Positions 1 through 64,000 of a stretch of DNA of 64,000 nt are shown here, piece after piece. The stretch lies in contig CM075980.1 of the NCBI GenBank assembly GCA_038087875.1, forward strand, positions 71,114,001 to 71,178,000, written 5' to 3'. Source of the DNA: Malacoraja senta. Lineage: Eukaryota. The position numbers were made by a program, and so were the translations under genes. The notes beneath the pieces are model-generated. The model saw nothing but the letters and a program-made list of their open reading frames with translations, was not told the origin of the DNA and searched no databases. Positions within the stretch are counted from its first letter, which is position 1; every line of letters begins with the position of its first letter.

Positions 1-310
1 GACAAGGGGTCATAGCTTAAGGATAAGGGGGAAATCCTTTAAGACCGAGATGAGGAAAAACTTTTTCACACAGATAGTGGTGAATCTCTGGAACTCTCTG
101 CCACAGAGGGTAGTTGAGGCCAGTTCATTGGCTATATTTAAGAGGGAGTTAGATGTGGCCCTTGTGGCTAAAGGGATCAGGGGGTATGGAGAGAAGGCAG
201 GTACGGGATACTGAGTTGGATGATCAGCCATGATCATATTGAATGGCGGTGCGGGCTCGAAGGGCCGAATGGCCTACTCCTGCACCTATTTTCTATGTTT
301 CTATGTTTCC
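1..310 (+). mobile_element. CR1/HER1-type LINE 3' end
   Basis: Encodes the CR1 ORF2 C-terminus (TRGHSLRIRG..FKTEMRKNFFTQ..VNLWNSLP), followed by the 3' UTR and a (CTATGTTT)n tail. Confidence 0.9.
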
Positions 311-1002
311 AAACAAGTCTCAACATATAGCAGGCATGCTGTTCCCAGATGCAATGTAAGAATCTATATTCAATAGATTTTCAGCAATAAACTAACACTA
401 CCCAAAACAAATACATCACTGGTTTTATATAACAGATTTGTTTTATTAAACATAAAAGATGTTCTAAATATGCATTTCTTTTCATAAAATGCACAATAGA
501 AACCTGCAATATAGTCTAAGAAGATGTCCTTATCCATAATTAATATGCTTTTGCTTCACTCAACCATTTCCACACATAAATATGAAGAAGTGTTTCCAAC
601 AGCATCTTGGACATACTCTTCATGAAGATGGTCATTACCTTGTACTTTTTGCAGTGCAGCTGTCTCACATCCCCAGCGACCCGGTTCAATCCTGATGCCC
701 CCTTAACCACATCCTTGGTGCTACATATGTGAAGACTGCATGTTCTCCCTGTGACTGCTGAGTTCCCTCAGGCATGAAAAGTCATTCTTGCCTCACCGTT
801 GGAATTTAGCTCTTTGTTCCACATTTGGATCAAGGATGTTATATGATTTGGAGCATCGTCTTCTTGGTGAAGACCAAACTGGGCATTGCGGACAGGTATT
901 TTAGGTGCCACTTGGTAACAGTGTTTTGGCAACGTATCCATTCTTCGCTTGTAATTGAATGGTAGCAAAAAATACAAAACTGCTGGATGATAAAAAGGGA
1001 AC

Positions 1003-1630
1003 AAAGTGCTGGAGTAACTCAGCGGGCCAGACGGTATCTCTGGAGAACACGGATATTCGGTTGGGACCCTTCTTCAGATATAGAGTCTAAAGAAGGGTCC
1101 CATCCTGAAATGTGACCTTTCCACATTCTCCAAAGTTGCTGCCTGACCTGCTGAGTTACCCCAGCACTTGATGTCCTATTTTTCATAAACCAGCATCTGC
1201 AGTTCTTTGTTTCTTCAAACTGCTGGAGGAACTCAATGGGCCAGGCAGCCTCTGTGGAGGGATATGGACAATCGACATGGGTCGAGACCCTATATCTGGA
1301 CACAAAGAATAAAGGAGAGATAGCCAGTATAACGTGGTGAGGGGAGGGGAGGTAAGGAGCAAAGGCAAACAAGCAATAGAGCAATTGGGGGTATAAATGG
1401 AGACAACAATGAGCCGCAGATAATGGGATCTTATAAGAAAAGGAAACTAAATAAGGGAGGGATGGTGGGCAGATGGGAACAGTGGGAGTGGACACGGCAG
1501 TCAGTGGGAGAAGTGTGTGGGTGGTGGGCAGATGGGATAGTTGGGGGAGAGGAGGAAAATGGATGATAGGGGGATGTGGAGGGTGGTTGGAAAGAACAGG
1601 GGGAGGTTATGAGAGTTCCCAGAAATTAAG
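1003..1630. mobile_element. Degenerate Penelope-like hairpin element plus adjacent PLE-type remnant
   Basis: GTGCTGGAGTAACTCAGCGGG... arm with an inverted arm ...GCTGAGTTACCCCAGCAC around a CCCTTCTTCAG..AAGAAGGG centre, followed by a purine-rich tract. Confidence 0.6.
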
Positions 1631-2864
1631 GAGCAAGACTTACATACACATCCTACTGTGGATGATGCTAACTCTGCAAGTCTTGATCCCTACTCAATTA
1701 GGTTGGCTGGTTGGAACTACCCATTTGTAGGAATTAAAGCCATGTAACTGTGAGTCCTACTGGATTAGCCCAAAAAATCTCTGCACAGGCTGCTTGTAGC
1801 AAGTAAAAAGTATTCCATAGTCAGTGGTTAAGGATACAATAAAAAAAATCATGGCCGTGGGAACGGGTGGAACAGACTCTATTCCAATTCCATCTTCCCA
1901 GTGATTTGCTAAGAGTCAGGCATAACAAGAGGTGAAACAATTAAATCAGCCAACTCTAAATGGGATATACAGGATCTGGTGAGAACATCACCAGCACAGT
2001 GTGTACCGCTAGACAAACTGAATGAGGAACACCACTTATTGTAAAAAGAGAAGAAAAAAAACACCATGTTTGGCACTGCTTTTGACAAACACCTGCAGAG
2101 ACTTTAATTTGTGCAATTACTATAATTCTCCAAAATATTACAATAGTCTACTTTCCAACTGTAACATTCAAACTCATAAATTAATTTTTGAGCAAAGAAT
2201 TGTAAAAGTGAAATTTATATGCTGTTTGCGACATAAAATCAAACAGCAATTTTTCCATGCCATCTGCAATCGATAACAGTTACCAGACATCCTCCTAATT
2301 GGAACTTGTTACAACTCATGTGTGACAGCACTTGTGAAGATTTATAACTGCAGTCATCTCCAACCCAACTGATTACAGGCTGGAATTTATTATAGAGGAA
2401 GGTAGACGTGGAAAGGAAGAGACGGGGTGAAATGGACTAGATTATCTCCTTATAAATTGTACCTAACTTGATGGCTTGACCTGCAGAAAGGAAAGGACAA
2501 TAAAATCAATTCCCATCAGAACAAGGAACACATAGTTCAGTTCGAGACATGAGGCAATGCTTAAATTACACGTTCCATTCTGGCAGATCAGTTATCAGCA
2601 GATTTGCTTCAAATGCCACTCATTGCAAAGACACCAAGCTCTTTATTTTAAACAGTTCACTCCTCCATTGAAATACAATATAGGAAATTCACATGGATGT
2701 TCATTCATTCACAGTGCATGAAATCTCAAGTTCGTGATGTCTCATGGAGTCAGTCCTCAGATCATCTGCAAATCCAGTTCAATTTGGTTTGATTTAGGGA
2801 ATTTCAGTGCAGAAGGAGTCACTTCACCCTTCCTCTCTGTGCTAATTACCCTCACTCTTACTCT

Positions 2865-3152
2865 AGTTTAGTTTAGAGGTACAGTATGGAAACAGGCCCT
2901 TCAGTTCACCGAGTCCATGCCGACCAGTGATTCCCACACACTAGCACTATCCTACATACTAGGAACAATTTACAATTTTTACCCAAGCCAATTAGCCTAC
3001 AAATCTGTACGTCTTTGGAGTATGAAAGGAAACTAGAGCACCCAGATGGGGATAAAGTACAAACTCTGTACAGACAGCACCCGTAGACAGGATTGAACCC
3101 AGGTCTCTGGCACTTTAAGGCAGCAACTCTATGGTTGCACCACTGTGCCACC
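2865..3152 (-). mobile_element. tRNA-derived V-SINE (HE1-like)
   Basis: A-box/B-box head (GGCACAGTGG..GGTTCAATCC) on the minus strand, V-domain core, CR1-like 3' end and (TAAAC)n tail. Confidence 0.85.
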
Positions 3153-3159
3153 CTTTACC

Positions 3160-4200
3160 TAGCAATGTTACAACATTTTGAGATTTTAAAAATCAAGTCT
3201 GTAATTTATCCCATCAGATAAAGCATAAAAAGACGTTTAATTTGACACCTAATTCACTTTCATATCTTCAGTATTAAAAAAGTTATGGCCATTTTCATAC
3301 TCGGAAATTAGCATCTTGTTCCCTATTGCTTTTCCATTGACTTAACACAAAAGCTGTGATCGAGGACAGTCAAAAGCCCATAACCTTCTTAAAAATTAAG
3401 AGAACTGAAAGAAATGTTCAGTTATTATAGATTGAAGCATTCTGAAACAAATATGAAACAATCTTACTTAGATGACATGAAATTAAAGCATATAATTAGT
3501 TAGTTACCTAATTGTAGCTAATTACAAAATTCAATTACTAGATCTAAACATCTATCAATTTCTTAAGAATAGATTAACATTTTTAAATAGCCTAAGTGTC
3601 CAAATAACGTTCACACAAGAATTCACAATATAACATAATTTTTAAATCTCATTGTCATGGATTTATAGGCCAAATGGAAGGAATTTAATGTTTAATACCT
3701 GTAAATTAATGGCCATTTAAATCATCTTGCGAGTGGGTTTTTCTGGAACGCGATCATTTGGAACATTGATTTGTGGTGAATTTAACCCCGTATCGGCATG
3801 AAAAATGCTGCCGTTAGTTCGGGGAAAAGAATCACCGTTTTGCATTTAAAAATGTGAATTAAATGCCTCTTAAGAAGCACTTTTATACATAAAATAAACT
3901 GCTTTCATTTACCTGTCCCGTGTGTGAAATCCGTCCCCGTTGTCGGGGTTGACGGCTTTCGAAGCTGATTTTAAATTAACTCCAGCACTGAACTTGTTGG
4001 GCAAATAAAAATAAAAAATACACAAAACGCCCGTCGAAACGATTCTTCAGCAAAAGCTGGCACTCCAACGAAATATAATTCAGGACAAGGTAGGAGAAAC
4101 CCGCGTTTTAACCCCACCCCCCCTCAAAGGCGCCAAAATCGCGCACACGGCCAGTGGCAGAATTGCAGCGCCGCTGAAGGTAAGTATTGTAACATACCTA
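3160..4200. mobile_element. Non-autonomous DNA transposon (~1.04 kb), superfamily unclear
   Basis: Imperfect TIRs TAGCAATGTTACAA / TTGTAACATACCTA; sharp composition change; no ORF; TSD ambiguous. Confidence 0.6.
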
Positions 4201-4589
4201 CCTTACCTTTCATTTTTAACCCAGAGTGCTGGAGTAACTCAAAGGGTCAGGTGGCATCTCTGGAGAACATGGATAGGTGAAGTTTTGGGTTGGGCCTTTT
4301 TAACTTTCATTGTTTGCTGTTTTTCTAGTATATCTCTATTTCTTTTTTTGAATATTACCACTGATTCTCCCTTCACCATGCTGTCAGGTAGCATGTTTTA
4401 GATCATAACAATTTGCTGCATGATGTGAAACATTTTCCTCCTGAAATGTTTGCCAACTACATTAAATCTATGTCCTACAATTAGCAACCGGAAATGATTT
4501 ATTCCTTTTTATCCTCTCAGGGTGGATGTTACATTGGGATTTGTTGGCCAGAATTTGCCTCAAATGAAGCTCACAGATACCTTTCAGAA

Positions 4590-5102
4590 AGATTGTGTAC
4601 ATGGGTAAAACATCACAGGGACAGCTCTCACCTCCATCAAAACCATTTACATGAGGTGCTGCCTTCGGAAGATGGCATTTATCATCAAGTAGCCCCACCA
4701 TCCAGGTAAACTCCTCTTCTCACTGCTGCCATTGGGCAGGAGGTACAGCGGCCTGAAGTCGCACAGCACCAGGTTCAGGAACAATTACTTTCCCACAACT
4801 TTCAACTTTTTGAATCGACCCACATAACCCTAATCCTACAATTGACAATGCAAGATTAAGGACCACCTCTTGCACTCCTGCGGGGTAGTTTTTTTATCTC
4901 TAATTGTGCTTTTATATTAATGTTTTTGTTTTTTTTTCATTATACTATCTTGTAGAATTTGTGTGTGATTTCTGTATGATTTATACAACTTTTATATTTC
5001 TGTGTGTTGTCTGAGTCAATATGCCTGTGATGCTGCTGCAAGCAAGATTTTCATTGTATCTGCACCTCACTGCACGTGCAATAAACAACTTGACTTGATT
5101 TG
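4590..5102 (+). mobile_element. Rex1/Babar-like LINE 3' remnant
   Basis: Degenerate coding HPG..LF.LLP.GRRY..L....RFRN.YFP, then AATAAA and a (CTTGA)n tail. Confidence 0.65.
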
Positions 5103-5849
5103 AATACAGGAAACTCCTCTACTAGTCCTGGTGTCTTCAAATAGCTGGCTGGGTGTGACAGTAAGAGCATAAGATATGGGAGGATGACTGGGCTATTTGA
5201 CCCTTCATGACTATTCCACCAATACCTTTGCTGACTCTTTATCTTCATGCCATTTTCTTGCACTAACTCCACATCCCTTCATTCCCTTAATGTCCAAATT
5301 GCTTATTCATCTCTACCTTCATTCAATGAAGAAGTCTCCATAGTAAACAATTCCAAAGACTCGGGTCTCTCTGGATTCAGAAATGTCGCCTCTCCTCATT
5401 CCCAAATGGCTGATCCTTTATTTTGAGACTGAGTCCCCAGTTACAAACAACCCAGTCAGTGGAAAAAAACACCCACACGTCTATCTTGTGGTGAACATGT
5501 CCTGGTCTATCATGTGTATTGACCTCCCCATCATTGAGGGGGTCTACAGGAACACATACTCAAGAAAGCAGATAATATTATCAAAGACCAACGTCACTCT
5601 GACCATGTTTCATCTCATCACTACCATTGGGAAGAAGGTGTAGGATCCTGCAAACTATTATCACCAGGTTCAAGAACAGTTTCTTCCCATGAACCATAAG
5701 GTTCATGAATGATACTAAACATCTCTAACCACAACCCTACTTCTGCATTGAACTGCTAAAGACTTTGTAATGTCCAGGTTACACCACACATTTTGGCTTG
5801 CACTATTAAGGCCTGGTTTACCTGCTGCAACACACTACTTTATCACTGC

Positions 5850-6190
5850 GTACAGTGGCGCAGAGATGGAGTTGCTGCCTTTCAGCTTAAGAGACCCGGG
5901 TTCAATCCCGATCTTGGGTGCTGTCTGTATGGAGTTTGTACGTTCTCCCCCTGACTGCATGGGTTTTTTCCAGGTGCTCCGGTTTTCTCCCACATTCCAA
6001 AGATGTGCAGGTTTGTAGGTTAATTGGCTTCTGTTAATTGTCGCTAGTGTCTAGGATAGAACTTGTGCACTGGTAATTGTGTTCGGCGTGGACTCGGCGG
6101 GCCGAATGGCCTGTTTTCATGCAGTATCTCTAAACCAAACTAGACTAAACTAAACTAAACTGGACTAAACTAAACTAAATTAAACTAAAT
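5850..6190 (+). mobile_element. V-SINE (HE1-like)
   Basis: tRNA-like head, GTTCTCCCC..GGGTTTT..CCGGTTT..CTCCCAC core, (TAAAC)n tail; interrupts a Rex1-like remnant (about 5470-6300). Confidence 0.85.
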
Positions 6191-6997
6191 TATCATTTAT
6201 TTATTTGAAGTGTTGTTGAATTCACGTTGCTGCAGCAAATAAACATTTTATTGTTCTGGTCCCTGTGCACATGACAATTAAACACTCTTGACATTCTATC
6301 TTGTTATTCAAATGAGGAGACTAGTCCTGTATAATATTGTAGATGCAGATCGAACAAGGTGATAAGTAATTAATGGATGATGTCTTTACTCTTGCAATTT
6401 CAAAATTCTTGCAATAAAAGCTAACACTATATTGCCTTCCCCAATAGCTTGCTGTGCATAAATATTTGGCTTCAGTAACTTTAGTACGAGGACACACAGA
6501 TTTTTCTGAACACCAATGCATTTCAATCTTTAACCATTGTGAGGCATAGTAAATGTAACCTTCACTAAATAACAACTCCAAGAAAAATGCAGGAAGCAGG
6601 ATGAGCCACTGGTAGAGCAGTGACTTGTCGGGCAGAGCTGCTGACTCACAGCACCAGTGACCCAGGTTCAAACCTGACCTCTGCGCTGTTTTTGTGGAGC
6701 TTACATGTTCACCGTGGGACCTCGTGTACTTTCTCCCACTCCACCCCTGGTGCTCCCCCACTCCACCCCAGTTTCCTCCCATGTCCCATAGACGTGTGAG
6801 GGGTCGGTAGGATAATCGGTCACATAAATTGCCCCTAGCACGCAGATGAGTGGTGGAACCTGGGGACAGTTGATGGGAATGCAAAGAGAATAATATGGGA
6901 TTAGTGTAGGATTAGAGTACGCAGGTGTTGGATAGACAGTGCAGTCTTTGTGGATTGATGGGGTCTGATTCTGAACTACGTACCTTTATAACTTCCC

Positions 6998-7410
6998 ATG
7001 GTTCGTAATGGCCGCCTCGCCAATAGTCTGTCTCGTCCATTCTCTGTTTTTATTGTATTAAGTATGTCTTGAATGTTTGTTTCAATGTTTCCTGGTATGT
7101 TTTATGTGGGGGGTGGGGGGAATCACGGGAAACTCTTTTCAGCCACTTACCTTGATGGAGATGCAATTTATCTCCATGTCGCATCTCCGCCCCCCCCCCC
7201 CCCCCCCCCCACTGCGGCCTAACAACGTGGAATGCTGCGGCCTTCACAGTGAGGAATGTTGATTCCACTGTGGTGGATGTTTATGTTAAATTTGATTTTA
7301 TGTGGCTGTGTGTATTGTTGCTTTTCACTTAGTATGGCTGTATGGTAACTCAAATTTCACTGTAACTTCATTGGTTAAGTGACAATAAATGGAAACTTGA
7401 ACTTGAACTA
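6998..7410 (+). mobile_element. Composite non-autonomous retroposon, short form lacking the GC-rich centre
   Basis: Shares its 5' block (AATGGCCGCCTCGCCAA.., T-rich tract, G-run) and 3' block with the 44047-44703 copy; (ACTTGA)n tail. Confidence 0.6.
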
Positions 7411-7701
7411 GGTTTCTTCAGGCTAGACTCCTTCAGGTTTAGGTTTAGGTTTATAATTGTCACGTGTACTGAGGTACAGTGAAAAAATTAGTTTTGCGTG
7501 TTAACTAATCAGAATGGATAATACTATGCATAAATACAATCAAGGCACAGTCAACTTCAATAGGTAGGGCAAAGAGGAGGCAGAGTGCAGAATGGGAGGG
7601 ACTGTGGATCAACTCAATATAGTCAATCCTCTGAAATATGTCTCTATCTTATGTTTGGTCCACTTTGGTCTACAAAAGAACTGATCTCAGTGGAGAGCAT
7701 A

Positions 7702-7904
7702 TTTAGATGAGATATGCATGTGCCTTTAACATAGTGACCTCACACCCACTAACCACTCCCCATATCACAAGTATAACTACCACCTCCACACCCACAGATC
7801 GCTCTCTAGTTCCTGTGACAGACCACGTACAGCTAGTGCAATGTATAATGTCCAGTATGAATAAAGATAGTAAAGTAACGATGCCTCGTTATCAATCCTT
7901 TACA
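7702..7904 (+). repeat. 5' LTR
   Basis: Identical by eye to 12239-12441 except at base 2 (TT.. instead of TG..); ends ..TTTACA; contains AATAAA. Confidence 0.95.
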
Positions 7905-7917
7905 TGGTGTCAAATAA
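7905..7917 (+). promoter_or_regulatory. Primer binding site (tRNA-Leu-like)
   Basis: TGGTGTCA directly abuts the 5' LTR and resembles the tRNA-Leu PBS TGGTGTCAGAAGT over its first 8 nt. Confidence 0.7.
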
Positions 7918-7996
7918 CTTACCTTGCGCCTCCCGTTTATCGGTTTATCATTTAATTTTGACCCAGTTTTTGTTTCCCCCCCTAACTGTTTTTGTT

Positions 7997-10651
7997 ATGG
8001 CCTCTTCTGCCCGTAAGCCCGATGCGCTCGTTTTCGATTTCGACATCGCCCTACGATGGGACATATTCAAACGCGACTTTGAACACTATTTTACGATTGC
8101 CCATCCTGGCGCCACCGACGCTCTAAAAGCCTCGCTGCTTCTCAACTTGGCTGGTCCCAACGCCTTGACTCGCTCGGACTTCTTCGTCTACGCTCCTGGA
8201 GAATCAGCTCGGGACCCGGCATGTCTGTTGGCTAAGTTTGACGCTATTTGTGACATTCCTACTAATTGCATTTTAGAACGTTTTAAACTGTTCGCGCAGC
8301 GTCAGCTCCCTGGGGAATCTGCTGAGAACTATGTCATTGCGCTGCGGGACCTGGGCAGGCGCTGCCGCCTCGAGACGTGGACCCCCGATAATGTCATCAG
8401 GGACCTACTGGTTTACGGTCTCCGTGATGAGAAGCTCAGGTCCGAACTACTTCGCAAGCCGGATCTGACCTTGGCCGATGCAATGCACGCGACTCGCTTA
8501 GCCGACGCTGTTTCCGCGGCGGCGCCGCCGGCTGAACAGGCGATCAACTTTGCCAGCACTCCTAGCTATCTCATGAACGCACCCCAGTCGCGACCCCCGG
8601 TGTCGCTCGCTGCTCGAGGGGGACGCGCCCCGGGGTTCGGTGGTGCCACAAGGGGAGACACCCAGCAAAGGTGCCCTAATTGCAACTTCACAACTCATCA
8701 GTTCAATGTGTGCCCTGCGCTGGGAAAAAACTGCAACTCCTGTAATAAGTTGAACCATTTTGCTGCAGCTTGTCGTTCCCGTGGGAAGCCTGTCGCTGCT
8801 CGAAGGCAAAATTTAAACAACCTTCTACAGTCGGATAATGATCTCAGCTCCCAACACTATTCCGACGAACATTCTGTTCCTACATCTAACTCCTCTCAGG
8901 GGGAAACCAGCTTGTTTACCGTGGTGAACGCACCTGCTATGATAACGGATCCTTCTGTGCAAGTCACTGTGAACAACTCGACCTTCACGGCCAAAATCGA
9001 CACTGGGGCGGTTACCAATGTTATGTCAACATCTCTTTTCAACCAGATAAGGACTAATGAGAAGATATTTTCTCAGAGCTCAAACCTGCATGCCTACGGT
9101 GGGGAGATCCTTACTCCTGTGGGCAAGGCCACACTACACTGTAAGATACTGAAGGCCACTCGGCCCCTCACCTTCTTTCTCCTCAATCGAAGTTGCGTTC
9201 CCCTGCTGGGGATCCAGGCATGCCAGGAAATGGGACTGGTGTCCTTCCACCAGGACATCCGCCACGTGCAGGCTCTTATGGACCCGCTGGCCGAGTATCC
9301 TGACCGCTTTGATGATAAGCTAGGCAAACTACCCTGCAGCTACAAGATTGAAGTGGACCATAAGATCGTTCCTGTGGTCCATGCTCCTCACCGTATTTCC
9401 TTCGCCATGAGGGATAAAGTGGAGGCGACCCTACACAGTATGGTACAAATGGGCGTCCTAAAGGCGGTCGTCGAGCCCACCAGCTGGGTCTCTTCCATGG
9501 TTGTTGCTGCTAAAAAGGACATGAGTGAGATACGCATCTGCATCAACCCCAGAGACCTCAACCTGGCCATTCGGCGCCCTCACTACCCTATGAGAACGGT
9601 GGAAGACGTCGCTGCACGGGTTGGTCCAGCAACGGTCTTTTCGGTCCTCGATGCCAAGAGTTCATTCTGGCAGATACCACTGGACGAGCGGTCGTCCATT
9701 TTGACAACCTTCGCCACCCCCTACGGAAGGTTTCGGTTCCTCCGAATGCCCTTCGGAATCAACTCTGCCAGTGAGGTATTCCAGCGAACCATGGAACAGT
9801 TGTTTTCAGATCTGCCTTGCGCCATAATTGTTGACGACATCCTCGTTTACGGTAAGGATGTTGCCGAACACGATGTCAACCTCCGCCTGATCCTGGACCG
9901 GGCCAGGCAAATCAACTTGAAACTGAACCCCAAGAAGTGCCGATTGCGCGTCTCGGAGGTCACCTATGTTGGACACGTATTCACCGCTGAGGGGCTGAAG
10001 CCAGACCCGCAGAAAACGACTGCCATCTCAGGGATGCCTCCTCCTACTAACGTGGCAGGCCTGCAACGCTTTCTCGGCTTGGTAAACTACCTGGGGAAGT
10101 TCATCCCCGACCTAAGCGAGCTCAGCGCTCCCCTGAGGGATCTGATCAAAAAGGACACTTCCTGGCTTTGGTTACCCAATCATCAGAAGGCATTTGACAT
10201 TCTTAAGTCTAAACTGATCAGCACACCCACGCTCAAGTTCTTTGACCTGCGGCATCCCATTGTCCTCACCTGCGACGCCTCTCAATTCGGACTCGGTGCC
10301 GCCTGCCTCCAGGTCCATGACGGCCTGCAGATGCCTGTCTCATTCGCGTCCCGCACCATGACCGCCACCGAACAGCACTATGCGCAGATTGAGAAGGAGC
10401 TGCTGGCCGTGCTGTTTGCCTGCTCCAAATTCCGGGACTACATCGTGGGCAACACTTTCACCGTTGAAACTGACCATCAACCACTTGTTACCATCCTCAA
10501 CAAATCGATCCATGTGGCCTCATCACGTCTGCAGCGCATGCTGCTGCAGCTCCAGCGTTTCACGTTCACGGTGGTTTATCGTAAGGGGAAGGACATGTTC
10601 GTAGCCGACACGTTGTCTCGCGCCCCGCTGACGTCCACTGCTCGCCACTAA
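7997..10651 (+). CDS. Gypsy Gag-protease-RT-RNase H polyprotein, ending at a premature TAA
   Basis: Likely start MASSARKP at 7997. Two CCHC knuckles (CPNCNFTTHQFNVC, CNSCNKLNHFAAAC), protease IDTGA, RT LDAKSSFWQ/RMPFG/IVDD, RNase H CDAS/YAQIEKE/TDHQPL. Confidence 0.93.
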   Translation: MASSARKPDALVFDFDIALRWDIFKRDFEHYFTIAHPGATDALKASLLLNLAGPNALTRSDFFVYAPGESARDPACLLAKFDAICDIPTNCILERFKLFAQRQLPGESAENYVIALRDLGRRCRLETWTPDNVIRDLLVYGLRDEKLRSELLRKPDLTLADAMHATRLADAVSAAAPPAEQAINFASTPSYLMNAPQSRPPVSLAARGGRAPGFGGATRGDTQQRCPNCNFTTHQFNVCPALGKNCNSCNKLNHFAAACRSRGKPVAARRQNLNNLLQSDNDLSSQHYSDEHSVPTSNSSQGETSLFTVVNAPAMITDPSVQVTVNNSTFTAKIDTGAVTNVMSTSLFNQIRTNEKIFSQSSNLHAYGGEILTPVGKATLHCKILKATRPLTFFLLNRSCVPLLGIQACQEMGLVSFHQDIRHVQALMDPLAEYPDRFDDKLGKLPCSYKIEVDHKIVPVVHAPHRISFAMRDKVEATLHSMVQMGVLKAVVEPTSWVSSMVVAAKKDMSEIRICINPRDLNLAIRRPHYPMRTVEDVAARVGPATVFSVLDAKSSFWQIPLDERSSILTTFATPYGRFRFLRMPFGINSASEVFQRTMEQLFSDLPCAIIVDDILVYGKDVAEHDVNLRLILDRARQINLKLNPKKCRLRVSEVTYVGHVFTAEGLKPDPQKTTAISGMPPPTNVAGLQRFLGLVNYLGKFIPDLSELSAPLRDLIKKDTSWLWLPNHQKAFDILKSKLISTPTLKFFDLRHPIVLTCDASQFGLGAACLQVHDGLQMPVSFASRTMTATEQHYAQIEKELLAVLFACSKFRDYIVGNTFTVETDHQPLVTILNKSIHVASSRLQRMLLQLQRFTFTVVYRKGKDMFVADTLSRAPLTSTARH

Positions 10652-12169
10652 TACGAAACGTCCGAGTTACTAGTACTACGATTGAACTTCGTCCCCTCAC
10701 CACAGATGAAGTCCCTGGTTGAACACACTACCAACGACCCTGCCCTGCAACAGCTGTCTGCCGTCATCCGGCAGGGCTGGCCTGACCGTCGCTCGGCACT
10801 GCCGGCTGGAGCCGTGCCCTACTTCCTGATTCGAGACGAGCTCGTATTGCACGACGGCGTGGTGGTGAAGGGTCACAAAGTGGTCGTGCCCGCGGCGCTG
10901 CACGATCACTATTTTCAGGTCGCACACCGCGGTCACACTGGGGCCGAAGCCACTTTGTCTCTCGCCAAGGCACAGTTCTATTGGCCGGATATGGCAAAGT
11001 ACATCCGGGAGAGGGTCTCCTCGTGTTCCACCTGCAACAGCCGCGCCCCCCATCAGCAGCGTCAGCCGCTTCTACAGCAGCCCGCGCCCGGACTGCCCTG
11101 GATGGCGCTCGCCACAGACATTTTCGAGTGGTGGGGCAAACATTTCCTGGTACTCGTTGACTTCTACTCCAGCTGGTTTGCGGTTGACCGGCTGCCTTCC
11201 GTGACCTCTTCGGCCGTCATCGACAGGTTGGACCCTCACTTTAGCACTTTTGGCCCCCCGGCAAGCCTGCAGTCGGACAACGGCAGCCAGTTCACGAGCT
11301 CCGAGTTTAAAGCGTTCGCTTCCAGATGGAACTTTCGCCATTTCACAAGCAGCCCGGAGTACCCGCAAAGCAACGGTTTGGCCGAGCGCGCGGTCCGCAG
11401 TGCTAAGCACCTGTTGGAACAGTGTGGTGGCATTAACTCCGACTTCCACCTGGCCCTCCTCAGCCTTCGGAACATCTCTCGCGACCCTGCCATGGGTTCA
11501 CCTGCTCAGCGGCTCCTGTCTCGCGCTACCAGGCTCCCACTCCCGGTGGCCCAGCGATCCCTCATACTCTCGGTCCTTCCACCTGCGGCGGTTCAGAAAC
11601 GAATTGCCTTCAGGCAAGACGTCCAAAAGCGGTCCCATGACAGGTCCTGCCACCCGCTGCCGCCCCTCTTCCCCGGTCAAGTAGTCCGTATGCAAACCAC
11701 TCCCGGTCACTCCAAGCTCGCCACTGTCGTCGGCTCTGCGGGGTCGCCCAGGTCCTATTTCGTCGACTACGCTGGGACCATTTACCGACGGTCTCGCCAG
11801 CACCTTCGGCTCGTCTACGAGCCGCGTCCTCCTGCCGCCGATCCCTTTGCTCCCCCGCTGCCTGTTTCCCGTCCGGCCGTTGCCCTGCCCGTGATTCCAT
11901 GCATGCCTCGCTCTGCTCCTCCTTCGCCCCCTCCGCTCCAACACACTCCGACTAGTCCTCGCACGCCCCCCCGCGCTCTTCCCGGTCCAGGCCCCGCATC
12001 CCCTCCGGTTTCGGTGCCGCGATCTCTTCCGTTTCCTCCCGTTTCACCCTTTCAGGTTCGTCTGTCCCCGCTGGTGCCTCTTCCTCCTCCAGGAAGGGTG
12101 GATGGCGAGACGCGAACCCGGGCGGGACGTCTGGTCAAACCGCCTGACCGCTATGGCGATGTTGCCTAG
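10652..12169 (+). CDS. Gypsy integrase, same frame as the upstream ORF and separated from it by one stop codon
   Basis: HHCC (AHRGH..CSTC), DDE motifs (DIF, SDNGSQF, SNGLAERAV), Pro-rich tail ending RTRAGRLVKPPDRY. Confidence 0.9.
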   Translation, partial: YETSELLVLRLNFVPSPQMKSLVEHTTNDPALQQLSAVIRQGWPDRRSALPAGAVPYFLIRDELVLHDGVVVKGHKVVVPAALHDHYFQVAHRGHTGAEATLSLAKAQFYWPDMAKYIRERVSSCSTCNSRAPHQQRQPLLQQPAPGLPWMALATDIFEWWGKHFLVLVDFYSSWFAVDRLPSVTSSAVIDRLDPHFSTFGPPASLQSDNGSQFTSSEFKAFASRWNFRHFTSSPEYPQSNGLAERAVRSAKHLLEQCGGINSDFHLALLSLRNISRDPAMGSPAQRLLSRATRLPLPVAQRSLILSVLPPAAVQKRIAFRQDVQKRSHDRSCHPLPPLFPGQVVRMQTTPGHSKLATVVGSAGSPRSYFVDYAGTIYRRSRQHLRLVYEPRPPAADPFAPPLPVSRPAVALPVIPCMPRSAPPSPPPLQHTPTSPRTPPRALPGPGPASPPVSVPRSLPFPPVSPFQVRLSPLVPLPPPGRVDGETRTRAGRLVKPPDRYGDVA

Positions 12170-12226
12170 CTATCCTAGCGCATGAGCCGTGGTCGCCATG
12201 TCACCTTTGTATTTGCCTGTCGTTTC

Positions 12227-12238
12227 GGGGAGGAAGGA
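12227..12238 (+). promoter_or_regulatory. Polypurine tract
   Basis: GGGGAGGAAGGA immediately before the 3' LTR. Confidence 0.9.
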
Positions 12239-12441
12239 TGTAGATGAGATATGCATGTGCCTTTAACATAGTGACCTCACACCCACTAACCACTCCCCAT
12301 ATCACAAGTATAACTACCACCTCCACACCCACAGATCGCTCTCTAGTTCCTGTGACAGACCACGTACAGCTAGTGCAATGTATAATGTCCAGTATGAATA
12401 AAGATAGTAAAGTAACGATGCCTCGTTATCAATCCTTTACA
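12239..12441 (+). repeat. 3' LTR
   Basis: TG...CA, 203 bp. Confidence 0.95.
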
Positions 12442-12496
12442 GCTGTGTCATTGCCCCAATACTTCTCTCGATCTTACTTGCTGTAATATAGCATCT

Positions 12497-12806
12497 TTTT
12501 AGTTTAGTTTAGAGATACAGTGCAGAAACAGGGCCTTCAGCCCACCGAGACCCTGCCGACCAGCGATCCCTGCACACTAACACTATCCTACAGACACTAG
12601 GCAGAATTTACTATTTTACTAAGCCAATTAACTAACAAACCTGCACGTCATTGGAGTGTGAGAGGAAACCGGAGCTCCCAGAGAAAACCCACACAGGTCA
12701 CGGGGAGAATGTACAAACTCCGTACAGACAGCTCCCGTAGTCAGGATTGAACCCGGGTCTCTGGTGCTGTAAGGCAGCAACTCTACTGCTGTGCCACCGT
12801 GCCGCA
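12497..12806 (-). mobile_element. V-SINE (HE1-like), near full length
   Basis: Head, core and (TAAAC)n tail on the minus strand. Confidence 0.9.
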
Positions 12807-13464
12807 CTAATTCTGCTTTTGAATTGAAGTGCTTCTTCCTCTTAGCAATGTCTGGCAATGTTTGTGTCTGCTACAAGAAATAACTCATTCCCAATATCCT
12901 AACATCGTACCCCACAAAGTTAAACATTTTTTCCTACAAATAATGGCTAAATTTGCACTTATTCTGCATCTTTTCCCTTGTAACTTCAATGCCATTGAGT
13001 CTTGCTGCATGAAAACAGGCCCATCAGCCAAACTCGTCCATGCCAACCCAAATGCTCCATCTAAGCTAGTCCTATTTGCCCACATTTGGCCGATATCCTG
13101 CTAAACCTTTCCTATCCATATACCTGTCGAAATGTTATATAATTTCCCAATTTCTGAATTCAGTTCTCTGACTCATGAAGGCCAACATGCCAACAGCCTT
13201 CTTCACCATCCCATCTACCTGTGATGCCACTTTCAGGGAACTATGTCCTTGTACACCTCGATGCCTGTTCTCTACAGCACTCTCCAGGGCCCTATCATTC
13301 ACTGTGAAAATCCCGATCTGCTTTGACTTCGCAAAATGCTACACCTCACATTTATCTGGATATTATCCATTTGCTATTCATCGTGCGCGGCAGGGCCTGT
13401 TCCTGTTCCATACTGTTCAATGTTCTATTTTCCAAGAGCACAGAGGTGGAGGAATCCTCTGGTG

Positions 13465-13850
13465 TGTTTGATTAATTGATTACTTTATTGATTGATTGAT
13501 ACTTTATTATCATGGGTGACATGTCACCGTGAATTCTTTGTTTTGCATACCATACACAAAGTATGCAAAAAGCCGCCACATATAGGGCGCCGAAAAAGTT
13601 ACGGAAGCATTCCATATAGTCCACATTGTTCTCTCTTTGTTATTGGTGCCCCCCCCCATGCCCCACACTCCCCCATGCGGGGTCCCTCTTTGATTTCGGC
13701 AGAGGCCCCACGCCGGTCCTTCTTTGTTCTCGGCGCCCCCCCCCCCTTCCACTCCACACCGGGTCCCTCTTTGTTCTCTCGGCAGTGCATCCTCGACTGA
13801 CCACCGGCACCCATTGCAGGCCCATCCGACCTGCGGCACTTATGTAGCCC
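13465..13850 (-). mobile_element. Retroposon 3' part with about three ~70-bp GC-rich tandem units
   Basis: (AATC)n tail and AATAAA on the minus strand; repeated CTCTTTGTT..GGYGCCCCCCCC units. Confidence 0.5.
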
Positions 13851-14327
13851 ATCGGTTAAACCCTTCCAACACATCAGCCATGAGTGTTCCAGGAGACTAA
13901 CTGTTCTGCTCTCACATTGCATTGCTTAATTTCCTTATCTAATAAAAGTCCAACGATCTCTTTATCAAAAAATAATTTTAAGGAAACTATCATTGCCATG
14001 ACCATGATTTATCCAGTTCTTTTGTTCTGGATCTCATCAACAAGGTAAACAGCTTTCAAAATGAATTATAGATACATAGATACATAGAAATTAGGTGCAG
14101 GAGTAGGCCATTCGGCCCTTCGAGCCTGCACCGCCATTCAATACGATCATGGCTGATCATTTAGCATTATATTATGTCAGTCTTTAATGTTTTATATTCA
14201 AGTGAACACAAGCCACTTGCCCTCCTGACTTCACTTCACTTCTTATGCTGCATTTCAGGGAAAAATCATTGCATCCTCTCCAACATTTTATTAAAGAATC
14301 CACTTGGACCCGTTCATTTGCTGAGAA

Positions 14328-14635
14328 GCAGCACAGTGGCACAGCTGGTAGAGCAGCTGCCTCACAGCACAGGAGACCCGGGTCCGATCCTGACGCTGGG
14401 TGGTGCATGTGTGGAGTTTTCCCTGTGACTGCATAGGTTTCCTCCGAGCACCTCTGGTTTCCTCCCACATCCCCAAAACTTGCGGGGTTGTAGGTTAATT
14501 GGTCTCTGTAAATTGCCCCTAATGTGCAGGGAGTGATAACAAGAGTAAATGGGTGATCGATGGTCGGCATGGACTCTGTGGGCTGAAGGGCCTGTTTCCA
14601 TGCTGTATCTCCAAATCAAACTAAGCTGAACTAAA
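14328..14635 (+). mobile_element. V-SINE (HE1-like)
   Basis: Head, core and tail motifs. Confidence 0.85.
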
Positions 14636-14886
14636 GCAGAATTGCAGAGGAGCTGACACTGGGTAAAATCCTGTCCAGCACCTGCACTTGCCTCTGTGGA
14701 TGCACTGTTTGCAGCCTTGCAGGTCCACTTGAGCTGGAGGCCTCGTTGCCATGGTAATCTTGCTGCTAGGCCTCAGATGGATAACCTACCTAACTTACCC
14801 CCCATAACAATCCTGGTGTCAGTCTATCAGTGATATTCCCTTTCTCCTATCTATCTCTCCCTGACTTCTCGGCAATATAAAACTAA

Positions 14887-15132
14887 AGGGCCTGTCCCAC
14901 TTTCACGACCTAATTCATGACCTCTGCCGAGTTTGCCCTTGACTCATACTCACAGCATGGTCGTCATGAGGTCGTAGGAGCTCAGGTAGGTCGTAGGTAG
15001 GTCGTAGCAGGTCGTGATGCTAGTTGTGGGTACTCGTGGCATCAAGTAGGTCACGGCATTTTTCTAGCCTGATGAAAAATGTCAACGAGTAAAAAAGGTC
15101 GTGAATTAGGTCGTGAAAGTGGGACAGGCCCT
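14887..15132. mobile_element. PIF/Harbinger-type MITE (246 bp)
   Basis: 37-bp TIR AGGGCCTGTCCCACTTTCACGACCTAATTCAYGACCT (1 mismatch), flanked by TAA/TTA; internal GGTCGTA repeats. Confidence 0.88.
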
Positions 15133-15989
15133 TTACACAATTTCTCTCTTTCCCAGTTCACAAGGAGTTTTGAACTGAATCATTAACTTTGCTCTTCTCT
15201 CCACGTTTGCTCTCTGACCTCTCAGGTTAACCAACATTTTCTATTTTTATTTAAAAATTCCAGCAGCTTCATTTCTTGGTTTGATTTTTATTTTCATGTT
15301 TTTGAAATAACATAGCCAGTTGAGGTGTGTAAAATGACAAGAAATCTGGAGAGAGTGAATTAAATGGACCTTGCAAACAGAAAGTCAACAACCAAGCCCC
15401 AAAAGTCAAAATAATTGGAAGAAAGATTGTAAAGGAGTTGACGAGATATATGCCAAGTCTTGGAACCTGCAGATAAAGAGCTGGAAGATGACAATAGGCT
15501 CTACAGACCTTTCCTAGTTGACAAGGACATGACTTTTCTGTGTGCCATTAGTTTTGAGCATTTCATACAAGAATAGACTATAAAAGATATATAATACTGG
15601 CTGCTTTTTACTCTGTATGAGACTTTCTTCATAAACATCCTTCCTCTGCTTTCCACTATCAGGTTCAACTGGAAAAACCATGCATTCTTTATCAAAAGAC
15701 CAAGTACTTTTTTCAAACTTTTCAATACAGATTGAGGTATTTTAAATATTATGCAAGTTATAAATCAATTAAGTTAAATATCCCCTCAATAGAGGATGAT
15801 TTTCTTGCATCAGATTATTCACATCTCAGGTGACTTATTCAATTCTAAGCTTTAAGCAGAAAAAAGAAAATATTAAAAAAGTATCTTATCCTATCCCTGT
15901 TAATAAGCTCCGTTTATTTCCCCTGACCCACTGCCTGATTGTTTGTAACACTGCATTAATTGTATAAGGCTTACTCTTCAGAATGACAT

Positions 15990-16302
15990 AATTGGGAGAG
16001 TCCAGGACTGGAGGTCATAGCCTCAAAATAAAGGATGTTCCTTTAGGAAGGAGATGAGAGGATTTTTTAGTCAGGAGGGTGCGATCTTGTGAAATCTTTG
16101 CCCAAAAGGCTGTGGAAGGCCAATTCAATGGAAATTTTAAGGCAGAGATAGATAGATCTTTGATTAGTACGGTGTCAGGGGTTATGGTAAGAAGGCAGGA
16201 GAATGGGGTTAGGAGGGAGATTATAGATCAGCCAGATTGAATGGCAGAGTAGACTTGATGGGCTGAATGGCTTAATTCTGTTCTATCATTTTATGACCTT
16301 AT
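15990..16302 (+). mobile_element. CR1 LINE 3' end
   Basis: GESRT.GHSL.IKG-like coding remnant and TATGACCT tail. Confidence 0.8.
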
Positions 16303-17009
16303 AATTGACTGTCCAGTGCACTGTACTCCCATCAAGAAACATGGCGATAATTTTTAATTATTCCCAAATTCAATGATTTCCCACCAGGACTAACAATAGA
16401 ACCAATCATCCCTATTTTCTCTTGGCATGCAGTTTATAGCAAGTTTATTCTGTTACTATCAAAACAAAACAAAAACGGTAGACTGGGGATGAGATTCTTT
16501 CTTTGCATTTGAAATCGATTGTGAACTTATTCCATAAATTTGACCATCCAGTTATATTATACAACTTTATTACATATTGGCTGATGATTAATTTTGATAA
16601 ATCATTTGCAAAATCATGATATGATCAAATAAAATATAACACATGTCCTAATGGAAAGATACAATAACAAAAGGTAGTTTCAATAAGCACAAACTGAAAC
16701 CAGTCGACAGATTTTACATTCTGGTCACAAATACTCTGCACCATTATCCCATCTCTGGTTCCACTATTAATGCAAGGCTTTCCAAAGCTTGGAACTTATC
16801 CAAACCTCGATAGAATGACAAGAGATGTGTCTGAAGACTGGGTTCAATCAGTGGCAAATTATTTGTGGCATCAATGTGAATATTTGACCAGCCTTTGCTA
16901 CCACATTTTACTAATAGTACATGAACATTGGCAAATATTTAAGGAGTTTCTCAGGCTTATTACCTGACTGACCAACACAGCATAACATATAGATTTCAAA
17001 CATAAAAAA

Positions 17010-17330
17010 ATGTAAAAAATACTGCACAGGAACATGCCTTTAACCTCAATGTCCATGCCAAACAGGATGCCAATTTTAATAAATCCCCTTTCCCAGGACA
17101 TGATCCATATCCCTTCTTGCATATCCATGTGTCTATCTAAAAGCCACTTAAATGCCACTATTATATCTGCCTCCACCACCACCCCTGACAACATGTTCCA
17201 GGCCCCCACCATTCTGTGTAGAAAACCTGCCCCACACATCTCCTTTAAACTTGCCCCCTCTGACATTACGCCTCTTGCTTTTTGTCATAGCCACTCTGGG
17301 AACTAGGTTGTGACTCTCTACCCTGTCTAG
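17010..17330 (-). mobile_element. CR1 LINE 3' remnant
   Basis: Translates as MVGAWNML..VVVEAD.I.AFK.LLDRHM. Confidence 0.75.
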
Positions 17331-18611
17331 ACCCCAGAATTTAGCCACAGAACACCTTGCATTTTTTTGCACTTGGTGTGAAATTCTCCAGAATGAAATA
17401 TTTTAGTTGGAGAAAACCAAGTGTACAGTAAATCACTTTAGCGCTACATCTGAAATGTAGCAGCCACATTTTCTGTTTCAGAGTAATAATTTCAAATCAA
17501 GTCAAGTTTATTGCCATGTGCACAAGTAGGGTGAGATATAGGTACAATGGAAATCTTGCTTGCGACAGCATCGCAGGCACATAGACTCAAACATACACAC
17601 AAAAACAAATTGTACATAAATCTGACATTAATTCAACAAGACAGTTTAAAAGAAAAAGGCTGCTAGGAATAAATCAAACCTGCTACTGGAAATATACCTT
17701 CTAATCATGAGAAAGAGGCATAAGGAAGATACCAAAATGAAATGCAAAGCATAAAATGTTACATTGTTCGGGAAGATTGGGAAAATTCAAAACCTGGAAT
17801 ACTGCTGAAAATTTGACACTAATTTCAAGATGGTTCATTTTCATCAGAGGGGGTTGAGACTGGGTTAATTCAGTTAATTCCAGGGATGAAAGGGGTGACT
17901 AATGACACAAGGCTGAGACTGCACTCACTGTAATTTAGAGGAGTGAGCGATGATGGTGTTATTGAGGCATTTAAGATTCAGAGGAGGATTGATAGAGTGG
18001 ACGGAGTAGGGTTTAGTACAGGTGCAATGGAAGTCCTGCTTGCAGCAGCATCACAACCACAATAGACTCAGAAAATTGCACAAAATATGAATTATACATA
18101 AATTCGACCAGACAGTAAAAAGAAAAAGAATGTGCAGAAATAAAGCAAATCCTTTACTGGAAGCTCACCTTCGAAACAAAGAGGTGAGGCGGAATGAGTT
18201 ATCTATGAGAGTTACAAATATTTGGAATTCTCTGCCGTGTGGAGCTGCGAATGATGAACCATTGAAGGTTGAGATTTTCAGTTTGTCGATGAGTCTTAGG
18301 TTATAGGAAATGAGTAGAATTGGATATCAGAGTATAACAGATATAATATAATTAAACTGTTGGAGCAGACATAATGGAGCTATATGTCCCGTTTGTACGG
18401 TGTTATTTTATGCTTTTATGAATAATTCCAGACATCGCTGTTATTGAGATGTGCAATATTGCAGACATTGAAATGATCTTAATTGGCTGACCATATCAAT
18501 ATCCATTGCCTTTCAGCATTCCAAAGATCCTGCATGGTTCTACAAAGTCAACCACACCAAGTATTATACATCCAGGCAGGAATAAGAAAGAAGTATCAAG
18601 ACTCACATTAT

Positions 18612-18908
18612 GCAGCGGCACTGTAAGGCAGTTGAGTTGCTGCCTTACAGTGCCAGAGACCCAGGTTCAATCCTGACTACAGGTGCTGTCTGTTTAGATG
18701 TTCTCCCCGTGACTGCATGGGTTTTCTCCGAGATCTTCAGTTTCCTCCCACATTCTAAAGACGTGCCGGTTTGTCAGTTAATTGGCTTGGTATAAATGTA
18801 AAATAGTTCCTAGTGCATGTGGAATAATGTTAGTGTGTGGGGATTGCTGATTGCAGACTCAGTGGGCCGAAAGGCCTGTTTCCATGCTGTATCTCTAAAC
18901 TAAACTGA
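18612..18908 (+). mobile_element. V-SINE (HE1-like)
   Basis: Head, core and tail motifs. Confidence 0.85.
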
Positions 18909-20314
18909 ACACCGAAGGTTTGTGCCATAGATATGATGGGATAGGGAACCAATTCAAATAACATACAAGGCATAAGCTGCAGTTCAAGGTTTCAAATGGC
19001 ATCCAAAGTGTTTCAAGGAAGAGTGGAGTCGATTGGAAGTCTGGTCCGTCAACACACTTGCATAATGTGGAACAGAGATTGATCTCACAACACACAATGG
19101 AGTTCACACATGAAAAAAAAACCTGTCAAATAAATTCAGATTTAACAGAGTTTGAAGGATGGCTCATGTTTTGATGGCTGATAAGTGGTTCTGTTTTTTT
19201 AAGAAGGTTATTTAGAGTTTTATACAAGCCAATGTGTTAAGGGATTTGGAACAAAGATGACGTACGCTCATCCCTAATCTCATTGAATGGTGGAAAGAAC
19301 TTACCAGATGGTAAAATAAATGATCTATATCTGAGTCTGTATTTATTTAAGATGTTTTTTGGAAGCAACTCCATTTAGGGTTTGATCGTTGACCTTTAAT
19401 CTGGCAGCTCGTTCCATGCACCCACCAGGCTCTGAGTGAAAATGTTACCCCTCGGATTCATGGTAAATCTTGCCCTTCTTACCTTAAACATATGTCTTGT
19501 AGGTCTTGATTCCTCTGCTCTGCGAAAAAAGACTCTGTGCATTCACCCTTAAGTCCTTGGAATCGTCTAACCAGTGAACTGTGCACACTGGTTTGAATGA
19601 TCATGACCTAGCATGAGAAAGAGCCACTGAGATTCATGGTTAACTGCAGTTTGTGCAAGATTGGAAGGTAACTGATAGTGGGGAGGTAACCAATGAGGGG
19701 ATGAGAAGAGGTCATATCAGGTTGAGATCATAGCTTGAACAATCGCTGCCATCATTTTGATACACCTCTAGGGCAGGCACACCTGGCATGTAGAGACCCC
19801 CTTACTAACTTAGGTGGCAAGCAGCAAAAGCACATGTAAAGAAAATACGCCTTCAATGGAGTCAAATAATTATAGTTATTAGCAGCAAAAACCACATTTT
19901 CTGATCTTCTGGTCTATCCCACAGAAAACTAATAATGCAGGAGTGTCCTTGCCCCTTTTTATTCTATGTGCAAATGCATCAGACTGCTGTTCATTGGAAT
20001 ACCAGCATGGCAAAGATTCAATTCTGTCTCACGTGAATATGCACCTTCCTGCATGGCCAACTGAAGGTTATTTAACACTGGAAAAATAGTCAGAGCACCC
20101 TGAACCTTTTACTCTGTCATTTTGTAATCATCTTCTTCATGAAAACATTCCTTTCACCTTCCACTCAGTCTCCCAGTCATAATTCACAGCCAGAACCTCT
20201 TAATTGCCATAATTATCTCCTGAATATTTAGGATTCCAAATTGCAGCCAAAATCTTTTAATCACTATAATTATTTGACTCTTTCGAAAGCATATTTCCTT
20301 TGAGCGTTCTTCTG

Positions 20315-21237
20315 ATTTGCAGATGACACAAAGCTGGGTGGCAGTGTGAACAGTGAGGAGGATGCTATGCGAATGCAGGGTGACTTGGACAGGTTGGGTG
20401 CGTGGACAGATGCAGGGCAGATGCAGTTTAATGTAGATAAATGTGAGGTTATCCACTTTGGCAGCAAAAACAGGAAGGCAGATTATTATGTAAATGGTGT
20501 CAAGTTGGGAAAAGGGGAAGTACAACGGGATCTGGGGGTACTTTCAGTCAATGAAAGTAAGCATGCAGGTACAGCAGGCAGTGAAGAAAGCGAATAGCAT
20601 TTTGGCCTTCATAACAAAGGAGTTGAGTACAGGAGCAAAGAGGTCCTTCTGCAGTTGTACAGGGCCCTAGTGAGACCACACCTGGAGTGTTGTGTGCAGT
20701 TTTGGTCCCCTAATTTGAGGAAGGACATTCTTGCTATTGAGGGAGTGCAGCGTAGGTTTACAAGGTTAATTCCCGGGATGGCAGGACTGTCATATGCTGA
20801 GAGAATGGAGTGGCTAGGCTTGTATACTCTGGAATTTAGAAGGATGAGAGGAGATCTTATTGAAACATATAAGATTATTAAGGGTTTGGACATGCTGGAG
20901 GCAGGAAACATGTTCCCGATGTTGGGGGAGTCCAAAACTAGGGGCCACAGTTTAAGAACAAGGGGCAAGCCATTTAGAACGGAGATGAGGAAACACTTTT
21001 TCACACAGATAGTTGAGAGTCTCTGGAATTCTCTGCCTAAGAGGACAGTGGAGGTCAGTTCTCTGGATACTTTTAAGAGAGAGCTAGATAGGGCTCTTAA
21101 AGATAGCGGAGTCAGGGGATATGGGGAGATGGCAGGAATGGGGTAATGGTTGGGGATGATCAGCCATGATCACATTGAATGGGTCGATGGGCCGAATGGC
21201 CTACTCCTGCACCTATTGTCTATTGTCTATTGTCTAT
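20315..21237 (+). pseudogene. 5'-truncated CR1 LINE (RT C-terminal part, frameshifted)
   Basis: [53 protein letters not shown]; (CTATTGT)n tail. Confidence 0.92.
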
Positions 21238-21473
21238 ATTGCTGCCTTGCAGCACCATAGACCAGGTTCGATCCTGACGACTGGTGCTGTCTGTATGGAG
21301 CTTGTACGTTCTCCCTGTGACCGCATAGATTTTCTCCAGGTGCTCCCGTTTCCTCCCACACTCCAAAGCATACAGGTTTGTAGGTTAATGACCTTAGTGT
21401 ATGGGGGTGATCAGTCAGCGCAGACTCGATGGGCGAAGAGTCTGTTTCCCCACTGTATCTCTAAAGTCTAGAG

Positions 21474-21707
21474 CTGGGGTTCCCAAACATTTTCGTCACG
21501 TTTACCCCTGGCAACTTTAATAGCACATAACAATGTTATTTCATTTACTGATGAACAACTAATGATGAACAGGTACTGGTAAATCAGAGCCAAAAACAGT
21601 TAGTCAATGAGAAAAAATATGTACAAATCAAGGATCAACAAATTTATCCCCTGGGTAGGCGAAATTTACCCCCTGCGGGTAAATTTACCCCAGGTTGGGA
21701 ACCCTTG
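21474..21707. mobile_element. hAT-Charlie-type MITE (234 bp) inserted in a SINE tail
   Basis: TIRs CTGGGGTTCCCAAAC / GGTTGGGAACCCTTG; perfect 8-bp TSD GTCTAGAG (21466-21473, 21708-21715) matching the NTCTAGAN preference; subterminal TTTACCCC repeats. Confidence 0.9.
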
Positions 21708-22159
21708 GTCTAGAGTCTAAAGTAAATCTGTCAAGTTTGGCAAAATATGTTGAATACATCTAATATTCAAAAACAGTGAACAAAATTTTAAAGAAAAAAA
21801 ACCATTGAAAAATTGATAAAATATTTAAGCATTTAAAAAGACATACAAGCCCAAAAATAATTATCATGTTTATAAAACTCAAACAATTTGAGTTATTTAA
21901 CAATTCATACCTTGAATCTATTCACTATTGAAATGAATGGAGAACTTGACAGTGCTAAGTTCAACCTTGCACAGCTTTTTCAAGTGGCTCTTTCTATCTA
22001 AACGATGGGGAATAGTTGCAACTTCTTGCTTTGGCGCCGGTCACCATGAGAAGGAAGTGGCAGTGCCTGAGCATGAACTTGACAGCAAACATCTGTTAGC
22101 ACAGCCGGGAACTCTGTGCTCTCGTACACATGAGCAGAAATCCCAACCTGACCGGCACT

Positions 22160-22770
22160 CACTCAGGGACTAGTACAACAGGGATGTAATGCTGAGGCTT
22201 TATAGGACACTGGACAGAAGGCATCCGGAGTATTGTGAGCAGCTTTGGGCCCCATATCTGAGGAAGGATGTGCTGCCGCTAGAGAGGGTCCGAGGAGGTT
22301 TAAGAAAATGATCCCAGAAATGTTTGGGTTGACATGTGATGAGCATTTGATGGCTTTGGGCCTGTATTCGCTAGATTTCAGAGGGATGAGGGGGTACCTC
22401 ATTGAAACTTATAGATTAGTGAAAGGCATGGGTAGAATGGATGTGGAGAGGATGTTTCCACTAGTGGGAGAGTCTAGCACCAGCCTCAGAATAAAAGGAC
22501 ATAACTTTAGAAAGGAGATGAGGAGAATTTCTTTAGTCAGAGGGTGGTGAATCTGTGGAATTCATTGCCACAGAAAGCTGTGGAGGCCAAGTCAATGGGT
22601 ATTTTTATGGTGGAGATTGATAGGTTCTTGACTAGTGAGGGTGTCAAAGGTTGTGGGGGAAGGCAGGAGAATGGTGTTGAGAGGGAAAGATAGATCAGCC
22701 GCAATTGAATGGCGGAGTAGACTTGATGGGCCGAATAGCCTAATTCTGCTCCTACAACTTATGAACTTAA
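22160..22770 (+). mobile_element. CR1 LINE 3' fragment (second subfamily)
   Basis: LGLYSLDFRGMRGYLIETYR..MFPLVGES; TATGAACT tail. Confidence 0.85.
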
Positions 22771-24067
22771 ATCTGAACAGCTTTTAACAACTCACTCAAA
22801 CGTGATCAAATGTCCCAGTTTGTTTCTGGCTTCTCTCTTCTTCCTCCTGACCTTTTTTCTTGTCTGCCTGCTGATCAGCTGGCTCATTATGTGAGCAACA
22901 AAGATGAATAGTTTGTCCTGTGTAGTTTTAAATTGAAAGCGAATGGAAAAAAAACTCACTTTAATCATATTTCATTCCAAACTCACTTATCTTCATCGCC
23001 CGTTGTTTAGCCCCATCACATCTGATCAGCCTGAGAATGTTTAGATCATTGCACATTCACTTTGGCAGAACCGTGCTACTTATTCTTAAATTTTAGCTGC
23101 CAAGAAGAGAAACTATGGGGAAGCTCAATGGAGAAAACACGTGGCATGGGCAATTTGAAAATAAGTTTAAAGAAAGATTGAAAAATAAGGTGGCTCACGT
23201 TCTTGCATTGCATTTCCCCTGCAATGTAACCGATTTCTAATGATGCTGAGATCTACTGTGCAATCAGCTTTTTTAAAATCTTAAATGGAATAGTAACCAT
23301 GAAGGAGCCTTGGGGAGAGAAGAGGAGATAAAGGGCATTAAAAAACACTCACTGCATTTCCTTTGATGAACTTGAAATTGAGAATGTTCAGCAAACCATT
23401 GCAGACATCCTCTTAGCCAGCTTCAATATTTGGACAATAGACAATAGACAAAAGGTGCAGGTGTAGCTCATTCGGCCCTTCAATCATGGCTGATCATCCA
23501 CAATCAGTACCCCATTCTTCCTGTCTCCCCATATCCCATGACTCTGCTATCTTTAAGAGCTCTATCTAACTCTCTCTTGAATGCATCCAGAGAACGTAAA
23601 TGTCTATGAAGACAGCACCTGTGGTCAGGTTCGTACCCGGGTCTCTGGTGCTGTAAGGCAGCAAGTCTACTGCTGCACCCCTGTGACACACTAAATGGAT
23701 GGTAGAAATTGCTCTAGTCACACAAAAGGATGCGGAGGATTGGATAATTTAAATTTTCAGGACAGAATTCAATTGCTTTGGTTGGGTGTCAAGGGATATG
23801 AAGCAATGTCACATAAATGAACTCAGATTCAATTGAGTGGCTGTATATTCCCAAGAGACAGAAAAACGTACACCTCTTCCTAATGTTCTACCGCCCAATG
23901 CTTGACAATCACAGATGGAGGCTGGCAGCTTTACTAAGGCTGTCTCTGGCAGCTGAGGAAGAACCCTATGAACTTAATGAGTCAGAGCATGCTCAATCCA
24001 CTGCTCACGTTCCCCAGCATGTAGTAGTTTAGTTTAGCTTAGAGATAAAATGCAGAAACAAGAGGAT

Positions 24068-24707
24068 CTCATAACAAGAGGATTTCAGTATAGGAGTAAA
24101 GAGGTTCTTCTGCAATTGTATAGGGCTCTGGTGAGACCACATCTGGAGAATTGTGTACAGTTTTGGTCTCCTAATTTGAGGAAGGACATCCTTGTGATTG
24201 AGGCAGTGCAGCGTAGGTTCACGAGATTGATCCCTGGGATGGCGGGACTGTCATATGAGGAAAGATTGAAAAGACTAGGCTTGTATTCACTGGAGTTTAG
24301 AAGGATGAGGGGGATCTTATAGAAACATATAAAATTATAAAAGGACTGGACAAGCTAGATGCAGGAAAAATGTTCCCAATGTTGGGCGAGTCCAGAACCA
24401 GGGGCCACAGTCTTAGAATAAAGGGGAGGTCATTTAAGACTGAGGTGAGAAAAACCCTTTTTCACCCAGAGAGTTGTGAATTTATGGAATTCCCTGCCAC
24501 AGAGGGCAGCGGAGGCCAAATCACTGGATGGATTTAAGAGAGAGTTAGATGGAGCTCTAGGGGCTAGTGGAGTCAAGGGATATGGGGAGAAGGCAGGCAC
24601 GGGTTATTGATAGGGGACGATCAGCCATGATCACAATGAATGGCGGTGCTGGCTTGGGGCTGAATGGCCTCCTCCTGCACCTATTTTCTATGTTTCTATG
24701 TTTCTAT
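24068..24707 (+). mobile_element. CR1 LINE 3' fragment nested in a minus-strand V-SINE (24024-24061 plus 24708-24984)
   Basis: [26 protein letters not shown]..; the SINE sequence ..GAAACA / GCCCTTTGGCC.. is split by the insertion. Confidence 0.85.
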
Positions 24708-26482
24708 AAGCCCTTTGGCCTTTTTAGTCCCTGCCGAGCAGCGATCCCCGCACACTAAATCTATCCTACACATTTTAAAGACAATTTACAATTTTATCAA
24801 AGCCAATTAACCTACAAACCTGTACGTTTTTGGAGTGTGAGAGGTAACCGGAGCACCGGGAGAAAACCCATGGAGATCACAGGAAGAACGTACAAGCTCC
24901 ATACAGACAGCACCCGTAATCAGGATCGAACCCGGGTCTACGGTGCTGTAAGGCAGAAACTCTACCGCTGCACCACTGTGCCATGTTTTCTTTCTAGTTA
25001 TTCCACTGATTCCTATAACAATGCTAGGTAGCTTAGGTATACACCCCACCCTTCTTTCCACCTTTTAACCTTAAGGTAGAGCAAGACAAGTTTATTCTGC
25101 ATTGTACTGGTCAATAATAATCTATTTTCCCCATTGGGGGGTACCTAAAACTCCAGCTGCGGCTCGACAGATGCTGTACAATGGAAGAAGCATGGTCTTG
25201 TCACTGCTGAACTGAGTCCCATTGAAGATAATATATATATATATATATATATATAATATCTATGTATACAGTAGATATAATCCACAAGAAAGCCCAAGAG
25301 TCCACATACTGTTTTGATTATTTTGCTGAAAAAGTAGATTACTCTTGAAAAGGATACAGTGCAGATTAATGAGAAAAATACCAGGGTTTAAACATTCAGT
25401 TCCATGACTCTTTGACTCGATGACATGAAAAGGGAAATCTCCTGAGATAAGATACTCACTGCATTTAATTTGGGCAACTTGTTTTCTTGTTGAAAGGATT
25501 CTGCCTGACCCAGGATAAACAATGGGGAAATTATCCAATTTTCAAAGATTCTAAAGGCAATGGATGATAAGGATAGTACATTCTGCAGATGGAACAGTGT
25601 ATTGCGATCATAGACTTAGCACATCATTATCAATTGACTTCCCCTCAATGTAGCTAGATTCTCTAGCAGCATTCATGAAATTATTTCACCAAATGTATCT
25701 GAATCTACAAAATAAAAATGCAGAACTCCAAGAAAATATGGTTAAATATTCAAGCAAAACCTCTCATTAATACCACCATTCCCTGGGGTTGTAACTATTT
25801 ATCACTTGAAAATATAACGATGAGCTATCAAGATAAATGAATCCCCAGAAACAAATGACCAAAATGTGATCCCCAGTGGCTTAGTAAATACATTAGAAGT
25901 GGAAAAGAGGAAAAATGGTCCAGACAGATCTCCTGTGTGGAAGAGTTGACCATAAAAAATGTAGAAGCTCATTAAAAGTGTGATTATGTTGGTGATGAAT
26001 GGTTTTGCAAAAGGCAAATCTGTTGAGACTAAACATAAACAAAGTCCCCCACAAGCACAGCAACAAACCATGGTCAGAAAAAAAAAGAAGAGAACATCTG
26101 AAAAGATGTAGATTGAAGAGAGTAAGTATCTAAATTACCTTTTAAGTCATGTACTCCATCCAAGCAGATATCCAGTGTAATATTTACCTGACTTTGCAGT
26201 CCGTCAGAGAGGTTGTACAGTACTGATCTTGAAGGAAGCTTCACACCAAATCCCATGGATCCAAGATGTGCAATGGCAATGTTGCCCTGAGCAGCCAATT
26301 AACATCATAAGCAATCTTATTAAGCAAACTGGAAACATTCTGCAGAGGGAACAACATTAGGATTTAGAAGTGAAATTATATCAGAATGTGAAAATTCATA
26401 ATGATAACTTCTTAAAATTGTTTTTATTGCTGTAAAACACAAAAAAAAAAGATATAATTATCGGGGAATTCAAACCCATTGA

Positions 26483-27327
26483 TATTCAAGATTCAAGATT
26501 CAAGATATTTTATTAGTCACATTCACATACACCCGGGTGTAGTGAAGTGAAATGCTTTTTGCCATTATGCAGCACACAAAAAAGAGAATACAGACACAAC
26601 ACCAAGAAAGTCTTAACACTGAACATCCCCCCACAATGGCTCCCACCATGAGGGAAGGCACAAAGTCCAGTCCCCAACCCCAGTTCACCCATAGTCGGGC
26701 CCATTGAGGCCTCCACAGTTGCCTCTACGGAGGCCCGATGTTCCAGGCCGTTCTCGCCGGGTGATGTTGCTCCGGCGTCGGGAGAGTCCTCCCAGCGGCT
26801 TGGGAACCCTGGAACGGCCGCTTCCGCACTGGGGGCCGCAGCTTCTGAAGCCAACAAGGCCGCGCCGGTTGGAGCTCCATAACTAGAGATCCCAGGCTCC
26901 CGGTGTAAAGTTCAGCGCCGCCGCCCGCAGCTGGTCGCTCCACAGTCCCGCAGCTCCGTGATGTTTTCCCCAGCGATCCTCAGCTCACCGGAGCTCCAGC
27001 GCGGCGACCCGGGCAAGGCATCGCCCGCCCCGCGATAGCGCTCCAGCGCTGTGCCGCCGCCGAAGCCGAGGTTCTGGGCGGTCCCTGACAGGAAACGCCA
27101 CTCCAGGCCCGCTGGTAGGCCGCGAGGACGGGTCGCAGCTGCAGCCCGGAGAAAAGCTGCCTCTCCGGCCAGGTAGGGACCCTGAAAGGTAGTTTCCCCC
27201 TTCCCCCCCCACACAAAAAAGTCTAGACCTCCAAAACAAAACACTTTACTGACTAAAATAAAAAATAAAGGTGAAAGGACAGACAGCTGCTGGCTGGGCA
27301 GCCGCACACTGGACAGCGCCCCCAGCG
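26483..27327 (-). mobile_element. Composite GC-rich non-autonomous retroposon
   Basis: Homologous end to end with 60219-61089; (TTGAATC)n tail, AATAAA and LINE-like 3' end. Confidence 0.75.
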
Positions 27328-29499
27328 ATATGAATCAATGTTTAAGGAGCAAAGACTTCTTTAGCATGCTATTAAACTGTTAGCTGAACCTCAAGCACAG
27401 TAGCAGGACCTGTTCTGATGAAGGACCCTTGATCTGAAAAGTAATTTCTGTTTCACTCAGCCATTGATGCTACTTGACCTGCCAAAGCTTCCACCATTAT
27501 TTGTTTCAGTTATAGTATAATGTAGTTCCTTCCCTCCTCCCTCCCCCCCACCCCCACCCCCACTCCCCCCCAATATTTGCACATCCCAAACTTTTCCACT
27601 CGTCACTTTCATTTCATGTTTCATCCATCTTGTGTTTTATGACTGCTGGCAGATCAATTTCCCTCCTGGGATGAATAAAGTTCTATCGTATTGTATCGTA
27701 TCGTAGTCCAGCACCCTCACCCTCTCTAAATTTAACGTCAAACTCAGGAAACTGGGTCTATGGAATTGTGCCTGTTTCCATGCTCTACCTCTAAAACTAA
27801 AACTAAAACTAAAAAAACTAAGCACGGTGAAAATTGGCAAGGTTTGACCAAATATCATTGAATGCGCAGGAAGTAAAATTTGATTTGAAGCCTTCCAACA
27901 TGATGAATAGATATCAAACAGCTTATGAAGCAACTAACTAATTAATTACTTTCACTTCATGAAAAATGAGTCAAGTGTCAGGATCACAGACACGAGTTAA
28001 ATTAATTTATCATTCACCCTTTTACATTGTGTAGATCTTTAATATGTACAACTGATTGCTTGTTTATGTTACCACAGCACCCACTTCAAAGGCTTGAATG
28101 GCATGCACCCTGATGGTGAAAGAAACTAAAGGATTGCAAAGGACTGAAAATTGATATAAAGGTTTCATTAGATACTGTGAATGTGCCCGTGTGTTAGAAA
28201 CTGGTTGATGCGGTGATCACATTGAAGAATGGTAATGAATCAAGCAGCAAAAGACTGATCAGTCTTATTTATTTTCTCCTTCATCATAAGATATAAGGAG
28301 CAAACAAGTGGAGGACTTGCATAACAATAAAGTGAAAGATTAGGAAGTATATAATCTGATGAGGAATAGCCTGTCTGCTAACTGCAGCTTCATTGAGGAA
28401 GTGACGATCCAGGTGAATTGTTGGAAGCCCTTAATTTCCAAGAAGCTTTTGATAAAGTTCCACACCAAAGCCAATTAACCAAACTTCAACGTTGTGGGAT
28501 ATCAGAATAAACTTTGGAAAAAGATGAACAACTGTGATTGGAAAGACAAAAGTTAGTATTTGTTGGCGAGGTTTTGCCAGAGTAAAGAGCAGCACTGAGC
28601 AAGATAACTCAGGGAGATATTAGAGTGCATTAATTGTATAGCTGAAATTCTCTTTCTTTTATTTAACCCAAATTTTACTAATTATCTTTTAACTTGTGTT
28701 TCAGAAATCAGCATTCTCTTAAAGAAATTATCTATTAGATATTAGCATTGTATGTTTCAATTCTGCCCTGAAGAATAAATTCACATCTGTCACAGTTTTA
28801 GAAATGATTTTATGGATTCCCCCTTCAATGGATAATGGACAACGCCTTCCACTATCCATGTCTAACACAATCCAATATGCCCTGACGATAATGGAGCACT
28901 GGAGGGGAGGGTGTCTGTTATTACCAATTGTTTGCTAGAACCGAGTGAGGGGGGTAAAGTTTAACCCAAGGCCGGGAGGGTAGAAACGCAATGTTAGAAG
29001 GGTCCGCAGAGCCCGCAGCCCCACTCACAGTGTGCCAAGGATGGGCCTTGTACGAACGCCGCCTTAGTGCTGTTCGCTCAGTCCACTCCCACAATGTGCC
29101 AGCTCATCGGGTAACTGGTGGATGTGAGCGGGGCGGTGCAATGGAAGCCTTGGTCCGCTATAACCAAGAAAAAGGGTCTCGACCCAAAACGTCACCCATT
29201 CCTTCTCTCCAGAGATGCTGCCTGGCCCACTGAGTTACTCCGGCATTATGTGTCTATCCAATATATGGAGGTCTGTCAATTGCAAAGATTTACTGTATTT
29301 ATAGTTTGATCCCAACATCCTGCCCTTGTAAATGTTATAGTTTCCTTAAACCCAGCTAATTTATTTTAGATTCTCAAACTTATTTCTAGCTCCCTCCTTG
29401 GATTCTTCCCCACTATTTCAGCTACAGATGTATACTTATGTATTGCTGGTCACAAATCACTTTGCAATTAATGAAGTATTTCTTTACTATTGTAATGCA

Positions 29500-31163
29500 G
29501 GATCCATCTTCACTAAGGAGGACACATACAATCTTCCTGATGTACTAGTGGCCAGAGGATCTGGGGTGATGGAGGAACTGAAGGAAATCCATATTAGGCA
29601 GGAAATGGTGTTGGGTAGACTGATGGGACTGAAGGCTGATAAATCCCCAGGGCCTGATGGTCTGCATCCCATTTGGATAGCAGTAACAGGATTGGTCCGA
29701 GTCAACATGGATTTACGAAGGGGAAATCATGCTTGACTAATCCTCTGGAATTTTTGGAGGATGTAACTAGGAAAATGGACAAGGGAGAGCCAGTGGATGT
29801 AGTGTACCTGGACTTTCAGAAAGCATTTGATAAGGACCCACATAAGAGATTAGTGGGCAAAATTAGGGCACATGGTATTGGGGGTAGAGTGCTGACAGGA
29901 AACAAAGAGTAGGGATTAACGGGTCTCATTCATAATGGCAGGCAGTGACTAGTTTTGTACCGCAAGGCTCGGTTCTGGGACCGCAGCTATTTACAATATA
30001 CATCAATGATTTAGATGAAGGGATTCAAAGTAAAATGAGAAAATGTGCAAATGACACAAAGCTGGGTGGCAGTGTGAACTATGAGGAGGATGCTATGAGA
30101 ATACTGGTTGACTTGCACAGGTTGGGTGAGAGGGCAGATGCATGGCAGATGCAGTTTAATGTGGATAAATGTGAGGTTATCCAATTTGGTAGCAAAAACA
30201 GGAAGGCAGATTATTATCTAAATGGTGTCAAGTTGGGAAAAGGGGTAGTACAACGGGATCTGGGTATCCTTGTTCATCAGGCAATGAAAGTAAGCATGCA
30301 GGTACAGCAGGCAGTGAAGAAAGCAAATGGCATGTTGGCCTTCATAACAAGAGGAGTTGAGTATAGAAGCAAATAGATCCTTCTGCAGTTGTATAGGGCC
30401 CTAGTGAAACCACATTTGGAGTATTGTGTGCAGTTTTGGTCCGCTAATTTGAGGAAGGACATTATTGCTATTGAGGGAGTGCAGCGTAGGTTTACAAGGT
30501 TAATTCCCGGGATGGCGGGACTGTCATATGCTGAGAGAATGGAGCGGCTGGGCTTGAATACTCTGGAGTTTAGAAGGATGAGAGGATATCTATTGAAACA
30601 TATAAGATTATTAAGGGTTTGGACACGCTAGATACAGGAATGTACCTGATGTTGGGGGAGTCCAGAACCAGGGGCCACAGTTTAAGAATAAGGGGTAAGC
30701 CAGGTAGAACGGAGATGAGGAAACTTTTTTACATGGAGAGTTGTGAGTCTGTGGAATTCTCTGCCTCAGAGGGCGGTGGAGGCCGGTTCTCTGGATACTT
30801 TAAAGAGAGAGCTAGATAGGGCTCTTAAAGATAGCGGAGTCATGGGATATCGGGAGAAAGCAGGAAAGGGGTACTGATTGGGGATGATCAGCCATGATCA
30901 CATTGAATGGCTCGAAGAGCCGAATGGCCTACTCCTGCACCTATTGTCTATTGTCTATTGTTAAAGAAGGAACTGCAGATGCTGGGAAATCAAAGGTACA
31001 CAAAAATGCTGGAGAAACTCAGCGGGTGTAGCAGCATCTATGGAGCGTCTGAAGAAGGGTTTCGGCCCGAAACGTTGCCTATCTCCTTCGCTCCATAGAT
31101 GCTGCTGCACCCGCTGAGTTTCTCCAGCATTTTTGTGTACCATCTATTGTCTATTGTCTATTG
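29500..31163 (+). pseudogene. CR1 LINE ORF2 3' half with internal deletions; tail interrupted by a PLE hairpin element
   Basis: KSPGPDGLHP, QHGFTKGKSCLTN, VYLDFQKAFD, PQGSVLGP.LF.IYINDLD, DTKLGG; stops and frameshifts; (CTATTGT)n tail. Confidence 0.92.
30959..31141. mobile_element. Penelope-derived hairpin element with hammerhead core (31049-31076)
   Basis: Near-perfect inverted arms; CTGAAGA-A-GGGT(TTCG)GCCC-GAAA-CG-TT. Confidence 0.75.
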
Positions 31164-33380
31164 AAATGCAGCAGTCAAATTGCACACACCAAAATTCCAA
31201 AAAACAACTGAAGATCAGATAATATGTTTAAGTGATGTTGATTGAACAGTTAATATGAATACTCCCTTCAATAGAGATTTAAAATAAAAACAGGAAATAC
31301 TGGAAGCTCTCAACAGTCACAAAACATCAGCAGAAAGAGAAACAGGTATTACTTCAATACTAGGTCCCTCATAAAATTTAAATTTAGGGTGGTAAAAGGG
31401 TAAAAAATAGGAACAGGATTACGCTATTTGGCCTCATGAGCCTTTATTTCATTCAGTAAGATCGTTGGTGATAGTCCACACCGACCGAAAGTCTGCAATC
31501 CCCTTGGGAGAGTAAATTCCAAAGATTTACCACCCTTCCAGTGAAGACAGGTTCCTGATTACAGTCCAAAATGTTCTTTTCCTCAGGCTTTTGAACTTGC
31601 AATTGCAATGAGTGTGTCTGACAAAAAAAATGAGCACCATGAAAATGCCCTTGTGACTAATTCCAATTTACTCCTCACCATTATTCAGTATATCATTCCC
31701 CAATCATTTAGCATTATTACATCATTTGAACCATCATCAACTCCCAAATTTTGAGCCCCATTTTGTCTTGCAACTTCTTTTTTAGCTATGTGCTAATCCT
31801 TAAACATCCTCATCTTTGCTCTTGTGTTCGCTTTTGCAAAACACTCAGAGGCTGGGCTGATATATGGATGCAATCTGCAATCCCTTTCACCAATCGCTTA
31901 TTTGACATCCACAATGATAATGGCAGCTCAAGGTATAGATTCATTTGGCCGACTGGCAATTTATGCAATTGCATTCCACACCAGTAAACTATTTATTCAG
32001 TAAGATCGTTGGTGATAACTATTTATTGTTGTTTCTGTTAACTGAAACAAAATAGAGAGAATTGACCCTAATGGAAAATAGCAGCTTACCATTATTTTTA
32101 AAAAAAAATCATGTTGCCAAGGATAAGAATGTGAGCTGGGAAAAAGGGCATTGGTTTGCTGATTTGTACTTTGGGTTTTGTCAGAAGTAATTAGTCTGTC
32201 AGTCCCTACCATTACTTCTTCAACAAATAAAGTCTGTGATTTGCCACAAACAGGTGCAAGCCCCAGATTGTTTGAGTCACACATTAAATAAAATAACAGG
32301 CTGTGTAAAGTATAAAAAGAGTCAGTATTCACACAAGAAATGAGAAATTGCACCCCATTAAACTGTTGCTTTTACTACTTTCTGAAATGGCATGGATATC
32401 TAAAAATATTAATGTTCCACTATTATTTCTCAGTTAATGATTTTGGAAATAGCATTTATCTTTTATTCTAAGGAGAGTATCAAACTATTTGAATTAATAA
32501 TGTTTTTTACATTCATATTACATTTTTAACCCCTTTACGATTGGCTATCATACTCTCACATTGATGGTTGGTGTTCTATTCCCTGTGTTAAAAATAACCT
32601 GGAACCACTTGATCAAGTTTAAGGATTAAGGGGATTAAGGATTAAGCACAGTTTAAGGATTAAGGGGAAATCCTTTAGGACCGAGATGAGAAAAACATTT
32701 TTCACACAGAGAGTGGTGAATCTCTGGAACTCTCTGCCACAGAAGGTAGTTGAGGCCAGTTCATTGGCTATATTTAAGAGGGAGTTAAAGCCCTGTCTCA
32801 CTGTGCGAGTTGACCCACGAGTGATCCAGAGTGAAAGACTCGTGGTTGCGTACGAGACTCCAAGTTTATGATCAAGAGTTTCACCGAGTTCCCACAGGTA
32901 TGACTCAAGTTTGCCGTTAACTGTCATTTCTGCGATGTTCCAAGTTCGTCTCCCGAGTTAACAAGTTCCTTTCCCGAGTTACTCTTGAGCCAACCTTCAA
33001 TGAAGGTCTGTTTTAATAAGCAACATCTCCATCCTGCGGCTTTGAGTTAAAGATAGAATTCAGCGCGGCCGCATCTATTGATGTGACCTACAAAGGGAAA
33101 ATGCCAGTGCCAGGGCAGTTATACTGATGATTTGTTTGAAACACACATCACGTAGTTAGAAGACCAGCAGGCGGAGGTTTGCTATATTTTAATTGAATTT
33201 ACTGCCAGGCCTACACATTGCGGGGAGACTGGAGATGAAATCTTTGAATGTGGACGGATGCGCACATCAGATTGTTGGGAGACGGAGCTCATGGTTCGCC
33301 TCCTGAGCTGCTTTGGTGCCCAGGCGTGAGTTGAGGTGGAGGGAGGTTGGGGGGGGGGAGGGGGGGAGGGTCAAACTCAC

Positions 33381-33432
33381 CCATTTGACAGAGGCAGATG
33401 ATTACGAGGATCCAGTGAGACCCGAACTGCAT
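33381..33432 (-). CDS. Putative captured first coding exon encoding a signal peptide (MQFGSHWILVIICLCQM, phase 1)
   Basis: ATG at 33432; 52 nt ending at the consensus donor G|GTGAGT; hydrophobic core; CpG-rich UTR-like sequence upstream. Confidence 0.6.
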
Positions 33433-34424
33433 GGAGAGCCGAGACTGCCCCGCTGGTGGCCAACTTCCCCCTGTCCTCCGTCGCCGCTCCCAGCCGGCCG
33501 GCAGGAGCTGTGCATGGAGCCCGCCACCGGAGTCGAGTCTGACTGCCTGGGCAGCCTGAGGGAGGCAGATGCACCCTGCCCGGGGAGAGGCCGCGGAGAG
33601 ACTGCGGGGGGAGTATCTCACTCTGACTGTGATAGGGAGAGACAGAGGCGCACACACACACACACACGCACACACAGTGTGGAGTTCCTCTGACTGACAG
33701 ACTGTGTGTGGGTGTGGGGGGTGGGACAGAGAGAGAGAGAGACACTACACACACAGGCAGCGTGGAGTACCTTTAACTGTGTGTGTGGGAGAGAGAGACA
33801 GAGGCAGACACACACACACACAACGGGTAGTGTGTACCTCAGTCTGTGTGTGTGTTTAGGGGAGAGAGAGACACAGAGACAGTGTGGACCTCTGACTGTG
33901 TATGAAGGAGATGGGGAGAGCGACAGAGAGAGAGAGGCACAGAGGCCAAGTGGTGTACTTCGGCGTGACTGTGGGTGGGGGGGGGGGGGTGAGAAAGAGC
34001 GCACAGGACCTCGGTCTATCTGTGTGTGTGGGAGGGAAGAGAGACTAAGCAGAATACATCGGTCTTATTGTGTGTGGGGGAGAAAGAGAATGGTGGGGGG
34101 GGGGGGGGAGAGAAAGAGAGAGGTGGTGGGGGAAGAGAGAAATGGGGGAGACGTATATACACACAAAGCAGAGTTTTACTGTGTATGTGGGAGACACAGA
34201 TGGACTTACACAGATGGACTTACCTCGGTCTTACTGTGTGTGGGAGAGAGGGAGAAAGAGACGTACACTCACAGAGGCAGAGTCTCTCAGCCTGTGTGAG
34301 AGGCAGGGAGGGAGAGAGAGACACACACACACAAGGTGGATGTTAAATCTCACCTGCCTGTTTCAGTGACCGGCACCCGCCGCTAGTGAATGAAGACACC
34401 CCCATCTGTCTGCCCCTCCTCTCC

Positions 34425-34565
34425 CTCCACTCTCCACCCTCTCTCCTCCACCCCCCCTCCCTCCTCCAACCCCCCTCCCTCCTCCAACCCCCCCCTCCCT
34501 CCTCCAACCCCCCCCTCCCTCCTCCAACCCCCCCCTCCCTCCTCCAACCCCCCACTCCCCCCCAA
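34425..34565. repeat. C-rich minisatellite (~19-nt unit CCCCCCTCCCTCCTCCAA), G4-prone on the minus strand
   Basis: Tandem units directly visible. Confidence 0.85.
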
Positions 34566-35439
34566 TTTGGAAATGTCATCCCATCACCCATTCCTTCTCT
34601 CCAGAGATGCTGCCTGCCCGCTGAGTTAAAGAGTTCCCACGGTAGACTCACGAGTCACTAAGGTAAACGCACGGGCCACTGCGTTCTTACAACGTGTTTA
34701 AATGTTTCAAATTTTAACCTCAAGAGTACATTTTACTCGTGAAAATGTTTAAACATGTTTGAATTTTTCCAAGAGTTAACAAGTGTCACGGGTACCTGCC
34801 GTTAGCGCCAAGAGTCGCTAAGTTGCGGCCACGAGTTCCGACGTTCCCGCTACGTTAATCGTACGTGATTACCATGAGTTAAATTTGTTTTAAACTCGGG
34901 GTACCTCGTGGGTCAGCTCGCACGGTGAGACAGGGGTTTTAGATGTGGCCCTTGGGGCTAAAGGGATCAGGGGGTATGGAGAGATCCAGGTACAGGATAC
35001 TGAGTTGGATGATCAGCCATGATCATATTGAATGGCGGTGCAGGCTCGAAGGGCCGAATGGCCTACTCCTGCACCTATATTCTATGTTTCTATGTTTCTA
35101 TCAGTAGGGCAGGCATTCAAGACTAGGGAAGTTTGGACAGAATGACTTCAACAGAAAAAACTGGATAAACATCAAGCACCAAAATCCAGCATGGTCATCA
35201 GAATAAAGTTACACACTTCATGTTACTGGACTTTATCTTGCAGTAAAAGTTATTCACGTTACTTGCTTTATTGTTTATCTGTACACTGTGAATGGCTCGA
35301 TTGTAATCATGTATAGACAATAGACAATAGACATTGTCTTTCCGCTGATAGGTTAGCATGTACTGTAACAAAAGCTTTGGTACACGTGACAATAAACTAC
35401 ACTCAACTTGAAGAGCAAGGAAGATAAATTATCTAGCCA

Positions 35440-35880
35440 GAGAGTCAGAGAGCATACAGTATGGAAACATGTACTTCGGCCCAACTCATGCATGCTGACC
35501 AAGATACCCCATCCAACCTAGTCCCATTTCCCATTGATTGGCTCGTATCCCTCTAAAACTTTACTATCTATGTACCTGCCTAAATGTTGTTGCACCTGCC
35601 TCAACTATATAACAACCATCCTCTTTATGAAAAAGATGCCACTCAAATTTCTATTAAATCCATCTCCTCTGGTAAACATGTTCTTGATTCCCCTACCCAG
35701 GGGAAAAGACTCTGTGCATTCACCCTATCTCTTTATGTTTTTAAACACCTCCATAAGATCACTTCTCAGCCTCCTGTGCTGCAAGGAATGAAATCCTAAC
35801 CTGTTCAACCTCTCTCTATAACTTCGGACCTTGAGACCTGACATCATCCTTGTAAATCTTCTCTGCACTCTTTCCAGCTC
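35440..35880 (-). mobile_element. CR1 LINE 3' remnant
   Basis: Reverse complement resembles the CR1 3' end at 56068-56411. Confidence 0.75.
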
Positions 35881-36322
35881 AGGAATGGTGAGATGGCACC
35901 AATTGTGTGCATTTCTATGTTTGTTCTTGAGATACAGATGTTTCTATCTTGTGTAAAATGTATTGTCCATCTATAGTTGGTAGTGGCTCTTCCATCTGAA
36001 CTACTGTGATCCTTGTGGTGAAGATACTCTTATAACACATCAGAAATGGCAATATGTACTGAACATGGGATAATTTGAGACTTGAAGACAAATTAATGGA
36101 TAGGGATTCCCATGCACCTGCTATTCTTGTCTATGAGAAAACAAGCAGGGAAAAAGTGACTAATTGGCCCAGCAAGTACGTGTGACAATAAATCACCTGC
36201 ATCACCATCTCCAGATTCATCCACTCGCTCACTCACTAGTGACAATTTACAGCGGTCAATTAGTCAACCAACCTGTATGTCTTTGGGATAAGGGAAGAAA
36301 ATGGAGCACCTGAGAGAAAACC

Positions 36323-36645
36323 AAGTTTAGTTTAGTTTAGTTTAGAGATACAGAGCGGAAACAGGCCCTTCGGCCCATCGCTGAGTCCTCGCTGACCAGC
36401 GATCCCCCGCATACTAACACTATCCTACACACACTAGGGATAATTTACAATCCTTTTACCAAAACAAATTAAGCTACAAACCCGCACGTCTTTGGAGTGT
36501 GGGTGGAAACCGGGGCACCCGGAGAAAACCCATGCAGATAATGGGGAGAACGTATAAACTCCACACGGGCAGCACCCGTGGTCAGGATCGAGCCCGGGTC
36601 TCTGGCGATGTGAGGCGGCAACTCTACTGCAGTGCCACCATGCCA
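36323..36645 (-). mobile_element. V-SINE (HE1-like)
   Basis: Full head, core and (TAAAC)n tail. Confidence 0.88.
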
Positions 36646-38046
36646 GTGGTCCCAGGGAGATAAAGCAAACTCCAATATTGAACCTGGGACACTGGAGCTC
36701 TGCGGAATTGTCCCTAATAGCTCCAACAGCGTGCCACCCAGAGGTGAAGACTGATGGTTTAAATGAAGAGTTAATAAATTGTTTCAACATATCCTCTTAT
36801 ACACAGCAACATATTGTAGGCTCAGGCACGAGAGAGTATCCCACTGGACTGCTGATGATTAGGGAGTGTTTGGCATTGACTTGCTGAAATGACTAAGTTA
36901 GAAACAGATTAAGTGAAGGGAAAGATAAGTAGTATACAGCAGAATTTGGTGTTTGTTATTAATGTGCGTACCAAGATACAATAAAACTTTGCTATTCACG
37001 CAAATCATGCTGTACAAGAGTATAATAGGTAGTGCAAAAGAGAAAGGATACAGTACAGAATATAGTGCCACAGCCGCAGATTAAAAAAGTGCAAGGGCCG
37101 AAACAAGGTAGGATGGGAGATGGAGAACGCACCCTTTAGCTTATGAGAGGTCTGTTCAAGACAGAAAACCAATTGTACTTGAATGTTAACATAAATGCAT
37201 CAGATTTTAATCCTAGTTCTACTTCGATTCAGTTCTAAATTGAACGACTAGACCAAAACCCTTGGTCATCCATCATCTGTTTGGCTAATTTAATCTGATG
37301 TGTTGTACACTCTCTGCATGCTCACGGCAGTGTAAGACATAGCGCTCAACAATTGTGGCGTTTTCACCTGCTTGAATCTATTTAAATTGCTTGACCATGA
37401 AGTCCATCAGAGCGCAACATTAATCCATCAACAGTGCAGTCACATTGGATCTGAGCAATGCAGAAAATGTCATGTTTGTTCAACATTCACAACAGGTGAT
37501 GCAGGTTGCGTTGGGAAGGACCTCAGCTATAAATTTAAAAAGATCAATTATCAGCAAACTAGTGACTTCTTGTTTTTTCTCAAGTATTATAGTTGAGCAA
37601 AGGGGACTATGGAGTCATGAGGGAGGAGATTGTGGATGATCAGCCATGATCACATTGAATGGCGGTGCTGCCTCGAAGGGCCGAATGGCCTACTCCTGCA
37701 CCTATTGTCTATTGTCTATTGTAATCTGTCGAGGAAAGTAGTATTTGGTGTCCAAAGTTTTTCAAAGAATTCAGGCGGAATGAATATGTGTGAAACTTTG
37801 CAATGAATTCCAGACCTCTGCTATACCTAGGAACTCCTTGGCATGTGCAGGCTGGCAGAAATGGCTGGGAGTGTCAGAGCCAGTGCTGGAAAATCATGAT
37901 GACTTTCAGTTAGGATTCCCTGACCGTGCTGGCTGCAAACGGAGAGAGGCACGAAATGATGGTTGTGGTGAGGGGCCAGTTTGGAAGCAGATATTGTTAG
38001 ATTGTTAGAGGTGGTTCACCATCGGGGTAGTATATTTATATTAACA

Positions 38047-38360
38047 GGGCGGCACAGTGACACAGCTGCAGAGTTGTTTGCTGCCTTACAGCGCCAGCAA
38101 CCCAGGTCCGATCCTGACCATGGGTGCTATCTGTACGATCTGTACGTTCTCCCAGTGACCGCATGGGTTTTCTCCGGGTGCTCCGGTTTCCTCCCACACT
38201 CCAAAGACGTGCAGGTTTGTAGGTTAATTGGCTTTGGTAAAATTGTAAAAAGTCCCTAGTGTGTAGGATAGTGCTAGTGTATGGGGTGATCACTGGTTGG
38301 CGCTGACCCGGTGGGAGAAAGGCCTGTTTCCGCACTGTATCTCTTAAGTCTAAAGTTTAA
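38047..38360 (+). mobile_element. V-SINE (HE1-like)
   Basis: Head, core and (TAAAGT)-type tail. Confidence 0.88.
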
Positions 38361-38557
38361 AGAGAAGGCACTATGAAACGTATGCACTACTTGTATTGGG
38401 TTGAATGGCTATAACTGAATCACACATTCTGATCCATGCACCTGGTATTGATTGGCATTCAATCTATCCTCCACTACGATTGTTTTAGTTTTTTTAGTTT
38501 TTAGAGATACAGTGCGGAAACAGGCCCTTCGGCCCACTGAGCCCGCACCGACCAGAC

Positions 38558-39039
38558 ATTTTAAATAGCTCATTGGAGTTTTCAGGACACAGGAAAATCG
38601 ACCAGTAGGTTAAATGCCCGCTAAACCTTATTAAGCGTTGTCTGACTTCTTAAAAATGTCTCCACTCCTTCTTCCCCCCTTCTCGCCCCTTCTCGCCCCT
38701 TCTCTCCCCTTCTCTCCCCTTCTCTCCCCCTCTCTCCCCTTCTCTCCCCACCCCACCCCCCGCGCTCTCTAAAGGACTTACTGTACACTGTGCAGCCGTC
38801 TTTTACCTTCCTCTTCATCGAGGGTGTGAATTTGGGACAGCGCTCCCCCGCTTTCCCTGGCACCCGCCTTTGCGATGTGTTTGTGTGTGTGTGTGTGTGT
38901 GCGGTCGGTCGATCCAGCTCGCGGTTTCATCGTTGACGGTCGATCCAGCTCGAGGTTTTCCAGGCGAGTGCCCTCGAGCTTGAAGGTCGAAGACACTCTT
39001 CTGAATACGCGGATTAGGTCGCTACAGTGGGACAGCCCT
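38558..39039. mobile_element. One-ended Harbinger-type remnant inside a minus-strand SINE
   Basis: Right terminus AGTGGGACAGCCCT followed by TAA, where the SINE resumes. The left TIR and the SINE middle are missing. Internal (CCCCTTCTCT)n and (GT)n. Confidence 0.65.
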
Positions 39040-41337
39040 TAAGGTAGCAACTCTACTGCTGCACCACCGTGCAGTTAAACATTTAGTGTCTGTTCCTGGG
39101 TTCTGCATCTTCATATAACTTGATTAAAAGTTCAGCGGGGCATCACAGTATGCATCAGCAAGGGGGAATGAGAGGATTAACACTGTGCTTCGAATTTACC
39201 ACTTCCAGTACCTCTTAAATACTTTCCCCAGGCAAAATATTGATGCTGGATTATGGGTGTCAAAATGTTGTAGAATGCATTCTGCGAAAATGCTAAATTA
39301 AAGCAAATATTCACTTGAAAGTACAGTCACAATGTGATTATATCACAGTAATTATCTGAGGCAAATGTGCTGAATTAAATTGATTGTTCCTTGCCAATTT
39401 AGCCACCTTTTCAGTATTTATAAAATAACTGTTGGATTTATCCTCTGGTCCACTGCAACATATCACGCCTTATGAATAACTAAATGCATAAATTGTAGAC
39501 AGCTCATGGCAACACCTCCCTGCACAGAGACAAGTATTTAGTTAGGAAAATAATGGTGTGCTTTGGAGCCATTGATTACAAAAGCTAACATACATTTTTG
39601 GTTCTAGATTTTAATTAAAATATGGATTGATGAGAATTTACAGTTATTAATACGGTAACTATGATTTTTGAAAGTACATCTTGCATTTAAACAGAAGATA
39701 GACACAAAATGCTGGAGTAACTCAGCGGGTCAGGCACCTTCTCTGGGGAAAAGGAATAGGTGACATTTCGGGTCAAGACTCTTCATCAGACTGAGTCAGG
39801 GCATTTAAACAGTATGTTGACTGTCTAGGCCTGGTCTGCGAGCTTTGGAGAGATGTTTAAAAGCATAAAGATTTCAAGTCTGAAGAAGGATCTGTGGTGC
39901 AGTGCTCATTAGAGAGTGAGGTGCATAGTTTTGCTCGCTATTATAAACCGTCCATGCTTCAGCCTCTGGAGTTAGGCAAAAGCTGGATGAAGGGGTTGCA
40001 CAATAGTGATTATCTTATTGCACAGGCTGTGGCATGAGTTAGTTTGGGTATCAAAATGATTTTTGTAGAATTTGAATTTGGAAGCAGAGTGCAACATACC
40101 TGTGCTACAATATTGGAAAGTTAACACATGCAATTGAGGACTCATTTCTACCCCAGTGATCGTTAAGCCCTGCTTCTCAGCTTATTGCAATATCATTTAG
40201 GTTTCTAGTGCCCACTGTTTTGGGCCTTTTGTTTTAAAGTTATATCCACGTGGCACTTTGCAACAAGCTTACTGTTCAGCAGGACATGAATGAAAGCAAG
40301 GACTACTTTATGCATTTCCAATCACGGTATACCTGTAATTTTAATTCAGGATGCCTATCAGGAAACCACTGAAAGAGTAATTCAGTAGATTGCTTGACAA
40401 TCCACCCTGTTGTATTCTCACTAGCTTTAATGGAGATTGGAATCAGCAAGGGTTTAAGACTGTGGATTCAGTCCTATCAATCTTCTATATTAGGCAATGT
40501 AGGAATAAATTACACCCACATATCAAATTGGCAGCTGTTCCAGAATTAGTGGTACTTGTTATATATATATCCAGAATAAAGAGCTCAGTGTAATTTCATC
40601 TGCAAACTAGTCAATAAAAATGCCCAGGTCTGTCCCACATGATTCAACCCGTTCTTATGTGTGACATGCAAGGTCCAGAAACAGCAGCTAATAAATTAAA
40701 TACGTTTCATAATTAATTTCTGCTGCTTTAGTTTAATGAAAATTAACACAAAGATGACAAATTACCTATATTTCTGTCAAGTAATCAGATAATTAAACAA
40801 TCAATTAAAAATTGCAACATCTTATCTTTTTTTTTTTTTAATTAGCACTTTATAACTAAATAGGGGTGGAATATAATTGATATTACCCTGTTTCATCAAT
40901 AGAATACTTTTAAATTCAGTGGAAATGAAAGAGCTGACAAACATGTTAATGGCGGCTTGTGTTAGCAAGCTGGTAAATATTGGAAATTGGAATTGTAAAT
41001 ATTAGATATTGGAATTGAACATTACATTTTCATGCTGCAAAGATGAAATGACAAGTTGTCGGGCAAACAGTATGGGTAAACTGAGTCCTGTGCCAATTCT
41101 TCATTGCAATATTTTGGCTGTGCAGCTTTCTTCACATCTGCTTTGCTGTTGCAGCTGGGGAACATTGTCCAGGGCTATCGGTTCCTCTGTTGCCATCACT
41201 GAAGCTGCCCCAGTATGGACTACGTATCGTACAGTGAATGCTCTCTGGCGTGGCCATAGTGAATGTTCAAACTCTCTTCAAATTAATTGACCGAGCCATC
41301 AACAAAAATTGCAAAATTGTAAAAACCTCAACAGAAC

Positions 41338-41635
41338 TGGGCGGCACGGTGGCACAAGGGTAGAGTTGCTGCCTTACAGCTCTTGCAGCGCCAGAGACCC
41401 GACTACAGGTGCTGTCTGAACGTTCTCCCAGTGACAACGTGAGTTTTCTCAGAAAACATTGGTTTCCTCCCACACTCCAAAGACGTACAGGTTTGTAGGT
41501 CAATTGTCTTGGTATAATTGTAAATTGTCCCTAGTGTATGTAGTATAGTGATAATGTGTGGGGATCGCGAATCGGCATGGACTCAGTGGGCTGAAGGTCC
41601 TGTTTCTGCGCTGTATCTCTAAACTAAACTAAACA
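41338..41635 (+). mobile_element. V-SINE (HE1-like)
   Basis: Head, core and tail motifs. Confidence 0.85.
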
Positions 41636-41669
41636 GGCCTAAAAATCTTACCAATGTGATGATTCCTAA

Positions 41670-42365
41670 AGGGCCTGTCCCACTTACATGTCCTTGACAC
41701 GCAAATTACGCGACCTCGTAGTCGCGTTGAGCCAAAACGGTCTGGCGAAGGTCGGGCGCGATTTCATGCGTACGCACAGCCGTCTGGAGCGCATGACGTC
41801 ATTTGAAGATGGACACAAAGCTGGAGTAACTCAGCGGGACCGGCAGCATCTCTGGAGAGAAGCAATGTGTGACGTTTCGGGTCGATACTCTTCTTCAGTC
41901 TGAAAAGAAGGGTCTTGACCCTGAAACATCACCCATTCCTTCTCTCCAGAGAAGCTGCCGGTCCCGCTGAGTTACTCCTGCATTTTGTGTCTATCTTCAA
42001 TTTTCTTGGCCCGGCTCTGGGAGTAGAAGTGGGGGTGAATCCGGGCCGCAACGGCCGTGAGCCCCAGGCTGAGTTTGACGATCGTTTGCCTGCTTCTGCT
42101 GCTGTTGGAGGTGAGACATTGTGTCACGCCAGGGTCTTGGGCCTGTCCCACTTTGGCCGTCAGTTCCGCGACAGGCCATTGGCGCTCAAAGATTTTGTTC
42201 ACTACAAAAATTTCGGAGCCCCGCGCGATGTCGTGCACAACTACATACCCCTCCGCGCTTCTAAGTGGGACCGGCCCCGCGCGGCCATACGATGCCCGCG
42301 CGCCTCAACGCGACCACGAGATCGCGTAATTTGCGTGCCAAGGACACGTAAGTGGGACAGGCCCT
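41670..42365. mobile_element. Harbinger-type MITE (696 bp) carrying a PLE hairpin (41805-41998)
   Basis: ~60-bp TIRs starting AGGGCCTGTCCCACTTAC; TAA TSD; paralogous to 47147-47840. Confidence 0.9.
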
Positions 42366-43574
42366 TAACTTGTTGAATCTCATTGCTCATTTGCATGAGC
42401 TATCACCACTCTCTGCCTTCCCAATGGGTTTAATTGTTTTAGAAACAAGCCTTGGGCCCTCAACATCTTAAACAAAACATTTCATGGGCTGTCCTACTGA
42501 AGCCAATAGATCAGTTATCTCTTTCTTCTTGGTCTCCATCAGTTTGTTCCTAATTATCCTGCCTATACGAGGCACTCCCCGACTTATATAAGGATTATGT
42601 TCCGTTATATTTTACATAAGTTGGAATCATCGACTCTTTGTCTGTTTTCCATCCCCTGCCCAAGGTAACTCACTGAGAGTATTAATTGGAATCCAGCGTA
42701 CAAGGCATAGCTCTGCATGCTTTGACAAATCCTTGCCTCTCAACTCGCTCAAACCACGAGTCAACATTGCTCTGCTAAAGCTCGCTATTTCAGTGGCATC
42801 CACCTGTGACTCAGTAGCACCTAATAACACCTCACCACAGTATCTGTGGAGGAAATGTACATCCATGTCCTCCAGAGATGCTGCCTGACCCGCTGAGTTA
42901 CTCCAGAACTTTGTGTTTTGCTCGTTACTTGTAAACTTGAGTTCCATCTCACCGTTTACTACAGGTGTCAGAGGTTATGGGGAGAAGGCAGGAGAATGGA
43001 GGATGGAGAGATAGATCAGCCATGTTTGAATGGCGGAGTAGACGATGGGCTGAATGGCCTAATCCTACTCCTATTCCTTATGACCTCATGACCGTTGGAG
43101 CACTTTCTGTGGCGCGGGGCCTTCCATTGCTAGCTTGTTTCCGATCTAAACTTGAGTGAGTCGTGGAAATTACAAATGGCCTTGATTGCACTAGGGATGA
43201 GTACAGAATTGTTTACGTAAGTGCAAGTTTACGTGAGTTGTCTATTGAGTAAATGGCGAGTGTGTGTACTGCTTTGTCACAATCCAGGGCCAATGTGGTC
43301 GAAAGGACGGAGATATTTATCCCAGGGCAACATGTTAAATCTGCTGCACCCCAACATCCTGAGTGCCATAAAATAAATACACCTGCAGCACCCATTCATG
43401 AGATTTGATGAGTCTCTGCCTGCAACATTGCTTTTCTCTCCACAGATGCTACTTCACCTGTAATCGGCAGTATTTCCTGCTTTGATTTTAGATTTCTAGC
43501 ACCTGCAGTATTTTGCTTTCTGATAAGAGAAGTAATCTTTGCATGACCTGACTTTGTTATCAGGCAACTGAATC

Positions 43575-43704
43575 TTTTTCTTCTTGCGTATGGCGCGCAC
43601 AGCCTAAAGTTGTAGGACAACTTGTTCTATTTGATTGTGCACGCCAGGTTGATTGCATTCATTGAAACAGAGCGCACCACGTGAAGGTTGCAATCTCCCA
43701 CCCC
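43575..43704 (-). mobile_element. 130-nt retroposon with a 5' HDV-like ribozyme fold
   Basis: 13-bp TSD AGGCAACTG(A/G)ATC, AAGAAGAAAAA tail, nested in a Rex1-like 3' end; P1/P2/P3 pairings visible. Confidence 0.8.
43651..43704 (-). ncRNA. HDV-like self-cleaving ribozyme motif (this copy probably inactive)
   Basis: GGGGTGG-GA-GATTGCA-ACC-TTCACGT-GGT-GCGCTCT-G-TTTCAA-TGAA-TGCAATC fits the nested double-pseudoknot order. Confidence 0.7.
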
Positions 43705-44046
43705 AGGCAACTGGATCATCCTACCACAACCAGTGAGCAGCGCTGAACTACTACCTACCTCTTTGATGACCCTCGAACTACCTTTGATCGGACTTTGCTG
43801 GCTTTACCCGCACTAAACGTTATTCTTTTATCGTGTATCTATACACTGTAAATGGCTCGATTGTAATCATGTTTTGTCTTTCTGCTGCAATGGTTAGCAT
43901 GCAACAAAAGCTTTTCACTGTACCTCGGTACACGTGACAATAAACAATAAACTAAACTTTTGTTTACTCTCAAGCTTTTTTTTGTCCCAGTGTGAAACTT
44001 TCCCGAAGGAAGGATATTTTGAGAACTACACTCAAAATCTATCTGC

Positions 44047-44703
44047 AAAGGTTCAAAGGTTCAAAGGTCAGCTTATTGTCACGCATACCAATTAAGGTAC
44101 AGTGAAACTCGAATTACCATACAACCATACTAACAAATCAACAGGACACACAACTGCATAAAAGTTAACATAAACATCAACCACAGCGGATTCCCCACAT
44201 TCCTCACTGTGATGGAAGGCAATAAAGTCCAATCTCCTTCCTCTTTTTTCTCCCACGGCCGGGGCAGTCGAACCATCCACAGTCGGGGCGATCGAAGCTC
44301 CCGCAGCCAGTGAGCGAAGTCCCCACGTCGGGGCGATTGAAGCTCCAGCGTCGGGGCGATTGAAGCTCCAGCGTCGGGACGGTCAAAGCTCCTGCGGTTG
44401 GAGCTCCCGAAGTCGGTCTCTAACCAGGGACCGTGAGGTCCACGATGTTAAAGCGGTTGGAGCTTCGAGGTCGGTCTCCAGCAGAGGCCACCAACTCCTT
44501 GATGTTAGGCCGCAGTGCGGATGGAGATACGATATGGAAAGATATCGCATCTCTGTCATGGTAAGAGATTTAAAAACGTTTCCCCCACCCCCCACATAAA
44601 ACAAGCTAAAGAACACTCAAACATTTAACACATAGTAAAAAACAACAAAGAAGGAAGGGACGAGACTGTTGGCGAGGCAGCCATTGCGGGCGCCACCCAG
44701 TGG
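44047..44703 (-). mobile_element. Composite GC-rich non-autonomous retroposon
   Basis: (TTTGAACC)n tail; central tandem CGTCGGGGCGATTGAAGCTCCAG units; 5' block shared with the 6998 copy. Confidence 0.72.
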
Positions 44704-45335
44704 ATAAACCTGCAGGGAAGTATTTTAAAAATAAGTTTGAATCATAATTATAAGATAAACCTAAATTAGCTGAGATCTTTGACATAAAACTCATAAATGG
44801 AAATTAGAATATGTGCCACAGCTGAGCAGATGTTACTTAAAGCAGATATAAGTCATGGAAGATATTGAACAACATAACAGGAAGCAGTGGGATATGTGCT
44901 CTCTTTCAAAACAGATGTGTTCATGATTTTGATACCTTAGATCATTACACTGTAATCTCTGCAGGCCATTGTTCAACTAATATATCTGTAAGAACATTCC
45001 TAAAATGGGATGGGAACAGCCTTTGCAAAACAATGAAAAGTTTGGATTAATGAAGATTGCAGGAACTTCAAATTTAGCCAAAGACTATAATTTGACATTT
45101 TGTCATGGCATATGAAGCCACAATATTCTTACTGAGGAAAATTATTATTACAATATCTGCATGAAGTAGAGAATTAAATAGGGAAACAAAATAACATGAA
45201 TTCAAACCCGTGTAGTTTCAGTTTAGTTTATTGTCATGTGGACCAAGGTACAGGGAAAAGCTTTTGTTGCGTGCTAACCAGTCAGCAGAACGACAATACA
45301 CGATTACAATTGATCCATTTACAGTGTATAGTGAG

Positions 45336-45505
45336 TAGGAAGGAGCTGCAGATGCTGGTTTAAACCGAAGGTAGACACAAAATGCTGGAGTAACTCAGCG
45401 GGACTGACAGCATCTCTGGAGAGAAGGAATGGGTGACTATTCACCCATTCCTTCTCTCTAGAGATGCTGCCTGTCCCGCTGAGTTACTCCAGTATTTTGC
45501 ATCTA
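45336..45505. mobile_element. PLE hairpin element with the hammerhead centre deleted
   Basis: Inverted arms meet at GGGTGA-CTAT-TCACCC. Confidence 0.75.
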
Positions 45506-46296
45506 ACATGAAAGCAAACACACTTGTTTTCTTTGTCGGCGGAGGTTGCAGATTTAATTTTTAACTATTATCCTGAAGATTCTTTTTTTTTAGGTTGAGC
45601 TGCTATTTAATTCCCAGCTGTTTTCAATCTTTCCAGTCTGTCCACCTTTGTGTGATACCGTCATACTGGATTTCTCTATTTGCAATTTTATCTGATGTCG
45701 GCTATACTTTAATAAGCAGCAACGATTTTGTCCACAAAGACTGAGCAATAATGTATGAAAAATGGTGCCTTGTGCTGCTTTTCAATCATCTGAGAATAAA
45801 TTGGAATGTTTTACCCCAACTTACAGCCTGCGCTGATTGTTCAAACTTGTTTTATTTTGCAGGAAGAGAAGTTAGTTTGATTAATGGGCTCTCTATTTCC
45901 CATTCTTGAACCATGCATTATAATGATGGTTAATTAGCAGTGGCTGCCTCAATGGAGAAACCAAAGTGTCAACACAAATCTAAGCTGCTGAGAGTTGGCA
46001 GCGAGAAGTTATTCGATTTATTGCCTTTAAAACAAAATGCGACATTTTGTGAAAAGGGAAAAGTACAAGTGACTTTCTGATTTCTTCACCACCGACCAGT
46101 TACTGGTGGAGCTGCCGCCTCACAGCGCCAGAGAACTTAGTTCGATCCTGACTTTGGGTGCTGTCTGTGTGTGGAGTTTGCAAGTTCTCCCTGTGACCGT
46201 GTGGGTTTCCTTCGGGTGCTCCAGTTTCCTCCCATATCCAAAAGATGTGCAGGTTTGTAGGTTAATTGGCCCTCTGTAAATTGCCCCTATTGTGTA

Positions 46297-46492
46297 AGGG
46301 GTGCAGCAGCATCTATGGAGCAAAGGAAATAGGCAACGTTTTGGGCCGAAACCCTTCTTCAGACTGAAGAAGGGTTTCGGCCGGAAACGTTGCCTATTTC
46401 CTTCCCTCCATAGATGCTGCTGCACCCGCTGAGTTTCTCCAGCACTTTTGTCTACCTTCGATTTTCCAGCCTCTGCAGTTCCTTCTTAAACA
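46297..46492. mobile_element. PLE hairpin element with back-to-back hammerhead cores, nested in a V-SINE
   Basis: 11-bp TSD CCTATTGTGTA (46286-46296, 46493-46503); centre CCCTTCTTCAG-A-CTGAAGAAGGG. Confidence 0.8.
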
Positions 46493-47146
46493 CCTATTGT
46501 GTAGGGAGTGGATCCGAAAGAGGAATAACGTAGAACTAGTGTGAACGTGTGATTGATTGTCAGCTTGAACATGATGGGCCGAAGGGCCTATTTCTGTGTT
46601 TAACAGGACGGCACAGTGGCGCAGCGGTAGAGTTGCTGCCTTACAGTGCCAGAGACCTCCAGGTGCTCCAGTTTCCTCCCACATCCCAAAGACATGCAGA
46701 ATTGTAGGTTAATTGGCCTCTGTAAATTTTCCCCGAGTGTGTGAGTGCACAAGAAATGGGATAACATAGAACTGGTGTTCTATGTTCCATGCTATATCTC
46801 TAAAACTAATAGTAAAACAATAAAATGTGTTCACATCAGTCCAAACACCAGAGTTAAATGCAGATGCCCACTCACATTACGGTCCATGCTTTTGGCAGAG
46901 GCATAGGGTCAGGTGTCTCCCTAGGGTCCCGATCATGTAACTCCAGTACAGAGCAGAGAGTAGTTTCGAGGAACAATCACTGCTCACAAAACCGAAGAAG
47001 GACACTTAGTTCACTGCGCTTGTGCTTGCGATTTAACTCAGGCACCTGCAGCTGTGAGGCAACAGCTTTATGCCACAACTTAACAAGCAAGAGCCATGTT
47101 GGAATATTGGGTGGCACATTGGCGCAGCGGTGGAGTTGCTGCCTAA

Positions 47147-47840
47147 AGGGCCTGTCCCACTTACGTGTCCTTGGCACGCAAAGTACGCGACCTCGTGGTC
47201 GCGTTGAGCCGCGACGGTCCCGCGAAGGTCGCGCACGACTTCATTCGACTGCACAGCCGTCTGGAGCGCGTGACGTCATTTGAAGATGGACACAAAGCTG
47301 GAGTAACTCAGCGGGACTGGCAGCATCTCTGGAGAGAAGCAATGGGAGACGTTTCGTGTCGAGACTCTTCTTCAGTCTGAAAGAAGGGTCTTGACCCGAA
47401 ACGTCACCCATTGCTTCTTTCCAGACATGCTGCCGGTGACGCTGAGTTACTCCTGCATTTTGTGTCTATCTTCGATTTTCTTGGCCCCGCTCTGGGAGTA
47501 GAAGTGGGGGCGGATCCGAACCGCAACGGCCGTGAGCCCCAGGCCGAGTTCGGCGATCGTTTGCCTGCTTCTGCTGCTGTTGCAGGTGAGACGTTGCGTC
47601 TCGCCAGGGTTTTGAGCCTGTCCCACTTTGGCCGTCAGTTACGCGACAGGGCGTTGGCGCCTGAAGATTTCGTTCGCTACAAAAATTTCGGAGCCCCGCG
47701 TAATGTCGCGCACAACTACATACCCCTCCGCGCTTCTCAGTGGGACTGGCCCCGCGCGGCCATACGATGCCCGTGCGCCTCAACGTGACGACGAGGTCGC
47801 GTAATTTGCATGCCAAGGACACGTAAGTGGGACAGGCCCT
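47147..47840. mobile_element. Harbinger-type MITE (694 bp) carrying a PLE hairpin (47282-47473), inserted in a V-SINE
   Basis: Same TIRs and interior as 41670-42365; flanked by TAA/TTA; splits the SINE motif GCC-TTA-CAGCGCC. Confidence 0.9.
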
Positions 47841-48655
47841 TTACAGCGCCAGAGACCTGGGTTTGATCCTGATTACAGGTGCTGTCTGAACAGAGTTTGG
47901 ACATCCTCCCTGTGACCACGGGAATTTTCTCCAGGTGTCCTGGTTTCCTCCCACATCGCAAAGACGTACAGGTTTCTAATTTAATTGGCTTCTGTAACTT
48001 ATGCCTTTTGGTCAGCACGCACTCGGTGGGCCGAAGGGCCTGTTCCCGTGCTATATTCATGCTAAAGACTAAATCTATTCCATCGTATACCCAGGGGATC
48101 TTGTCTACTTCAATAATATTATATCTTATTTTTCGTTAACTTCCTGGCCAGTATGAAGGCTTCAACAGCACACCCCTTGTCCTATTGAATCATCATTTTA
48201 CAGTACGGTACCATCGTTTCATTTGTTTATTGCTGAATGCATTACCATTGTTTCAGTTCACTGAAGAGGCGCTTTGCAATGTACCGGTCTTGTCCGCAGA
48301 TGATTTGTATTAAAATGAAAGGGTTAAGCACATGTATGATTTTGGGGAGCCTAGAAACTGCCATCAATGCATAAGTTTATGTTTTTTTTGTTGGAAGTTT
48401 TCAATCATGATCTTGAATGCAGCTCAATAAGCATCTGCCAACATGAAGTGGAGCATTACAGCACATATATTAGTTAGATAAGCATGCATAACTTAAGTGT
48501 ATTAGACCCTGCCAATAAATATTGGCCTCATGCCCAGAACAGGTCTCTAAATCAGAATGTGTTTTATCTCTTGGCTTTCTGTGTTAAGCATTGTACAAAA
48601 TAAAACCCATTGCTGAAGAGGCAATGGTGAGAATCAAATAAGTTCCAAGGCCAAG

Positions 48656-48950
48656 AGCGGCACTGTGGCGCAGCATTAGAGTTGCCGCCTTACAATGCCA
48701 TAGACCCGGGTGCAGTCTACACAGAGTTTGTATGTTCTCCCTGTGACCTGTGTGGGTTTCCTCCGGGATTTCCAGTTTCCTTCCACACTCCAAAGACGTA
48801 CAGGTTTGTAGGTTAATTGGCTTGGTATAATTGTAAATTGGCCCTAGTGTGTGTAGGACAGCATTAGTGTGCGGGGATCGCTGGTCAGCGTGGCCTCAGT
48901 GGACCGAAAGGCCTGTTTCCGCATTGTATCTCTAAACTAAACTGAACTAA
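48656..48950 (+). mobile_element. V-SINE (HE1-like)
   Basis: Head, core and tail motifs. Confidence 0.85.
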
Positions 48951-49973
48951 AAATGAATTCAAGTTGACATTTCTACATTACTTTTCTTATTAAACAATGG
49001 ACCTTCTGTGAAATTGGCATGCTCTCTACAATAAATCTCTGATAATCCTCTACCCCAAGGACTGGCAGATTTCCAGAATATTGGATATTTCTCTTATTAA
49101 TATGCCAACACAATTTTAATTCACGTTCTTGTTAGATATTACAAAGTCGATGTGTGGCTTAACTTAAAATTGCTCTCAACGTCTGTCAATTTAGAAAATA
49201 TTGATTAAAAATTGACATTCCCTTTCCATGGTTGGAAAATTAATTGGTTTGTATAACCATGCAGCACAAAAGAAGCCACAAAAGTGTTTTTTCTTTGTAA
49301 ACATAAAGGGTGCCTGTACACTAGATTAATAAACAAATGTGGCCCTTGGCCAAAAAACAAAATAATTATATTTAATGTTTTAGTGATGCTGAAATGCCAT
49401 ACTGGTATGCACTGCTACAAAATAAAGCAGTGCACAAAAGTGTCACAAAGATCTGTCTATGCTACCTCGTTGAGAGAGCTATCCATAATAATCCCACTCA
49501 CAATGTTCTTTCCACACCAACCCACAAACATTTCTTTGTAGATTATCAATACCTAACCCCATTGCTATAAAATAGACACAAAGTGCTGGTCAACTCAGCG
49601 AGCCAGGCAGCAACTCTGGAGAAAACGGATGGGAGACGTATTAGGTCGAGACTCTCCTTCAAACTGCTTGACTTTTGTCATAACAGAACATGAAAAACAT
49701 TGAAAACACTCAGCAGGTCAGACAGCATCTGTGGTGTAAAAAACAGAGTCCACATTTCAAGTCTGTGATATTTCAATCAGTATATTCCAATCAGTAAATT
49801 CGAAGTTCATAACAATTTGTTGCACGACGTCAAGAATTATCTGCAAGCTCTCTGGTATCCTTACTCTTAATCAATGGGAATAAGCTCCCCTCACACACTT
49901 GGTTATTTAATATTCTTGCTAGTCAATGCTACTTTGAAAATTTTGCACGAAAGGAACAACGTCAAGCTAAACC

Positions 49974-50176
49974 TTTAATAGACACAAAGTGCTGGAGTAA
50001 CTCAGCGGGTCAGGCAACATCTCGGGAGAAGAAGAATGGATGATGTTTCGGGTCAGGATGTCACCCATAATGGGCACCGACCCGAAACGTCACCTATCGT
50101 TTTTCTCCAGAGATGATGCCTGACACACTGATAGTTTAACACGGTTTAAACCACCATCTATAGTTCTTTGTTTCTA
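49974..50176. mobile_element. PLE hairpin element
   Basis: Inverted arms, CCCGAAACGTCACC motif, flanking direct repeat CAAGCTAAACC. Confidence 0.7.
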
Positions 50177-51834
50177 CAAGCTAAACCCTTAGTTTGTATA
50201 TTTATTAGCACTATTTTCAACATGTTAAAGGTGCTGGTAACAATGAGGCGATCATCTTCAACAACTAAGTCCAGCAGAGTGTGCTGGCTAGTCGAATGTA
50301 ATCCTGGTGCCACCACTAACAACAAACTTAAGGCCTGACAGCACCCACCTGCATCGATAATGTGGGATGATATCAGATGGGTTCCTGTTTAATAGCTTGC
50401 AAACTATCCATAGTCAGATGCCAGCATGGCTAGAAATCACCTCTATGATATGCCCTAACCCATTAGTGTTAACACAAACCTGTCAAGTCAAATACCTGTC
50501 TAAAATGACGTTCTGTCAGGATATCCTCACCAAATGCATGACGCATTCTATTATGCTGGCTCAGATTCTCAGAACTCCCCCACCCCGTACCATTTTCTTC
50601 ACGGACCACGTAAAACGCGGCATAAAAGAACACTGTCACTGAAACTGAGCCGCATGCTGTCCATTATCAGTGCCGCAGGTATTGATGGACCCGCAACACC
50701 TTTGGTCCACATTGACTGCAGGCTGCTCGACCCACTGAATTCCTCAAGCAGTTAGTATTTTACCCTAGGTTCCGGCCTCTCGTTCTCAATAGATCTTCCA
50801 CCTTGCTGTGGAAATTGGCAGCGTATAATTTTAGCACAACTTATATCTGGCAACTTAGTTCAATGCTAGGAGATAGAATCAATGATATCAAACCGTAAGC
50901 AGCAGCGGATTGTCACACACCTCACTGCTGTCAGTCTTTCAAAACCACAATCTGCTGCAGCTCTGCCTGCAGGAAGAGGGGCTAATGGTAACTTTAGCCA
51001 TGGGGCTGAATGACTAGGCAATGAAGAGTTTTGTGTTTCACAGTTTCAGAAATTGAGTGAAAGCGCAGCATCTCAGTGTGCCATGTGCAGTGAGCTAAAA
51101 ACAGAAAACGCTGCAAACAGTCAGCAGCAGCTCAGACAGCATCAAAAGCGTAAAACACAAAGTGCTGGAGGAACTCAACGGGTGAGACGGCATCTGTGGA
51201 GGCAATGGACTGATGATGTGTCAGGTTAGGATCCTTCTTCAGACTGATTGTATCAAAAGAGTTACATAGCCCTTTTTCAGAATCGAGAAAGTAGGAAAGT
51301 AAGTGAGTCTTCAATTGCAGAGAGGGTGGAGGGGAGTTGATCATCTCTAAGGGAAATATCTTTTTGTTTTAGAGACAGCGTGGAAACTGTGCTCTTTGGC
51401 TCACCGAGTCCACAGCGACCAAGAATCATCACCCATACACTAGTTATAGAGTCATAGAGTCATACAGTGAGGAAACAGGCCCTTCAGCCCAACTTTCCCA
51501 CACCGACCAACATGGCCCATCTACATTAGTCCCACCTGCCTGTATTTGTCCCGTATTCCTCCAAGCCAGTCCTATCCATGCACATATCAAATTGTTTCTT
51601 AAATATCAGTTCTATCCTACAAACTAGGAACAATTTGCAGAAGCCAATTAACCTACAAATCTGTACGTCTTTGGAGTGTGGGAGGAAACTGGAGCACCCA
51701 GGGAAAACACACATGGTCACGGGCAGAAAGTACACACTCCGTGCAGATAGTACCCGTAGTCAGGATCGAACCCGGGTCTCTGGTGCTGTAAGGAGGCAAA
51801 TTTACCATTACGTCACTATGCTGCCCCTCATAGG

Positions 51835-52752
51835 TCGGTGGGGGCGCTGCGAGAATGCTGCCCTGCCAGCAGCATGTTTGTTATTTCTACTTTTTTGTTT
51901 TTTTTTGTGTGTCCAAATGTTTGTTTTAGTGCCTCTCGGTGTGTCTTGTGTGGGGGGTGGTGAGGGGAGGTATGGGAGGAACCGTTTGTGGTCGCCTCCT
52001 CCACGGAGAGGCGGCTTTTTCCATGTCACCTCCCTCGCGGCCTAACACAATGGATTGGAGCGGCCTTTCCCGGAGTCGGGCCCGGAGTTTCAGTAGCAGA
52101 CGCAGCGTGGACTTTTCATCGTGGAGCGGGCGAGCCCTTGCCAGGGGTCGCCAGAAGGGAGTGCTCCGATCGCTGGCCCGCGGACTGTTACATCCTGAAG
52201 CTGCGGTCTGCGGAGCTTCTAGCCGCAGGCGCGGCATCCGGAGCGTGGGATTCCTTGTTGGGGTTCCCCGGAGAAGCGCTCCGATCGCCGGCCCGCGGCC
52301 TATAACATCCTGAAGCCGTGCTCTGCGGAGCTTCTAGCCGCGGGTGTGGCGTGGACTTACCATCCGGAGCCTGGGTTCCCTCGTCGGGGACAGCCAGAGA
52401 AGAGCTCCGACCACCGGCCTGCGGCCTGCAACATCCTGAAGCCGTGGTCTCCGGTAGGAAACTGCCGATTCCGGACCTCCAAGCGAGTGTGTTCGACCGT
52501 CCCGACGAGAGGGCCTGTACATCCGGCCGCCCGTAGCGGCGACTGAGGAGGTTTATGGCCCCGACCACGGGTGAACAATGGAGGAGGACTGACTGTACTT
52601 TGTGCCTTCCACCACGGTGAAGAATGCTGTGGTGGATGTTTGTGTTAAATCTTATTGTGCATTGTGTGTTCTTTTTTGATTGTGCTGCTGCTGGCAAATT
52701 CATTTCACTGCACTTATATGTGTATGTGACGAATAAAACTGATTGATTGATT
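51835..52752 (+). mobile_element. Composite GC-rich non-autonomous retroposon with ~120-bp internal repeats
   Basis: 5' GGGGCGCTGCGAGAATGCTGCCCTGCCAGCAGC; three ACATCCTGAAGC units; LINE-like 3' end; AATAAA and (GATT)n tail. Confidence 0.75.
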
Positions 52753-53636
52753 AATTGATAGATGAGATCAAATGGATCATGTGGCAGTTAGAAGCATCAT
52801 TTTTCTAGCCTTATCCGGTTTTATAATTACTGAACTTACTTAAATCACTTGTAATCTAATTTAAAGTGATGACTTTGCAATATTAAGGCGGCAGCCACAG
52901 ACTCCATCCGAGAAAGGGGGAAAGTGCAGAAGGACTGATCACTCAGGCTAGAGGGGATGTGAAACTCAAAGTTAGTTCAAGGTGGAAGCTATTGTTTGTG
53001 CCAGAAATCTTTTAACTTATAAGTAAGACCGAAAGTTGCTGCTGTCAGGAAAGATGAACGTCATTCATAAGTAGTTGGACAATAGATGGACAACAGATGA
53101 CAGAGAGGAAAGGAGTGATTGGTCACCCACCGAAAGTCATCTTTCATTAGATCTGAAGAACCCAATTCTGTAAAACAAGGAACCGAAGAGTCTGAAAAAT
53201 GGTCCTGACCCGAAACCTCGCCAATCCATGTGTCTGCCTGACCCGCTGAGTTACTCCAGCACTTTGTGTCTATTAAAGGTCCCCTTCATGCAAAATGTTC
53301 AAAACAGATTTGACTAAACAAGAGTATTAACCAGTCAATGAGAACTTATTCCCATTAACTAAGAGCAAGGATACCAGAGAGCTTGTAGATAATTATTGAT
53401 ATCTTGCAACAAGTCGTTAAGAACTTGGAATATGCTGAAGGAAAAGTCATGGATTTGAAACATTAACTCTCTTTTTAATCTAATCTCGTTAGAGTTTTGG
53501 CAGATATGACCTCTAAAAGAGTTGTGAATGGCTCTGTTTTTAGCAGTAGAGTGAAAGGTAAGTGTATCCTAGTGCCAGCTGTTACATGAAAAATACCGGT
53601 ACCTCTCAAGCTCAGATATTTCAACATCCAAAATAG

Positions 53637-53865
53637 GATTGTTAATTTTAGTCTGTTGGTAAAAATCCGTGTAGCTGGCAATAATGCAATTAGCAGCCTC
53701 ATGTTAAATGTAGAGGGCAGGGTATTGGCTAATCTTGCCTTGCAAACACATGATTGTTGTGATCGCCTGCCCTCTGCATTTACAGCAAGGCTGCCAATTG
53801 CATTATTGCCAGCTATACTGGTGTCTTGATAAAGGATTTTTACCAGCTGAGTAAAAAAAGCAATC
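53637..53865. repeat. Imperfect palindrome, probably an old MITE
   Basis: GGTAAAAATCC/GGATTTTTACC, TAGCTGGCAATAATGCAATT/AATTGCATTATTGCCAGCTA, AGAGGGCAGG/CCTGCCCTCT. Confidence 0.7.
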
Positions 53866-54572
53866 TGTGGAATTCATTGCCACAGAAGGCTGTGGAGGCC
53901 AAGTCAATGTATAGTTTTAAAGCTGAGATAGATAGATTCTTGATTAGTATGGGTGTCAGGGGTTATGGGGAGAAGACAGGAGAATGGGATTAGGAGGCCA
54001 TGATAGAATGGTGGTGTAGACTTGGTGGGCCGAATGGCCTAATTCTGCTCCTATCACTATGAATGTATGAACCACCCTAATGGCCTGATGATACACACCA
54101 CGAGGCAAGCTTCCCCTCAGTTTCTAATTGTCTCCGGTGATCAGAACCATTTGGGATGTTGGAGAATTTATTGAAACTGATTGAAACCTCATTGAAACAT
54201 ACAGAATAGTGAAAGGCTTGGTTAGAATGGATGTGGAGAGGATGTTTCCACTAGTGTGAGAGTCTAGGATTAAAAGTCATAGCCTCAGAATTAAAGGACG
54301 TTCTTTTAGGAAGGAGATGAGGAGAAATTTCTTTAGTCAGAGGGTGGTGAATCCGTGGAATTCTTTGCCACAGAAGGCTGTGAAGGCCGTCAGTGGATAT
54401 TTTTAAGGCAGAGATTGATAGATTCTTCATTAGTACAGGTGTCAGAGGTTATGGGGAGAAGGCAGGAGAATGGGGTTAGGAGGGAAAGATAGATCAACCA
54501 TGATTGAATGGTGGAGTAAACTTGATGGACCGAATGGCCTAATTCTACTCCTATCACTTATGACCTTATGAC
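53862..54572 (+). mobile_element. Two CR1 3' fragments
   Basis: LIETYRIVKGL..MFPLV.ESR..; TATGACCT tail. Confidence 0.82.
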
Positions 54573-55354
54573 CTGGCACGACTTCACAGTTAGTTAAAAG
54601 TGAAATTGCTCAGTGCCGACAAACCCAGAAGCTGCAGGATCCCGTTCCTTGATTGGTAGTTTTTCTTTACTCATGGGACACCATGTTTTACTAACACATT
54701 TCCCCAGAAACTGTGCAAAACTCCAACTGCTATTTCTCTTTTGGCTTCACTGAAATCTGTGACCATCCATTTCCTTAAAAACATGGAGATCAGAGTCAAT
54801 AACATGCTCAGTTTCAAGTCCTAGTATCATCAGAAATGGAAAGCAAGGGAACTTACAGATAGTTGATGTTGAATACCATTGGACTGACACACATTCACAT
54901 TAGTTAATAACCTTGTTCATGCCAAGTACTGAACATCTCCAAGTGAATCTAACTACCCATCCTTGACATTCAGCGGCATTACTGTCACTGAGTCTCCAAA
55001 CATCAATATTCTGTAGGTCACAATTGACCAGAAACTTAACAAGTCCAGCGAAATACTTACTGGCAACAAGAGCAGGTCAGAGGATGGGTATCCTACATCA
55101 AATGACTCACACCTTGACGCCCCAAACTCTTTATACTGCCGTATAAACACATATCAAGATTATCAAGATTATCAAAATGCTGAGAGGACCACTCTATGCT
55201 TAGCTGGATAAGCATAGCTCTAACATTTCCCAAGAAACTCAACACCGTCTAGGATAAAAGAGTCTGCTTGATTGGTACTCATTCTTCTCTGTATTCTGGA
55301 TTACTCTGACCTGCCCAAACCATCAACCTCTACCAGCAAGAAGACATGGGGTAG

Positions 55355-55497
55355 AGACCCTTCTTCAGGTTCAGAGGGTCTCGACCCAAAATGTCACCTA
55401 TTCCTTTTCTCCAGAGATGCTGCCTGATCCGTTGAGTTACTCCAGCATTTGTGTCTATCTTTGGTGTAAACCAGCATCTGCAGTTCCTTCTTACACA
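55355..55497. mobile_element. PLE hairpin-type element inside an old LINE remnant (about 54950-55745)
   Basis: GGGTCTCGACCCAAAATGTCACC..GAGTTACTCCAGC..GCATCTGCAGTTCCTTCTTACA. Confidence 0.7.
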
Positions 55498-56067
55498 GAA
55501 GACCAAGGGCAGCAGGTGCATGGGAACACCACCACTTGCAAGTTCCCCTTCAAGCTGAACACTTCTCTGACTTGGAAGTACATGTTTTTTCCTTCATCAT
55601 TGCCAGAGTTATAGAAGTCCCTCCCACCAACAATGTAGAAGTATCTACCTTCATCAAAAGGGTTGCAGCAGATGGAGGAAGTGTCTTGCTGGCAAGGTGA
55701 GTCTGGGGCAGCATGAACTGCTGATCCTCTCAGCAATGCCCACTGCCTGAAAAACAAATGAATAAATAGATTCATGGTGTGCATGTCCTGATTCCACCAC
55801 AGCTTGTTGTCACCACTCTGAAGGGTGCAGATCTTGATGTATTTTCAAGCAAACTCAGTGCATTTCCAATTCAGCCGGTCTCTGTCTGAGTTCTTACGAA
55901 GTTCAATATGTTCACAGTGACAAGAATTCTCATTGCCAGAGGGAGCTGACACGAGCTGCAATAACTCTAGTTTCCATTCAGACAGGAGAATCACATTTAA
56001 TTGCCTACCTGAGCTGCATCTCAAACTCGCCTCTGCTGATACCCTCTGCTTTCCCACTTATTATTGT

Positions 56068-56411
56068 ATTGTTACAAAATCATGGGAGGAATAGACGCAC
56101 TGAGTCTCTTGCCCAGAGTAGGGGAATCAAGAATCAGAGGACATAAAGTTAAGGTAAGGGGGGAAAGATTTAATAGGGACCCGAGGGGTAACCTTTTCAT
56201 GCAAAGGGTATTAGGTGTATGGAATGAGCTGCCGAAAGAGGTAGTTGAGGCAGGTACTATTGCAACTTTTAAGAAACATTTAGACAGGTACATGGATAGG
56301 AAAGGTTTAGAGGGATATGGGCCATATGCAGGCAGGTGGGACTAGTGTCGATGGGACAACTTGGGCCGAAGGGCCTGTTTCCACACTGTGAGACTCTATG
56401 ACACTATGACT
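56068..56411 (+). mobile_element. CR1 LINE 3' end (the subfamily sharing its tail with the SINE)
   Basis: YKIMGGID..LLPRVGESRIRGH..WNELP; GGGCCGAAGGGCCTGTTTCC tail shared with the SINEs. Confidence 0.85.
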
Positions 56412-57210
56412 TAAATAGCGTTCTTCATTCTGCCGATAAATCTCTATTCCGCGTTCTATTCTGAAACCTCCCTTTCCTCATATTGCAGCAAGCTGATCCA
56501 AACTCATTTACCCTGGGATTGTTGTAACTATCCTGATGATAATTCTCTTCTTGGGAAGATTACCCAGCTAGATCCCAGCAATGCAAGTCTTTGTTCACAA
56601 CAAGTTTCTGTTTTTAAGGTTTGTTCATTGAATCCTATGAGCTGCAAAATGGTGGGAAGAATTTTGATTAACTTACTGGCCTGCTCGAAATACCAGGATG
56701 CATTCGAAACAACAGGGCAATTCATTATTGTGCTATAGATATATCGTCTCAAATAGTCCTTTGTGAACAGATTTCTCTTCCACATTTAGATGTGAAAATC
56801 TTGCTACCCACAGTGTTATTGGCCTGCACTGAGTCACAGCAGTTCACTTCTGTATTGAGTGATGGCATATACATGAATACATTTGAATCTGTTCATCAAG
56901 AGGTCCATACATCTGTTAAGAAGCCTGGTGTGACCATTAAATGTACTAATCACTTGAAATGTATTTTGCTAATGCATTAAATTATAAATTAATGCTGCTT
57001 TGTTTTCAGGAAGAACCAGGTTTTGTTACAAACTTTCCATCAGTTTTTTTCCCCTTTGATCAATTTCATTGAGGTTAAAGAACAACCTGCTGAGATCTGT
57101 TAGATTTTTCTCAAAGCGGCCTCTCTAGTGCATGTTCTGTGCATTTAGGAAACGGAACACCAATAGTCAATATATTATCAAGATCTCTTGAGAATGGGGG
57201 TTTGCAAGAT

Positions 57211-57211
<1 letters not shown>

Positions 57212-57244
<33 letters not shown>
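57212..57244. repeat. (GA)n microsatellite
   Basis: Direct reading. Confidence 0.95.
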
Positions 57245-57246
<2 letters not shown>

Positions 57247-58319
57247 GTGATTTAACTGCAAGCGCACAAATATTCAGCTGCACAGCTCCTACAATATCGA
57301 CCTATCACGCTTCCAAAATAGCAGGCAGAAACTATGCTCTCGTCCAAGTTAGAAGCACCAACACTGGAAAAGAAAACTATATTTCTTTTGTGTATCTTTC
57401 CAAAAAAGACCTTGGGATCGTGGGATTTGGATTAACATGGAACAAAAGAATAACTCACACAGTCTGTTCTCAGGTCAAATATTTATTCAATCGATCTTTT
57501 ATTTTGAAGCGGGAGAGAGAAGCCCTTTCTATTTATATGTAAGGTAGAAACATTTTGCCAATATGCAGACATTCAGTCATTGCCTTCTGACCAACCCAAG
57601 AGTAGAAAGGCTCGATTGTAATTATGTATTGTCTTTCCACTCACTGGTTAGCACGCAACAAAATCTTTTCACTGTACCTCGATACATGTGACAATAAACT
57701 AAATTTAAACTCAAACTCAAAGCATGTGATCAATTGCTTCTGGCATCACCACCCCCACTTGGTCATCTTGTGTTCACAGACCTCTGTCCTTGGTCAGGTC
57801 AGACAGTCTCACACCTAAGGTACCTCTTTGTTCAGCTCAGGCACTGGTTACCATGGTGATCCTGCCTGGAGCAGGCCCAATATCTCCAGTTGCCATGCTC
57901 TTCAAAGGTGTATTGTGGTAATCTAAAACTCTATTGAACAGACCAGGTTTTACTTAAGTGATAGGGCAGAAATTATTTTGTCTAAAACTGTGTAAAACAA
58001 TAAATGTTAACCAATATGTTCTCCCTTGGCTAGGATGTATTCTATTGAGCTGATCTCTAGAAGTGTGAACTAATGAGAGTAGGGCAAAGGCAAGGTATTT
58101 AAGAGGTTTTGAGATGGACACATGGATGTCCAGGGAATGGAGGGATATAGATCACTCACATGCAGAGGAGATTAGTTTAATTTAGCAACGTATTCGGCTT
58201 TGGCATTATGGGCCGGTGTGCCTGTTCCTGTGTGGTACTATGTTCTAAAACCCTGAGTTCATGTTTCATCTCTCTCTCTCTCTGTTTGCCACAACTAATT
58301 AAAAACCGCAGGTTTTTAA

Positions 58320-58952
58320 AATTTTGTTCAGAGATACAACGTGGAAACAGTCCACCAAGTCCATGCCGACCTGCGATCTCCACACACTAACACTATCCTA
58401 CACACACTGGGTATAATTTTACAAGTTTACAAGTTTGCAAAGCCAATTAGCCTACAAACCTGTTCATCTTTGGAGTGTGAGAGGAAACCGCAGCTCTCGG
58501 AGAAAACTCACGCAGGTCACAGGGAGAACGCACAAACTCCATACAGATAATGTTGTGGGCAGCAGCACGGTGGCGCAGTGGTAGAGTTGCTGCCTCACAC
58601 CGCTTACAGCACCAGAGAATCCGAGTTCAATCCCGACTACGGGCGCTGTCTGTACAGAGTTCGTATCTTCTTCCCGTGACCATGTGGGTTTTCTCCAAGA
58701 TTTCATCCCACACTCCAAAGACGTTCAGGTTTAAAGGTTAATTGGCTTGCTCGAAGTGTAGATTGCACAAAGTGTGTGAAGGATAGTGTTAATATGCGGG
58801 GATCGCTGGCCAGTACGCACTCAGTGGGCCAAAGGGCCTCTTTCCGCACTGTATCTCTAAACTAAATTAAACTAAGACAGCACCCATAGTCAGGATCGAA
58901 CCCGGGACTCTGCCGCTGTGATGTAGCAACTCTACTGCTATGTCACCGTGCT
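58320..58952. mobile_element. Minus-strand V-SINE interrupted by a plus-strand V-SINE (about 58560-58875)
   Basis: The outer SINE ..CATACAGA / GACAGCACCC.. is split by a complete SINE in the opposite orientation. Confidence 0.85.
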
Positions 58953-60218
58953 GTTGTTTCGGTCAGCATCTCAGATCTCTGAGATTCAATCTTACTTCCT
59001 GACCACTGAAAATTATAAAATATAGCCTTGGGTAATTGCAAAGCTGGCACAAGTAAGACCCTTTAATCTGATACTCCTACTTTGCACCTCTTGATAAGAC
59101 AACTGCTATTGCTGTTCAGAGTTTAACAAGTGTCAGGACTTTCAGTGGATTGACATGTATCCCGGACAACACAATTGTTTGTTGAAATATACATTTAGAT
59201 GCTTCTACCTTGAGGCTGAGATCACAGATAGGGTTTGGCACAAACAAACCCGACAGTTCCAGGGCAATGCTGTGGACATGCTAGTAAAATGATACTATTT
59301 GTCATACTTTGAACTATGAATGATGGAAGTGATGGGTGATGTCAACAAATGGACAGGTAACGGAGTGCATGGTTATGGGGTGTCAATAACTGAGCCGTTC
59401 CACATAAAACAGGGGGAAACCATCTAAAAGTGGGCTGAGATGATATATGTGGAGAACGGTCTAACTTCTGTAAAACAAGTTGCTGATTCACATCGCGGAT
59501 ATATTCATGGTCACATCAATTGCCTAATTTCTCTTTGGTTAAAACAATTTCCATTCTGCAAAGTCGAGTTTGCAGGAGTTTTCAATCCTTCTGTGCAAAG
59601 ACAGACCTGGGAAGGAGTCTATTTACTTTCTGTGAGGCTGTGAGCTTCCACTGTGGGAGAAATACATTATCATCTCAGAACAAAGAAGAGGCTACATTGA
59701 ACCCCAGCACCTCTCACTGTCAGCATGATTAGTTTGACCCTTCATGCAGGAAGATAAAAGAGTTAGTGCACGTCAGGAGTGGGTTAGGCCTAATTTTCCA
59801 GCCATCATCCAACATTACCTCAAAATTAAAGGTGTTCGTCTGCATACTATGAGCCTGTAGAATAATAATAATAATAATACATTTTATTTATGGGCGCCTT
59901 TCAAACCTCAAGGACACCTTACAGATTTTACAGTAAACGGAATGAAATAAATAGTAAAGACATCACAAGTACACAAATTAAAACAGAATTTTTAAAAAAT
60001 CACAAAAATCAAAAACACAGTATGATGGGAGTAATACTGGATTTAATTATACACAATGTGAATATAATACTGCATGAGCCTGTAGTCATTTACAGTGAAT
60101 CTGGGTTCAGATTCAGGCTTTCCACAGAAAACATCAGTAAATTGCCTAAATTCCCTCGATCTTGAGTTTTTATAGATCCAGTTTTCTGTACAAAATTGTA
60201 CTTTTACCATCTAGTCAT

Positions 60219-61089
60219 TTAGATAGATAGATAGATAGATAGATAGACATTTATTGTCACATACACCAAATGGTGCAGTGAAATTTGACTTGCCAATGCA
60301 GCACACAAATAAAGATTACATCCAAGAATTTAACAACATAAAAACATCCCCCCACAATGGTTCCCACTGTGGGGGAAGGCAGCAAAGTCCAGTCCCATCC
60401 CCAGTTCACCCATAGTCGGGGCCTATTCAGGCCTCTGCAGTCGCCGATACGGCAGCCCGATGCCTCAGGCCCTCTCGCCGGATGATGAAGCTCCGGCGTC
60501 GGGTGAACACTCTCAGCGGCCCGGAGTGTCTGGAGCAGCTGCTTCCTCCCAGTAGACCACGGCTCCCGAAGTCCACGAGCCGCGCTGGTCGATGCTCCGA
60601 CTCTGGCAACCTCGTCGTGAGATCCCAGGCTCCGCGGTGTTTAGGGTTCAGTGCCGCCCGCGGCTGGAAGCTCCGCAGACCGCTGACCGCAGACCACAGC
60701 TCCGCGATGTTGGTGCCGGCTGTCACAGCACTCCGGAGCCTACTGCACGGCGACCCGGGTTGGGCATCGCCCACTCCGTGATGGTGCTTCAGCGCTGTGC
60801 CGCCGCCGAAGCTGAAGTCCTGGCCGGTCCCGGCAGGAAAACGCCGCTCCAGTCTGCCCGTAGGCCGCGAGGAAGGGGCGAAGATACGGCTCGGAGAAAA
60901 GCCGCAACTCCGACCAGGTAGGTACTGAGAAAATAGTTTCCCCCTAACCCCACCCCCCACCCCCCACCCCCCACATAAAAAGACTAAAGACCTCCAAAAC
61001 AAACACTTTCAACTAACTAAAAATAAAAAAAGGGTGAAAAAACTAACAGCTGCTGGCAGGGCAGCCATACTCGACGGCGCCCCAGGTGG
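60219..61089 (-). mobile_element. Composite GC-rich non-autonomous retroposon
   Basis: (CTAT)n tail; ATTTAGA at both boundaries (candidate TSD); homologous to 26483-27327. Confidence 0.78.
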
Positions 61090-61395
61090 ATTTAGAGACA
61101 CATACTTTGTTATAGCTGTTATTAGCAATAGCTGTGATTTCAGCTTACTACAGGCAGAATACTACAGTCCACATCACACATCCTTAAATGCACCTTGTCT
61201 GCTCTTGCTGTCTGATATTCTCCTTTCCTATACAGCTATATATCGCCCTCAGGCTAGCACAGTATTGCAGCTGATAGAGCTGCTGCCTCCCAGTACCAGA
61301 GACCCATGTTCAATCCTGACCTCAAGGCTGTTGACTGTGTGGAGTTTGCACATTCTCCCTGTGAATGTGTGGGTTTCCTCTGAGTGCTCGTGTCC

Positions 61396-63623
61396 GTGAA
61401 GGTTGGAGAGAAGCAGCAGCCAGAAGCAGCGAGAGCGAGTATTGGCTGGAAGTAGGTGAGTCAGAAGGAAAGAAGATTTAAAAAGAGCGCCAAAGGCCTG
61501 GGTTCGAGTAACTTACAAATTAGCCCAAAAGTAGTTGATTAGGAAACAGATAAAGAAGTGAAGCTGTAACGGAGTGGCCTTGTTGGGAGCGGCCTTGTTG
61601 AGGTGAAGTGCCTTGGTGAGTAAAGTGTGACTCTTTAGCTTGAGAGTCTTCAGCGAGGAGGCTGAGGCAAGGAGGCTACACTTGATCAAAATTTGTGATT
61701 TGTGATTTTTGTCCACTGAAGAAATGGCAGGTAAGTTGGTACTGTGTGCTTCCTGCAGGGTGTGGGAAGTCAGGGATACCGCTGGTGCTTCTGGAAACTA
61801 CACCTGCAGAAATTGTGTCCAGGTGCAGCTCCTGAAAGTGTTGGGGAACTGGAGAAACAGCTGGATGACCTCCGGGCCCTCCGGGAAAATGAGTGTTTCC
61901 TGGACAGGACCTACAGTGAGGTTTCTTGGTTTCTTGGTTTCTTGGTCCTCCAAAATATTCCAAATGGAATTTAAACTGGAGGTGGTGGAGGGAGGACTTA
62001 AGCCAGAAAGGGTTTTTGGGAAGAAAGAGCTACCTTAAATTTAGTTGCATCTGGTTGGGTAACTATGGTAGGGTGAAGATTATTCCATGCTTTAATTGTG
62101 CGGGGGAAGAATGAATTGCTGTACACATCTGTCTTGGTAGCTGGAATCTCAAATTGGATCGAATGTCCTCGTCTGCTCCTAATTGGTTTGGGTTTGGTGT
62201 AGGTCTTGTAATCTATGTTGAGCTGACCATTTAACATTTTGTAAAAACAGGTCAAACGGTGAGCTTCACGTCTGTCTTGGAGAGGGTTCCACCCCAGAGA
62301 ATTCAGAAGTTTGGTAACAGTCGCTTCTCTCTCATAGGTGTTAGTAACAAATCCAGCTGCCTGTCTTTGGACACGTTCGATGGAAGAAATGTTTTTATTT
62401 GTGTATGGGTCCCATGCTGCAACTGCGTAGTCCAAATGAGGTCTAACGAGGGTGAAGTATAGCTTCTCCTTGACAGAAGTTGAACAATGATGAAAGTTGC
62501 GTCTCAGAAAATTTAGGACACCTGTTGCTTTCACCGTTGAATGATGAGTCTGACCATTCCAACGCAGATCATTCTGCAATTTGATGCCAAGATACTTGGT
62601 TTGTTTGGATTCTTCAAGGGTGGTACCAAGTATATTGTACGATGTTTTGCCTGGATTCCTCTTTCTGGTGACACGCATGGTTTCACATTTGGAAGGGTTG
62701 AACTGCATGCCCCATTGGTGTGACCACTCAACCATTGTATCGAGGTCCTTATGGAGAGCATCTTCATCATCAGCTGACTTAATTGGACGGTACAGCAAAC
62801 AATCATCAGCGAATAGTCTGGTCGTGCTTGCGACTTTTTCATGGATGTCGTTTATGTAAAGCAAAAACAGATGTGGGCCAAGTACTGTGCCCTGAGGTGT
62901 ACCACTCAACACTGGATGCCAATTGGAGCTCTTTCCGTTCACACACACACGCTGAAGACGTTTTGTCAGGAAACTGGAAATCCATCGTTTCGTGTTGGAA
63001 CGAATACCATAGAAGTCAAGCTTCCAAAGCAGTCTCTGGTGTGGGATGACATCAAATGCTTTAGAAAAGTCCAGCACTACTAAATCCGTGATGACATTAC
63101 CATCAAGATGTTTGGCCAGGTCATTTGTCGTCAGGATAAGCTGAGACTCACATGATCTATGCCTCCTAAATGCATGTTGGTTGTCAGCAAGAATATTATG
63201 TGGTTGTCACGCTATGGATACAGGAAGAGTGAAGGTGGGCGACTGTGAGAAAGGAGAGTAAACGTGGAGTGCAGGGGTGATGGCTGTACCTAATGAAAAA
63301 TGGTACACCCTCTTGGGAGCTGTCGGGGCGGACGATGCTTCCAGTCCGAGCGGCGGACAGATCGGTGGCTCCAATCCTAGTGATGAGACTCGACCGACGT
63401 CAGGCAGAGCCATAGTACTGGGTGACCCATTGTCCGAGGTGCAGACAGGATATACTGTGGCGGCAGGCGAGACCTGAGGATGGTCTGTTGGTGCCAGAGT
63501 TCAAGATGACTCGGACCAACTTCAGAACATCCTCGAGAGGGAAGGTGAGTAGTTGTGCATGTGGGCACAAACGACGTAGAGAAGAAGAGGAAGGAGGTTC
63601 TGCTACGCGAGTTTAGAGAGTTA
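61396..63623 (+). pseudogene. CR1 LINE 5' UTR and disrupted ORF1 (zinc finger/leucine zipper plus SGNH esterase)
   Basis: ATG at 61724, MAGKLVLCASC..YTCRNC; later AIVLGD.IVRGADR and VHVGTND; interrupted at 61924-63205 and at 63624. Confidence 0.8.
61998..63200 (-). CDS. Non-LTR retrotransposon RT plus C-terminal domain (CR1-group, distinct from the resident CR1); 5'-truncated but uninterrupted
   Basis: NQHAFRRHRSCESQL, LDFSKAFD, PQGTVLGPHLFLLYINDI, LFADDCLLY, SFFPRTIKAWNNL; short 3' UTR and (ACCAAGAA)n tail at about 61922-61946. Confidence 0.9.
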   Translation of the reverse strand, partial: HNILADNQHAFRRHRSCESQLILTTNDLAKHLDGNVITDLVVLDFSKAFDVIPHQRLLWKLDFYGIRSNTKRWISSFLTKRLQRVCVNGKSSNWHPVLSGTPQGTVLGPHLFLLYINDIHEKVASTTRLFADDCLLYRPIKSADDEDALHKDLDTMVEWSHQWGMQFNPSKCETMRVTRKRNPGKTSYNILGTTLEESKQTKYLGIKLQNDLRWNGQTHHSTVKATGVLNFLRRNFHHCSTSVKEKLYFTLVRPHLDYAVAAWDPYTNKNISSIERVQRQAAGFVTNTYEREATVTKLLNSLGWNPLQDRREAHRLTCFYKMLNGQLNIDYKTYTKPKPIRSRRGHSIQFEIPATKTDVYSNSFFPRTIKAWNNLHPTIVTQPDATKFKVALSSQKPFLA

Positions 63624-64000
63624 AGGCTCTGTCTTACCTGTTTGCGGTCATCGGCGGTGAAGCGTGGCGTCGCCGGTAGCGGGGACCGCGCGGCAACGGC
63701 GAGAGCGTCTAGCCTATCCACCGGAGCGCCGCACGGATGCTGCGCGGGGGCCGAGTTAATTCAAACACGGCGGGTCCCACGTGCTTGCAGTAAGTAAAAA
63801 AAAGGGCGGGCCGACTGCGATGACGTCGGCCCGCCGCACGTGACTCACGAGCGGCGGCTGTGTCGGCGGCCATCCTGATCGCGGCGCTGTAGCGGTGGCT
63901 GTGCCTGCGGCCATGCCTCACTGGCGGAGGCACGTGCCTCACTGGCGGAGGCTGTGGCAGTGGAGGTTTGACGCACGGCGCTCGAGCCACACTGGCGGCG
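63624..64000. mobile_element. Left part of a CpG-rich Harbinger-type element that runs off the window
   Basis: Begins TTA|AGGCTCTGTCTTAC, resembling the other TIRs, and interrupts the CR1 ORF1 esterase; GGCGG-rich subterminal repeats. Confidence 0.6.

What the first reader, a model, noticed from the sequence alone, without database searches (positions are those of the whole stretch)
32788..34938. Pack-type Harbinger transposon carrying a host promoter, 5' UTR and signal-peptide first exon
Seen: a 2151-bp unit with 34-bp TIRs and a TTA TSD sits inside a CR1 3' end that rejoins perfectly, so everything between the TIRs arrived by insertion. Between short GAGTT-rich arms lies about 1.6 kb of non-transposon-like DNA. 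Read on the minus strand it contains a PLE fragment, a G-rich minisatellite, CT/GT microsatellites, a CpG-rich UTR-like stretch, ATG-MQFGSHWILVIICLCQM-G|GTGAGT, then intron-like sequence. A 52-nt phase-1 leader exon is typical of secreted or type I membrane protein genes. Inference: transduplication of a gene's 5' end, giving a mobile promoter plus signal peptide plus splice donor cassette that could splice into downstream exons. Pack elements are well known in plants and much less documented in vertebrates.
Basis: partly seen in the sequence, partly recalled or inferred. Interest (0 to 1): 0.85.

Follow-up and report, generated by a model that had tools for sequence, protein, structure and literature searches.

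The report
Harbinger-type transposon carrying unidentified filler DNA
A 2.15-kb non-autonomous cut-and-paste transposon really did insert into an older repeat in this skate genome and carries about 1.6 kb of foreign DNA, but nothing I could run shows that this cargo is the front end of a host gene.

Summary
A 2151-bp unit (32788-34938) has 34-nt terminal inverted repeats (31/34 complementary) and a TTA duplication. It interrupts a CR1 3' end that closes without a gap when the unit is removed (95.4% to a paralogue in the window).

The unit has no transposase ORF. Its two arms are rich in GAGTT motifs. Its core of about 1.57 kb consists mostly of minisatellites, about 0.5 kb of unique sequence, and a fragment of an abundant repeat. 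That fragment stops exactly at a GAGTTA shared with the arm, which looks like a microhomology junction typical of filler-DNA capture.

The leader-like frame ATG...MQFGSHWILVIICLCQM-G|GTGAGT exists and is unusual: 1.1% of shuffled interiors produce one, and there is no other in 128 kb of both strands. Several features count against it being a working exon:
- The Kozak context is poor.
- An out-of-frame upstream ATG overlaps its start.
- CpG observed/expected is only 0.60.
- It shares a 12-mer with the neighbouring minisatellite.
- No protein or family match was found.

The host genome could not be searched, so no parental locus or second copy could be sought.

Verdict: a real Harbinger-type element with Pack-like architecture, whose gene-capture reading is unproven (about 0.25). 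The scan has already noted better-supported Pack-type Harbingers elsewhere in this genome (ZIC5-like, IGSF10, pentraxin), but not this element.

The parts
32785..32787 (.). Left copy of the TTA target-site duplication, inside the CR1 3' end
   Evidence: the empty site reads GAGTTAGATG in four paralogous CR1 ends.
32788..32821 (+). Left terminal inverted repeat (34 nt)
   Evidence: 31/34 complementary to the right end; the core occurs only twice in the window, 0.01 expected.
32788..33054 (+). Left arm: TIR plus subterminal region with six GAGTT motifs, a 21-nt tandem pair at 32941-32981, CpG o/e 0.85
33043..33053 (+). 11-mer TGAGTTAAAGA at the left arm/core border, repeated directly at the right border
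   Evidence: 2.7% of mononucleotide shuffles share any 11-mer. The arms are motif-rich, so the true chance is higher.
33055..33335 (-). Unique sequence A ('intron-like'); no second exon-like open frame
   Evidence: no match elsewhere in the window; stops in all three minus-strand frames.
33336..33374 (-). G-rich run (C-rich on the minus strand) directly after the donor
33375..33380 (-). GTGAGT, a consensus 5' splice-site hexamer following the leader-like frame
33381..33432 (-). Leader-like open frame, 52 nt: MQFGSHWILVIICLCQM plus the first base of a Gly codon (phase 1)
   Evidence: it is the only strict hit in 128 kb of both strands, and 1.1% of shuffled interiors give one; it contains the 12-mer GACAGAGGCAGA of the minisatellite.
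33433..33620 (-). G+C-rich 'UTR-like' stretch (71% G+C, CpG o/e 0.59) with an out-of-frame ATG at 33515 whose frame runs past the leader ATG to a stop at 33402-33404
33621..34345 (.). Degenerate minisatellite of about 50-150-nt units built from GT, GA and CA microsatellites (CpG o/e 0.29)
   Evidence: (families D2-D6).
34346..34412 (.). Short unique sequence B
34413..34559 (+). C-rich 20-nt minisatellite, about 7 copies, 89-94% matches (G-rich on the minus strand)
34584..34628 (+). Fragment of an abundant short repeat (12 or more copies in the window). Homology stops exactly at GAGTTA, and the rest of the repeat (CTCCAGCATTTTG...) is missing
34622..34632 (+). Right core/arm border: TGAGTTA belongs both to the repeat fragment and to the arm's own motif (7-nt microhomology). 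It lies within the second copy of the 11-mer
34629..34938 (+). Right arm: five GAGTT motifs (all in the same orientation as in the left arm), CpG o/e 1.44, ending in the TIR
34905..34938 (-). Right terminal inverted repeat (34 nt)
34939..34941 (.). Right copy of the TTA target-site duplication

Best explanation
This is a non-autonomous PIF/Harbinger-type DNA transposon.

Shown: it is inserted at a TTA inside a CR1 3' end. It has 34-nt TIRs and GAGTT-rich arms, and it encodes no transposase.

Inferred from what is established for the superfamily: a transposase and a Myb-like ORF1 protein, encoded elsewhere in the genome, recognise the ends and move it.

Inferred from the junctions: the core of about 1.57 kb is filler DNA copied from one or more other genomic places when a break in a short progenitor element was repaired. 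Repair synthesis would have returned to the element at the 7-nt microhomology TGAGTTA, which a common repeat and the arm share.

The filler is mostly minisatellite and low-complexity sequence. Its leader-like ATG-to-GTGAGT frame is most likely a non-functional passenger or a fortuitous frame, not a working promoter, signal-peptide and donor cassette. Whether the filler was acquired before the element came to this site or in place afterwards cannot be told from one copy.
For: - TIRs, TTA duplication and a seamless empty site.
- No transposase ORF or Pfam hit.
- GAGTT density is confined to the two arms.
- Arms have CpG o/e of 0.85 and 1.44 against 0.34 for the core, so arms and core have different histories.
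- The repeat fragment is cut on both sides and ends exactly at GAGTTA, which is also the arm motif.
- No codon-position G+C bias in any core ORF.
- Poor Kozak context and an overlapping upstream ATG.
- A 12-mer is shared between the leader and the minisatellite.
- No protein relative.
- Microhomology-guided gap filling is the reported main origin of animal Pack-TIRs (PMC8277862).
- The 3-bp TTA duplication and the two-protein mobilisation of Harbingers are described in PMC2836001.
Against: - The strict leader pattern is rare: 1.1% of dinucleotide shuffles of the core produce one, and none occurs in the other 124 kb of both strands.
- It sits directly downstream of the most G+C-rich stretch of the core, as a first exon would.
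- Unchecked notes of this scan report Harbingers in this genome that do carry gene fragments, which raises the prior for genic cargo.
- No second copy of the family was available, so the arm/core borders and the microhomology rest on this one copy.
Confidence: 0.6

Rival explanations
1. One reading: the core is a transduplicated 5' end of a host gene for a secreted or type I membrane protein (promoter, 5' UTR, 52-nt phase-1 leader exon, start of intron 1). The element would then be a true Pack-type Harbinger that could donate a promoter, signal peptide and splice donor to downstream exons.
For: - Leader-like frame with a 9/10 hydrophobic core and a perfect GTGAGT, the only one in the window.
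- 1.1% chance under shuffling.
- G+C-rich stretch directly upstream.
- Pack-type Harbingers with coding cargo are noted elsewhere in this genome (unchecked by me).
- Pack-MULEs in rice favour G+C-rich gene parts, and a subset carries promoters (PMC5861414).
Against: - No parental protein or family was found.
- T at -3 and C at +4 around the ATG, and no basic residue before the hydrophobic core.
- An out-of-frame ATG at 33515 overlaps the start.
- CpG o/e is only 0.60 over leader plus 'UTR'.
- The supposed promoter is 725 bp of microsatellite units.
- 12 of the 52 nt are a motif of that array.
- With a looser definition, 19% of shuffles and 21 other places in the window qualify.
- The pattern was picked after reading the sequence.
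Confidence: 0.25
2. The core is the ordinary interior of this Harbinger family: a deletion derivative of an autonomous element, or a family-specific spacer swollen by microsatellite expansion. Nothing was captured.
For: - Non-autonomous elements often keep non-coding remnants.
- Much of the core is tandem repeat that could have expanded in place.
- No comparator copy is available to exclude this.
Against: - The core holds a doubly truncated fragment of an unrelated, abundant repeat, ending at the arm border.
- There is no trace of transposase or Myb-like coding sequence.
- CpG o/e differs sharply between arms and core.
Confidence: 0.1
3. The filler was added in place. A short element of about 0.58 kb inserted here first and was later broken and repaired with ectopic template. 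The 2151-bp unit therefore never moved as a whole and is a single-copy Pack-TIR. This is compatible with the best explanation and concerns only the order of events.
For: - Tan et al. (PMC8277862) report that most of 370 animal Pack-TIRs are single-copy and formed by transposition-independent gap filling with microhomology at breakpoints.
- There is a microhomology and an 11-mer direct repeat at the two borders.
- No second copy was seen.
Against: - No donor sequence lies within the 64-kb window, although such events favour nearby templates.
- Notes of this scan report multi-copy Pack-type Harbingers in this genome (unchecked).
Confidence: 0.3
4. Assembly artefact: low-complexity sequence joined two unrelated reads inside a short element.
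For: The core is full of G-runs, C-runs and microsatellites, which are hard to assemble.
Against: - There are no N in the window.
- Both borders fall in complex sequence.
- Arms, TIRs and TSD are coherent.
Confidence: 0.03

Closest known systems
Non-autonomous PIF/Harbinger elements (Tourist-like MITEs such as mPing; zebrafish Harbinger3N_DR)
   Same: 3-bp TTA target duplication, terminal inverted repeats, no coding capacity, and repeated subterminal motifs that could be bound by the Myb-like ORF1 protein (PMC2836001).
   Different: At 2.15 kb it is far larger than a MITE, because of a core unrelated to the arms. Its autonomous partner is unknown. The subterminal GAGTT motifs all point the same way in both arms.
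Pack-TIR elements of animals (Tan et al. 2021, PMC8277862)
   Same: A TIR element with non-transposon filler between its ends, microhomology at a breakpoint, and apparently a single copy.
   Different: That catalogue requires an identified parental copy of the captured sequence, and none could be sought here. PIF and Harbinger are not mentioned in that paper's main text.
Pack-MULEs and other Pack-TYPE elements of plants (PMC5861414, PMC8903248)
   Same: Preference for G+C-rich cargo. A minority carry promoter or 5' sequences of genes.
   Different: Different superfamily and kingdom. Plant cases are defined by clear homology to annotated genes, which is missing here.
Other Pack-type Harbingers noted by this scan in the same skate genome (ZIC5-like, IGSF10, pentraxin cargo)
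   Same: Same genome, same kind of element, similar size (2.7-4.5 kb).
   Different: Those carry hundreds of codons with recognisable homology. This one has only a 17-codon frame without any relative. I could not compare their arms with these.

Membership tests
PIF/Harbinger superfamily, non-autonomous member | 3-bp target-site duplication of the form TWA (TTA/TAA) | tested here: met
   TTA lies on both sides, and the empty site is confirmed against four CR1 paralogues. A 2-bp TA reading would put the TIRs out of register by one base. This is only one insertion, so a preference cannot be shown.
PIF/Harbinger superfamily, non-autonomous member | Terminal inverted repeats at the exact ends | tested here: met
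   31/34 complementary; unique in the window.
PIF/Harbinger superfamily, non-autonomous member | Ends shared with an autonomous element that encodes a DDE transposase and a Myb-like ORF1 | not testable with these tools
   There is no autonomous copy in the window, and the host genome is not in any searchable collection.
PIF/Harbinger superfamily, non-autonomous member | No transposase of its own | tested here: met
   ORFs are low-complexity only and give no Pfam hit.
Pack-type (gene-capturing) TIR element | Internal sequence not derived from the transposon family | tested here: inconclusive
   The truncated foreign repeat, the microhomology junction and the CpG contrast argue for foreign origin. 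No family consensus is available.
Pack-type (gene-capturing) TIR element | Internal sequence homologous to a host gene, with an identifiable parental copy | tested here: inconclusive
   No protein or family match for any core frame. The decisive nucleotide search of the host genome cannot be run here.
Pack-type (gene-capturing) TIR element | Further TIR-flanked copies with the same cargo (for the transposed, multicopy class) | tested here: not met
   No second copy in the 64-kb window. This is a weak test, because the genome itself was not searched.
Signal-peptide first exon of a vertebrate gene | ATG followed by a hydrophobic core and ending at a consensus donor | tested here: met
   WILVIICLC core, G|GTGAGT donor, phase 1.
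Signal-peptide first exon of a vertebrate gene | Favourable start context, no interfering upstream ATG, basic n-region | tested here: not met
   T at -3 and C at +4; an out-of-frame ATG at 33515 overlaps the start; no Lys or Arg before the core.
Signal-peptide first exon of a vertebrate gene | Promoter-type CpG island around the exon | tested here: inconclusive
   242 bp at 67% G+C with CpG o/e 0.60, just at the classical threshold. Many transposons in the window score higher.
Signal-peptide first exon of a vertebrate gene | A protein that begins with this leader | tested here: not met
   phmmer against 1.84 billion cluster representatives returned only three tandem-repeat artefacts. Caveat: a fast-evolving leader may be hidden behind a representative from another species.

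The most novel reading that the evidence does not exclude
The element is a mobile cassette of promoter, signal peptide and splice donor. Copied from the 5' end of a secreted-protein gene and spread by Harbinger transposition, it could splice into exons downstream of each new insertion and create novel secreted or membrane-anchored chimeric proteins in a vertebrate.
Probability: 0.05. Interest if true: 0.75.

Novelty: new member of a known kind. Interest (0 to 1): 0.3.

Why it matters
Gene-fragment capture by cut-and-paste transposons is well documented in plants and only sparsely in vertebrates. A skate Harbinger family that repeatedly picks up host DNA would be a useful vertebrate model for how such capture happens.

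This copy adds one clean example of the architecture, with a readable junction: a microhomology at a motif the element shares with a common repeat. It adds little on function, because the cargo has no demonstrable genic origin. If the cargo were shown to be a working gene 5' end, it would be a rare case of a transposon carrying a portable secretion signal.

Tried and rejected
Searches that found nothing:
- Word-index protein searches with the 128-aa minus-strand and 126-aa plus-strand core ORFs, and with the arm-encoded part of the 102-aa ORF.
- Exact look-up of ten window ORFs in the protein collection: none is on record, so encoding-contig look-ups had nothing to work with.
- phmmer of a 32-residue piece holding the leader against 1.84 billion representatives: three hits, all translated tandem repeats whose scores add up over 4-17 weak stretches.
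- Two metagenome scans, one for the TIR and one for the leader DNA.
- Rfam at gathering scores over the window and at E-value level over the element: nothing relevant. The abundant repeat is not called as a hammerhead by Rfam, although its consensus shows CTGAAGA...GAAAC...GTC by eye.
- Look-ups of the scan's own notes by sequence: blank.

Ideas considered and rejected:
- piggyBac (TTAA) or Tc1/mariner (TA) ends. The right flank has no TTAA, and TA puts the TIRs out of register.
- The right arm as a 5'-truncated full copy of the element (a composite of two elements). Only three short colinear motifs are shared between the arms, at z about 3.
- An immunoglobulin V-type leader, based on a resemblance I recalled to human VH3 leaders. 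There is no V-exon-like frame after the donor, no octamer upstream, and no database support.
- The inner border of the right arm as an old Harbinger insertion junction into the repeat's TTA. The sequence after TTA is not a TIR of this element.
Full report
**What is there**

The stretch 32788-34938 is bounded by inverted repeats. The first 34 nt of each end are 31/34 complementary, and weaker complementarity continues to about 45-53 nt. An 18-nt core of this repeat occurs only at these two places in the 64-kb window, against 0.01 expected by chance.

TTA lies directly outside both ends. When the unit and one TTA are removed, the flanks align without a gap to another CR1 3' end at window 28-309 (95.4% over 282 nt). 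They read FKRELDVALGAKGIRGYGE in frame. Three more diverged paralogues run through the same GAGTTAGATG.

So this is a precise insertion with a 3-bp TTA duplication. A TTAA reading is excluded by the right flank. A TA reading would shift the inverted repeats out of register. The window has no N.

**Anatomy**

No frame inside the unit resembles a transposase. The ORFs are low-complexity translations with no Pfam hit and no third-position G+C bias.

GAGTT occurs six times between 32807 and 33044 and five times between 34623 and 34876, all in the same orientation. The window average is 0.45 per 300 bp, and no other part of the window reaches four per 300 bp. This defines two arms, about 32788-33054 and 34629-34938.

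The core between them (33055-34628, 1574 bp) contains, in plus-strand order:
- 281 bp of unique sequence.
- A G-run.
- The leader-like frame and a 71% G+C stretch.
- 725 bp of degenerate units made of GT, GA and CA microsatellites.
- 67 bp of unique sequence.
- A C-rich 20-nt minisatellite of about seven copies.
- A fragment of a short repeat that has at least twelve other copies in the window.

The arms have CpG observed/expected of 0.85 and 1.44, and the core 0.34. This suggests that arms and core have different histories.

**The junctions**

Aligned with eight other copies, the repeat fragment matches from about 34584 to 34628. It stops exactly at GCTGAGTTA, where all other copies continue CTCCAGCATTTTG. 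It is also cut on its other side, so it is not a nested retroposon insertion.

GAGTTA is at the same time the recurrent motif of the arms. The 11-mer TGAGTTAAAGA stands at both borders of the core, at 33043 and 34622. I read the right border as a template switch at the 7-nt microhomology TGAGTTA. This is an inference from one copy.

It fits the gap-filling model that Tan et al. support for animal Pack-TIRs. They report microhomology at at least one breakpoint in 67.6% of cases and find that most elements are single-copy and formed in place (PMC8277862).

The target in the CR1 end is also GAGTTA. An unchecked note of this scan says Harbinger MITEs of this genome favour the TTA of this same repeat. 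I considered that the right border is an old insertion junction, but the sequence after the TTA is not a terminal repeat of this element.

**The leader-like frame**

On the minus strand, ATG at 33432 opens 17 codons (MQFGSHWILVIICLCQM) plus one base, followed by GTGAGT at 33380-33375.

For it:
- Among 28 ATG-to-GTRAGT frames of 12-30 codons on both strands of the window, it is the only one with at least 8 of 10 hydrophobic residues.
- Only 1.1% of dinucleotide-preserving shuffles of the core produce such a frame.

Against it:
- With a slightly looser definition, 19% of shuffles and 21 other places in the window qualify, and the pattern was chosen after reading.
- The start context is poor (T at -3, C at +4).
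- There is no basic residue ahead of the hydrophobic core.
- An ATG at 33515 opens another frame that runs across the leader ATG to a stop at 33402.
- Leader plus 'UTR' have CpG observed/expected of 0.60, at the bare threshold for a CpG island and below many transposons in the window.
- The DNA that would have to be the promoter is the microsatellite array.
- Twelve of the 52 nt are the motif GACAGAGGCAGA of that array.
- No exon-like frame follows the donor within the element.

**Search for a parent**

None of the tools holds this genome. Both long core ORFs, the arm ORF, and a 32-residue piece with the leader found no relative. The only three phmmer hits are translated tandem repeats. None of ten window ORFs is in the protein collection. 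Two metagenome scans were empty, and Rfam sees nothing in the element.

The absence of a hit is therefore weak evidence. The decisive nucleotide search of the host genome remains to be done.

**Most likely explanation**

This is a non-autonomous Harbinger-type element. It would be moved in trans by a transposase and a Myb-like ORF1 protein, as established for the superfamily (PMC2836001). Its core is filler DNA acquired by repair synthesis with template switching.

I put 0.6 on this reading with an inert, probably non-genic or at least non-functional cargo. I put 0.25 on a true captured gene 5' end, about 0.1 on ordinary family interior, and 0.03 on misassembly. Whether the filler was acquired before or after arrival at this site is open; I give 0.3 to in-place acquisition, which is compatible with the main reading.

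**Comparison and novelty**

The architecture is that of Pack-TIR or Pack-TYPE elements. Capture of G+C-rich gene parts and occasionally promoters is known for rice Pack-MULEs (PMC5861414). Membership in the Pack class in the strict sense needs a parental gene copy, which I could not test.

The scan has already noted better-supported Pack-type Harbingers in this same skate genome, with ZIC5-like, IGSF10 and pentraxin cargo (not checked by me). This is a further, weaker member of a known kind. Its readable microhomology junction is its most useful feature.

Noticed in passing
window 32782-32787 and 34623-34628: The insertion target in the CR1 end (GAGTTA) is the same hexamer as the arms' repeated motif and as the point where the foreign repeat fragment ends. 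This may reflect an extended target preference or a binding motif of the family's Myb-like protein.
   Followed up: partly
window 41827-41974, 45391-45486, 47304-47449 (also 29192, 55394, 49592, 46398, 31084, 42870, 1127): An abundant short repeat, often as head-to-head inverted pairs. Its consensus shows CTGAAGA...GAAAC...GTC, like a minimal hammerhead core. Rfam does not call a hammerhead and gives only sub-threshold hairpin matches.
   Followed up: partly
window 7904-12169 (+): A seemingly intact LTR-retrotransposon pol region: a 915-aa ORF with protease, reverse transcriptase and RNase H, followed by a 495-aa ORF with integrase zinc-binding and core domains. It is CpG-rich, hence probably young.
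   Followed up: partly
window 46300-46426: A strong hairpin that matches several microRNA precursor models on both strands, well below their gathering scores (mir-559, mir-722, mir-2131). It is probably a palindromic repeat rather than a microRNA gene.
   Followed up: no
window 26500-27300, 51900-52700, 60300-61000: Three G+C- and CpG-rich blocks (65-71% G+C, CpG o/e about 0.9-1.0). At least the first and third hold ORFs with related peptide stretches on the minus strand. This may be the 5' part of a repeat family.
   Followed up: no
window 33387-33398 and 33797-33808: The exact 12-mer GACAGAGGCAGA is shared by the leader-like frame and the minisatellite, with looser copies at 33557 and 34269. 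The array's motif thus reaches into the supposed exon.
   Followed up: yes
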